A stretch of DNA of 44,169 bases. Origin: a virus. Taxonomy: Duplodnaviria > Caudoviricetes. The number at the start of each line of letters is the position of its first letter. Within the stretch, counting starts at the first letter, position 1. A program made the translations under genes and the position numbers. Positions 1-44,169 of the stretch are shown here, piece after piece. Below the pieces are notes generated by a model, which was given only the letters and a program-made list of their open reading frames with translations, had not been told where the DNA came from and ran no database searches. Location of the stretch: IMG/VR virus record IMGVR_UViG_3300042140_000185, positions 1 through 44,169 of that record; one strand, written 5' to 3'.

Positions 1-214
1 GCCTGTTGATTTCCTTGCTCGCCAACTCCGCAGATTCGCAAGCCGCCTTCCAGTCCGCAGCCTTCTCGGCCTCGCACCCGGCAAGCGCGGTCCGGTACTC
101 GTCTATGGTAGGAGAGCCGCTCACAATAAGCCTCGCGTTAGGGTTGCAGCCGCGAGAACCAGCGGATGCAGGAGACATCGCCTTGCCGTCCTGCGGTGTA
201 GTTTCGTCACTCAT
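1..214 (-). CDS. Hypothetical cassette protein, runs off window (MSDETTPQDGKAMSPASAGS...)
   Basis: ATG at 214 with AGGAG RBS, both inside attC-like site 1; frame open to position 1; not in ORF track. Confidence 0.7.
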   Translation of the reverse strand, partial: MSDETTPQDGKAMSPASAGSRGCNPNARLIVSGSPTIDEYRTALAGCEAEKAADWKAACESAELASKEINR

Positions 215-242
215 GCGATGCTCCTGATCCTGCGTGTTCTCA
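153..242 (+). mobile_element. attC-like recombination site 1
   Basis: CGAGAAC-N5-GAT[G]CAGGAG[A]CATCGC...GCGATGCTCCTGATC-N6-GTTCTCA; imperfect palindrome with two extra bases; 90 bp. Confidence 0.85.
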
Positions 243-446
243 CTGCACCGTTTCGCGGATAGCCTGCGGGCTATCAGTTTCGCGTTTCGCGAAAGGCCGC
301 AACCTCTCAAGCAGGCTGGAGATATGCGGCCCGTCGCGCAAGGCAACGACACCCACAGCGGCAACGTATTCCAGTGCGTCAAACTCGGCTTCGGTGATGT
401 TCATTCCATGTTCCAGAACGCGATCCCGCCGGGATCGCTGTGTCAT
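240..446 (-). CDS. Hypothetical cassette protein (start 446 or 404)
   Basis: 3' part of ORF 240..653; stop TGA lies in the R' box of attC 1. Confidence 0.55.
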   Translation of the reverse strand: MTQRSRRDRVLEHGMNITEAEFDALEYVAAVGVVALRDGPHISSLLERLRPFAKRETDSPQAIRETVQ

Positions 447-464
447 GTTTCGTAGCAAAAAAAC

Positions 465-552
465 TGAGAACCACACGATGCAGCGGACCCGCGATGCCGT
501 CTGCCGGAATTGTAAGTCAGCGGTCGCGGGCCGCTGATCGCTGGCGTTATAC
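465..552 (+). mobile_element. attC-like recombination site 2
   Basis: TGAGAAC-N5-GAT[G]CAGCGG[A]CCCGCGA...TCGCGGGCCGCTGATC-N6-GTTATAC; 88 bp. Confidence 0.85.
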
Positions 553-846
553 CTTGTTGCGGCAGCACCCATCGCAGCCGTGAATGTTTCTGTAGCCTTG
601 TCCAAGCCTCTGCCAGTACGCCGCGTCATCTGGGTCTGGATGCCCGACGCCATGCTCGCAGATTCGCTCCATCTGGCCCTTGTCGGCCCGCCACCGCATC
701 GGCCACTCTCTCATGTGGTGATCCGATGGATTGTGGATGCAGCAGTATTCGCCAGCGCATTTCGTTGCGTCATGCGTCACAAGGTTTGCGGGCGGTTTGG
801 CAGAACCAGCCGATGCAACGGACGGCCCTGCTACGTCATGCGTCAT
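547..846 (-). CDS. Cys/His-rich putative metal-binding phage protein (cassette gene)
   Basis: CCIHNPSDHH...RICEHGVGHPDPD...HGCDGCC; ATG inside attC 3; stop TAA in the R' box of attC 2. Confidence 0.75.
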   Translation of the reverse strand: MTHDVAGPSVASAGSAKPPANLVTHDATKCAGEYCCIHNPSDHHMREWPMRWRADKGQMERICEHGVGHPDPDDAAYWQRLGQGYRNIHGCDGCCRNKV

Positions 847-888
847 GGTGAGTCCTGCGGTGGCCGCCGTTGATCTTCCGTGTTCTGG
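800..888 (+). mobile_element. attC-like recombination site 3
   Basis: GCAGAAC-N5-GAT[G]CAACGG[A]CGGCC...GGCCGCCGTTGATC-N6-GTTCTGG; 89 bp. Confidence 0.85.
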
Positions 889-1267
889 AATCTGGAAAAT
901 GCCCCCGCCCACCCGCCGCCAGGGCGTTGTCGGCCTGCGGTGCGTCTGGGGGCTCGCCTCCACCGCACTCGCTGGCCGGTGACTGCCGCTCTGCGCTGCG
1001 GTTTATCTGTCCGCCGCTGGAGCCGGGTGGTGGCGTTACGCCGCCAGCCGTAGTCCGCGAGGGCACAATCTGGCTGGCGTCATGTTTCATATTGGAAACT
1101 CCAAGTTTTTCGTCGTTTTCCTCATATGATCTGGCTCGCTCGCGGAGCATGGCGTCGGCGGCCTCGTAGGCAAACCGCGACCAGTAGTCCCACGAGCGGT
1201 CCTTGTCGGTCGGCGCGGCCAGCAGCCCAGTCAAAGCCGCAGCGGCGAAGTGGTCGCGGTCTGTCAT
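836..1267 (-). CDS. Conserved phage hypothetical (RDxFAAxAxxGLLA...AYxxADAML type) with low-complexity tail
   Basis: MTDRDHFAAAALTGLLA...AYEAADAML; ATGA overlap with the upstream gene. Confidence 0.65.
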   Translation of the reverse strand: MTDRDHFAAAALTGLLAAPTDKDRSWDYWSRFAYEAADAMLRERARSYEENDEKLGVSNMKHDASQIVPSRTTAGGVTPPPGSSGGQINRSAERQSPASECGGGEPPDAPQADNALAAGGRGHFPDSRTRKINGGHRRTHHDA

Positions 1268-1491
1268 TTCTCGCTCCCTCTCAAGATCGCCCCGCACGGT
1301 TCCAGCAGCGACAGCCTCATGTTGTCGGAGTGCTCGGCGAACGCCATCGTTTGGCGAATCCAATAGTTTCGCTCGGCCCTGAGCCGCTCGATCTCTGTCG
1401 CCGCGTCGTGGCAGTCCCAGTAGTGCTGCTCGTCGTCGGTGCCGATCATGTCAGCGCGGGTCTGACGCAGTCTGGTGGCAATGTCGCTCAC
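1264..1491 (-). CDS. Small phage hypothetical (SDIATRLR...EIERLR type)
   Basis: GTG start, GGAGGAGG RBS, GTGA overlap. Confidence 0.6.
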   Translation of the reverse strand: MSDIATRLRQTRADMIGTDDEQHYWDCHDAATEIERLRAERNYWIRQTMAFAEHSDNMRLSLLEPCGAILRGSEK

Positions 1492-1703
1492 CCCTCCTCC
1501 ACATACCGCGTCGTGAACTTCGCTAGCTCCTTCGAGAACGCCTGAATCGACTCCGACAGCATGAACGTCGCCAGCGCCAGGCCGTCGGCACCCGCCTCCT
1601 GCGCAAGGGCCGCATTCGCTTCGGCCAGGTCGGCGACCGTCCGAAGCGTCGATGTCATCACGAGGAGCCGCCGCAGGATGTCCGCACGCTCGTCTGGCGT
1701 CAT
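1488..1703 (-). CDS. Small helical hypothetical protein
   Basis: MTPDERADILRRL...; 4-nt overlaps at both ends. Confidence 0.55.
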   Translation of the reverse strand: MTPDERADILRRLLVMTSTLRTVADLAEANAALAQEAGADGLALATFMLSESIQAFSKELAKFTTRYVEEG

Positions 1704-2263
1704 GCTTGCTGCCATTTGCCATGGGCGTCCTTCTCGAGGAGTGTCGGCCAGAATCCAGCACGCGAGGCCACCAGCAGCATGTGCGGGTGGAAGACTGCGA
1801 CCGTGCCGCCGTTCTCGTGCAGCACGCTGGCCTTGAGGCCCGAGGCCGCGTAGGCTGCGACGCCGCGGAGCCGGTAGTCCTTTCGCACGAACGCCTTCAG
1901 CGTGTCGTGGTCGCACCATTTCTCCGTCCTCGCCCACCCGACGATCTCGGCCTTGTCGAGCTTCTCGAGCTTCTCGAGCTTCTCGACGATGGCCTCAAGT
2001 TCGTCGGCGATGCGGTCGATCGCGTCGCTCCGTGGCTTGTCTGACGCGACTCGCTCCGGCTGCGACTGCCTCTCTTGCAGAAGGCTCTCAGCCTGCTCTT
2101 TGTTGACGAGCCATCGACCGCTCGTTGAGTGCTGGAAGCCGTCAACATCGCCGTCAGCGATCGCCTGCCGGAGAAGTTTGTACTGCGGCGAGTGCGCCGC
2201 TTTTTTGTCCCTCTGTGGGTAGTCGTAATCCGCGAGACTGACATAACCCGGTATCGTCGTCAC
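1700..2263 (-). CDS. Hypothetical protein, possible excisionase-like N-terminus plus short coiled coil
   Basis: GTG start, GGAGG RBS; LRQAIADGDVDG...GRWLV; LEKLEKLDK encoded by a 9-nt tandem repeat at 1956-1986. Confidence 0.6.
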   Translation of the reverse strand: MTTIPGYVSLADYDYPQRDKKAAHSPQYKLLRQAIADGDVDGFQHSTSGRWLVNKEQAESLLQERQSQPERVASDKPRSDAIDRIADELEAIVEKLEKLEKLDKAEIVGWARTEKWCDHDTLKAFVRKDYRLRGVAAYAASGLKASVLHENGGTVAVFHPHMLLVASRAGFWPTLLEKDAHGKWQQA

Positions 2264-2460
2264 TGCTTCACCTCCCATGTGTAAACCGCTTCCCTGCCGC
2301 CATTTCGATAGCCAGTGACCCGATACAGACCGCCACGCATCGGCCAAAACACCTTGACCTGATCTTGCGTCATCGAGCACCACTGGAGGCCGTCGATCGG
2401 CCCGCCGATGAATATCGGCGTCACGAAGTAGGCTGGTTGTGTGGTCGCGTCGCTACTCAT
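2260..2460 (-). CDS. Small hypothetical protein with GGPxDG motif
   Basis: FIGGPIDG; coupled to neighbours. Confidence 0.6.
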   Translation of the reverse strand: MSSDATTQPAYFVTPIFIGGPIDGLQWCSMTQDQVKVFWPMRGGLYRVTGYRNGGREAVYTWEVKQ

Positions 2461-2560
2461 CGCGCATCATGTACGGAATAAGGCTCGCATAGAAGCAGCC
2501 GCCAACGATCACGAGGAGCGTGGCGATGTTCAGCCAAGCGTGGATCGCGCTGTCGATCAC
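2453..2560 (-). CDS. 35-aa single-pass membrane peptide
   Basis: GTG overlaps csrA stop; GGAGG RBS; hydrophobic WLNIATLLVIVGGCFYASLI. Confidence 0.55.
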   Translation of the reverse strand: MIDSAIHAWLNIATLLVIVGGCFYASLIPYMMRDE

Positions 2561-2721
2561 TTCGCCACCTCCTTGGGCTGAAGCTCCGTCCTGACGATCG
2601 GCACGTCCGGCGGCGCCTTGATGGCAAGCCGGACGTTTCCGTCGATGATCCGCGTGACCATGACCTCGATGTCTTGGCCGATGCGGATTTTTTCGCCACG
2701 GCGGCGTGTGAGGACGAGCAT
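2557..2721 (-). CDS. csrA: Carbon storage regulator CsrA/RsmA (54 aa)
   Basis: Hand translation MLVLTRRRGEKIRIGQDIEVMVTRIIDGNVRLAIKAPPDVPIVRTELQPKEVAK; AAGGAG RBS; below ORF-track cutoff. Confidence 0.95.
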   Translation of the reverse strand: MLVLTRRRGEKIRIGQDIEVMVTRIIDGNVRLAIKAPPDVPIVRTELQPKEVAK

Positions 2722-2736
2722 GGATGCTGACTCCTT

Positions 2737-2898
2737 TCAGCCTTGGTAATACCGCTTCCTCAGATGCTTCTCTTCGGCAGTCCACTGCCGCTGGAGCTTC
2801 TTGCACTCGATGCGAATCGTGATCGGCGTCGGGTCCGGCGCCCGCTTCGCAAGCCCGCCGCGCTGGCCGAGGTTTTCTTTGAGGCTCATGGAATCCAT
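2737..2898 (-). CDS. Small basic hypothetical protein (start 2898 or 2889)
   Basis: Fills the gap in a - strand operon. Confidence 0.5.
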   Translation of the reverse strand: MDSMSLKENLGQRGGLAKRAPDPTPITIRIECKKLQRQWTAEEKHLRKRYYQG

Positions 2899-2920
2899 TC
2901 CAGTTGTGGTGTCGCGTAGC

Positions 2921-3409
2921 CTAGCCGCCAGTCTGTTTCGACGCAAGCCAAGATTTCGCGGCTTCGCGGACGGCCTCTAGCCCGCATTTATCCGCGGCCC
3001 AGCGGATGTAGTCGATCCTGCCAGCCTCGGCGACCTCGTCGAGCGTCATCCCGACGAACGTATCGCGAACCCCTTGCGGGAGCCGAAAGACATCTTCCTC
3101 CACGACTACTGGCTCGTCTTCCTGCTTGACAGCATCGACCCACTGCCCTGTCCCGCAAAAACAGCACTCGATGTACCAGCGGCCCCTGTCCTCCGACCAG
3201 ATGTCGTGGCATTCGGCCTGGCATCGCTCGTCAAGGCACTTGTAGGTGTGGTCGATCGTCCCAAGGGCTTTCGGAACCTGCGTTGACGACGCCCTCGGGC
3301 GGTGCGTGAAAACTGGCTCATCGACGACAGCCTTGGTGACAAAGCGGCGGCTTTTGCCCTTCGCTCTCCGCGGGTCGTCGGTCGGCGAGATGTCGAAAAG
3401 AAGGCTCAT
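2921..3409 (-). CDS. Hypothetical protein with Zn-ribbon-like Cys pairs and DUF3820-like C-terminus
   Basis: CLDERC...CCFC; FVGMTLDEV...DYIRWAA. Confidence 0.6.
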   Translation of the reverse strand: MSLLFDISPTDDPRRAKGKSRRFVTKAVVDEPVFTHRPRASSTQVPKALGTIDHTYKCLDERCQAECHDIWSEDRGRWYIECCFCGTGQWVDAVKQEDEPVVVEEDVFRLPQGVRDTFVGMTLDEVAEAGRIDYIRWAADKCGLEAVREAAKSWLASKQTGG

Positions 3410-5055
3410 AGCGGCAGCCTCATCTTGTAGTCGGCGCCTTGCTCGGTGGCGATGATCAACTTCCGGCGAGCCCGCGTGACTCCGACGTACTCAATCCGCC
3501 GCTCCTCGTCGTGCTGGCCCGCGTCGATCCCCTGGGCCTCGTGGATGCGGCGGCTGATCGTCGTGGAAAGCACGACCGTGTCTGCCTCCATCCCCTTGGC
3601 AGCATGGATCGTTCCGACCCTAATAGCGGGTCGTGACGCCAATTCTGGGCCGTACTTCTCCGCGGCCCGACGCCACCTGGCTGCCCCGTGGAAAAGTTCG
3701 CCCCAAGCCCCTTTTCGCAGCTTGTCGGCGAACTCTGGCTTCATCCCTGTGTCCTCAAGGTCGGCAGGGAATATGACCTCCCACCGCTGGAGCGTATCCT
3801 CTCGGCCCCATGCTGCCTTCGTTCCCTTGACCATGTTTCCTGTCGCCGGCAGCAAATCCACCGCAGCCGCGAAATCGTCGGAAGCTGCTGGATTGCCGTG
3901 CTCGATGTCCCACAGGGCATTTGCCGCCCGCAGGAACTTCGTGTTGTCCTTGGCCTTGAGTTTTGCGAACGGCAGCCGCTTCTTCGCCAGCACCGCCTCC
4001 CATAACTCCGCTGTGTAGTTGCAGCGGGCGACTATGAGCGTCTGGTCGGTGGCCGACAAGCCGGCTGCGACTGTCTCGGCGTACCCTCCGCGAATGACCT
4101 CGCCAGAATGGTCGGCTGGCGCGATCCCCCTGTCCCAGTAGCCCTCTCGCATCCTCTTCAGGCAGGCTTCGCCAAGATCAAGCACCGGAGCCGGGCATCG
4201 CCAGGTTTTCGGCATGATCCGCTGCTTGTCGGCCTTCCAGGACATGAATAGGCGGGCATCGGAACCGCCGAAGCCAAAAATGCTTTGCATGGGGTCGCCG
4301 GCCAGGTACACCCATTTCACGTTTTCGCCGCTCGCCAGCCGCCGGCAGCACACATCGACCAGCGGCGAGGCGTCCTGCTGCTCGTCCATGACCCATGCCC
4401 GCACGTTTGGCGGCAACTCGCCCTCCGGGTCGGTTTCCTCGAACCCCTCCGGCATGAACCGAATTCCTCCGAACCGTGCCAAGAGGTCCGTGAAGTCGCA
4501 GCGGCACTCAAGCCGCTTCGCGGCCTCGTACTTCTCAATGTACTGCTTGCAAGCCGCGTAGGATGGCACAGAATCGCCCAGGCGGGCCGCTCGCAATATG
4601 GTGGCCTCCAATGGCTCCATTCTTGATCTGGCCTGCTCCCAGGCGTTCAGGGCCGCCGCGGCGGCCTTCTCGCCAGTAAAACGCGCGTACCCGCTGTCTT
4701 CGTCAATGATCGTCCTGACGTTGACGCCGAGGACTTTCGCGATCCACTCGGCGGAAGCCTTGCTGTCGTCAAGCAGGTCGCCCTTTCTGACGCCCAACTG
4801 CCGGTAGGCAATCGAGTGGACGGTCTTGAACCAACCATCTTTCGCCAGCACGTCCGGCGGCACGTTCCAGTTGCCGCTGGCCCGATCGACGGCCTCGGCA
4901 CGAGCGGCGCGGGTGAAACTCGTGAAGCCAATCGAAAACGGGCTCCCGCCTAGCTGTTTTTTTGCGGTATCAATCACGCCCATCAATTCCGTCGTCTTCC
5001 CAGTGCCGGCACCGCCGACCAACCGTGCTATCTGTGCTGCCATTGTTTTGACCAT
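3406..5055 (-). CDS. UvrD/Rep-like SF1 helicase (start 5055 or 5043)
   Basis: GGAGTGKT, DEQQD, GDPMQSIFGF, TIHAAKGMEAD, YVGVTRAR. Confidence 0.92.
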   Translation of the reverse strand: MVKTMAAQIARLVGGAGTGKTTELMGVIDTAKKQLGGSPFSIGFTSFTRAARAEAVDRASGNWNVPPDVLAKDGWFKTVHSIAYRQLGVRKGDLLDDSKASAEWIAKVLGVNVRTIIDEDSGYARFTGEKAAAAALNAWEQARSRMEPLEATILRAARLGDSVPSYAACKQYIEKYEAAKRLECRCDFTDLLARFGGIRFMPEGFEETDPEGELPPNVRAWVMDEQQDASPLVDVCCRRLASGENVKWVYLAGDPMQSIFGFGGSDARLFMSWKADKQRIMPKTWRCPAPVLDLGEACLKRMREGYWDRGIAPADHSGEVIRGGYAETVAAGLSATDQTLIVARCNYTAELWEAVLAKKRLPFAKLKAKDNTKFLRAANALWDIEHGNPAASDDFAAAVDLLPATGNMVKGTKAAWGREDTLQRWEVIFPADLEDTGMKPEFADKLRKGAWGELFHGAARWRRAAEKYGPELASRPAIRVGTIHAAKGMEADTVVLSTTISRRIHEAQGIDAGQHDEERRIEYVGVTRARRKLIIATEQGADYKMRLPL

Positions 5056-5135
5056 CTTTCCAAGGGGGTGTAAAAAACGCGGTAGACGCAAACCGTTGCA
5101 AATCAAGAACTTGCGTCACGAAAACCATCTTTCCA
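5051..5135. repeat. 12-bp direct repeats flanking a 33-bp imperfect palindrome (candidate ori or recombination site)
   Basis: ACCATCTTTCCA at 5051 and 5124; GACGCAA...TTGCGTC at 5085-5117; AT-rich. Confidence 0.5.
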
Positions 5136-5143
5136 GAAATCCA

Positions 5144-6880
5144 TCACTTTTTTTCGAATTCAAAATCGACCTCCTCGTGAATAGAAAAGGCGGTTTCGGC
5201 TTCAGCCCCGAACTCGCCTGCCGCAAGGCTCTCCAGAGCCCGCAGGTGGGCCGCTGTGAACCGGACGAAGCGGCGGCTGCTCCCGCCCTCTCCTGGCCCC
5301 CTGGAGGCCGGCAGGGACTTCTGGCCGACGGCTGCGAGGATCATCTTCTTGATCTTGAGGATGTCGCCGTCCTCCAGTTTCCGACGGCCACGATCAACCA
5401 TCTCCCACGCCTTCATCCACGCGAACCACAGTTCCCAGACGCCGTCCCGGCCGCGGACCCACGCCGGCATCCCCGTGACATCCGGCGAGCCGTCCTCCTC
5501 CGCGTCGTCGTCCGGCTTCGGCGACATCGAGAGCACCTCAAGCAGCCAGCCGGCCACCGTGGCGAACCGGCAGTTCTCTGCGGTCGCGGCCTCCTGAGAC
5601 GCCTCGTCCATGAGCTTGGCTTTCAAGCCGCGTATCGCGGCCTGCCCCTTTTTCTTCCCCTGCCCGTTCCAGATTCCGAACCACTCCTCTGGCACAGAAT
5701 CGACGATCACCGTGTGCGTCGCCTCAAGGATCGCCTGGGCAACCTTGGCGGCTGACCGAAACGACTCCGCGTTGAGCGGCACAGTCACCCGCACCGTTTT
5801 CTGCTCTTTTCCGACCTCCCGAAACACTGGCACGGTAAGGGCGTAGGAAACCGGGTCGCTGTGGATGACCTTCAGGTGCCACTGCCCAGGCCACCACTCA
5901 CTTCCGTCGTACCGCAGGCCGATGGTGGTGAATGGCAGCGTCTTGTTCTCGCCCTCCGTCGGCGGCTCCGCTCCGTTTTCCATTCGCTCAACGACGGCCT
6001 TCGACTTCTCGACCTCGTCCGCAACGCCATGCGCACGTTTTCGCGTTGCCCACGCCAGTTCGTGCCGGAAGATGTTCTCGATTTCGTCATCGCCCTTCGG
6101 CGGGTTGCACCTCTGCTTGTTCATCGCCTTGATGAGTTCAAGCACGTCCTGCTGCTCTACGGCGTCGTGGACGTTGAGCATATTGATGCACTGACGTGCG
6201 GCGAACCGAACGAGAGAGTCGTGCCTGTCGCCCTCGCCCATCGGCGTGTAGAGAATCTTGTTGGCCGACGGCTTCCGCTCGACAGCATCGCCTCCACCAG
6301 ACTTGTCGCCGGACTCATTGATGATCGCGACCAGCAACTCTTTTGGCAGTTCAGCGACCTCGCAGTCTTCGCAACTCATGCCATCGACCCATGAGTAGGA
6401 TGCACCGCTGAAGTGCGAACTCGGCGGGAAGATCGACTGGGCGCCGCGTTTGCCACCGCCGATGCGAATCTCCAGGCCGGCGAGCTTGTAGACAGCCTGC
6501 TGCGGAAGCCTCCGGTCCCACTTGAAGAGCCGGTGCGTTGACCGCTTCGATGTGAACGTCGGGGTGTATGCCTTGTCGATCCCAAAACGCTCCGCGGTCT
6601 TCCTGCCTTGCTCTGTGTCGAACTCTATGTCGATGATGCCGCTCTTTTCGCCAAGCTGCACGCCGATGTTGTAGTTCTTGACTCCGTCGTACCAGTGAGA
6701 CAGTTCGTCTTCGTCGGTCATCGACTTGTGCTGCCAGGCGTTCAGCACCGGGTGCTTCCCCGGCGTGGCACATTGGTCATTCCGGCAAGTGCATTTCTCG
6801 CCGATTGACCCGTGGCACGGCACGATGTGCCACCCCTTCGCCGCATAGATCGCAGCCCACTTGAACCTTACGTCGCTCAT
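5144..6880 (-). CDS. Bifunctional primase-polymerase (Prim-Pol) with PriCT-1-like domain
   Basis: CTC...CATPGKHP, NIGV, IIDIE, PPSSHFSG.SYSW; EGDRHDSL...CNPPKGDDEI. Confidence 0.88.
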   Translation of the reverse strand: MSDVRFKWAAIYAAKGWHIVPCHGSIGEKCTCRNDQCATPGKHPVLNAWQHKSMTDEDELSHWYDGVKNYNIGVQLGEKSGIIDIEFDTEQGRKTAERFGIDKAYTPTFTSKRSTHRLFKWDRRLPQQAVYKLAGLEIRIGGGKRGAQSIFPPSSHFSGASYSWVDGMSCEDCEVAELPKELLVAIINESGDKSGGGDAVERKPSANKILYTPMGEGDRHDSLVRFAARQCINMLNVHDAVEQQDVLELIKAMNKQRCNPPKGDDEIENIFRHELAWATRKRAHGVADEVEKSKAVVERMENGAEPPTEGENKTLPFTTIGLRYDGSEWWPGQWHLKVIHSDPVSYALTVPVFREVGKEQKTVRVTVPLNAESFRSAAKVAQAILEATHTVIVDSVPEEWFGIWNGQGKKKGQAAIRGLKAKLMDEASQEAATAENCRFATVAGWLLEVLSMSPKPDDDAEEDGSPDVTGMPAWVRGRDGVWELWFAWMKAWEMVDRGRRKLEDGDILKIKKMILAAVGQKSLPASRGPGEGGSSRRFVRFTAAHLRALESLAAGEFGAEAETAFSIHEEVDFEFEKK

Positions 6881-7596
6881 CGAATCGCTCCTTCTTCTCG
6901 CCAGCTTGTTTCGTTCTCCCTCGCCGAAACCAACCGCAATGTCTTGTGCTTGTCGTGATACGATGCCCACCGCTCGCGGAGGGCGTCGTCGGCCATCGCG
7001 TTTCCGCACCGCTCATCAGATCGCGTGGCGACGGTTGCCAGCGAAATCCCCTCGCCAGCCAGAAAAGAGTCGCGCAAAAATGCAAACGTCTTTGGGTAGT
7101 GGTCAACGCGACTGCTTCCCCAGTCCAGCGGCTCGCCGCTAGAGTCGCTCGTGACGCTGCCGCCAGCCGAGAGAAACCGCAGCCGCTTGTATTCGCATAC
7201 TTGGTCGGCCACAGCCCTGCGCATTGCCGATGTCGCGACCGCCTCGGGCTTGAATCCAGAGCAGCACTTCTTCCAACTAAAGTCGATCTCCATGCCGTTT
7301 TCGTAGGCCACGAACAAGTGATTCACGTTCGTTGGCGATTTGCCGTAGAAGCGGTAGCCGTCGCCGTGACGAACTCTGATGCCGATCACCTGCTCCTCAA
7401 GGCCAGGCAATATTTTGTCATCCGGCCGATCGTGCCGCTCAAGGATCAGTGACAAGAAAAACATCGCGTGCGCTGGCTTGACCAGTTCGCCGCCGCCGTA
7501 TCCAGAGATGATCTCTCGACAGTGGCGCTCCAGCGCCGCCTTGGATGCAAACTCCTGGCCTCTTACGATGGCAGGGCTCCGTCCCGCTTTCGTCAT
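6877..7596 (-). CDS. DUF3223 (DCL-like) domain protein with HNH-like C-terminus
   Basis: LILERH..PDDK...DFSWKKC; VDHYPKTF...LRLVSAREN. Confidence 0.65.
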   Translation of the reverse strand: MTKAGRSPAIVRGQEFASKAALERHCREIISGYGGGELVKPAHAMFFLSLILERHDRPDDKILPGLEEQVIGIRVRHGDGYRFYGKSPTNVNHLFVAYENGMEIDFSWKKCCSGFKPEAVATSAMRRAVADQVCEYKRLRFLSAGGSVTSDSSGEPLDWGSSRVDHYPKTFAFLRDSFLAGEGISLATVATRSDERCGNAMADDALRERWASYHDKHKTLRLVSARENETSWREEGAIR

Positions 7597-7607
7597 GACG
7601 CGACCAC

Positions 7608-7919
7608 CTAGTTGCGCGAATAGAAATCCTGAACACACGCCGGAACGTCCGGTCGGCAGATGGGCGATTCGTGATTCAGGACGCACTCGACCATCTGCGT
7701 TTCCGCGTCCCAGATTCCGCGAAAGATCGCGGTAAGTTCGTCGTCCGGCGAAAACTCCCACTGGATGGTCGCTGCGACGCCACCAGCGGCGTCGGCTAAC
7801 TCGAAGACGTAAACGTCGCTGATGTTTCCGGCACCGGGGCATTCGTCCATGACCCTGCCGATGGCCCTGAAAACACTCGACACGCATCGACCGCACGACA
7901 GATCAACATCAATCTCCAT
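7608..7919 (-). CDS. Hypothetical protein
   Basis: AAGGAG RBS; operon context. Confidence 0.55.
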   Translation of the reverse strand: MEIDVDLSCGRCVSSVFRAIGRVMDECPGAGNISDVYVFELADAAGGVAATIQWEFSPDDELTAIFRGIWDAETQMVECVLNHESPICRPDVPACVQDFYSRN

Positions 7920-7949
7920 GACTCATCTCCTTTGATGATTGGTTGTGTT

Positions 7950-7993
7950 CAAAAATCCCCCTCCCTCCCCGCTTGGGCGTCGGGGAGGGAGGG
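7950..7993 (-). terminator. Probable intrinsic terminator
   Basis: 13-bp perfect stem 7959-7971/7981-7993 followed by GGATTTTT on the - strand. Confidence 0.55.
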
Positions 7994-8132
7994 AGGGAGG
8001 AAGTGCGTCCGGCGTCATGGTGGAAAGGTGACACCAGAGGCTCGCCGGACTGACCGCGTTACAACGCCACCACGGCCTGGGCGACCGGCCTGCACATACG
8101 CAGGTTTCGGGCCGCCGGCCCAGCCGCGTGGA

Positions 8133-8912
8133 CTACTCGTCGTGGTCGCCCGTGGCCTCCACGACGGCACCGACCGGAGGACGCGAGAACATCGCCTTCA
8201 GCGGCTCCGCGTAGAGCCGGCGGGCGATCTCACCCTGCTCCTCACTGATCTGGCCGACGATGCGAGGCACGATCAGCGAGTAGGGCTGGCCGTTCTTGCC
8301 CTTGGCCTTTTCGAGCTTCAGCCCCACGACGCACTCGTAGTGGAAACTCGGCAGACGCTTCTGGAACGGCAGCCAGCCGCGCAGGCTCCCCGGCCCGACG
8401 GTCACGAGCATCGGCCACACGTCGCCATCGCGGAGGATGGCGAGGATGCGGCTCTCCTTGCACCGCTTGCCGGCACCGCCACGGGCAGAGCCGTAGCCGA
8501 ACTCGGGAGACGCCGAGAGCGCCGCCCAGTCGAAACGACGATCGCCAATACGATACCGTTCCAAAGCGACTGGATCGATCGATCCGAGGTCATCGCTGAC
8601 GCGATAGCCCACGAGCAGATCGTTCGTCACGATCACCGGACGCTGGTCGGTCGGGTCGTCCTGGGGCCACAGCACCCCACGCTTGGCGATCCCGACAAGC
8701 AGGCCGACGATCTCGTCCTCGGCCTCCTCGTTGCCGTTGATGTTCACCGTCCACTTCGTGCCGCCGCCCGCGGGGGTTTTGACACGAACCAATTCCTGCT
8801 CCTGCATCGGCTCGCCGTCGAGGTTCGCCTCGATGATGCGGGCCTGGCGGGAGTCCGGCGCAAGGGCCGGATAGCTCACCACGTTCACATTCGTACTCAA
8901 CGCTGTCGTCAT
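8133..8912 (-). CDS. Putative ssDNA-binding or recombination protein
   Basis: Position in replication block, beta-rich, acidic tail (EATGDHDE); family not firmly recognised. Confidence 0.45.
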   Translation of the reverse strand: MTTALSTNVNVVSYPALAPDSRQARIIEANLDGEPMQEQELVRVKTPAGGGTKWTVNINGNEEAEDEIVGLLVGIAKRGVLWPQDDPTDQRPVIVTNDLLVGYRVSDDLGSIDPVALERYRIGDRRFDWAALSASPEFGYGSARGGAGKRCKESRILAILRDGDVWPMLVTVGPGSLRGWLPFQKRLPSFHYECVVGLKLEKAKGKNGQPYSLIVPRIVGQISEEQGEIARRLYAEPLKAMFSRPPVGAVVEATGDHDE

Positions 8913-8952
8913 GCTTTTTTCTCCGTGCATGAAAACCTCTCGAACCAATGCG

Positions 8953-9402
8953 TCACCCCACCGTGAGGTGCCGCAACTTGGGCTGGACGAACTCGCCGAC
9001 CAGACCCTCGAACACCGTCCCTTGGGACCACGGCGAGCGGGCATCCGTGCCCGCTTCGTTCGCCATCTCCTTCAGCAGGCTTTTCAGCCTCGCCGTGTTG
9101 ACCTGCGTGACCGCATCCAGCAGCCCCGCCTGTCGTGCGGCCTCCATGACCGCCTCTTTGCGTGCCTCCGGCACGCTGCACGAGTGGGTCCACTCCACCC
9201 GCCAACTGCGCCCGGCGACGCGAACGCCGTCGAGCCGTTGTGTCTGAAACTCCTCCAGAGCCAGTTGCTCCAAGTGCTCGCGACGAGCCTTGAGCGTGTC
9301 GATCTGGTCGTTGAGTTCGACCAGCTTGCTGTCGATCTTCACGATCTCAGCGAGCACTGGTTGTAGCGTTGTGTCGCTTTGCGTATCCGTCGATGATGAC
9401 AT
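8953..9402 (-). CDS. Conserved phage replication-module protein with N-terminal coiled coil
   Basis: LVELNDQIDTLKARREHLEQL...VNTARLKSLLKE. Confidence 0.55.
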   Translation of the reverse strand: MSSSTDTQSDTTLQPVLAEIVKIDSKLVELNDQIDTLKARREHLEQLALEEFQTQRLDGVRVAGRSWRVEWTHSCSVPEARKEAVMEAARQAGLLDAVTQVNTARLKSLLKEMANEAGTDARSPWSQGTVFEGLVGEFVQPKLRHLTVG

Positions 9403-10738
9403 CGAGAACCTCCTTCCGGTCGCGTAGAGCCTCGTACACCCGGCCGTCCACCGTGGAGCGACCATTGATCGTTGCGACGAGGTGATAGATGTGCGTCGTC
9501 TTCGCCTGCCCAGGCCGGTGCAGCCGCGCGACGGCCTGCTCGTACTCGGAGAGCGAGTAGCCGAGCGAGTAGAAGAAGCAGTAGCTCGCCCTCGTTAGGT
9601 CAATGCCGATCCCGCCAGACTGAATCTGGGCCACCAGCACGTTCGTCTTCCCGGCCTGCCAGTCGGCCAGTTCGTTGCGGTGGCCCGACAACTCGCTCAC
9701 CGCCCTGCCGTTGTCTAGTGCTGCCGACTTTGCGGCGGCGATGTCGGACGTAAATCGGCAGAAAACCACGACAGGCTCGTCAGCGGGAAGGTCTTCTAGT
9801 CTATCGGCCAGCGCGCTGGCCTTGCTGGGATTGGCGACGATTTTCTGAGCGGCCTCCTGTCCGTCGAACCGGACGCTGCCGCCACAGATTTGCTGAATCC
9901 TGAGCAACTGCACGAGGGCGTTCGTGGGCGTGATCGTCCCGGCCTCGCAGACGGCACAGAACTCAGTCTCCACCTCCCGGTACAGCCGCGCCTCGGCGGG
10001 GTCCAGTTCGCACTGGATGTCGTCGTACATGATCGGCGGGAGGTCGAGCACGTCGCTCGACTTCACATGGTGCGTCGTCGCTGCGATCTTGGCGTGTGCC
10101 TGATCAAGATTCTTGAACCCCACGACGAACTTCTGCGGGCCGTTGGCAATGACGGCGTAGTTGGCCTTGTGCAGCGTGTAGGACGGCCCAAACGTGACCT
10201 GCGGGTATTCGACGGCCGCCCAGACGGCCCAGGCGTCGAGGATTGAGTGCGAGATCATCGTGCCGGACAAGCCGATCCGCTTGGCCCACTTGTGGTTGGC
10301 CTTGACGAGCTTCCTCGCCCACCGGCTGGCGACGCCCGAGGGGCTTTTGAGCCGGTGAATTTCGTCCCACGCGATCACGTCCCAGCGGACCCGCTCCAAT
10401 CCCTTGATCCGCCACATGCTCTCGAAGTTCGTGACGATGATGACCGGCGTCACGTCGGCCAGCGCGGAGGTCAGGTCGTCGGCCTTCCGCTTGCTGTTTC
10501 CGCGGTCGAGGGCGACGATGCGGACAGCCGGAAGCCAGAGGCCGACCTGCTTCACCCAGGCCGGAATCACGGCTTTCGGGCAAGCCACGAAGATTCTGGT
10601 CGCCCCAGCGGCGATCTGCCGCTCGATGTAGGCAAGCGTGCTTTTCGTCTTCCCGCTGCCCATGCCGTGATGCCAAAGGATGGCATCGCGGCCGTCGGCC
10701 CAGTCGTTCGCCTCCTGCTGATGACGCCAGAGTTCCAC
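9347..10738 (-). CDS. SNF2-family SF2 helicase/ATPase
   Basis: GMGSGKT, WDEIH, LSGT, GGIGIDLT, QAVARLHRPGQ; GTG at 10738 with AAGGAG RBS. Confidence 0.92.
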   Translation of the reverse strand: MELWRHQQEANDWADGRDAILWHHGMGSGKTKSTLAYIERQIAAGATRIFVACPKAVIPAWVKQVGLWLPAVRIVALDRGNSKRKADDLTSALADVTPVIIVTNFESMWRIKGLERVRWDVIAWDEIHRLKSPSGVASRWARKLVKANHKWAKRIGLSGTMISHSILDAWAVWAAVEYPQVTFGPSYTLHKANYAVIANGPQKFVVGFKNLDQAHAKIAATTHHVKSSDVLDLPPIMYDDIQCELDPAEARLYREVETEFCAVCEAGTITPTNALVQLLRIQQICGGSVRFDGQEAAQKIVANPSKASALADRLEDLPADEPVVVFCRFTSDIAAAKSAALDNGRAVSELSGHRNELADWQAGKTNVLVAQIQSGGIGIDLTRASYCFFYSLGYSLSEYEQAVARLHRPGQAKTTHIYHLVATINGRSTVDGRVYEALRDRKEVLDVIIDGYAKRHNATTSAR

Positions 10739-10763
10739 GCCACTCTCTCCTTGAGGGTGCGTG

Positions 10764-10793
10764 AATCTATCGGCCACCTAGTCGTCAGGTCAA
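10764..10793 (-). promoter_or_regulatory. Sigma70-like promoter of the replication operon
   Basis: TTGACC-N18-TAGATT upstream of SNF2. Confidence 0.55.
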
Positions 10794-10798
10794 GAGAA

Positions 10799-11383
10799 TT
10801 ATTTTTTTCGCGGGCGTCCGACCTTTTTGCCGGCCGCGGCGAGCGCCAGGTCGGCCTTGATGTTGGCCTGGCACGATTGACGGGAGACGATCCAGATTCG
10901 CGGCCCTGTGCGGCCACGGCTGCTCCACGGCTGGCGGGCGACGATTTTTCCGCCGGCGGCGAGTCGTGGGATCATGGACGCAGTCACCCGCAGGATTTTC
11001 GCCGCCTCGACCAGCCCGATGGCGTCGTCGAACGCGATCGGCGTTTTGACGGCCTTCAGGTGCCGCAGGACGGCCGCCCGCAGGTGCAGCCAAGCCCGAG
11101 GCCGTCGGCCGTGGTCGCCTGCGTCGTAGCGTTCCTGATATTCCTGGTAGTCCCGTTCGCACTCCTCGCCGTCGAAAATAGCGTAGGACTTCGTGGGGCT
11201 GGCGACCCACGCGGAATCCGCGACGACGTGAGCGGACAGTTTGCCGGCGTTCAGGAGCTTCGCCGGCCGGCTGAAGTGGACGCCCATCAGAGCCGCTGCC
11301 TCGAATGCACCGACCGCCTGGTGGACGTAGTGTCCAGATTGCGGCGTCCTTGCCGGTTTTGTTTGTTTTACCGGCCTTCCCAT
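10799..11383 (-). CDS. DNA-binding protein with two excisionase/MerR-type HTH repeats and AT-hook-like ends
   Basis: VGAFEAAALMGV...LLNAGKL and IGLVEAAKILRV...LAAGGKI; MGRPVK and KVGRPRKK. Confidence 0.7.
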   Translation of the reverse strand: MGRPVKQTKPARTPQSGHYVHQAVGAFEAAALMGVHFSRPAKLLNAGKLSAHVVADSAWVASPTKSYAIFDGEECERDYQEYQERYDAGDHGRRPRAWLHLRAAVLRHLKAVKTPIAFDDAIGLVEAAKILRVTASMIPRLAAGGKIVARQPWSSRGRTGPRIWIVSRQSCQANIKADLALAAAGKKVGRPRKK

Positions 11384-11466
11384 CTGTCTGACCCTTTTGC
11401 ACTTGAAATGGAGGATAGGGGATTCTACCCTTGACCGCTGGCAAAAACCCCATGGAGGAGCCAGCG

Positions 11467-11673
11467 ATGCAAAGGAAGCACGTCGTAATCATTGATTGGC
11501 AGGACGGCGATGTCGAGGACGCCGACGAGATTGCGGTTTTCGCAGACTCTCCGGCGGCGGCCATCGAGAAGGCGCGACGAAAATGGCGACTGACCATCGG
11601 TGCCGACTACCCGCACTGCAAAATTGTGGAGTCAAACATCTTGACCCACAAGATGGCTGCCCAATTTGCCTGA
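11467..11673 (+). CDS. Small hypothetical protein upstream of the integrase
   Basis: GGAGGAG RBS before ATG 11467. Confidence 0.6.
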   Translation: MQRKHVVIIDWQDGDVEDADEIAVFADSPAAAIEKARRKWRLTIGADYPHCKIVESNILTHKMAAQFA

Positions 11674-11719
11674 CCCCCATGTGGGTGGCAGTGTCCCTCC
11701 ACGCCACGGAGGGGCACCA

Positions 11720-12568
11720 ATGAAACTTCTAGAGATCGTCGAGACGCTGTACGCCCCGCTCCGCGGGATCAGCGAGCGCACGGTCGAGATTTACGCCGGG
11801 GCGCTGCGGCGGTTCGCCGAGTTTCTGAAGCATGAGCCGACGACGACCGACCTAGACGAGATCGTCGTGGCGAGGTTCCTGGCGTGGCGCGTCCGCGAGT
11901 CGTCGCCTGGGTCGGCCGCAAAAGACCGCGCCTGCCTGCGGGCGCTCTGGGAATTCGCCGCGAAACGCCGGCTAACCGACCGCTGGCCTGAGATTCGGAC
12001 GATCTGCGTGCCCGAGCGGGTGCCGAGGGCCTGGCTACTCGACGAGTTCCAGCGGCTGCTCGACGCCTGCGATGGCGAGCACGGCGAAGTCGTCGGCGTG
12101 CCGGCGAGGCTCTGGTTCAGGGCGATCCTACTGACCGCGTACTGGACCGGCGAACGCATCGGCAGCCTGCTATCCATCACCTGGGACGATGTGACCGAGG
12201 AGGCGATCCTATTCCCGGCCGAGGGCCGCAAGGGCCGCCGCGAGGACATCTACCGCCCGATTCCGCCGGAGTGCTACGCCGCGATCCAGGCGATCCGCAC
12301 GAACCGCAAGATCGTGTTCGACTGGGACCGCTGCTACACGAGCATCTGGGGCCGCCTGGGCAAAGTCTGCGAGCGGGCAGGGCTGCCGAACGACCGCGTG
12401 AGCAAATTCCACAGGGTCCGCAAAACGGCCGCGAGCTATTTCGAGGCCGGCGGCGGGGACGCCCAGGCTCTGATGGCCCACAAAAATCGCGGCACGACCA
12501 GGCGATACCTTGATCCGAGGATCGTGCGGACGAAGGCCGCGCCGGATATTTTGCCGCGGGTGGGTTAG
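11720..12568 (+). CDS. int: Tyrosine recombinase/integrase
   Basis: TGERIGSL (R), RKG (K), FHRVRK (HxxR), LMAH, TRRY (Y); SAM-like N-terminus. Confidence 0.92.
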   Translation: MKLLEIVETLYAPLRGISERTVEIYAGALRRFAEFLKHEPTTTDLDEIVVARFLAWRVRESSPGSAAKDRACLRALWEFAAKRRLTDRWPEIRTICVPERVPRAWLLDEFQRLLDACDGEHGEVVGVPARLWFRAILLTAYWTGERIGSLLSITWDDVTEEAILFPAEGRKGRREDIYRPIPPECYAAIQAIRTNRKIVFDWDRCYTSIWGRLGKVCERAGLPNDRVSKFHRVRKTAASYFEAGGGDAQALMAHKNRGTTRRYLDPRIVRTKAAPDILPRVG

Positions 12569-13269
12569 CTGCCGTAACTGCCGCCGTCCAGCGTCACGCC
12601 ATCGATCGTTCCGCCGGTGATGGCGACGTTCGACGCTGACTGCGTTGCGATGCTGCCGAGGCCGAGGTTCGTCCGGGCCGTCGGCGCGTCGGCCACGTCG
12701 GACAGATTTGACGCCTTCGCCATCTTCCCGCCGAGGGCCGTGCTGATCGTCGTGCTGAATGATGCGTCCGACCCCAGTGCGTCGGCCAACTCCTTCAGCG
12801 TATTGAGCGCCTCAGGCGCCGAGTTTACGAGAGCCGACACAGCCGCGCTCACGAATGCCGTCGTGGCGAGTTTGGTCGTGCTGTCGCCGGCAGACTGCGT
12901 GGTCGCCGTCGTGCCGCTTGGCAGCGTGGGCGTGCCGGTGAACGTCGGCGAGTTGAGCGGAGCGTAGGTCGATGCCGCCGTCGCGGACGTGAGGTAGGAG
13001 CCGAGCGTCGTCGAGAGCCCGGTCGTCGTCACATACGACCCCAGCGTCGAGGACAGGCTGGAGGCGGTGACGTAGGACGACAGTTGGCTGGAGAGCCACG
13101 CGCCGCCGCCGATCGCGACTACGCTCGTGGCCGTGCCACCCTCGCCCCCCGTGCCGACGCCGACGAACAGAGTTCCGCCGCCGCCCTCGGAGTAGGCCAG
13201 TTCGGCGTTAGCGAGGCTTGATGGTGCAGAGGCTCCGGTGGACCGCTTGATACGAATGGTCGAGGGCAT
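12565..13269 (-). CDS. Tail fibre-like protein, module B (Mtd-N-like start)
   Basis: IRIKRSTGASAPSSLANAELAY; YAPLNSPTFTGTPT; APEALNTLKELADALG; ends DGGSY. Confidence 0.75.
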   Translation of the reverse strand: MPSTIRIKRSTGASAPSSLANAELAYSEGGGGTLFVGVGTGGEGGTATSVVAIGGGAWLSSQLSSYVTASSLSSTLGSYVTTTGLSTTLGSYLTSATAASTYAPLNSPTFTGTPTLPSGTTATTQSAGDSTTKLATTAFVSAAVSALVNSAPEALNTLKELADALGSDASFSTTISTALGGKMAKASNLSDVADAPTARTNLGLGSIATQSASNVAITGGTIDGVTLDGGSYGS

Positions 13270-13278
13270 TTTTATCTC

Positions 13279-13557
13279 CTAGTACGCGCCGCCGTCGAGC
13301 AACTGGCCCGTCGGGTAGTTCTTCCACTTTCCCGACTGATACCGCAGCAGGTCGCCATCGGCGACGCCCGTGAGTGTCACGTCCGACGCCGCCGAGAGGG
13401 CGTTGCCGGGGATGCCCTGCTGCCCCTGCGGGCCGGCGGGGCCGACGCCTGCGCTGATCGTCGCACTCACACTCGACGCCGCGACGCTGGCAGAGACTTG
13501 CCCGCCCGAGACGCTCGCCGTGATCGGGTGGCTCTGGACGGTCGCCGTGACGCTCAT
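13279..13557 (-). CDS. Short virion fibre protein, module B
   Basis: Collagen-like GPAGPQGQQG; SDVTLTGVADGDLLRY; ends DGGAY. Confidence 0.65.
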   Translation of the reverse strand: MSVTATVQSHPITASVSGGQVSASVAASSVSATISAGVGPAGPQGQQGIPGNALSAASDVTLTGVADGDLLRYQSGKWKNYPTGQLLDGGAY

Positions 13558-13871
13558 CGCGTCACCTCGGCGAAGCCCTGCAATGCCGTGCGCTTCGCGC
13601 CGTTGTCCCACTCCAGCCGCCAGCCGTAGGTGCCTGGGGCCAGCGAGGCCGTCTGGGCCTCGGTCAGGGCGACGTTCACTGAGCCAGCGGCGGCATCGAC
13701 GAACGTCGTCGTCGCCGTGGCGACGGTCTGGCCGGTCACGAGGCTTACGATGGCCGACGAGACGGTGTACCCAGACAGCGACGTGTCGAAGTCAATGACG
13801 GTGCCGTACTCGTCGCCGGCTCGAAAGGCGAGGCTCAGAGAGCCTGGAAGCTGCGTGGCGGTCGGCATCAA
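13554..13871 (-). CDS. BppU-N-like adaptor protein, module B
   Basis: Paralogue of 21208..21576 (QLP...GDE...DFD..L.GYT...LTEAQTA.L). Confidence 0.65.
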   Translation of the reverse strand: MMPTATQLPGSLSLAFRAGDEYGTVIDFDTSLSGYTVSSAIVSLVTGQTVATATTTFVDAAAGSVNVALTEAQTASLAPGTYGWRLEWDNGAKRTALQGFAEVTR

Positions 13872-13877
13872 GCCTCC

Positions 13878-14123
13878 TCAGTTTTTGTCGTCATGCGGCA
13901 TCGGGCTGCCGGCCGTCCGCGGCTGGAGGGCGTAGAGGAGCCGCGTCTGCTCCTGGATGGCCTGGCTGATCTCCTTTTGTGTCTCGCAGATGCCACGGAG
14001 TGTCTCGCGGTGCGACTCTAGCAGCGGCAGGATCACGTCCTGACGCAAAAAATACCCGAGGGCGATTGCCACGAGGGTAGGGAAGCCGTAGCGCTCCAAG
14101 ACGCTCTTGCCGAAGTCGTTCAT
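13878..14123 (-). CDS. Putative holin-like membrane protein
   Basis: One N-terminal hydrophobic helix (YGFPTLVAIALGYFL) then a coiled coil. Confidence 0.45.
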   Translation of the reverse strand: MNDFGKSVLERYGFPTLVAIALGYFLRQDVILPLLESHRETLRGICETQKEISQAIQEQTRLLYALQPRTAGSPMPHDDKN

Positions 14124-14143
14124 GCTGCCGTCCGTGGCTGTGT

Positions 14144-14713
14144 CTATCCCTCCATTATATTGGTGCGTAGCCTCTGCAACGCCGCATCGCAGCGGCGGTA
14201 GAGCCCATCCACCAGGCCGCTATTGTCGATCACGGCGTCCACGAGTGCGTCGGGGATGCCGGCCTCGCTAGAGTGCTGCGCCGCGGCCTTGGTGAGGCAG
14301 TCGGTCCTACGCTCGATACGCCAGATGTGCCCGCCGGCCGCCTTGATGGCACCGACTTCATTCTCGAACCTCACGTCTGTGATGACGACGCCGCCGGAGC
14401 CCCGCAGGTACTTATGGCACGCCTCGACCTGCCGCATGGCCGTCTGCACCCAGATGTCGTCGCGGACCATGTCTCGCCCCCACTCCGTCCCGAGCGTCTG
14501 GAGAAGCTCGCGTGGGCTCCTCCCCAGCCACTCGATCGGCCGCTCTTTGTTCTCGCGGTCGCGGAGCCATGCTGGATCGACCCGCAGGATCGACGCGACC
14601 GCGGCGTAGATCGGGTCGGCAAACCCGAACTGAATCCAGCCGTGGCGGCGGCACAGGTGGTCGGCGAGCGTGTTTTTGCCGGAGCCAGCGGCCCCGCAGA
14701 GTCCGAGGAGCAT
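14144..14713 (-). CDS. Deoxynucleoside monophosphate kinase
   Basis: GAAGSGKNT, FADPI, PRELLQTLGTEWGR, ITDVRFENE, HSSE. Confidence 0.92.
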   Translation of the reverse strand: MLLGLCGAAGSGKNTLADHLCRRHGWIQFGFADPIYAAVASILRVDPAWLRDRENKERPIEWLGRSPRELLQTLGTEWGRDMVRDDIWVQTAMRQVEACHKYLRGSGGVVITDVRFENEVGAIKAAGGHIWRIERRTDCLTKAAAQHSSEAGIPDALVDAVIDNSGLVDGLYRRCDAALQRLRTNIMEG

Positions 14714-14934
14714 CAGTAGCCTCCGTCCAGTTCGTGGTCAGGCCGCGCCGGCCGGAGCCACTCCGGTGCCGGCCGGGCGTTCTCCATGTGGGCCAGCCGG
14801 TAGTTCAACCGCTCGATCTCTTCGAGCGACCTGCCAAGGGCGGCGGCGAGCGTGCCGCTGGTGCCCGTCCAGCAGTTCGCGGGGCCGTATTTATTGACGA
14901 GCGTCCACGCTCGCTGGATTTCGTCGTGGGTCAT
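14713..14934 (-). CDS. Hypothetical protein
   Basis: Translationally coupled on both sides. Confidence 0.65.
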   Translation of the reverse strand: MTHDEIQRAWTLVNKYGPANCWTGTSGTLAAALGRSLEEIERLNYRLAHMENARPAPEWLRPARPDHELDGGY

Positions 14935-15980
14935 TTCAGAAAGATGGGGAGCACTTTGGTGACGCGGCCGTGGTCGTGGTCGATGATGACAAGGCTCTGA
15001 GACGGCGGCTGATACTCAGCCTTGATGCGGTCGGCAAAGGCGTTATGGCCGATGAGGCAGCCGTTCGCGACGAATCTGTACGGCAGCCAACTGAAGCAGT
15101 GCCAGTGCCCGAAGATGTCCAGGTCTGCGCGTTGGGCCTGGTTCCAGTTCGCGATGGCTTTGTTGGCCGGGATCGTCAGGCCGCCGACGCCGCCGCCGAA
15201 TCGGATGGCGTGGCCGTGGTGGGCGCGGACGATGAAGCCGTCCAGGTTGATGTTGTTGAGGTAGCCCTCGCCGATCCGCCACTCGACGTGCCGGCGTCGC
15301 TCCTGGGCCGCCATCGTGAGGTACAGGTGATGCTCAAAAGAGTGGTCGTTCTCAGTCGCCATCCTGGGGTGCTTTGTCGAGCGGCCGTGGTTCCCGCTGG
15401 CCGTCGCGACCAGCACAGGCGCGATCTCCTGCATGGCGTCGATGACACCGCCAAGACGCTCTCCTGCCCACCTCGTCGCCGCGAGCGGCGCCAGTTGCGT
15501 TACCTCGACGAGGTCGTCGTGGATATGCCCAGTAATAAAGTCGCCGAGCGCGGCCACGACGATCCGGCGGATGCCGGTGAGGTGCTTTTCGTGCTCGATT
15601 AGCATCGAGGCTCGCTGGACAAGCTGCTCAATGCGGCGGTCGGCGATCTCCAGCGTGAAGTGATTCAGGTTTCGGCACGTCTCCGGCCGCACTTCCTCCT
15701 CGACGTGCCAATCGGAGAGCACAAGGACGGCCGTGGCTTCAGGCCGGCTGCCACGCTGCCGCTTCGTGACGATCTTCTTCGAGCCGACGCCGGCCAGGGC
15801 CTTGAGGCTGTTCGCTGCCTCCTTCTCGGCCTCCAGCCGGTGCAGCGCCGCCTCGTATTTCTTGCGAAGCGAGGACAGTTCGCTCCGCAACTTCGCCGCC
15901 TCGGCGTCGCGGGCGATCTCTAGCTGTCGCTCGACCGCAGCCACCGCATGATCGTTGTTTCGCTTTTTGGCGCGGGCCAT
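14931..15980 (-). CDS. Calcineurin-like metallophosphoesterase with N-terminal coiled coil
   Basis: SDWH, GDFI, GNHG, HHGH, GHWH. Confidence 0.88.
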   Translation of the reverse strand: MARAKKRNNDHAVAAVERQLEIARDAEAAKLRSELSSLRKKYEAALHRLEAEKEAANSLKALAGVGSKKIVTKRQRGSRPEATAVLVLSDWHVEEEVRPETCRNLNHFTLEIADRRIEQLVQRASMLIEHEKHLTGIRRIVVAALGDFITGHIHDDLVEVTQLAPLAATRWAGERLGGVIDAMQEIAPVLVATASGNHGRSTKHPRMATENDHSFEHHLYLTMAAQERRRHVEWRIGEGYLNNINLDGFIVRAHHGHAIRFGGGVGGLTIPANKAIANWNQAQRADLDIFGHWHCFSWLPYRFVANGCLIGHNAFADRIKAEYQPPSQSLVIIDHDHGRVTKVLPIFLK

Positions 15981-16195
15981 TTCTCCTCCATGCAGCGGGC
16001 GACGATTCCTCGGTACACAACCACGATCTGGACGCCCTGGAGACGCCCGCATTGCCACTCGCGCCTGATCTCGGCCATCTCGGCCTGGCCTTCCGGTGGC
16101 AGGAACCTTGTCCAACGCTTGTTAAGTGGCTGGCTTCGCGCGGCCTCGGCTGCGGCGAGCACACAGGTCATCGCGGACGAACTTTTTTTCGCCAT
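15920..16195 (-). CDS. Hypothetical protein, possible HTH
   Basis: AAGGAG RBS; ends SETTIMRWL. Confidence 0.55.
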   Translation of the reverse strand: MAKKSSSAMTCVLAAAEAARSQPLNKRWTRFLPPEGQAEMAEIRREWQCGRLQGVQIVVVYRGIVARCMEEKWPAPKSETTIMRWLRSSDS

Positions 16196-16485
16196 CACTC
16201 CTCCTTGATGCGGTAGCCCAGCGCCCAGAGGATCCTCGCGAGGTCGCCGCCGGCCTGGGTGATGCTCTCCTCGCTCATTTGCGGGAAGCAACAGTGCAGC
16301 CCCTCGTGAATTTCGGTTTCGAGCCGCTGGCGCTTCACAAGCCGCGAGTCGATCAAGACCTTGCGTGGCAGCGATGGATTTTTGACATCAGGCAGGTACG
16401 CCCACCCTGCGGCCTGCCCCTTGAGGCGTGTGTATCGCCACAGCCACCGCAGGCCGCCGATCGTGAAGTGGTGGTCGCTCGCCAT
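16195..16485 (-). CDS. Small HExxH zincin-like protein
   Basis: ETEIHEGLH...MSEESI. Confidence 0.7.
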   Translation of the reverse strand: MASDHHFTIGGLRWLWRYTRLKGQAAGWAYLPDVKNPSLPRKVLIDSRLVKRQRLETEIHEGLHCCFPQMSEESITQAGGDLARILWALGYRIKEE

Positions 16486-16491
16486 GCCCGA

Positions 16492-16522
16492 ATAGTATTG
16501 CTCTGTCGCCTACTTGGGTCAA
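16492..16522 (-). promoter_or_regulatory. Possible promoter for a leaderless mRNA
   Basis: TTGACC-N19-TACTAT, 6 nt before the ATG; no SD. Confidence 0.4.
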
Positions 16523-16564
16523 GCCAAAAACAGCCTGGCAAGATGGGGGGCTTCGGGCTGAGGG

Positions 16565-19500
16565 CTATGTCAAAGCCGCAGCCGGAACGGAATAGCTGCC
16601 GGTGCCGTAGAGCGCCGTCGAACTGATCCGAATATCATCCATGTAGCCGACAAATTTCCCGCCAATGCCTGATCCAGACCACTGGTCGGCAAGCGCCTGT
16701 GCGCGGCCAAACTCAATCGCGCCATATTCATACGCGGCCCATGTGCCGCTCGGGATCGCCAGAGTCCCGGCCTCACTGCCGTCAATTTTCAATCGCAATA
16801 CGCCGTTCGCCGGATCGCACACAACGGCGAGGTGATGCCACGCATTCCGCGAGAGGCTTGGCACGGTGAGCCGCGCTGAAACGCCGTTTGTGAACAGTTC
16901 CATCGTTACGCCGCCGCCGGGAATGGCAACGTGCTGATACACCACGCCGTTCTCGTCGTAGGCGTATTGCGGCGTTGAAATCGTGTTGTCGTACACCACC
17001 AACAGGCTGCCGCCGCTACCGCCTTGGATGCTGTTGGCGTTGAGCTGTACTGCAAAATAGGTTTCGCCGTCGTCTGGCGTCCATTCGCCGTAAGCCGTGC
17101 CGGTTGAATACGCTGGCGAGGCCGTCGGACGCAACCACATTTCGACTGTGAACGGCCCGCCGTTAAACACGGCGGCCATGTCGGAAAAATAGGAAGCGTA
17201 TCCGCCGCCCCACTCCGGCCATAGCGTCATGCCCATATACGGCGGGCCATTTCCTGTAAGCCCGAATTGGTACGACGCCTCGCCGAATTTCTTCTCTGCG
17301 CCGCTGATCTTCGGGATATCGCCGGGGAAAAGGTAGGTGTAACTAAGTTTGAGGAAATGCCGGCGGCAGCCCCAATCCTCCAATCCGTGAGCGGCGCGGA
17401 GAAGCAATTCCGTTGTCGGGTTGGTCGGCCGCGTGTACGCGAACGCCGCCGTCGGCACTGTGATCGTTGAGCCGGAGTAAATCGCGCCGGCCGACACGCG
17501 AAAATTGCTGACGAAACTGGACGCCGCCGTATACCACGGTCCTAGACCAAATTCGTCGATTGGCCCAGACGGTGACGCCACGCCCGTGCAGGCGAGAGCG
17601 CCGTTGATGTAGAGGCGGCATTGGTCGTTCGCGTAGTCAACAACGAGCGCGAGGTGATTCCATGCGTTTTCGGTGAGCATGGTCGTGGTGTATGCACGCT
17701 CTGATCCGAAGTTGGCGTATACGTCTGCGTAGACCGCCGTGTAGTTCACAGGCACAGCCCCGTAGGGATTGTTCTCGTCGCTGGCGACAGCCGCGACGGT
17801 GAAGCCGCCGACGGTGAAATACCGCTCGGTGCTGCCTAAATACTGACCGTAGGTCGTCAGGCTGCCAACGCCCGGCTTGTAGAACATCTCAACGGTGAAG
17901 GACGTTGCGTTTACCTGATTGCGGAAATGCCACTGGCCCACCAGCGGTGGCTGCACCGGCTGATAGACCGGATCGTAGTAGTAGCCGTTCGTCCGAATCG
18001 TCGCCGTGAGGAACGGGCCCGAGCCGTATGGTTCTGGGCCAACCTGTAGGCAGTTGCCGCCAAACGGGCCTCCGCCAACGGTGGACGGAATTGCGTAGAA
18101 TCCGCTGATGTCGCCGACACTACCAGAATCGTAGTTACCCTGCGACCCCAACCAGTAGTTATTTGGGCCGTCGTCTACAAACGTGTCACCGTCGAACCGC
18201 GCGAGGAGGATCGGCGGCGTCTCCTCCTCCTCCACGGTGAGCGTGGCGGAATCGCTGGTCACGGGCGTTGCGCCGCCGGTCGCGGACACGATGACGCGAA
18301 CCACCAAACCATCGGCCGACGCCGTAAGCCCGGTGAGCGCAAGGCTCGCGCTCGTCGCGCCTGCAATATCGGAGAACGCCCCCGAAAAAGTCTGCTCCTG
18401 CCACTGATAGGAGAGCGTTGCCCCTTCTGTGACGGTGGCCGTGACGCTAAACGTCGCCGCCCCGCCGACGGCTAGTTGGTTCGTCGGCTGTTGCGTGATC
18501 GTGATGACGGGCGTGGCCGGAGCCTCGACCGTGAGCGTGGCGGCGTTGCTCGTCACAGAGTTTGCGCCGCCAGTTGCCGACACGACGACGCGGTAAACGT
18601 CGCCGTCGTCGGCGGCGTTCGTGAGCGATGAGAGGGCCAGAGATGCGCTAGTTGCGCCGCTGACGTTCGCGAAGTTGCCGGCGCCGCCTTCCTGTTTCTG
18701 CCACTGGTAGGAGAGCGTTGCCCCTTGCGTCACAGTAGCAGCGACCGAAAACGTCGCAGCACCAGACGACGCCGTTTGATTGGTCGGCTGCGAGGTGATC
18801 GTAATGACGGGCGCAGCGTTGACCGTCAGCGTGACCGGATCGCTGGTTACGGGCGTAGCGCCGTTGTCGGACGACACGATGACGCGGTACACGTCTCCGT
18901 TGTCGTCTGCCTCGGTTAGCCCTGTCAGTACGAGACGGCTCCGCAGTCCAACGGGAGCGTTTTCGGTCGTCGCTCCGCTGATATTTACGAACGCGCCTAC
19001 GCCGCCCTCCTGTTTCTGCCACTGGAATGACACGGTTCCAGACAGCGATACAGCGGCATAGACGGAGAAAGTGGCGCTGCCATTTATTGCAGATTGGTTT
19101 GTGGGCCACTCAAGAACCTGAATCCACGGGACGGTAAGCGTAGACAGCATCGAATACGCATTGTCCGCGCCTCCGGTTGCTGACACGATGCAGCGGTATG
19201 CGTCTCCGTTGTTTTCTTCGTATGTAAGCCCAGTGAGCAAGAGGCTCGCGCTCGTGGCCCCCGGAATTGGAACAAAATTCAGCGATGGGCTTCCGTCCTC
19301 AACGTGTTTCTCCCACTGATATGACAGAGTTGCGCCGTCTGTGACCGCAGCGACGACAGAAAACGTCGCGTTTCCGTTTTGGGAAATTTGGCTTGTAGAG
19401 TCCTGCACGATCGTGATGACTGAGACGCGAGAGCCGTAGAACGGCCACGACCAATCTCCGACGCCGGATGGATTCGCCGCACGCACGCGAATCGTGATGG

Positions 19501-19828
19501 GGACGTTCAGCCCTATCCCATACGGCGGCTCTGTCGCAGTTAGGTAATGCGGAGACTCGTTGCTGCCGACGATCATCGCCGTTCCGTTTTGCAGCGTATA
19601 TTCCACAACGTAGCCAACTATGGTTCCGTTTGGCTCCTCTGGTGGAAGCCACTGTATTCTCAGTGCCGATGTGCCGTCGTTTGGCTGGCCTGGGGCAACA
19701 ACGCTTGACGCCCACACCGCCAGCGGCGCGGATGGACGCGGCGGCCAAACGATGACCGTGCCCAGGTACGCGCGCACGGCGGCGGCGGCACCAACGCGAA
19801 GCGCGGAGACAGCGGGCACAAACTTCAT
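16565..19828 (-). CDS. Large adhesin/tail appendage: FN3, four Ig-like and two LamG/ConA-like domains
   Basis: WLPPEEPNGTIVGYVVEY; four LSYQW...Y/VRVIVS repeats about 300 nt apart; FTVEM...WNHLALV and WHHLAVV...DDIRIS. Confidence 0.85.
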   Translation of the reverse strand: MKFVPAVSALRVGAAAAVRAYLGTVIVWPPRPSAPLAVWASSVVAPGQPNDGTSALRIQWLPPEEPNGTIVGYVVEYTLQNGTAMIVGSNESPHYLTATEPPYGIGLNVPITIRVRAANPSGVGDWSWPFYGSRVSVITIVQDSTSQISQNGNATFSVVAAVTDGATLSYQWEKHVEDGSPSLNFVPIPGATSASLLLTGLTYEENNGDAYRCIVSATGGADNAYSMLSTLTVPWIQVLEWPTNQSAINGSATFSVYAAVSLSGTVSFQWQKQEGGVGAFVNISGATTENAPVGLRSRLVLTGLTEADDNGDVYRVIVSSDNGATPVTSDPVTLTVNAAPVITITSQPTNQTASSGAATFSVAATVTQGATLSYQWQKQEGGAGNFANVSGATSASLALSSLTNAADDGDVYRVVVSATGGANSVTSNAATLTVEAPATPVITITQQPTNQLAVGGAATFSVTATVTEGATLSYQWQEQTFSGAFSDIAGATSASLALTGLTASADGLVVRVIVSATGGATPVTSDSATLTVEEEETPPILLARFDGDTFVDDGPNNYWLGSQGNYDSGSVGDISGFYAIPSTVGGGPFGGNCLQVGPEPYGSGPFLTATIRTNGYYYDPVYQPVQPPLVGQWHFRNQVNATSFTVEMFYKPGVGSLTTYGQYLGSTERYFTVGGFTVAAVASDENNPYGAVPVNYTAVYADVYANFGSERAYTTTMLTENAWNHLALVVDYANDQCRLYINGALACTGVASPSGPIDEFGLGPWYTAASSFVSNFRVSAGAIYSGSTITVPTAAFAYTRPTNPTTELLLRAAHGLEDWGCRRHFLKLSYTYLFPGDIPKISGAEKKFGEASYQFGLTGNGPPYMGMTLWPEWGGGYASYFSDMAAVFNGGPFTVEMWLRPTASPAYSTGTAYGEWTPDDGETYFAVQLNANSIQGGSGGSLLVVYDNTISTPQYAYDENGVVYQHVAIPGGGVTMELFTNGVSARLTVPSLSRNAWHHLAVVCDPANGVLRLKIDGSEAGTLAIPSGTWAAYEYGAIEFGRAQALADQWSGSGIGGKFVGYMDDIRISSTALYGTGSYSVPAAALT

Positions 19829-20601
19829 TCGACTATCACATAGAGCGTGGTAGCGTCGGGCGAGGATATGGCGTCATACTGCGCCTGAGTGAGCCGCCGA
19901 ATGGCCGACACGCTGCCGGCGTTGGCGACCGCGTTGGAAACGTCACCGACGGCGAGCGTCACCGTGCCGGTGCGCCCCGCAACCGACTGCACCGGGGCGG
20001 CCGATGCGGCGGCGGTCGAGAAGTCCGATATCGTCGCGGCCGTTTGCGTCCCGGTGTGGTTTGCCCTGGCGAGAAGATGCGCGTCGGTCTGATTCGCCGT
20101 TGCGCCGGTCGCAATCCCGTCGAGTTTTGTTTTTGCCGCCGATGCCGCCCACCATGCGGCAATGGCTTGGAACACGCGCAACGGCGTGAATGCCACCCGC
20201 GTTGTCGATGTGCCCGCCTCCGCGTCGGCTTGGCTCACCGTGGACGCGGCCCACTCGCGGGAATCCGATAGCCGCGCGTCGGACGTTGCAACGGCGTTCG
20301 TGATATCGGCAACGGCGAGCGTCACCGCGCCCGTGCGCCCGGCAACCGATTGAATTGGGGCGGCGGCTGAAGCACGGGCATTTGTGAAGTAGAGGTTGGT
20401 TGTGCCCTCAGTCAGCGCGTCCGTGGAGCTCGGCGCAGACCCGCCACTGCCAAGCGTGATCGACTGAATCGTGTTCGACGGCGTGCGGACAAAGAGCTTG
20501 CCGTCCGCGTAGTTGATCGCCACCTCGTTGGCCTCAAGTTCCGCGAGCGACGGCGATACGCCAGGCGTATAGGAACGCCGCAGCTTTATTTTGTTAGCCA
20601 T
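19825..20601 (-). CDS. Tail fibre protein, module A (Mtd-N-like start)
   Basis: IKLRRSYTPG...EVAINYADGKLF; two QSVAGRTG.VTL repeats; ends LTQAQYDAI...TLYVI. Confidence 0.78.
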   Translation of the reverse strand: MANKIKLRRSYTPGVSPSLAELEANEVAINYADGKLFVRTPSNTIQSITLGSGGSAPSSTDALTEGTTNLYFTNARASAAAPIQSVAGRTGAVTLAVADITNAVATSDARLSDSREWAASTVSQADAEAGTSTTRVAFTPLRVFQAIAAWWAASAAKTKLDGIATGATANQTDAHLLARANHTGTQTAATISDFSTAAASAAPVQSVAGRTGTVTLAVGDVSNAVANAGSVSAIRRLTQAQYDAISSPDATTLYVIVE

Positions 20602-20608
20602 TTGTCAC

Positions 20609-21211
20609 CTATGGTGTCGCCCCGGTATAGTCGCCGCCGTCTATTTCGTCGTTCTCGCCAAGCCCGCCGCCGCCCCCAGACGCCACCGTCAGCGTCCCAA
20701 CGCCGGTCGTCACCGTCACGTTCGCGCCGGCCACGAGCGACAGCGTTCCTGTCTGGCCGTTCAGCGACGTAACGTATGGGTGGGCGTGCGACGATTCGGC
20801 GGCCGTCAGGTCGGCGGCGACGAGGCTAACCGAGCCCGTCTTCCCGTTGACACTGACGACGTTCGCGACGCTTGTGAGGTTCGTGATTTCGGCGGCAACG
20901 TGCGAGTGGACGGCCGACGCGGCAGACACGTCCACTGATGTCAGGGCAATCGTCCCCGTCTTCCCGTTGACGCTCTGCACTGGCACGTCGCGGCCGATGA
21001 CCGTATAGGTGCCTTGCGCCGTCGAAATGGTGATGTTCGCGCCGGCCTGAAGCTGGAACTCCGGCGAGCCCGCCGAGAACGCCGTGCCGACGCTCACGTT
21101 CACGGCGTTGTTTGCCGTCGTGTCTCCGACGCTCACGTTGACGGAGTCGCCGCTCACGGCCGTCACGCTCGCGCCGGTGACAGTGCCGACGGTGACGTTG
21201 ATGACGCTCAT
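20609..21211 (-). CDS. Tail fibre repeat protein, module A
   Basis: Three SVNGKTG/SLNGQTG repeats; EIDGGDY near C-terminus. Confidence 0.72.
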   Translation of the reverse strand: MSVINVTVGTVTGASVTAVSGDSVNVSVGDTTANNAVNVSVGTAFSAGSPEFQLQAGANITISTAQGTYTVIGRDVPVQSVNGKTGTIALTSVDVSAASAVHSHVAAEITNLTSVANVVSVNGKTGSVSLVAADLTAAESSHAHPYVTSLNGQTGTLSLVAGANVTVTTGVGTLTVASGGGGGLGENDEIDGGDYTGATP

Positions 21212-21576
21212 GGCGAGACTACGGTGACGGTGCCAGAGAGGACGGTGCGGGTGACGAGCGATGGCGTCACCCAGCGGAAATACCAGCGGTACGCGATGCT
21301 TGGCAGCAGGGCCGCCGTCTGGGCCTCGGTGAGCCCGATGTTGACCCGCCCCGTGGCCGCGTCCACGACCGCGAGCGACCAGTTCGTGGCCGTCGCCCCC
21401 GGCGTGTTCACGGCCTCCGAGCCGCCTGGCACCGAGGCGATCTGCGAGACGACGTAGATCGGCCGCGTGAACGTGTACCCCGTCAGGTCGATGTCGAAGT
21501 CCAGCGGGATTTCGACCTCGTCCCCCTGGACGAAGACGACGTTCAGTTCGGCCGGGAGTTGGGAGAACGTGGGCAT
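21208..21576 (-). CDS. BppU-N-like adaptor protein, module A
   Basis: Paralogue of 13554..13871. Confidence 0.65.
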   Translation of the reverse strand: MPTFSQLPAELNVVFVQGDEVEIPLDFDIDLTGYTFTRPIYVVSQIASVPGGSEAVNTPGATATNWSLAVVDAATGRVNIGLTEAQTAALLPSIAYRWYFRWVTPSLVTRTVLSGTVTVVSP

Positions 21577-21577
21577 A

Positions 21578-22033
21578 CTATTGTATTGTAGCCTTTTGGG
21601 CGTTGCGGATTGCCCGTTTCACGAGCATCCGGCCAGCCAGATCGACGAACGGAAGTTTGCGTTTCGTGGCCTCCTCGCGGAGCCAGCCGACGATCTCGTC
21701 GAGGTGCTCCTCGCACCACGCGGGGCCGCGTTCGTCCATGATTCTGGCGCGTGTGTTGCACGAGCAGTTGGGCTTGGCGACGATGCCGATCTTGGCGAGA
21801 AGTTTCTTCAGTTCCGTTCCAGGCCCTTTCGCCGGCGGCTTGGGTGGCTGCGGTGTGTCGTCTTCTGCGGCTGGCTTCGGTAGAGCCGTCATCGGGTAGG
21901 CGGGGTGCTCTGTGTCGATCGACAGAATGTCGCCGTTGGTGGCGACGACGCTCTGCATCGCGACTTCGAGCGGCACGTTCCGCTGCGAGCATCGTTGTGC
22001 CAAGTGCTTTTTGTGGCAGACCACGATAGCCAT
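21578..22033 (-). CDS. Hypothetical protein with CSC motif
   Basis: GPGTELKKLL...CSCNTRA..MD..G..WC; directly follows the Cys-rich gene. Confidence 0.7.
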   Translation of the reverse strand: MAIVVCHKKHLAQRCSQRNVPLEVAMQSVVATNGDILSIDTEHPAYPMTALPKPAAEDDTPQPPKPPAKGPGTELKKLLAKIGIVAKPNCSCNTRARIMDERGPAWCEEHLDEIVGWLREEATKRKLPFVDLAGRMLVKRAIRNAQKATIQ

Positions 22034-22044
22034 CTACGCCTCGC

Positions 22045-25000
22045 TCACGGGAGTGGTGAAACTTCAAGCCTGACTGTGTACGGCGGGTCGCTGGCGGCCA
22101 TCTGGCAGATGTCGTTCGCCGTCACTGTGACGCCGTAGTCCCCGGCGTTCTGGCCGTAGTACGGCAGGCACCCGGCCGTCGTTGCGTCGCCGGGGAGGAA
22201 ATTCCCGTAGGGAGGGCAGCCGCTCGCAGCGTAGGCGAGCAGGCCGGGGTTGTAGGTGAACGGCGGGCCGAACTGCGTCCTGCCGATCGGAAGGCACAAG
22301 TCAACGAACGGGTTCCCGCCGTATGAAAAGTATTGCCCGAGGTTTCCTCCAGTGATGTATGCGTTGGACAAGATGTTTCGCCGTTGCCACCGAAACTCAA
22401 AGGCCAAGTCAACGCCGCCGCCCTCGAATGTCCTTAAGTGACCAAACAGCGTGAATAGATCGACCTCCGTGGCGCTCGCGCGCATGGCGACCCAAGCGTC
22501 GCTTGGTGTGTCGAATAGGCCGAGCCAACCCTGGTAGTTTCTCACGCAGGAGAAGGCACAGTTGTTTGTGAAGAACGAGTTGAGTGGCAGCGTTAGGTTG
22601 TGGAACCAACTCTCTCCGCAGGTCGCCGTCATGTGGACGTAGTACGCCTCGTGCTGGAGGCTCTCCGCGTAGGTCGGCAGTTGCCCCTGGCAGCACTGCC
22701 CGCTCCCAGTCCACACGCCTCCGAGTACGTCCTCGCACTCGCCCTTCAGCAAGCCAGGAATAGTTTCTCCATCGAGGCAGCAGTTTCCGAGACAGGGGTT
22801 CGGTGGCCCGCACGTCGTGCCGTCGCCGAGGTACTCGCCGCCAAAAAGTTCGCACTCGGACTGCGGGATATTCTGCGTGCAGCCCTCGGGGAAACAGCAG
22901 GCACCGCCCACAGGTGGCGGCGGCGGGCAGGTGACCTCGAAGCAGAACGTGTTGTCGCCCTGGTACGTCCCCCCGGCGTCGTCGCACTCGGACTCGGTCT
23001 TTTCCAGGCACGTTCCATCGGGAAGGCAGCACGCTCCGCGAGGCTCGATGCAGTCCTCTGGGCCGCACTCCGAGCACGGGCCGAGCCACTTTCCGCCGAT
23101 GATGTCTAGGCACTGTGACTTCGTGACGTTCGGCACGCACTCGCCGTCGTCGCAGCACGCGCCGCGCGGGTCTGGGTCGCTGGTTTCGTGGCACGGCCCC
23201 TTCTCGCAGCGGATTGTGAACGTGACCTCGCTGTCTGGGCATGGGGCGAATACTCGCACGAAAATCTTCGTCGGCCCGCGAGGCTTCCTGACGATGACGT
23301 ACCCCTTCGGCGGCCCCTTGAGCGAGCCAGGGTTCCTGTCGTCAGGGCAATCGCATTCCTTGTAGCCGCGCCAGTAGGAGTCGGTCGTCGCCACGCCGAT
23401 CGGCTGGCACGTCGTGGGGTGCTGTGTGATGTACTGCCCCTGCACTCGCACGGACTGGCCGCCGAGCGACACATACGAGATGCAGACCCATCGCGGTGCC
23501 GCGTCGATGTCGAACTCGAAGATGGCGGGCGTGCCGCCGTCTGTCGTCAGGACAATGCCGGTCGCCGTCTCCAGCGTGCAGGCGTCGGCAGCAGGGTCTT
23601 CGCAGTCACCGAGGCACTGCTCCAGAGATGCGTACTGGCCCGTGGCGCTGGGGGCACACACCGGCCCCTTGCAGGTCTGCTGGCACTCGTGCTTTTGGCA
23701 TGACGACACGCACTCGGTCGCCGTGGCGTGCGGGCCACCGACCACCTCGTCTTCTGGCAGGAGCAGCGACCCGGCCTTGCAGATCACAGTTGCGGCCTCG
23801 CCCTCGCCCTCTAGGACACAGTAGTAGCCCTCCGGGGGCGGCGGGTCGCAGTTCTCATTGCACTCCTCGCGCGTCGCGTATGGCCCGTCGGCACTCCGGT
23901 AGCAGCCGCCGTTCGGGGCACAGTCGTACCGCGAGTCGCAATCCTCCTCGCACTCCTCGCGAGTCGCGTAGGGGGCTTCTGGGTCAATGGTCTGGATGCA
24001 CTCGCCGACATCGTCGCATACGAACCGGCCGAGGCACGCCTGCTCGCACGCCTCAAGCGTCGGGTATGTCGGGTTCTCGCCGCCCGCTGGCGTGCAGACG
24101 CCATCGACGCACTCGTACCCAGGCGGCGGGCAGCCCTCGCGGCACTCGGCCAGCGACTCATACGCCCCTTCGGGAAGTTCGACGGTCGGCGTGCCGCTTG
24201 CGGCGGTCGAGCACACTCGCCACTTCCGCTTCACGCAGTCGCGCGACGGCGGCTCAAGATTGACAATGCCCCCCGTGTCTCCTGGCGGCTCCGAGTCGTC
24301 TGTCTTGACGCAGCAATAGAACCGGACCACCTTGCACTCGCCGGTGTCGTTGCACCCCTCGACGCACTGCTCAAGCGGCACCGCTTCTTCTGGCTTCGCG
24401 TCCACCGGGACACAAGTCGTGTTGCCCTCGACTGGCGTACACGGGTCCACGCCCTCCTCAAGGTCTGGCGGTTCGTCGGCGCTCTTGCAGGTGGTCCCTT
24501 CCTGGCACTCAAACGTCGTACAAAGCCCCCCAGAGCACGCCTCGACGTGGCTGTCGTCCGTGAATGCAAACGTGATCTTCGAGTACATCCCGAAGTGCCA
24601 CAGGCTGTCCACTGTCGATGCCTTGATTCTGATATTGAGGCACCCCGGCTCAATCTCGAACGACTCGCTTTTTGAGACGAAGTTCATCGAGCAGTCGCCG
24701 CCTCCGGTGATGCCCATCGACGACCCGATCGTGACGCTGCCAACGTCCCCGACGGTCACGGTTGTCTCGTCGAAGCCAGGGTTCACGACCTCGACGCGAC
24801 CCTCCAGCGTCACAGTCAGCGTGGTTGGCTCAAGGACGTTCCACTTGGTTGAGAGTGCGACCGTTTGAGTCTGGTCGCACGGCGTCGTGCCCCCGCAGCC
24901 GCCGGTGTCCTCTTGGACAGATTCGCAGTTGAGTTCCCCGCAGTTTCCGCTGTCCTGGAAGCAAAGTAGGACGCCCTTGCCGGCATCGGAGATCGTCACC

Positions 25001-25125
25001 TCTGGGCCGGGGCAGCCGGCCATCGCTGTGATACGCCAGCAGCACGAGCATTGGCAGCACTCGCACTTGTCGATCGGCTTGCCTTCGCTGAAGACAAGGC
25101 TGCCGTCCTGAAAGATAAATCCCAT
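22045..25125 (-). CDS. Cysteine-rich repeat protein, putative tail tip
   Basis: 1026 aa; six Y/HxS/TxxxCxxxC repeats and four G[A/N]CC repeats. Confidence 0.8.
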   Translation of the reverse strand: MGFIFQDGSLVFSEGKPIDKCECCQCSCCWRITAMAGCPGPEVTISDAGKGVLLCFQDSGNCGELNCESVQEDTGGCGGTTPCDQTQTVALSTKWNVLEPTTLTVTLEGRVEVVNPGFDETTVTVGDVGSVTIGSSMGITGGGDCSMNFVSKSESFEIEPGCLNIRIKASTVDSLWHFGMYSKITFAFTDDSHVEACSGGLCTTFECQEGTTCKSADEPPDLEEGVDPCTPVEGNTTCVPVDAKPEEAVPLEQCVEGCNDTGECKVVRFYCCVKTDDSEPPGDTGGIVNLEPPSRDCVKRKWRVCSTAASGTPTVELPEGAYESLAECREGCPPPGYECVDGVCTPAGGENPTYPTLEACEQACLGRFVCDDVGECIQTIDPEAPYATREECEEDCDSRYDCAPNGGCYRSADGPYATREECNENCDPPPPEGYYCVLEGEGEAATVICKAGSLLLPEDEVVGGPHATATECVSSCQKHECQQTCKGPVCAPSATGQYASLEQCLGDCEDPAADACTLETATGIVLTTDGGTPAIFEFDIDAAPRWVCISYVSLGGQSVRVQGQYITQHPTTCQPIGVATTDSYWRGYKECDCPDDRNPGSLKGPPKGYVIVRKPRGPTKIFVRVFAPCPDSEVTFTIRCEKGPCHETSDPDPRGACCDDGECVPNVTKSQCLDIIGGKWLGPCSECGPEDCIEPRGACCLPDGTCLEKTESECDDAGGTYQGDNTFCFEVTCPPPPPVGGACCFPEGCTQNIPQSECELFGGEYLGDGTTCGPPNPCLGNCCLDGETIPGLLKGECEDVLGGVWTGSGQCCQGQLPTYAESLQHEAYYVHMTATCGESWFHNLTLPLNSFFTNNCAFSCVRNYQGWLGLFDTPSDAWVAMRASATEVDLFTLFGHLRTFEGGGVDLAFEFRWQRRNILSNAYITGGNLGQYFSYGGNPFVDLCLPIGRTQFGPPFTYNPGLLAYAASGCPPYGNFLPGDATTAGCLPYYGQNAGDYGVTVTANDICQMAASDPPYTVRLEVSPLP

Positions 25126-25140
25126 TGCTGTTTCGTGTGA

Positions 25141-25851
25141 TTACGGCGACGCGGTCGCCGTTGACGTGGTTGTTTCGCACTCCAGGGCCTCGACCCACTT
25201 AATCGAGCCATCCTGGATCGTGAGCACCTGAGTTCCGCTGGCTGAGTAGCCAGGCTGCTGCGTGAGGTTCGGCTGCACGAGATACCACGACGGCCCGACT
25301 CTCGCCACGGACGCCTCGCACTCGCCGGCCGGCTTCAGGCCGCACACCATATTGACAGCGCTCATAGTGCTGCCCACCCCGGATGCGCCTTGGATGGTCA
25401 CTGCCTTCTGGCTCCCGATCGGCCACTCGCCCGTGAACGTGCAGACGCGGAACGTCTTCTGGTGCGGCCCCTCGATGACCGTCTCGGCCCCGCCACGAGA
25501 CTTCCCGACGACGCACCACGTCATCGTCGGCGTCGGGCCTGGGTCGTCGTGCTGGAGGTAGAAGTCGCAGCACAGGTTCAGTGCCGTCGCCGTCGCCTCG
25601 ACCCCGTTGCTCATCACCGCGCCGAAGGACGTGCCGGAGTGCGTGTAGTAGGTGATCTCAGTCGTCGTGCCCTTGAGCCAGTCGGCGCGGTTGTAGGCAG
25701 CCAGGCGAACGGGGTTCGGGGACTGCTGCTGAATCGACTCGAATCGAGTCGGGATGAGCGTCATCCCGCCTTTGGACGGAATGCCCTCGACGACAGCGAG
25801 AGCGCTATCGACACGTTGCTTGTACTGCTCGCCGAGGACGTAGGCTGGCAT
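25141..25851 (-). CDS. Putative tail protein
   Basis: MPAYVLGEQ start directly after the upstream stop; two similar beta-rich halves. Confidence 0.65.
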   Translation of the reverse strand: MPAYVLGEQYKQRVDSALAVVEGIPSKGGMTLIPTRFESIQQQSPNPVRLAAYNRADWLKGTTTEITYYTHSGTSFGAVMSNGVEATATALNLCCDFYLQHDDPGPTPTMTWCVVGKSRGGAETVIEGPHQKTFRVCTFTGEWPIGSQKAVTIQGASGVGSTMSAVNMVCGLKPAGECEASVARVGPSWYLVQPNLTQQPGYSASGTQVLTIQDGSIKWVEALECETTTSTATASP

Positions 25852-25853
25852 GG

Positions 25854-26969
25854 CTATATCGGAAGGCGAAGGCCAAGCGTGGTGAAGTTGAACTGGTCGT
25901 GCAGTGCGTATCTGTTGACGATCACCTGCGGATTCGCCTCGCTGCTTCGCGGTCGCCCATTCCAGTTCAGCGCGACCGGCTGTGCAGACGGCGTCTGCGA
26001 TACGCCGCCCTCTTGGTAGTCCATCACTTTGACCATGGCACGCACTTTGTCGCCCGCCGCGACGTTGTCTGGGAGTAGGAGCGGCGGGACGACTTTCCCT
26101 CCATAGTGCCTGAGAGGCTGCCCGTACAGGTCGTCCTCGCCTCCGGCATTCACTGGAGAGAACGCCCTCACGTTGAAGCCCGTCATCGGCATGGCGACAT
26201 CCCACCCGATGTCAACGTCTGACTGACCACTAGATACCCATACGCTCTGCGTGTTTTTGCGGTACGCGAACTCATACGAAACCATGTAGCCGCGGTAGAG
26301 CGTCGTCCCCCATGACTCGACGTGCTGCTCTATGTTGCACGACTTGAACAGCGTCGAGCGAGGAAACAGAGAGAGTGCCCCAAAAGTACCGCTGTCGCTG
26401 TTCACCATGCCCACGGACGCCAGTTTGGCGGTCGGGTCGGCGGCCTCGAACTGCTTGAATGCGAAGTTGACGACTGGCTCGTACTTGGATACGCCGTCGT
26501 ACATATCTCCGACAATGTTCACGGCCGGGTATCTTCCTGGCAGTAGCACGCCGGCCGAATACTCTCCCCACGTCCACGCTGGCATCTCGACGTAGGAGGT
26601 GCTCACACTAAACGTCGCGTACCGCAGGTCGGGCGCCACGGCCTTCGGATCGCCGCCACCACCACCACCACCACCACCACCACCGCCGCTACCCCCGTCG
26701 CCGGCAGTCGTGCGGTACTGTGCCGTTATGATCCGCACGAGCCGGCTCTCGCCGTCTGCGCGACCCTCGACGCTCACGCACGGGATCGGGTTTGCGGTCG
26801 AGTAGACATCGCCGATGTTGACGCCGATGGCGGCGAACACGTCCAGGGCTTCGTTCGGCGAGTTCAGGATGACCTTGAACACGCGAGTCGCGGAGTCGGC
26901 TAGGCTCCCGCCGTCAGCGGACCTGGAGAATGAGTTTCCTTGAGCGAGTTCTGTGACGAGTTGGGGCAT
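25854..26969 (-). CDS. Putative distal tail/hub protein with poly-Gly loop
   Basis: Immediately follows tape measure; G12 run. Confidence 0.65.
   Translation of the reverse strand: MPQLVTELAQGNSFSRSADGGSLADSATRVFKVILNSPNEALDVFAAIGVNIGDVYSTANPIPCVSVEGRADGESRLVRIITAQYRTTAGDGGSGGGGGGGGGGGGDPKAVAPDLRYATFSVSTSYVEMPAWTWGEYSAGVLLPGRYPAVNIVGDMYDGVSKYEPVVNFAFKQFEAADPTAKLASVGMVNSDSGTFGALSLFPRSTLFKSCNIEQHVESWGTTLYRGYMVSYEFAYRKNTQSVWVSSGQSDVDIGWDVAMPMTGFNVRAFSPVNAGGEDDLYGQPLRHYGGKVVPPLLLPDNVAAGDKVRAMVKVMDYQEGGVSQTPSAQPVALNWNGRPRSSEANPQVIVNRYALHDQFNFTTLGLRLPI
26658..26684. repeat. (ACC)9 / (GGT)9 microsatellite
   Basis: Direct count; encodes 9 of 12 consecutive Gly. Confidence 0.95.
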
Positions 26970-29900
26970 TACAGCGCGACTCCGACTTGACGGCCGATCT
27001 CGGCGAGCTTCTGGTTGACGTTCTGGAGTTCCTGGGATTGCTTCTGGAGTTCAAGGAGGTTCTGGTCGCGGGCCGAGTCTTCGCCGCGAAGTAGCCGGTT
27101 AAGCTCGCGAGCGCCTTCCTGTGTGGAGATGTCGGAGACGTTCATGGCGGCCCGACTCGGCCCCTGAAGCACGGCGTTCGCGACGGAGTCGGCGAGGTTG
27201 AAGATGGCAGGGGCGGCAGCACGCTGCTGGTCGGCGGCAAAACGGCGGATCGCGTCGTCTCTCTGGCTTCTCAGGTCTTCTGCCTGCGCCTCGGTCGCCG
27301 CCCCCGGCATCCCGTTTGTGCTGTCGAGTATGCCGCGAAGCTGCTCGTCGAAGGCCGCGTTGATGTCTGCAAAACCCTGCGCAATATCACGAGCCGCACG
27401 CTGTGCCGGAGTTTCCATTAGGTCGAGGCCGCGAGTGGCGTCACCTTCTGGCGACTGCCTCCTGCGAACCTCGGCGTCGAACTCTCGCTCGCGGTCAAGT
27501 TGCTCGATCAGCCGCCGCCTGGCGTCTATCTCGTAGGCGATGGCGTCCTGCTGCTGCCTCTCGGCCTCCGTGAGCGAATAGAGGGCACGCTCCCGCTCGG
27601 CGTACAATTCGGCTTCGCGGTTCCGAAGCCTCTCCATCTCCCGAGGGTCGGCTTCTGTGCCGTTTATCCTGGCTTCCTCGGCCAGCCGCTCTCGCTCCTG
27701 CCTGACGGCCTCTAGCTCTTCGTTGACGGCCCTCACGCCTGGGCTGTTCGCAAGCAACTCATCGCGGCGCCTGTCCATGGCGTTGTTCGCCTTAGCCAGT
27801 CGCTCTCGGTCGTTTATCAACTGCTCCTCTGCGGCATCTCTGTCTCGACGATTTGCCGCCGTCGGGCTCTGCGTTAGCCTCCGCTGGGCGTCGTTGGCAA
27901 TATTCTCTGATGCGGAAAGCGCGTCGGCTCCGATTTTGCGGATGCGCTCGACGGCCTTCTCCATCGCCAGGGCGGCCTCGGCGGTTGCTGCGACCAAGTC
28001 GCTCGCGGCCTGCGCCTCCTCCAGTCTCTGGCGCGCGGCAGCCTGGTCTTGCTCTGTCCCGCTTGCAATTGCCTGCTCAAGCTCTCGGCGAGCGGCGACT
28101 TCGGCGTCCACGGCCGAAGTGAGCCTTGCCGTCAATCCGGCGTACTGGTTCGCAAAACGCTCGCTGCCTTGGAGGGCAGACAGGGCCGACGTGCTCCTCT
28201 CGCCGCCAAATGTGCGGCCGAGCCGTACCTCTCTCGCGGCTTCATTGATTGCGTCTTGCCGATTTCGGATGTCGCGAATCTCAGACTCTGCCCGTCGGAC
28301 CTCTGTCTCGCGCCTCGCGGGGTCGTCTTTGATCTCTTGCGCTGCCTTGAGTCGCTGTTCTGCGGCTTCAAGCTGTTTTGCTGTGTTATCAAGGCCAGCC
28401 TGGAAGTCCGCGGCCCCTTTGACGCCGCGGCGTATGGCGTCTGCAACATCTCCTTGCGCATCCTCAATGGCGATCGACACGCCTATTGAGGATTCGATGA
28501 TTTTGTTTGACAGTTCATCGAGAGCTTTTTGGAGCGGGAGCTCTAGCGACGCCAGAGTCCTTTCGAGATTCGCAACATCCCCCCTGGCGCGTACAATCTC
28601 AGGGTTTTCCTCAAACGCCATGACGGACAATGGCCTGGCTGCCATGTCTCGACGCTCGGCCAGTCTTTCCCGCAAGAGTCGGCCCTGCTCAAGGACCGAA
28701 TCTGCACCGGCAAAGTCAGCTTCTGCCCTGGCCCTTCTTTCTGAGGCCCTTCTCTCGCTCTCCGATGTCAGCCGCCCGCCAACCAGGAACTCGTTTGCCC
28801 GTATCGTTCCGAGAACAGTGCGTAGCACGTCGTCCCGGCCTGGGGGCGTAGCCTGCGACAGTTCAGAAACCCGATCTCGCTCCCTCCTCTGTGACTCGCG
28901 AATCTGACCAGCCAGAGCAACTCGCCTTCCCGCGTTCGTTTCGCCCTCAAGTTCCCTTGACAGTCTGTTCTGCTCGCCGCGTTCGCGCTGCACGGTTTCG
29001 TCAAGATCGGCGACTCGCGACTCGCGCAGCTCTCGCTGCTTCTTGGCGATGTCATCTAGTTCTTTACGAAACGCCCTCGCCTGCTCCGCTGGCTCTGAGA
29101 ACGCGCGCCTCGCAATAGAGTCCCCCAGAGACTCAAAAGCCTGCGCCAGTTCCTCGACGAGTGACTTCTGCCTCGCCAGCGCGTCGTTCAGAGCCTTCGT
29201 CTGATCTTGGGCCGTGCGGCCGTTGTTGATCCACTTGATCAAGCCGACGACCGCCTGTGTGGCGATGGCGACCCCAAGGCCGATGAACAAGCCTCGCGTG
29301 CCGCCGATGATGAACGCCAACTGCGTGACATTGTTCTGGACGGCACGAATCTTCTGCGTGAAGTCACCAGTCGAACTGAAGAAGTCGTCGATGGCGAACG
29401 CCGCCTGCTGGGCGGCGAGCGACAAGTTGCCAAAGCCCCCGCGTGCGATGTCCCCTCCGCGGCGAATCTCCCGCAAGGCTGCGCCGAATGAAATTCTCCC
29501 AGTTGCCGCTGCGGCCTGTGCCGCCTCGGCAATCAGGTTCTCAAGCTCTTCGGCAAAGGCTCGCGATCCAAGAGTCCCTGCCGCCGCCGCACGCTGGATC
29601 GCAGCACGCATTGCGTCGAACTGCCTGGCGGCATCGCCTCCGGCCTGGGCGCCGACGCGAGCAAGGATTTGCTGGTACGCCTGGAGGCTGCCTATGGCAC
29701 CGCGGAGCGCCGTGTCGTCAAGAGCCTGTGCGAACGTCGGCAGGGCTGATGCCTGTGAGACACGGCGAAGTGTCTGCCCAAGTCGATCAGCCTCATTGGC
29801 GGCATTCTCTATCTCTTCTGCCGTGGCCGCAGGACCCAGCGCAGCCAGCCGAATAAAGCTCGCCTCGGCCTGCTGAATCGCCGGTATGAACTGCGCGCGG

Positions 29901-31402
29901 ATTCCGGCAGGCAGCGTGTCAAGCTGCCCCTTCAAGCCAGTGATGGAGCCCTTGAGGACTTCCAGTTGACGCTGCGGGTCGGTGAGGTCGCGGCCGAGGT
30001 CGGCGAATCTGGAGTCTTGCTGCCTGCCTGCAATCTGGTCAACGCTTTCCTGGAGCCGAAGAAGCCTCTCAAACTGCGCAATTAGCGGATCGCCGGCTGC
30101 GACGCTGTTTCTGAAATCGGCGATGAGGCCGTCCAGACTAAGTCGGTCATCGAGGCTGAAGTTGCCGATCCGCGAAAGCAACCCTTGAAACTCTCTGTCG
30201 ATCTGATCAGCAGTTTGCGGGATTTGCCGAATCGCCAAGTCCCACGCCTCGTTGATGGCGCGGATGCGATCAAAACCTGGCGGCACCGTTGGGCCGTATT
30301 CGGTCGAGGCGAGCTTTGCACGCTCCTCAAGCCTGTCAAGGACGGCGTTCAACTGCTCTGCGCTTGATTTCCCTGTCTGCACATTGTCGGCCAGCCTCGC
30401 CGCAATCGAAGCAAGGCCCGATAGCCCCACTTTTGCGGAGTCAGGAAGTGCGGCGTACACCTGTGAAAGTTGTCTCGCGCGGTCGATGGCCTGCTCTTCT
30501 TGCGTCCCAGCTTGACGCCCAAAAAGCCCTAACCCTCTTTGCTGGACAGGCTGTGGCACAACCGTCAGCGATCTTGAGCCAGGAGGAGAAGCCACCTGCT
30601 CGGTGAGGTCGATAACCTCGCGCAGACGACGGCTGAGAAGCTCAAGGGCTCGCTGCGAGATAGTCGTATCGAGCCCCTGAGAACTCAGCCGCTCGATCCT
30701 CGCGCTGACACGGTCGAACTGCTCGCTCAACACCTGCCCGTCGCGAAGCAGTTCTCTCGCGATCGGCGATGACCGCGTTGCAGAAGAGGACGCTGCTAGT
30801 TTTTGCTGCGCTGTAGCGAGTTGCCGGAATTGATCGACAACCTCCGGCCGCGCGAACGTCAACTCTTCGCCTGTGAACAAGCCTGAAGAAAGCGATGCCT
30901 GCTCACGTAGCCTGCCGATGGCTGCCGTAACGACGCGAACGTCATCAGCAAGTCCGCTGAACTCACGCTGGCCGACTGCGCCGTTCTCCTCAATTCTGCG
31001 GCGCACACCGACGAGTGCGTCCTGCACTCCGACCAGCGCTGGCGTAAATTGCCTCTGAACGCCGTCGGAAAGCGCGCCCAACTGTTTTGCTGAGTCAGCG
31101 AGCGGCTTTGCGATCTGCCTGGCGGAAAGAACAAGCTGCTCGATCTGCCTCGCTGCTTGAGCGTCCTTGATGGCGAGTGGTTGGCTGACCGCGTTTCTAA
31201 GAGAAGCCTGAAGCCTTTGCAGTGGCGTGAAGATGCCGTCAAAGCTCGCCTTCGCCGACTTTTCAAACGACGACAGCGTGCCCTGCGTGCGGCGAGCCCA
31301 CGAGTTGATAGAGTTTCCGGCACTGTTCAGCGTCGGCGCAACGCTAGAGGCGTTGATTGAGACGACCGCCGATATTTTGCCGAGATACCCGCGTGCGGCC
31401 AT
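26969..31402 (-). CDS. Tape measure protein
   Basis: 1477 aa, Ala/Arg/Gln-rich helical, central hydrophobic patch, follows chaperone genes. Confidence 0.88.
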   Translation of the reverse strand: MAARGYLGKISAVVSINASSVAPTLNSAGNSINSWARRTQGTLSSFEKSAKASFDGIFTPLQRLQASLRNAVSQPLAIKDAQAARQIEQLVLSARQIAKPLADSAKQLGALSDGVQRQFTPALVGVQDALVGVRRRIEENGAVGQREFSGLADDVRVVTAAIGRLREQASLSSGLFTGEELTFARPEVVDQFRQLATAQQKLAASSSATRSSPIARELLRDGQVLSEQFDRVSARIERLSSQGLDTTISQRALELLSRRLREVIDLTEQVASPPGSRSLTVVPQPVQQRGLGLFGRQAGTQEEQAIDRARQLSQVYAALPDSAKVGLSGLASIAARLADNVQTGKSSAEQLNAVLDRLEERAKLASTEYGPTVPPGFDRIRAINEAWDLAIRQIPQTADQIDREFQGLLSRIGNFSLDDRLSLDGLIADFRNSVAAGDPLIAQFERLLRLQESVDQIAGRQQDSRFADLGRDLTDPQRQLEVLKGSITGLKGQLDTLPAGIRAQFIPAIQQAEASFIRLAALGPAATAEEIENAANEADRLGQTLRRVSQASALPTFAQALDDTALRGAIGSLQAYQQILARVGAQAGGDAARQFDAMRAAIQRAAAAGTLGSRAFAEELENLIAEAAQAAAATGRISFGAALREIRRGGDIARGGFGNLSLAAQQAAFAIDDFFSSTGDFTQKIRAVQNNVTQLAFIIGGTRGLFIGLGVAIATQAVVGLIKWINNGRTAQDQTKALNDALARQKSLVEELAQAFESLGDSIARRAFSEPAEQARAFRKELDDIAKKQRELRESRVADLDETVQRERGEQNRLSRELEGETNAGRRVALAGQIRESQRRERDRVSELSQATPPGRDDVLRTVLGTIRANEFLVGGRLTSESERRASERRARAEADFAGADSVLEQGRLLRERLAERRDMAARPLSVMAFEENPEIVRARGDVANLERTLASLELPLQKALDELSNKIIESSIGVSIAIEDAQGDVADAIRRGVKGAADFQAGLDNTAKQLEAAEQRLKAAQEIKDDPARRETEVRRAESEIRDIRNRQDAINEAAREVRLGRTFGGERSTSALSALQGSERFANQYAGLTARLTSAVDAEVAARRELEQAIASGTEQDQAAARQRLEEAQAASDLVAATAEAALAMEKAVERIRKIGADALSASENIANDAQRRLTQSPTAANRRDRDAAEEQLINDRERLAKANNAMDRRRDELLANSPGVRAVNEELEAVRQERERLAEEARINGTEADPREMERLRNREAELYAERERALYSLTEAERQQQDAIAYEIDARRRLIEQLDREREFDAEVRRRQSPEGDATRGLDLMETPAQRAARDIAQGFADINAAFDEQLRGILDSTNGMPGAATEAQAEDLRSQRDDAIRRFAADQQRAAAPAIFNLADSVANAVLQGPSRAAMNVSDISTQEGARELNRLLRGEDSARDQNLLELQKQSQELQNVNQKLAEIGRQVGVAL

Positions 31403-31406
31403 TGCC

Positions 31407-31721
31407 TCATCCTTGTGGCTGCTGCAACTTCATCAACTCTGCAAACATCGCCTCTTGCGACTGCCTTGGCTTCTTCGACGACGGTATGAAGACTTCCTCT
31501 TCAGGTACCCGCTTGTAGTTCCCGCTGGCTGCCATCACGATCCGGCAGATTCGCGCCGTCTGCTGCCAGTGATCCGGCAGCGGCCACAGCGCGTCATATG
31601 CCGCCCACTCCGACAACTCCTTGCTATCGACCTCCTCAAGCAAGCGCCGCACGCTCATGCCGAGGCAGAGCGCTAGTTTGAAGTAGAACCGGCGTTCGGG
31701 GCGGGCGACGAACCTTCCCCC
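31407..31721 (-). CDS. Tail assembly chaperone gpGT extension (-1 frame)
   Basis: -1 frame open from the slippery site: GRFVARPERRFYFKLALCLGMSVRRLL...ELSEW. Confidence 0.75.
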   Translation of the reverse strand, partial: GGRFVARPERRFYFKLALCLGMSVRRLLEEVDSKELSEWAAYDALWPLPDHWQQTARICRIVMAASGNYKRVPEEEVFIPSSKKPRQSQEAMFAELMKLQQPQG

Positions 31722-32047
31722 AAGGCATCAACTGCCTCCTGGGTGAAGGCGTTGTGCTGCCACGCCTCGTCGAAGAGCCGATTGATGACCACGCTCGACT
31801 TCTTGCCGAGGTCTTCGATGTCCTTGTCCTCGAAGAGTCGCTCGCCGGCCTCGTCGGCCAGCGTCAGCACCAGGAACCGCACCCGAAACGCCTTCATCTT
31901 CTGCTCGGCGTAGGAGTCCTCGAACTGGTCGCGCTCGGCGCCGCTGATGGTGCGGAAGAAAACGTCGCCGCCCCACTCCGGTACGGGCAGCGGCCCCTTC
32001 AGTTTCGTGTCCTTCGCCGCGAGGATCGCCTTCTTACTCAGTGCCAT
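31673..32047 (-). CDS. Tail assembly chaperone gpG
   Basis: VPEWGGDVFFRTISGAERDQFE...DEAGERLF. Confidence 0.8.
   Translation of the reverse strand: MALSKKAILAAKDTKLKGPLPVPEWGGDVFFRTISGAERDQFEDSYAEQKMKAFRVRFLVLTLADEAGERLFEDKDIEDLGKKSSVVINRLFDEAWQHNAFTQEAVDALGEGSSPAPNAGSTSN
31715..31721 (-). promoter_or_regulatory. -1 ribosomal frameshift site G GGG GAA
   Basis: Near the gpG 3' end; frame arithmetic links gpG to ORF 31407..31658. Confidence 0.7.
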
Positions 32048-32053
32048 CGAAAA

Positions 32054-32428
32054 TCAACTCCCGTAGTAATCCGTCATCCGGAATCGCAAAGTCCCTCGCA
32101 CGATGTCGCCGGTCCTGGCTTCTGTCGTTGCTGATTCGAGAATTGCGTTTCGCAGCACCGAGTAGTTCGGCGATACGAATCGCAGCGACCCGCGGCTGCG
32201 GACCAGAGACTGCGGGTCGGCCTGGAGCGGCCCCGCATGGATGTAGTCCACCGAGATTGAGCCGCCCGACCAGTCGCCTGTCGGCGCAACGCTGATGGTG
32301 CCGAGCGGGTCCGTCGCGGAGGTCATATCTGTGACCTCCGCGACGGGCGTCTCGACCGAGATTCCGGTGACGATGGCACCGAAACCGTTAAACGTGAACG
32401 CAGCCCCTTGGGCAGAGACGCCTGCCAT
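32054..32428 (-). CDS. Tail tube-like protein 2
   Basis: MAGVSAQGAAFTF...SVDYI...GTLRFR. Confidence 0.6.
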   Translation of the reverse strand: MAGVSAQGAAFTFNGFGAIVTGISVETPVAEVTDMTSATDPLGTISVAPTGDWSGGSISVDYIHAGPLQADPQSLVRSRGSLRFVSPNYSVLRNAILESATTEARTGDIVRGTLRFRMTDYYGS

Positions 32429-32434
32429 GTCGCC

Positions 32435-32770
32435 TTACGCGACGCGGAAGGTCGCGCTCCCGCTGATGAGGGCACCGACGGAGCCGCCGATCGACGCCGA
32501 AGCGCAGGTCGCGTTTCCGCTGAACGAGATCGGGCCGCTGATCGACAGCGCGCCGGACGTGCCGGCGGCGAGGATCGTTGCGGAGATGTAGTCCACTGTG
32601 ACCTCGCGGTCGGTCGCGAACCCGCCGACGTACTCGCGGCGGCCGTTTGGGGCGATCCCGAGGTGGCTGCCGTCGATGAGGTCTTGCGTGTCATTGACCT
32701 GAACGCTCGTGACCGTGAGCGCCGAACCGCCGAAGGTGAAGGTGAGCCCCTGTGCAGCAACGCCAGCCAT
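32435..32770 (-). CDS. Tail tube-like protein 1, probable major tail protein
   Basis: MAGVAAQGLTFTF...TVDYI...GSATFR; strong RBS; after tail terminator. Confidence 0.65.
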   Translation of the reverse strand: MAGVAAQGLTFTFGGSALTVTSVQVNDTQDLIDGSHLGIAPNGRREYVGGFATDREVTVDYISATILAAGTSGALSISGPISFSGNATCASASIGGSVGALISGSATFRVA

Positions 32771-32809
32771 TTGTTTGCGCCTCCTTGCGCCGTTGTCTTG
32801 TCCCGCCGA

Positions 32810-33235
32810 CTATTCGGTCGCCTCGTGCCACCGAATCTGCCAAAGTTGTCTGACCTCATAGGCCGGCGGTAGTTGGGCGCCGACGGCCGTGGGGTCGAGG
32901 AAGTCGTCCGTTTCGGACACCAACCTCATATCTTCTATCGTAACACCCGCGAGGGTGCCGGTGGCTCCATCAAGAGCGAGCCGCACCTCGTCGGCGAGTT
33001 CCCTCGCGCCGTCGTAGTTCGTCGCCCACGACGCGATCTGGAGGTTCACCAGCGGCATGAACATCGGCCCCGACAGATGCGACTCCCTTGTGATGTTCTG
33101 CCGCTTATAGATGCAAAACGGGAGGACGGCGTTCTTCGGCACCGCGATCGGGTACACCTGGAAGCCGACGAGCCGCGCGACCCGCGGGGCGGTCGCCAGC
33201 TTGAGGTAAACGTGCTTTTCTGGGGCGATGAGCAT
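32810..33235 (-). CDS. Tail terminator/completion protein (DUF3168-like)
   Basis: VYP...LPFCIY...LQIASWA..YDGARELADEVRLALDG. Confidence 0.82.
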   Translation of the reverse strand: MLIAPEKHVYLKLATAPRVARLVGFQVYPIAVPKNAVLPFCIYKRQNITRESHLSGPMFMPLVNLQIASWATNYDGARELADEVRLALDGATGTLAGVTIEDMRLVSETDDFLDPTAVGAQLPPAYEVRQLWQIRWHEATE

Positions 33236-33240
33236 GGTGG

Positions 33241-34032
33241 CTAGACTGTCCCCCCTGCCATGAGCGTGTCCATGTAGCCGCTCATCGTGTTAATCAGCCG
33301 GCTCATCACCTCGCCGCTCGTTTCGGCGATCGTCCGCTCCATCGTGTGCTGGGCGGGCATCGGTGCGATTGTCTCCCCCGGCTGGAGCGTGATCGGGTGC
33401 ATCTCGCCTGGTGCGTCGGAGCCAAAGTCGTGCGGGTAGCCGCTCCCCATCTTGGCCTGCCGCGTCCGCTCGTTCTTTGAGCCCATGAGGAAGTAGTGGC
33501 CCTTCGACATCCGAGCGAATTGCTCGTTGTTGAATGGCTTGCTGGTGCCATTGATGGGGCGCATCCTGTTGTTGATCATTTGATGTACATTGATGTAGGT
33601 GCGTCTTCCCTGCGTGCCTGGGCGGCGGGCTCCAGAGCCAAACTCGACGAGCCAGGCGTGGTTGCCGCTGCCAGTTTCTTGGTTGGCACCGACTGGGCCA
33701 GTCACCTGCGGCCCTGTGATTGCCACGCCGACACCGCGGTACTTCGACATCTGCTTCGGCGGCTTGGTCGCCACCGACTTGAAGAGGTTGTCCGTGACCT
33801 TGTTGATCTTCTTCTTGTAGCCCTCGCGGATCGGACGCGACGCTTCGGCGGCCGCTTTCATTAGGATGCGGTCGGAGTTCTGGTTCGCGCGGATCGCCAT
33901 CAACTCCAGCCTGGCGGCAATCTCTGCGGCGCCCTGAAGACGAACGCTGACGAAAGCCTCGGCAGACTGTTTTCCAGTCCTGCCGCTTTCCAGCATCCGC
34001 GGCATCGTGGCGTCGATCTGTACGGCCATCAC
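33241..34032 (-). CDS. HK97 gp10-like neck protein with large insertion
   Basis: TDNLFKSV...HAWLVEFGS...MPAQH. Confidence 0.7.
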   Translation of the reverse strand: MMAVQIDATMPRMLESGRTGKQSAEAFVSVRLQGAAEIAARLELMAIRANQNSDRILMKAAAEASRPIREGYKKKINKVTDNLFKSVATKPPKQMSKYRGVGVAITGPQVTGPVGANQETGSGNHAWLVEFGSGARRPGTQGRRTYINVHQMINNRMRPINGTSKPFNNEQFARMSKGHYFLMGSKNERTRQAKMGSGYPHDFGSDAPGEMHPITLQPGETIAPMPAQHTMERTIAETSGEVMSRLINTMSGYMDTLMAGGTV

Positions 34033-34343
34033 GCCACCTCGCGGGCAAGGAGTTCGAGCATCGTCCTGTTGTCACGGTCTGTCACACTAGCGATTTCCAT
34101 CGTTTTTCCGCGGTACTCAACTCGCTGAAGGTGTGTCACGCCGTCCAGGTGCCGAATGCGGATGCGGTGCGTCGCGATCACGTTCGCCTGCTGGGCCTGC
34201 AACAGGTCGCGGCTGGAAAGCCCCTCGACGCTCGCCCACACCTCCGCAAACGTCTCCCACGACAGCGTCGTCTCGCCGGAGGGGCTATACGCCTCGGTCG
34301 GAGACTTGATGACGATGCGGTCGTGCATCCGGCCGATGATCAT
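34029..34343 (-). CDS. Head closure/head-tail adaptor (SPP1 gp16-like)
   Basis: GRMHDRIVI...W...AEVWASVE.LS.R...THRIRIR. Confidence 0.85.
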   Translation of the reverse strand: MIIGRMHDRIVIKSPTEAYSPSGETTLSWETFAEVWASVEGLSSRDLLQAQQANVIATHRIRIRHLDGVTHLQRVEYRGKTMEIASVTDRDNRTMLELLAREVA

Positions 34344-34672
34344 TAGCCCACCCAGATGGCCGTATACGCCCCGCTGCCGCTCGGCGCCGCCACCGTCACG
34401 GTGGCCGTGACCGGGAGGACCGCGAGCCTACCGGCCGCCACGTCGATGGCACCCGCCACACGCAGGACCGACGTGCCGGTGTTCTTGATCGCCAGCGTCG
34501 AGAGCGATCCGCTGCCGACGATCGACACGGCCGACGTGCCGACGGTGCCGCCAATCGTCGCAGCCGAGGCTGGCTCAGTCATGCGGTTGTCGGTCAGGGT
34601 GCCCACAGAGAATGTCAAGCCGTCGGTATCGTGATAGATGACGCTGACATCGACTCGTGCCTTCACGCTCAT
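34343..34672 (-). CDS. Hypothetical virion protein
   Basis: Beta-rich; coupled between neck genes. Confidence 0.6.
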   Translation of the reverse strand: MSVKARVDVSVIYHDTDGLTFSVGTLTDNRMTEPASAATIGGTVGTSAVSIVGSGSLSTLAIKNTGTSVLRVAGAIDVAAGRLAVLPVTATVTVAAPSGSGAYTAIWVG

Positions 34673-35346
34673 CGGTACGCTCCCCAGTCAGTTGCCGCCA
34701 CCAGCGTCTCCACAGTCTTTGGCACAGGCAGCACCTGCGAGTACCCGGTGACGACGGGCTGCCGCATCTCGAACCAGTGGGCCACCAGAAGCATGATCAC
34801 GCCGCGGGCCGTAGCGGGGCAGTCAAAGCCAGTTGGGCCGTAGCCCGCCGGCCAGCGGACGGTGACGCTGTTCTCGTCGCCGCGAGGCACGGGCCAGTTC
34901 CCGCTGTAGTTCGGATACACGCGGCCCGGCGTCGTGCGATGATCTGTCTGGAAGTGGCCGCTCGCGCTCGACAGCGTCTGCGTGGCGCCGTTTCCGTCTC
35001 GGTAAGTGATCGTCACCGTGCCGGCGGCCATCGGCGGCTTCGGCAGGACGATCTCCCACACCGGGAACAGATCGTAGCGGGCCTCAAGCGTCTGCGAGAT
35101 CAGCGAGATGTCGAGCGTGCCCTCAAGCCACTCGCGGGCCATTGTGATGTACGAGGCGACGAGGGCGTCTTCTGCGTCGGCGTCGATCCTGGCCTGTGAC
35201 TTCGCCTCGGAGACGCTCACCGGCTCGACGACCGGCTTCACGGCGACCGTGAGGCTGCGGTACGGCGTCAGCGTGACCGTCGGCGGAACGGGGGAGCCGA
35301 AAATCACGGAGCGCGGCCGGTCAGACGCTGGGCCATATACGATCAT
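34669..35346 (-). CDS. Head-tail connector (HK97 gp6-like)
   Basis: EPVSVSEAKSQARID...AREWLE...AGYG...LLVAHWFEMR. Confidence 0.88.
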   Translation of the reverse strand: MIVYGPASDRPRSVIFGSPVPPTVTLTPYRSLTVAVKPVVEPVSVSEAKSQARIDADAEDALVASYITMAREWLEGTLDISLISQTLEARYDLFPVWEIVLPKPPMAAGTVTITYRDGNGATQTLSSASGHFQTDHRTTPGRVYPNYSGNWPVPRGDENSVTVRWPAGYGPTGFDCPATARGVIMLLVAHWFEMRQPVVTGYSQVLPVPKTVETLVAATDWGAYR

Positions 35347-35534
35347 TTGCGCCGCTTCCTTGGCTTCCTGTCGATCGCCGCGTGCTCGACCTCTGGCTCG
35401 ACCGCCGCTGTCTCATCCTCGGACGCAGGCTCGACGAACCCGCGGGCCACGAAAATACGGGCGACGCCGTCGGGCCAGTCGAACTCCTGCCCTCGCTTGT
35501 ACGCCTGAAACGCTCGAACGACCCGAATCTTCAT
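35343..35534 (-). CDS. Small head-associated protein
   Basis: MKIRVVRAF..YKRGQEF...GFVEP; basic tail. Confidence 0.6.
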   Translation of the reverse strand: MKIRVVRAFQAYKRGQEFDWPDGVARIFVARGFVEPASEDETAAVEPEVEHAAIDRKPRKRRK

Positions 35535-36259
35535 TTTATCGCCCCCCACGCGCTCTCAGGCGGGATACGCCCGCCGTTCCAGAACTCCGTCGTGTGCTGC
35601 TGCACCTTGCCGCCTTCGACGCTGCGAGACGGCCAGGTGATCATCAGTTCGGCGTGGCCGACGCTGATCTGCGTCGCGAGGCCCAGTTTGTTGCCGGCCT
35701 TCGCGAACTGCTTCCAGAAGAAGATGTCTTCGTCGGTGTGCCCGCCTGTCCACTCGCCTTGCTCGTTCGCCGACGCCAAGAACCACGGCTTCGGCACCTT
35801 CTTGATCGCCTCGGTGCGGATGAACGTCAGCCCGAAGTGTGCCGTCTCGACGGGCTGGACGACCTTCTTGAAGAAGTCGTCCTCGACCGTCGTCTTCTCC
35901 TCTGGCTTGACGCCCGGCAGGGCGAACATGACCGCGTTCGCCTCGCGTTTCGTCTGGAGCGGCGCGATCGCGTCGTAGCCGCTGTAGAGCAGGAGCGTCA
36001 GGAGCGCCTCGACCGTCTTGCTCGTGAACACCGTGTCGTAGTCGATCGTCAGGATCACGTCGTGCGCGTCGATGACGGTTTCCATGGCCCGCTGGAGGCA
36101 CTGCCCCCAGAAGGCGCCGGTAACCTTGATGGGCGAGATGCCGTGCGGAGCCAGAGCGCTCGTCACGCAGAAGAAGTTGTCGGTGAAGCCCAGCCGCGGG
36201 GTGGACATCACCGCCGCTACCTTGACCTCGGCCTCGCACGATCCGACGCGGACAAGCAT
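35531..36259 (-). CDS. GT-A fold (GT2-like) glycosyltransferase
   Basis: LTIDYDT (DxD), AHFGLTFI, KPWF, DEDIFFW, VGH. Confidence 0.75.
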   Translation of the reverse strand: MLVRVGSCEAEVKVAAVMSTPRLGFTDNFFCVTSALAPHGISPIKVTGAFWGQCLQRAMETVIDAHDVILTIDYDTVFTSKTVEALLTLLLYSGYDAIAPLQTKREANAVMFALPGVKPEEKTTVEDDFFKKVVQPVETAHFGLTFIRTEAIKKVPKPWFLASANEQGEWTGGHTDEDIFFWKQFAKAGNKLGLATQISVGHAELMITWPSRSVEGGKVQQHTTEFWNGGRIPPESAWGAIK

Positions 36260-36341
36260 GAGAAACGCTCCTTGGATAAAGGAGCGGGCGCGCCTCCTTG
36301 CGCCTTTGTGGCCTTCATTGGCCGTCCCGCTATACGGGCGA

Positions 36342-36376
36342 TGCCCGGCGGGGGCATGATTGCTCCCCGCCGGGCA
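36342..36376 (-). terminator. Strong hairpin after the capsid gene (terminator or mRNA stabiliser)
   Basis: TGCCCGGCGGGGGCA...TGCTCCCCGCCGGGCA; no clear U-tract. Confidence 0.5.
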
Positions 36377-36397
36377 CCTTGACTTCACTGACTACGC

Positions 36398-37750
36398 TCA
36401 GGTCGCGGCGGTCTTGAGGGCAATCACCGGGCCGGCTTCGGTGGTCGAGCCGAGAGAGTGGTGATTGATGTCGAACCGCATCGTGCCCTGCATCAGAAGC
36501 TGATCCGTGGTCGCGTAGACCTGATCGTACAGCTTCATCGAGAACTCACGCCGAGCGGCGTAGATGCTGGACAACCCGAGGTTGCCGAAGAGCACCTTCA
36601 CCTCGCTGCCGGCCGCACCGGCGCCCAGCGTGCTGTCCATGACGTGGACGAGACGCACCGGGAAGCCGAGGAACGACTCGCCCGAGGCACCGTTCACGTC
36701 GGACACGCTGCCCGACACGGCGTACTTGAGGCGAGCCATGCTCGCCGCGTAGCCGGCCGGAGAGACGTACCAGGCGGCTCCGCTGCGAGCGTAGATCGGC
36801 AGCTTGCCGATCACGTTCAGGAAGTCGTCCAGGTCGAGCGTCTCAAACGACACGTTACCGCTGGCAGCCGTCACGACCGAGGCCGTGTAGTTGCCGTCGT
36901 CGATCTTCGGCACGACGCCCGTGATTGAGCCGTCGCCGGAGGTGCCAGCACCGTTCCAGCCGACCGTGTCGATCTTCAGGGCCAGGCTGGTGCCGAACTC
37001 CTGCGTCACGGCGTCGGCGATGTTCACATAGGACGCCGAGTCCTCAAGCACTTCGCTCGACAGGCGGGTCGCCACGGCGAGCTTCTTCGCGTTGAGGGTG
37101 ACGGTCGTCCATGCCGGATCGCTCTCGGTGACAGAGCCGCCCTCGGAAACGAAGTAGGCCGTGGTGCCGGTCGTCCGCTTCGGGATGGTCATCACGTCGC
37201 GAGCCAGCGTGACCCGCTCGCACGCCCCCGGCATGGTGCCGTAGGTTTCGACGAGGCGGATGACGCGAGCAGCGAACTCCTGCGGCACGAGGTGGCCGCC
37301 GGCCGAGTTCGTACCCTCATTCAGGGCACGAGCCTCGACGCCGTGATCCTTGCACCACCGGATGTCGTCGGCGTTCTTGAACACCGTCGCCCGAATCCAC
37401 CGGCCGACCTTGTAGGCGTCCTCGACGGCCTGCGGACCCTCGTTGAACGCCCGCAGTTCCGTGTGATGCGGCAGAATGTGCCGAATCTCGGTCTTCGCGG
37501 GGGCGTGGGGCTCGGCCACCGGGGCGGCCTTGGCGGGGGCGGCCGTCTCGACCACGGCCCGCAGTTCGGCCTCCTTGGCGGCGAGCTTGTTCTCGAACTC
37601 CAGGTCAGACTTGACCGTGTCGGCCTCATCCGAGAGGCGACGGAGTTCCGCGGTCTGCTCGTCAGAGCGCTCCGCGACATCGGAGAGTTCGGTCATCCGT
37701 GCGGCGATGGCCGCGGCACGATCCTGAAGACGCTTGAGATTACTAGCCAT
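36398..37750 (-). CDS. Major capsid protein, HK97 fold with delta domain
   Basis: N-terminal coiled coil; AGGHLVP, FVSEG, KKLA...SSEVLEDS, LGFPV, FGNL. Confidence 0.95.
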   Translation of the reverse strand: MASNLKRLQDRAAAIAARMTELSDVAERSDEQTAELRRLSDEADTVKSDLEFENKLAAKEAELRAVVETAAPAKAAPVAEPHAPAKTEIRHILPHHTELRAFNEGPQAVEDAYKVGRWIRATVFKNADDIRWCKDHGVEARALNEGTNSAGGHLVPQEFAARVIRLVETYGTMPGACERVTLARDVMTIPKRTTGTTAYFVSEGGSVTESDPAWTTVTLNAKKLAVATRLSSEVLEDSASYVNIADAVTQEFGTSLALKIDTVGWNGAGTSGDGSITGVVPKIDDGNYTASVVTAASGNVSFETLDLDDFLNVIGKLPIYARSGAAWYVSPAGYAASMARLKYAVSGSVSDVNGASGESFLGFPVRLVHVMDSTLGAGAAGSEVKVLFGNLGLSSIYAARREFSMKLYDQVYATTDQLLMQGTMRFDINHHSLGSTTEAGPVIALKTAAT

Positions 37751-37915
37751 AGTGGCCTGTGCTCCTGAAAGTGAGCCGGCCACTGGGCAAAAAGATGCTC
37801 GACGGCCGGCGGGTGAAAAAAGCCCCGCAAGCACGCCGAGCGACGCAGTCCGCGTCGCCCTCGCACTGTCCCTCGCAACGTCCGTCGCGAGGCGTGTATT
37901 TGCTACTCTTGTATC

Positions 37916-39034
37916 CTAACGCCGCCCGCGACCGCCGTGCAACTCAGTCAGCAGCATGGTCGCCTTCAGCGCCGCGATCTTCCCGGCGAAGTCTGTCGTG
38001 TCCACAGACACGACCGCGTCGATCTGCGGTTCGCTCCGCTCCTCGGCAACAGGAGTCGCGCTGCGGTCAGACTCCGCGTCCATCGCGGCGACCTTCCTGG
38101 CGGCCCAGTTCTTCGCGGGTGTGCCGCCCCACAAGAGCCACGCGACGAAACCGGGCTTCTCTTCGCCGGGCGTGTCCCAGCCAGGCGACTTGCTCGCCGA
38201 CTCGTGTCGCGCGAACCACGCATTCATCTCGCGGACCCAGTCCTCGTTCATTTCCTCGCGACGTGCCAGCCGGTTTGCCCGCGCCACTGTCTCCGGCTTG
38301 AGGCCGTCGCCGCTCTTGCCCTCCTCGTGGAGCCGGAGGCCGCGCTTTGCCGCCGCCGCCATGCCCGATGTGGGCTTCAGGCTCACCGCCCGCTCTTCGT
38401 CCTCGTCATCGACGAAGCCTTCGACTTCAGTATCCACCAGAGGCTCCGCAGTATCCTCGACCACAGGATCAGCCTGTCGCTCATCGGCCGGCTCCTCGAC
38501 GATTGCAGCGGCCATTTCCAGCGCCCGCTTCGAGACGTAGGTTTCAGTCGCTAGATACGCCGGCTGATCGACGGGGCCGGCGTCGCCCAGGAACGAGAAG
38601 GAGCGAATCCGCCTGACCTGCCGGCCCTTGGCGTCACGCTCCCACACCTCATCCTTCGGGCTCGTGCGGAACGCGAAGCTGGAGCCGCGCACGTCGCCCC
38701 GCTGAATAAGCTCAACCACGTCGGCGGCCGAGTGGGGCGGGTCGATCTCGTACCGCAGGCCGCGGTCATCGACCGTGAGCCGCATCGTCCCGCTGGAGGT
38801 GCGGCCGATGACGCGCTCGTGGTTGTACTTGCCGAACACGTCCGGGTTCGACTTCATCACGGCGTCGAACGCACCGCGCTCCACGATCTCGACGAAGCCA
38901 CCCAAGTCCTGCGACTCCGACTCGAAGACGGCGGCGTAGCCGCGAATGACCGTGCGGCCGTTGTCCTCGGTCTTGACCTCAAGGCCGGGGGCTTCGGCGA
39001 ACATCCGCCGCTCTAGTTCGTGCGTTCCGTCCAT
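37916..39034 (-). CDS. HK97-family prohead protease with extra C-terminal domain
   Basis: IRGYAAVF, FGKYNH, RGDVRGSSFAF, PAY. Confidence 0.93.
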   Translation of the reverse strand: MDGTHELERRMFAEAPGLEVKTEDNGRTVIRGYAAVFESESQDLGGFVEIVERGAFDAVMKSNPDVFGKYNHERVIGRTSSGTMRLTVDDRGLRYEIDPPHSAADVVELIQRGDVRGSSFAFRTSPKDEVWERDAKGRQVRRIRSFSFLGDAGPVDQPAYLATETYVSKRALEMAAAIVEEPADERQADPVVEDTAEPLVDTEVEGFVDDEDEERAVSLKPTSGMAAAAKRGLRLHEEGKSGDGLKPETVARANRLARREEMNEDWVREMNAWFARHESASKSPGWDTPGEEKPGFVAWLLWGGTPAKNWAARKVAAMDAESDRSATPVAEERSEPQIDAVVSVDTTDFAGKIAALKATMLLTELHGGRGRR

Positions 39035-40620
39035 GACTGCGTTACCTCCTCGTATGCCTTCCCGCTGCGGAGACACTCCAGCAGCAGATCGCGGGACTTC
39101 ACGCCCCACGCCTCCACGAAATCATTGATATCTCGTCCTGTCGCCTCTGCGGCGTCGCGAAGTTCCGTCCGCATCCGCTGCTCGTGGCCCTCCAGCCAGG
39201 CCGCCAGCTTGGCCGGTTTCTTGCGCCGCTCCAGAATCCCGTCAGCCTCGATGGCCGCGAGGCGTCGAAGCGTCGAAGTCCAGAGCAACTCGGCCGCCTC
39301 TCTCTGCTGCGGCGCGGCCTCGGCGGGGGCCGCCGGCGCCGCGTCTTGGCCGGAATCTTGGCCGGTCAGGTCGGCGACCTCTTGAATCTCAGGAGAATCG
39401 AGCGACGCGGTCGGGCTTTCTGCCGAAAACGCATCGAGCAGTTGCATATTCACTTGGATAAACCGCTTGTCGCCGTTGCCGTCGCCCAGCGGGTTGTAGC
39501 CGATGGCAGCCCGCACCTCATCGACGCTCAGGCAGCCCATGTGGAACATTTCCCGCAGGAACTGGGAGCGGGCGGCATAGTCGCCGGCCATGAGGCTGTT
39601 GATATCAAACTCGACGAAGTAGTTGCGGTCGTCCACGATCAGGTCGCGGCGGAAGCAGCCCTGCCACCGTCGCAGATGCGGCATGAGCGAGAACGTCACG
39701 AAGTCGATGGCGGCCTGCTCGACCGTGCTGTGCCGCACGTCCTTCAACTCGCCGATCAGGTGGGCCGGCACGCGGTAGGCACGCGCCACCTCTAGGCACT
39801 GCCAGCGGCGGGTTTCAATGAGTTGGGCATTGACGTTGTTGGTCTGGAGTTCCTTGACGTGCATTCCGTGCGGCAGCACGGCCGTCTTGAACGCTCGGTC
39901 GGAGCCGCGGTGCATATCCTCCCACGACTGCCGGAGCCTCTGAAGCGTCTCCGGCTTGTGCGGCTCGTCAGTCTCGATGACCGTGCCGGCCCTGGCTCCG
40001 TTGCCAAAGTAAGCGCCAGAATGCAACTCCGTCGCCCGTGCCAAAGCAATCGCATCCCGCGATAACAGCGTCGGGACGTAGCCCGTCACGCCGTCCTGCG
40101 AGAGCCACCGCAGGTGCATGATCTGATCCTGCGTGTACTTGTCTGGGACGACCTTGTCGGGCGGCGTGTATTCGTATCGCAGGCGGCCGTTCTCCAGCCG
40201 CTTGACCTCCATCCTCGACGGGTGGAGCGGGATCAGTTCCGTCACCGCCCCGCGCCGGCCGCTCTTGATGAAGGCATAGGCGTTGCCCCAGAGGAGCAGC
40301 CACGACTGCATGAGTTCGCGAAACTCAAAACTCGTCATCCACGAGTTGGGTTGGTGTGCGACGATCTCTTGGAGCGGCAGTTCGTCGGCGATCTCCTTGC
40401 CGCCGCCGGGGAGCTTCCTGTAGACGTTCAGGGGCAGGCTGGCGACGCTCTCGCTGATCACGCGGACGCAGGCCAGCACGGCCGTGCATTCCAGAGCCGT
40501 TTCCGGCGAGATGTAGACGCCGGCCGTGGTCTTCCGTGTCTCGCGGAACTCCTCGAACACGCGGGAGACGCTGCCGCTCCGCAGTTCGACCATGTCCTCG
40601 GCCACGGCGTCTTCTGCCAC
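39013..40620 (-). CDS. HK97-family portal protein with C-terminal extension
   Basis: AVLACVRVISESVASLPL, PNSWMT, LLWGNAY, ARAYRVP.HLIG. Confidence 0.95.
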   Translation of the reverse strand: MAEDAVAEDMVELRSGSVSRVFEEFRETRKTTAGVYISPETALECTAVLACVRVISESVASLPLNVYRKLPGGGKEIADELPLQEIVAHQPNSWMTSFEFRELMQSWLLLWGNAYAFIKSGRRGAVTELIPLHPSRMEVKRLENGRLRYEYTPPDKVVPDKYTQDQIMHLRWLSQDGVTGYVPTLLSRDAIALARATELHSGAYFGNGARAGTVIETDEPHKPETLQRLRQSWEDMHRGSDRAFKTAVLPHGMHVKELQTNNVNAQLIETRRWQCLEVARAYRVPAHLIGELKDVRHSTVEQAAIDFVTFSLMPHLRRWQGCFRRDLIVDDRNYFVEFDINSLMAGDYAARSQFLREMFHMGCLSVDEVRAAIGYNPLGDGNGDKRFIQVNMQLLDAFSAESPTASLDSPEIQEVADLTGQDSGQDAAPAAPAEAAPQQREAAELLWTSTLRRLAAIEADGILERRKKPAKLAAWLEGHEQRMRTELRDAAEATGRDINDFVEAWGVKSRDLLLECLRSGKAYEEVTQSWTERTN

Positions 40621-40621
40621 G

Positions 40622-42121
40622 CTAGATCACCATGATTTCGGGTTCGATGTCGGGGCCGCGAGGCTCGGCGCTCGCGAGGCCGAGGGCCATGACGAGAGCC
40701 ACGGCAGAGTCGATGCGGGAGGTGCTGTTGGAGTGGGCTTTCGACATCTTCACGTTGCCGGCGTCGTCAACCCGCAGAGTCACGTTGCTCACCTGCCACG
40801 CCAGGGCTGGATTCCCGCCGTGCCGTAGTTTTCCGCCAATTATCAGCGTCTCCAGCAGCTTGGTCGGGGCACTCATCGAGGCGTACCCTTGTCCAAACGG
40901 CTTCACGTCGATGCCCTCGCCGACCAGTTGGGTCGTCAAGTGCGTCGCATTCCATCGGTCAATGGCTACAGAACGGACACTGTTCTTCTCGCAAAACGAG
41001 AGAACGTGGTTTCTGACCGCGTCGTAGTCCGTAATGTCTCCTTCTGTCAGTGTAACAAAACCCTCTTTCGCCCATTGCCGATACGGCACTCGATCGGCCT
41101 TGCTGGCGCGGTCGGCGCCCTCTTCTGGGATGAAGAGATGCGCGTACACGTCATACGTCCCGTCATCGTCAGGCCACACCGCCACGAACGCCGTCGTGTC
41201 CTGCGTACTCGACAAGTCCAGGCCGCAGAAGGCCACGCGATCGCCCGGCGGCCGGAGTTCGCCAGCGTTCGCCTCCCACGCACCATGCCTGAGCCACTTC
41301 GACTCCGAGTTCACCCACTGATTCAGGTGGAGCGTGCGGAAGACGACTTCTTCGGATGGGGACTGCTTCGCCCTCGTTGACATCTGATGGAAATAGTCCG
41401 GCTTCAGCGTTACGCCGTAGTTCGGATTAGACGCCTTCCAGGTGGCTTCAATGAACGGGTCGGCGTCAGGGTCGGCTGCGAATATCAGCGGCAGGAACGT
41501 CTCGTCCTTGAGGACGCCGTCGCGAATCTTCTCGGCCCGCTGCCAGTCCTTGTAGCAGGGGCCGAGTTTGTCGGTGCCGGCCGTCGTGATGTAGATCGTG
41601 AGCGGCTGGCTCCGCGCACCCATGCCCGTTTCGAGGACATCGACGAGTTCCCTGTCGGGGAAGACGTGGTACTCGTCCACCAGCACGCACGACGGGTTGT
41701 AGCCGTGTTTGGTTCCCGCCTCCGAAGATATGCAGATCATCGTGGCGTTGCGTTCCGGCAGCACGATTGAGTTGCGGTATATCTTGCACCGCTTGCTCAG
41801 GGCCGACGATTCGACGAACTGCTTGGCCGCCGTATGGAGCAGGGCCGCCTGGGAGCGGTCGCCGGCCGCGACGATCACCTCGGCACCGATGTCGTCGCAG
41901 CAGAGCATATAGAGCCCGATGGCTGCCGACAGGGCCGACTTGCCGTTCTTGCGGGGCAATGCGAGCAGGCTCGTGCGGTACTGCCGCAGGCCATCGTCCC
42001 TCTTCGTATTGAAGAGCTTGTCGAGGTACTCGTCCTGCCACGGCTCAAGAATGAATGGCTTCCCGGCGAAGTCGCCGCGGCTGTGCTTGAGAAAGCCAAT
42101 GAATTCGCGGATATCAACCAC
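40622..42121 (-). CDS. terL: Terminase large subunit
   Basis: LEPWQ, PRKNGKS, VLVDEYH, ITTAG, GLDLSS..D, IDSAVA. Confidence 0.96.
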   Translation of the reverse strand: MVDIREFIGFLKHSRGDFAGKPFILEPWQDEYLDKLFNTKRDDGLRQYRTSLLALPRKNGKSALSAAIGLYMLCCDDIGAEVIVAAGDRSQAALLHTAAKQFVESSALSKRCKIYRNSIVLPERNATMICISSEAGTKHGYNPSCVLVDEYHVFPDRELVDVLETGMGARSQPLTIYITTAGTDKLGPCYKDWQRAEKIRDGVLKDETFLPLIFAADPDADPFIEATWKASNPNYGVTLKPDYFHQMSTRAKQSPSEEVVFRTLHLNQWVNSESKWLRHGAWEANAGELRPPGDRVAFCGLDLSSTQDTTAFVAVWPDDDGTYDVYAHLFIPEEGADRASKADRVPYRQWAKEGFVTLTEGDITDYDAVRNHVLSFCEKNSVRSVAIDRWNATHLTTQLVGEGIDVKPFGQGYASMSAPTKLLETLIIGGKLRHGGNPALAWQVSNVTLRVDDAGNVKMSKAHSNSTSRIDSAVALVMALGLASAEPRGPDIEPEIMVI

Positions 42122-42593
42122 GACGAGCCAGAAGTTCGTCCATCGGATCGACGACGACCTTCTCGGCGTGATACCCGAGGCGAGTGCGGTCGGCAGGCGT
42201 CAGGCCGAGGACAGTTTCGAGGTGACGGAGTTGTTCGCCACATTCCTTGGCCTGGGTCGCCATCGCGGTCGCCCGAGAGAATCGAATTGCCCCGCTGGCG
42301 TCGAGCACCTCGACGTAGAGGGCATCCACGGCCTGGAGTGCCTTCGCGGCGAACTCCCAGGCGACGTATGTGGTGCAGTACCGCGTGATGACGTGCTCGT
42401 CAGTCTCGGCGAGCGTTCCCATGCGGGTCAGCCAGGCCACGACGTTGACGAAAACCTCCTTGGCCCGAGGCTTTAGCCAGTCCGGCGGCTGCATCGGCTC
42501 GGCCGGCGGCGTCCCAAGTTCCTCGCGGTTCTTTGCGTGCTTCGATCCTGCCAGTTGGAGGATGTGCTTCGCTGTTGGAGGTCGTCCCTTCAT
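42114..42593 (-). CDS. terS: Terminase small subunit (P27-like)
   Basis: MKGRPP...PPDWL...YC...LGLTPADRTRL. Confidence 0.9.
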   Translation of the reverse strand: MKGRPPTAKHILQLAGSKHAKNREELGTPPAEPMQPPDWLKPRAKEVFVNVVAWLTRMGTLAETDEHVITRYCTTYVAWEFAAKALQAVDALYVEVLDASGAIRFSRATAMATQAKECGEQLRHLETVLGLTPADRTRLGYHAEKVVVDPMDELLARRG

Positions 42594-42880
42594 GCCACTC
42601 CAGACTACAGAACCGGACTTGCGGCCCGCAAAGGAGTGGGATTTTCGACCCGGCGAACAGCCGGGGCGAAACGCTCCAATTTCGTCCGCGGTTCCGCCTC
42701 TAGGAACAGGCGGTCTGCCCGACGTTTGCCCCCCAGCGGTGGGGGGCATCCCATTGACGAAAGGCGACGAGCGGCCACCACAGCGGGCCGCTGTGTTTCT
42801 CATTCGCCAAAGTGTCCAACGGCCGGCTGCAAGAATTCCGCGCAAGAATCCGGCCCGACCAGCGTAGAAATAGTGTAGCA

Positions 42881-42908
42881 TTGACACACGGTGGCCCGAT
42901 GCTACTGT
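42881..42908 (+). promoter_or_regulatory. Strong sigma70-like promoter
   Basis: TTGACA-N16-TACTGT with extended -10 TG; AT-rich upstream. Confidence 0.65.
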
Positions 42909-42970
42909 ATATGCGGCCGACCGACCAAACGGCCGCGGTTTTCAAGTAGCCTACAAAAAAGGATATCACG

Positions 42971-43996
42971 ATGAGCTGTGCCCAACTTCCTGCCCGTTTT
43001 AAAAAACCGAGCCCCGCCCGCGATCCGCGCAGGATCGCAGCAGCAGAAAAAACCGAGAAGAAATCGACACTCACAAGAGCCGTCGTCGCAGTCGATCGGA
43101 TGGAAGGGGAATATCCGATTTTTCGAATTGAATTCGAGAATGCCGCGGGCGACGTTTTTCGCGGGTCTTGGGATTCCCGCCGTCCTCTGCTCTCGGCGAA
43201 TTCCAAGCTTCGGAAGGGGCTCGGCAAGTATCGTGCTATCGGCCTTGCCATGGCTCCGTGGAAATTCGCCGGGAAGGGGAACCTATGCGGCGCCGCATCG
43301 GCCGGTTGCATTAACGCATGCAACGGGCTCTGGAGCGGAATGAATGTAACACCATCGACCCGGTTCGCGCTCATCGGTCGCGCCCGTTTGTGGCTAGAAT
43401 TCCGGGTGCTTTTCCTGCACAAGCTTAGGAAGGAATTGACCAATTTCCAGAAGCTTTGCATCCGGACCGGCCGCATTCCGGCCGTTCGATTGAATGTCTC
43501 GACCGATATTCCTTGGGAGCGCGTAGCACCGGAATTGTTCGCGGATTTCCGGCGCATTCGATTCTACGACTACACAGCCTATTCCGCCGACAACCGCGTG
43601 GCGCTCTCGGTCAATTACCAGCTATGCCACTCGTGGAAAGAGACGACGACGTTTGACTATGTGGAATCCGTCATCCGTGCCGGCCGGAATATCGTCGTAC
43701 CGTTTGACTCGGCCTACGCTCCTGCCCGCGGCCTATTCGGCGCGCTCCCCGAAACGGTCGTTTTCCGTTGTCGGAAAACCGGGCGGGAAATCGTCGTCGC
43801 GGTCGTGAATGGCGACAAGCACGATTTTCGCATGCGTCAAACTGACGGCTCCGGCGTTTGTGTCGGCCTACATGGAAAATCGGGCCGCGGGAAAGTAACG
43901 GCCGCGGTTGAATCGGGCTTCATGCGGCATCATGCCGAGGGGGCGAAGCTTCGCCGGAAAACTATCCATGTCGGGGTTGTGCACATCGAATGCTAA
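42971..43996 (+). CDS. GP88-family protein (Cys-triad, possibly Fe-S)
   Basis: NSKLRK, CGAASAGCINAC, VRLNVSTDIPWE, FYDYT, NGDKHDFR. Confidence 0.7.
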   Translation: MSCAQLPARFKKPSPARDPRRIAAAEKTEKKSTLTRAVVAVDRMEGEYPIFRIEFENAAGDVFRGSWDSRRPLLSANSKLRKGLGKYRAIGLAMAPWKFAGKGNLCGAASAGCINACNGLWSGMNVTPSTRFALIGRARLWLEFRVLFLHKLRKELTNFQKLCIRTGRIPAVRLNVSTDIPWERVAPELFADFRRIRFYDYTAYSADNRVALSVNYQLCHSWKETTTFDYVESVIRAGRNIVVPFDSAYAPARGLFGALPETVVFRCRKTGREIVVAVVNGDKHDFRMRQTDGSGVCVGLHGKSGRGKVTAAVESGFMRHHAEGAKLRRKTIHVGVVHIEC

Positions 43997-44042
43997 TCGC
44001 ACGACCGCCGGCCGCGTCGGGGGCACCGAGCATGATCAACCG

Positions 44043-44169
44043 CGCCAAGGCGAGATCACCGGCGGTGCCGATCGCCTGCTGGCAGGCGGTGCCGATCTCG
44101 AGCACGGCTCGTCATCATCGCCAAGGCGAGATCACCGGCGGTGCCGATCGCCTGCTGGCAGGCGGTGCC
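44043..44169. repeat. Direct repeat of at least 51 bp, period 76, truncated by window end
   Basis: 44043-44093 is identical to 44119-44169; internal GGCGGTGCC occurs four times. Confidence 0.9.

Follow-up and report, generated by a model that had tools for sequence, protein, structure and literature searches.

A probable integrase-less phage integron whose reversed gene cassettes may be shuffled by a host integrase

The window analysed here, a whole virus contig of 44,169 bases with an estimated completeness of 78%, carries three attC-type recombination sites and their cassettes at its left end. Probably, this region is the distal end of a phage integron that lacks an integrase of its own and is shuffled at the G^TT crossover point by the IntI of its host, likely a planctomycete. 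To judge from its sequence, the array acts in an integron-like manner; with more than one attC site side by side and intI missing, it qualifies as a CALIN and not as a complete integron.

In the mechanism that we propose, the folded bottom strand would be the recombination substrate, and the integron integrase of the host would excise and insert cassettes at G^TT. The moving unit would consist of the gene end at R', the gene, R'' and the hairpin body, so that each hairpin would travel with the gene it starts. The array would be transcribed towards attI as part of a phage minus-strand operon, with translation starting at an SD-like motif and ATG inside the hairpin, and attI, at the far end of the transcript, would be the entry point for new cassettes. 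A rarer exchange at R'' would swap hairpin bodies together with the translation start and leave the frame unchanged.

Three attC-type sites in a tailed phage contig

The contig has the gene content of a tailed phage (capsid, portal, terminase, helicase, primase and a CsrA-like protein), and the minus strand carries nearly all of its genes. Its DNA is contained in freshwater metagenome runs; 6% of its words were present in a single RNA run. The CsrA-family protein (PF02599) is encoded at 2557-2721 on the minus strand, upstream of the array in the shared reading direction. A large tail-region protein (16565-19828, minus strand) has repeats of ~98 residues, spaced by 294-309 bases, together with fn3 and Laminin G domains. 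The 58-base direct repeat at the right end of the contig (44036-44169; 95% identical) is possibly an assembly end effect.

An earlier note on this DNA had described three sites of attC architecture, each with two unpaired bases at identical positions and with stem hexamers that differ by compensatory changes, and all of these features were recovered. Site 1 spans 153-242 on the top (plus) strand, with the R'' AAC at 157-159, unpaired bases at 168 and 175, and the R' G^TT at 236-238. Site 2, in the same orientation, spans 465-552 (AAC 469-471; unpaired bases 480 and 487; G^TT 546-548), as does the likewise co-oriented site 3 at 800-888 (AAC 804-806; unpaired bases 815 and 822; G^TT 882-884). 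The AAC..GTT spans are 157-238, 469-548 and 804-884. In each site, inverted R'' (AAC) and R' (GTT) cores flank paired L'' and L' arms, a central spacer of 5 and 6 bases is unpaired, and two extrahelical bases, G and A, project from the left, R''-L'' arm; on the bottom strand the second of these is a T, 6-8 bases from the first. These are defining traits of attC. Since the bulges lie on the left arm of the plus strand, plus is the top and minus the recombinogenic bottom strand under the definition given in the available text of PMC2727003.

A structural scanner (AAC, 5 bases, 3 pairs, bulge, 6 pairs, bulge, stem, 6 bases, GTT) was run over the full 44,169 bases in both orientations. It returned exactly these three sites, with no match in 100 order-3 Markov controls of equal length. 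A covariance model was trained on 57 of 58 diverse sites, all from other phage contigs; it scored the three at 76-83 bits and the next best position at 10.3 bits; by this model, the window holds no further degenerate attC site. Folding as DNA gave z-scores of -4.5, -4.2 and -2.3 for the minus strands of sites 1, 2 and 3 and of -4.2, -3.7 and -2.0 for the plus strands, site 3 being the weakest single-stranded fold. Scanner, DNA folding and covariance model all support the assignment to attC.

The first extrahelical base of the bottom strand is C in all three window sites and in 244 of 249 phage sites, in place of the usual G, a point against our reading. Bacterial sites of the same attC family also carry C, and a G>C change at this position had a minor, 1.3-fold effect in the portion of PMC2727003 available. 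Both unpaired bases and both spacers are kept across the family, with compensatory stem changes, the covariation figures resting on sites selected for pairing and hence not being an independent test. An Rfam search gave no relevant family for the sites, and no GenBank phage matched site 3. Mini attC sites of <60 bases, with the loop region deleted, were seen at 18 of 151 cassette sites in attI-anchored arrays (L011, L063, L072, L077, L151 and others).

How far does this type of site extend? A degenerate pattern derived from the three window sites matched at least 149 viral-contig loci (about 250 estimated), and 148 of these 149 contained scanner-positive sites. Viral arrays held up to 8 sites, and no locus had sites on both strands. 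The same pattern matched 140 loci in bacterial genomes, with titles mostly of Planctomycetota among the 80 listed, from which 35 planctomycete bins were chosen. By sequence, the window sites are of the same family as the attC sites that adjoin intI in Planctomycetota genomes, with site 2 closest to the host sites (79% to its nearest bacterial match). The phage host is likely a planctomycete. Of 301 genomes from the class to which the bins belong, 12 contain homologues of the window's tyrosine recombinase, at 32-43%, a count with no outgroup control and of little weight for host assignment.

A host-type attI to the left of the window

The array was expected, in the earlier note, to continue past position 1, and it does so in contig L368, which is identical to window 1-269 at 267 of 269 bases and reaches an attI motif 2,155 bases left of position 1. 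Two more cassettes lie between attI and the window start, one of them encoding a 549-aa C5 DNA methylase. Unitigs support this extension: in run X12, one 609-base unitig leads from the previous attC to window position 466, and the remaining path to attI consists, in the runs examined, of overlapping unitigs of similar depth, not of a single molecule.

The attI motif is not a hairpin; it ends in GTT, is preceded by short TTATnC-type repeats and marks the left edge of the array, with every attC site to its right in 41 of 46 viral occurrences. A like motif is found downstream of intI in planctomycete bins, where, judged by eye, 6 of 7 loci show a match between its R' and the first R'' detected. 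Searching viral contigs with the motif alone yielded 75 loci (63 distinct), which overlap in part with the set from which the motif was drawn. An attC followed within 1 kb downstream in 37 of the 47 loci that offered 1.5 kb of room, 33 of these 37 with a perfect R match; one was found upstream in 1 of 58 loci, and none on the other strand. Counted by cassette order from attI, perfect R matches came to 51/57, 28/36, 17/25 and 24/33. This mild gradient away from attI fits an entry of cassettes there. The window array is apparently anchored by a host-type attI, identified in another contig by its position and its likeness to host sites.

Cassette genes on the attC bottom strand

The window contains the right part of cassette 0 (1-236, plus strand), which is cut by the contig end and measures 355 bases in the near-identical contig L368/L074, followed by cassette 1 (237-546, plus strand; 310 bases) and cassette 2 (547-882, plus strand; 336 bases). 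Their ORFs all lie on the minus strand. That of cassette 0 (2-214) starts within site 1 and has 71 codons in the window and 109 aa in L368. The cassette 1 ORF (240-446; 68 aa, true start uncertain) ends at a TGA within the R' of site 1 (240-242), and the cassette 2 ORF (547-846; 99 aa), whose first ~15 residues are encoded by site 3, ends at a TAA within the R' of site 2 (547-549). On the minus strand, site 1 offers an SD-like AGGAG (225-221) with an ATG at 214, and site 3 an AGGA (856-853) with an ATG at 846; no ATG lies inside site 2. The gene upstream of the array in phage reading direction (836-1267, minus strand) reads through the R' of site 3. Compared with L030, 8 bases are missing right of site 3 (883-890), including a TGA stop present in L030; owing to this gap, the upstream gene, with its start at 1267, continues into the hairpin and has an overlap with the start of cassette 2.

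None of the three window cassette ORFs had a family match, the search for cassette 0 covering Pfam, NCBIfam and PHROG. A gene related to the cassette 1 ORF is present in L004/L183. The start region of this gene (443-466) also occurs without an adjoining attC in L004 and L029, where the stop of the preceding gene overlaps the ATG. The cassette 2 ORF belongs to a Cys/His-rich family with 1,272 homologues and no Pfam match. In all seven more distant phage loci examined, its family members have their own start and no adjacent attC; the gene carries different attC-derived leaders in the window, L150 and L151.

The window cassette genes lie, by ORF content, on the attC bottom strand, opposite to those of bacterial cassettes. 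The bottom strand holds the longest ATG ORF in 69 of 87 cassettes, and a bottom-strand ORF stops at R' at 184 of the 217 viral sites, compared with 22 of the 212 from bacterial bins. Conversely, a top-strand ORF ends near R'' at 125 of 212 bacterial-bin sites versus 49 of 217 viral ones. Within the hairpin, 195 of 267 viral sites contain an SD-like motif and an ATG whose frame stays open through R'', compared with 15 of 225 bacterial-bin sites; the hairpin ATGs use several positions and share a single phase in 190 of the 195. The canonical cassette arrangement, a top-strand ORF that ends before its attC, is not seen here. Top-strand genes were considered as cassette genes and rejected, as Pfam matches and homologues belong to the bottom-strand ORFs.

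How might such genes be expressed? They point towards attI, so a Pc at attI could not express them. Neither a sigma-70-type promoter nor a convincing terminator was found in window 1-3500. The mRNA would correspond to the bottom strand and is predicted to fold into the same hairpin. With the ATG near the left arm of the transcript, the predicted SD is mostly paired (mean unpaired 0.1, n=78); with the ATG in the loop, it is mostly free (unpaired 0.7, n=112).

C5 and N6/N4 methylases were recognized in 3 of 6 cargo proteins scanned. The interiors of 151 phage cassettes matched just 8 bacterial-bin loci, whose own sites are phage-type in appearance, and the phage and host cassette pools look separate within the sample compared. 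A small hairpin element with a core like GCTTTATCnGTGCG was seen at 13 places in viral loci near arrays (L004, L016, L018, L029, L073). The window carries its arms without the middle at 418-445 and a variant near 1000 (990-1020).

Cassette turnover at GTT

In a cassette that leaves as a circle, R'' is expected to complement the R' upstream. We analysed 82 distinct cassettes under 1 kb, the two of the window included. In 55 of them, the 4 bases that precede AAC are fully complementary to the 4 that follow the GTT upstream. Tested against the site's own R', the count falls to 13; permutation gave a mean of 12.1 and a maximum of 23 in 10,000. Bacterial control arrays gave 62 for the upstream R' versus 8 for their own, again of 82. 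In the window, the earlier note had pointed out that the R'' of site 2 (TGAGAAC) complements the R' of site 1 (GTTCTCA), which is correct, and had called this the pattern expected if 237-546 is excised as a circle. For cassette 1 this agrees with a full match in the predicted circle (4 of 4 outer bases); for cassette 2 just 2 of 4 match, which counts against our reading.

Because this signature is blind to which core is cut, we compared shared flanks among 291 distinct sites. Comparisons with a shared left flank and different right neighbours had the same hairpin body in 23 of 36 cases, a different one in 11 and an intermediate one in 2. With a shared right flank, the body was the same in 1 of 22 (random pairs, 2.6%). 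Identity in these right-shared comparisons stops within 5 bases of GTT in 19 of 22 and extends 16-22 bases into the body in the other 3. Five or fewer shared bases are too short for homologous exchange or for a k-mer mis-join. In six contigs an identical cassette end leads into six different neighbours, with the divergence beginning 0-7 bases past GTT; the body common to them is nearly that of window site 1. The gene of window cassette 2 has other neighbours in L150-L152. Viral contigs may resample related populations, and these counts are not of independent events. Taken together, the data uphold the idea of gene exchange through attC put forward in the earlier note, with relatives swapping cassettes at G^TT.

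The 11 left-shared pairs with different bodies do not follow from bottom-strand crossover alone and count against our preferred reading. In 12 pairs that share a gene and differ in body, the flank has 0-4 mismatches over its last 30 bases, and in 9 of them the first body mismatch falls at position 6-8, directly after the invariant AACCA; 2 of the 12 break inside the stem. A first mismatch at this point suggests exchange at R'', which would amount to an in-frame swap of start modules.

Sequencing runs were inspected for the corresponding junctions, runs X9 and X10 being counted once on account of their identical tables. The circular junctions 546/237 and 882/547 were absent from 4 runs of assembled contigs, which drop rare forms. 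A joint 466>802, seen in 3 of 4 runs, is an R''-to-R'' skip of 335 bases. It was not counted as an excision in this phage, its sides being 29-39 bases long with 90% likeness; the loose ends seen at 418-424, which point to a related cassette of other phages, also count against it. In run X12 cassette 2 has no cover, but no contig joins across the gap, which is not evidence of its loss.

Which enzyme shuffles the cassettes?

No IntI over the TIGR02249 cut-off was found in the window contig or in 48 related phage records, 12 of which are at least 90% complete (IntI in 0 of 12). The earlier note had considered an IntI encoded by the phage left of the window. Beyond attI, L368 carries ordinary phage-type ORFs, which together with the 0 of 48 relatives speaks against this option. 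Among the 35 planctomycete bins, 23 have an IntI over the same cut-off, and the covariance model built from phage sites detected attC beside intI in 7 of 7 intI loci given to it, at 52-64 bits. The available sections of a review (PMC8946536) give the bottom strand a roughly 1,000-fold advantage over the top strand in recombination and state that phage infection can provide folding conditions and SOS induction. Of 19 host loci parsed, 6 (L325, L329, L331, L336, L337, L339) have a TGTAC-N4-GTACA palindrome upstream of intI, which may be a LexA-type box of planctomycetes; the window does not contain it. In L362, a top-strand gene homologous to the tyrosine recombinase of the window stops 108 bases short of attI, a layout resembling that of host intI.

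Could this phage recombinase (11720-12568, plus strand) itself work the array, as a self-contained system that merely borrowed host sites? We consider this unlikely. Among the records searched, all from array-bearing phages, a PF00589 gene is present in 29 of 49, and none of the 12 near-complete ones lacks it; in both L362 and L406 a homologue is found no more than 1.5 kb from attI. However, its presence would be accounted for by the ordinary role of a temperate-phage integrase, and in the window it is 10.8 kb from the array. Its homologues vary from 22% to 65% identity, whereas the sites stay host-like. From the box I Arg to HxxR it measures 85 residues, compared with 131-133 in host IntI (16 of 20 loci with both motifs parsed), and so lacks the IntI insertion; the protein is not an IntI.

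It is still less probable that the sites are relics of captured host integrons that act as homology patches and translation starts, with exchange by homologous or single-strand-annealing recombination. The hairpin bodies do share about 69% identity on average, and the identity reaching into the body in 3 of 22 right-shared comparisons, like the stem breaks in 2 of the 12 body-different pairs, would suit such a process. The 5 or fewer identical bases before GTT in 19 of 22 would not, and R''/R' complementarity and a kept attI with matching R' would be useless in homologous exchange; nor would it call for both unpaired bases and both spacers to be retained while stems change compensatorily. Lowest of all we rate an assembly artefact, in which contigs were mis-joined at 80-base repeats. 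Unitigs do break at the sites, where depth piles up, and left-shared pairs with identical bodies could include mis-joins; yet right-shared pairs switch body with 0-5 bases in common in those same 19 of 22, too few for a k-mer join, and the complementarity signature is independent of whether neighbours differ. All 4 of the runs examined cover window 1-2500, apart from cassette 2 in one of them. Shuffling at G^TT by a host IntI remains the reading that we prefer.

Discussion

Phage attC clusters have previously been regarded as rare passengers. Here, a freshwater phage group appears to keep an attI and a cassette pool of its own, which turns over at the integron crossover point. If this is true, a phage varies its accessory genes with the adaptation enzyme of its host, including DNA methyltransferases that could counter restriction. 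Pipelines that seek top-strand ORFs with little attC overlap, as in the available text of PMC7370490, would overlook such cassettes. The reversed layout also breaks the rule by which attC strand choice orients a gene under Pc.

Where do gene cassettes come from? A test case is provided by a gene that occurs in some phages as a plain gene and in others as a cassette led by attC. The R'' breakpoints, together with the plain-gene homologues, would allow cassettes to be born from ordinary phage genes. More tentatively, the attC hairpin may be an interchangeable, frame-locked start module that R'' exchange fuses onto phage genes, with host IntI shuffling at attI; we see this as possible, with the odds against it. 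If true, such fusion would be a visible route for the birth of a gene cassette.

How do these arrays compare with known systems? Phage attC clusters are already published: the available part of Qi et al. 2023 (PMC9892861) reports 17 CALINs among 10,705 phage genomes and shows that, of 6 phage attC sites put to the test, 5 were recombined by IntI1. What appears new is the reversed, attI-anchored layout, of which we found no report in the literature searched, most subscription papers lying outside its coverage. Like the CALINs of Qi et al., the present arrays are attC clusters without intI and with DNA methyltransferase cargo. No planctomycete phage is listed among those CALINs ('planctomyc' has 0 matches in the supplement, as far as available). 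In TJE1, the sole example compared, ORFs lie on the attC top strand, with polarity read by eye, unlike the bottom-strand genes of the window that start inside attC. The arrays described here further differ from the CALINs in that source by their attI and by GTT turnover across many contigs.

The chromosomal integrons of Planctomycetota (Pirellulales) share with the phage arrays an attC family of ~81 bases, the attI motif and the R''/R' signature. They possess an intI co-oriented with the array, which the phage arrays lack, and their cassettes carry top-strand genes ending near R'', unlike those of the phages. As for attC-internal reading frames, the available text of a review (PMC8876359) mentions short ORFs that aid downstream cassettes on the same strand, and nothing else of the kind is described there. 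With canonical attC sites (Bouvier et al. 2009, PMC2727003, in the portion available), the window sites have in common the R and L boxes, an unpaired central spacer, a variable terminal structure and two extrahelical bases on the R''-L'' arm. They depart from them in the first extrahelical base of the bottom strand, C and not G, and in that the site doubles as the predicted translation start of an antisense gene.

Follow-up and report, generated by a model that had tools for sequence, protein, structure and literature searches.

An integron-type attC array in a tailed phage carries its genes in reverse, with predicted translation starts inside the recombination sites

Integrons have been seen as bacterial devices and, more recently, as reservoirs of genes against phages. 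Bacterial arrays include single cassettes in antisense orientation that have promoters of their own. In the parts of the published accounts on which we draw here, clusters of attC sites in phages are already described: 17 were reported among 10,705 GenBank phages and read as host cassettes in transit, and some of their sites recombine with IntI1 (Qi et al. 2023, PMC9892861). In class 1 integrons, recombination sites affect translation and can hold stops or short ORFs that couple cassettes (PMC8876359), and a group with a minimum of two attC sites and no neighbouring intI is defined as a CALIN (10.1101/030866); PMC8352920 and PMC5371416 are cited as further sources. Our literature search, judged mostly from listings and with most subscription journals outside its coverage, found no paper describing phage cassettes in reverse orientation whose genes start inside attC.

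The window analysed here, the whole stretch of 44,169 nucleotides of IMG/VR record IMGVR_UViG_3300042140_000185, is a tailed-phage record with annotated terminase, portal, major head, tape measure, helicases, primase and a CsrA-like gene. The annotated genes lie nearly all on the - strand, and an attC array sits at the left, where the cut window end falls among small genes. With several attC sites and no intI beside them, the window fits the CALIN definition; it lacks the intI in cis of a complete integron, and while the window is a fragment, intI is likewise missing from all 15 near-complete array-bearing records (0/15). We hold with good, though not full, confidence that such arrays represent a reversed, integrase-less integron platform of temperate planctomycete phages, which host IntI would serve, which would be transcribed from the phage operon towards attI, and in which attC loops would provide translation starts and R' boxes the stops.

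Three hairpins on the + strand have attC anatomy. attC1 (153-242) comprises R'' (153-159), L'' (165-172), L' (223-229) and R' (236-242), with extra bases G168 and A175 and a crossover point between G236 and T237 (G|T). attC2 (465-552), which belongs to a leaderless type, has R'' at 465-471, extra bases G480 and A487, L' at 533-539 and R' at 546-552, and its R'' exactly complements the R' (236-242) at the opening of its own cassette. attC3 (800-888), the last of the array, has R'' at 800-806, extra bases G815 and A822, L' at 869-875 and R' at 882-888. A structural scan of both strands of the whole window (AAC, 5 nt, L'' ... L', 6 nt, GTT) recovered all three sites on + with 7/7 L-box pairs each (AAC 157/GTT 236, AAC 469/GTT 546, AAC 804/GTT 882) and no attC site on the - strand. 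A weak fourth match on + (15089-15149, 61 nt, 6/7 L-box pairs), inside an exonuclease gene, was set aside as probably due to chance. Folded as the - strand, attC1, attC2 and attC3 gave z-scores of -4.5, -4.2 and -2.3, reached by 0, 0 and 3 of 200 shuffles, attC3 being the weakest folder; an Rfam search of the window gave no match. The preliminary description had taken + as the top strand from extra bases in the left arm, and all three sites agree, each having two such bases there, with bottom-strand identities C and T. They therefore lie opposite the AAC arm on the - strand, the recombining bottom strand, which carries its extra bases on the arm opposite AAC (Nivina 2016, PMC5027507, as far as that account is used here). 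The three hairpins are thus confirmed as real attC sites with + as the top strand, and their recombination is predicted.

These sites belong to a family and are no chance pattern. One exact pattern occurs in at least 150 viral stretches (about 290 estimated), many of them in arrays, and AAC, which is absent from the pattern, stands at the right offset in 160 of 168 distinct matches. The structure of the inner stem is kept, five of its six variable positions pairing in 156 to 160 of 160 sites and using two to four types of pair; at one L-box position, pairing is seen in 139/160 (18 more form a bottom-strand G-T), and the outermost position tested pairs in 75. In the genome collection, structurally valid matches fall mainly in Planctomycetota assemblies, and several adjoin a true intI; pattern matches outside Planctomycetota are mostly chance, and only structurally passing sites were used.

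If the sites bound mobile units, each unit should run from G|TT to G|TT and its R'' should match the R' that opens it. Among 86 viral cases, the better partner of R'' is the R' at the opening of its own cassette in 55 and the adjacent R' of the array in 6, with 25 ties, and the mean pairing was reached by none of 2000 shuffles, the cassettes not being independent. In the window, the match is 4/4 in cassette B and 2/4 in cassette C. Sharing of neighbours, compared over 192 sites, is confined to the left cassette in 43 pairs and to the right in 20, and extends to both in 1; identity between related arrays switches at GTT, and in four records one identical stretch of cassette end and hairpin leads into four different cassettes. 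Sequence comparison thus establishes the anatomy, polarity, GTT borders and distribution of the sites, and the array is a real feature that appears to work like an integron cassette array. Some sites elsewhere are damaged (L316, L289, L041 and L039), with the leader kept and the GTT of R' mutated or with the hairpin partly deleted; such damage would fix a cassette in place.

As first described, the cassette genes in the window all lie on the - strand, two of them start inside their own attC (ATG 214 and ATG 846), and the stops TGA 242-240 and TAA 549-547 fall in the neighbouring R' box; all of these are borne out as sequence features. The gene of cassette A (1-214, -), truncated by the window end, has AGGAG at 225-221, ATG 214 and a 20-residue attC-coded leader, MSDETTPQDGKAMSPASAGS. 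The AGGAG had been equated with the L' arm itself, which is right for its first three bases, in the L' box (223-229), and wrong for the rest, in the inner stem. Because this gene leaves the window, its stop is seen only in a record that is 99% identical over 1-269 (G075), where the gene is complete and ends in the next R' box. Its protein has no family in PHROG or Pfam.

Cassette B (237-546, 310 nt) runs from the TT of the attC1 R' to the G of the attC2 R', and its four R''/R' matches belong to the circular form, against 1/4 in the array. Its gene (240-404, -) ends at TGA 242-240 and likely starts at ATG 404 (54 aa); the alternative ATG 446 would give 68 aa and is less likely because a 41-nt insertion in a relative (L040; 92% identity over 258-436) shifts it out of frame. 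In that other phage, a longer gene without attC has a 5' part that corresponds to this gene. The signal of purifying selection on the cassette B gene is weak (mismatches by codon position 5/3/5). An 8-bp inverted repeat lies near 418-437, in the same region as the 41-nt indel. In attC2, the leader frame offers no ATG on the bottom strand, and the gene starts outside the site; a 41-codon frame (443-568, -) crosses attC2 in the leader frame with its end overlapping ATG 446, without sign of use.

Cassette C (547-882, 336 nt) has whole-cassette relatives with other neighbours (G076, 86%; G068, 76%), and its own R''/R' match has decayed. Its gene (547-846, -) encodes a Cys/His-rich protein of 99 aa with a 15-residue attC-coded leader, MTHDVAGPSVASAGS; its ribosome motif, AGGA 856-853, lies in the terminal loop region outside the L' arm, and the cassette's first three bases form the gene's stop, TAA. 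Searches of PHROG, Pfam and NCBIfam gave no family for this protein, as for the three cargo proteins taken together. Upstream, a phage ORF (836-1267, -) whose first part matches phrog_2201 enters attC3 in frame and ends 11 nt beyond the start of the cassette C gene, and translational coupling of the two is possible.

The usual cassette has a top-strand ORF ahead of its attC, an arrangement absent from the window and from 83 of 87 viral cassettes. By a codon score trained on this phage, 87 distinct viral cassettes code on the bottom strand in 83 cases and on the top in 3, with 1 tie, whereas the top strand is favoured in 15 of 23 genome-derived cassettes, four of the other eight coming from one phage-like contig (L208). 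Consistent with this, the longest bottom ORFs of viral cassettes up to 800 nt match PHROG families in 16/72 cases (11 of the 16 being one family), against 0/70 for top ORFs, while in bacterial cassettes, L208 left out, Pfam matches fall on 8/19 top and 0/18 bottom ORFs; related cassettes recur, so that all these counts are of non-independent units. Since viral cassettes code on the bottom strand and bacterial ones on the top, polarity is reversed in phages only. For the cassette C protein, which has 1272 relatives, mismatches concentrate at third codon positions (6/4/23 against L289, and 16/11/38 and 14/9/35), and it is therefore the - strand ORF that is conserved, not a + strand ORF as the reversed reading had to fear; with units bounded at GTT, the view of reversed cassettes holding their own start and stop is upheld. 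Viral cargo (for example in L007, L012, L052 and L047) is dominated by the small family phrog_924 and also includes DNA methyltransferases and HNH nucleases. Many cassette proteins end in a common LTDEEREAI-like helix right before the R' stop, which suggests that gene halves may be shuffled as well.

The phage sites also differ from the bacterial ones in what their loops encode. A ribosome motif and ATG in the ASAGS frame, open for at least 90 nt into the body, were found at 129/193 viral sites (L208 included) and at 0/53 bacterial sites, and the same test in the other frames gave 0 and 13. In 73/87 viral and 2/19 bacterial cassettes, a bottom ORF terminates no more than 12 nt from where the cassette starts. 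The ASAGS residues are read from the reverse complement of L'', spacer and R'', which are constrained, and the part coded by the loop varies widely. The attC-free relatives of the cassette C gene (L292-L303) have no leader and their own start, and 2 of its best 120 protein relatives carry a leader by motif test. The proposal that ASAGS leaders could mark such arrays at the protein level stands for specificity at N-termini and falls for sensitivity, since leaders are diverse and 64/193 viral sites lack one by this test. Among 118 SPASAGS-coding matches scored in viral contigs, attC is present at 5/6 that are N-terminal with a ribosome motif and at 0/112 others; loci found by the window's leader peptide have the hairpin in 21/23. 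The leader peptide is probably a by-product without a function of its own.

Expression by read-through of the phage leftward operon, as originally suggested, is plausible. Neither for the leftward operon nor for a Pc reading the top strand do positions 1-3500 offer a promoter-like site of the sigma-70 types scanned, and they hold no terminator-like site on the - strand; the surroundings of attI fall beyond the window. Ten RNA runs share 5-9% of words with the window, and the four examined consist of contigs without strand, with coverage mostly on the repeated hairpins, and they therefore give no strand, start or expression. In the modelled mRNA fold, the ribosome motif of ATG 214 has a probability of being unpaired of 0.00, rising to 0.27 with 15 nt past the upstream stop held open, and that of ATG 846 is partly free (0.57) and becomes less so with 15 nt held open. 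A general model of melting by the upstream ribosome was dropped, because the accessibility of the two starts changes in opposite directions. The same leftward run includes, upstream, a CsrA-like translational regulator (2557-2721, -). GGA motifs are bound by CsrA and are contained in the attC ribosome sites. Among bacterial sites of this attC family, the loops of several (L206, L215, L255 and L274) hold TGTGGATAA, which resembles a DnaA box and is absent from the leaderless phage sites inspected.

For the enzyme and the host we infer a planctomycete, from the attC family and the CsrA-like gene, whose IntI likely shuffles the cassettes; IntI scoring above the family cut-off is present in 15/24 bacterial genomes with this attC family and in 0/50 array-bearing viral records, chosen mostly for length. 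The window does encode a tyrosine recombinase (11666-12568, +), 10.8 kb from the array, which was rejected as an integron integrase (TIGR02249, 13.8 bits against a cut-off of 265, without the IntI insertion); the two blocks (about 45 residues) that four host IntI have as insertions are missing from it. It is carried by 8/8 near-complete relatives, picked by terminase or recombinase, of which 1/8 has attC sites, and it is probably the lysogeny integrase, to judge from these comparisons, with the array as an accessory platform. Among array-bearing phages, 29/50, and 12/15 of the near-complete ones, carry a tyrosine recombinase, mostly related to that of the window, and two of the three cases mapped have a small array no more than about 0.2 kb downstream of it. 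In L603 (G038) and L604 (G045), the array directly follows the recombinase gene on the same strand, so that these cassettes may be expressed in lysogens.

The left borders of phage arrays share an attI-like motif, consisting of two TTAT-containing repeats, CCGTAGAAAC, four bases and GTT, which is found ahead of the first cassette in host integrons L285 and L286 as well; phage cases are L327 (near 7054) and L332 (near 3355). The pattern is loose and gives many chance matches, with attC following only 12 of 74 matches that have room for it, and of 121 matches in a viral scan, 13 have attC of the same polarity downstream and 0 upstream. At these 13 loci, R''/R' complementarity is perfect in 12 and coding is on the bottom strand in 12. 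The motif heads the array in G075 and at 12 other loci; the window itself holds no attI-like site, its left end being cut before that point. A second host attI-like type, ending in AGAA(A/T)TACAA-GTT, occurs in L283 and L284. This motif, the connection with host integrons and the exchange point at R'' treated below are absent from the preliminary description. In the chromosomal integron L283 (genome G015), the first cassette after the entry junction is phage-type, with a bottom-strand phrog_924 gene that stops in R', which suggests traffic between phage and host arrays. This reversed first cassette ends in an attC of about 55 nt, and the next cassette has a leaderless phage-type attC (L283:461-830 and 113-194).

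Taken together, these features can be ordered into a possible history. A temperate phage would have acquired attI and attC from a host integron, set against the direction of its own operon. Host IntI would excise and insert cassettes in trans by bottom-strand crossover at G|TT, new cassettes entering at attI, the far end of the transcript. Because transcription would reach each hairpin ahead of its gene, the free hairpin loop would have evolved an ATG in a fixed frame together with a ribosome site; translation of the constrained left arm would yield an xxASAGS leader, and the R' box would serve as the stop of the previous gene; with starts in loops and stops in R', genes would pack tightly in any order. 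Less often, a hairpin core would be swapped between gene bodies at the AAC of R'', the place at which a top-strand crossover would fall, and this would change the leader yet keep the frame.

A second exchange point at R'' is suggested by near-identical hairpin cores on unrelated bodies, of which there are 133 pairs among 233 sites, with identity immediately left of AAC at random level. L089 has exactly the attC1 core, and 13 viral sites match this core at 90% or more, 12 of these sites having it on unrelated bodies; the attC3 core has 25 viral sites at least 90% alike, all with unrelated bodies. Conversely, 16/40 same-body pairs, in 12/27 families, have unrelated cores, R'' staying with the body; first mismatches are spread about as for random cores (8/12 families by +7), and a few of them fall deep in the left arm. 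The swap is seen in 2/4 bacterial families, and it is therefore not phage-specific. A top-strand crossover would cut at the AAC of R'', where the cores exchange (PMC5027507, in the part used here), and exchange there would preserve both reading frame and R''/R' match, although homologous recombination in the conserved left arm may produce it as well. For cassette B, identity to the attC-free L040 gene (L040:453-702; window 237-258 and 425-466) ends at 466, inside R'', and the 8 nt found at that point in L040 recur directly after the R' that opens the cassette. In an attC-free donor search with 108 cassette bodies, 10 rows were obtained, mostly missed or damaged sites, and the 8-nt echo appeared only in cassette B; loss instead of gain of attC could also explain this pair, as L039 resembles a deletion product. 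A bolder reading, which we put forward tentatively and regard as rather less probable than its negation, is of a mirror-image integron without an integrase, run on host IntI, in which phages make cassettes from their own genes and both AAC triplets are crossover points, so that gene bodies and hairpin cores would be separate mobile modules. If so, the core would be an exchangeable translation-start unit whose joining to phage DNA at R'' yields a new cassette, cassette B would be a recent product of such joining, and phages would supply cassettes to chromosomal integrons, making cassette genesis observable.

Other explanations of the array have to be weighed against service by host IntI. The least improbable, though still unlikely, is that attC-derived repeats now act as homology blocks with translation signals and are shuffled by homologous recombination, for which the PeSL cassettes of T4-type phages are a precedent (PMC2839356, as outlined there). 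The left arm does contain a conserved block of about 14 nt, and in 4/12 families some same-body pairs diverge only at +12 to +20. Exchange at GTT is nevertheless sharp, with the variable spacer ahead of it travelling with the left cassette; chimeric hairpins are rare, because inner stems stay paired; and further points against it are arrays that begin at an attI-like site whose junction fits the R'' of the first cassette, and a phage-type cassette at a chromosomal attI. Slightly less probable still is a phage-encoded integron in which the small tyrosine recombinase (11666-12568 and its relatives), an enzyme without the IntI insertion, shuffles the cassettes. Close recombinase relatives (E < 1e-39) occur in 25/32 array-bearing records, mostly chosen for a recombinase match, and in 9/15 near-complete ones, and arrays lie just downstream on the same strand in G038 and G045. 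Yet the protein lacks the two IntI blocks (about 45 residues), behaves as a core gene (present in all eight near-complete relatives, one of which has attC), has no relative in two complete array-bearing records, and usually lies kilobases from the array, as in the window, or, where near, on the side farther from attI; both the sites and the attI-like motif agree with those found next to intI in hosts.

Two further explanations appear very improbable. Pieces of chromosomal integrons captured by phages and phage-borne attC clusters are published (PMC9892861, in the part drawn on here), and the array could be a passive fragment of a host cassette array with incidental bottom-strand ORFs; this is largely refuted by cargo that is phage-type (PHROG families and the attC-free phage relatives L292-L303 and L040), by purifying selection on the bottom-strand cargo, and by loop signals missing from bacterial sites. 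Equally improbable, the polarity could be misread, the sites recombining mainly on the other strand and the cassettes being ordinary, as sites with only two extra bases are less strand-selective (PMC5027507, within the part cited) and an exchange point at R'' exists. But in bacteria, sites of this family that are asymmetric in their arms in the same way accompany top-strand genes next to intI, and GTT exchange, with both neighbours kept in 1/64 related pairs, is far commoner than the core swap, with the core kept in 19/40 same-body pairs. Service by host IntI thus stays our preferred reading.

Compared with the systems described so far, phages appear to have reversed integron sites for the shuffling of accessory genes of their own, with one sequence acting as recombination site, coding sequence and translation start. 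For annotation, this means that common N-terminal leaders of this kind are recombination sites and not protein domains, and the attC-free phage relatives, together with the R'' exchange point, offer concrete pairs of donor and product with which to approach the question of cassette origin. Like the CALINs of phages (PMC9892861), the locus has several attC sites in a phage genome and no intI, but that account, as far as it is used here, does not mention bottom-strand genes, starts inside attC, phage-type shuffled cargo or planctomycete sites. PeSL cassettes (PMC2839356, as outlined there) resemble it in being repeated hairpins that carry expression signals and stand between small variable phage genes, and in showing modular shuffling and small circles; they are promoter-terminator repeats, whereas the phage array has attC boxes, extra bases and a fixed crossover, and the strong promoter and terminator stem-loop expected in each PeSL repeat were not found, the promoter scan covering sigma-70 types only. 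The translation signals of class 1 integrons (ORF-11 at attI1 and short ORFs within attC; PMC8876359, in the part consulted) are top-strand helpers, while here it is attC's bottom strand that supplies the predicted start and N-terminus of the cargo protein itself. Closest are the chromosomal integrons of Planctomycetota, with intI co-oriented with the array, attI and attC sites of 79-84 nt, which share the attC family, the attI-like motif and the circular-cassette signature. Their cassettes are top-strand, and their loops lack a ribosome site and ATG; the phage platform, in contrast, lacks intI, and reading of it proceeds from the opposite side.
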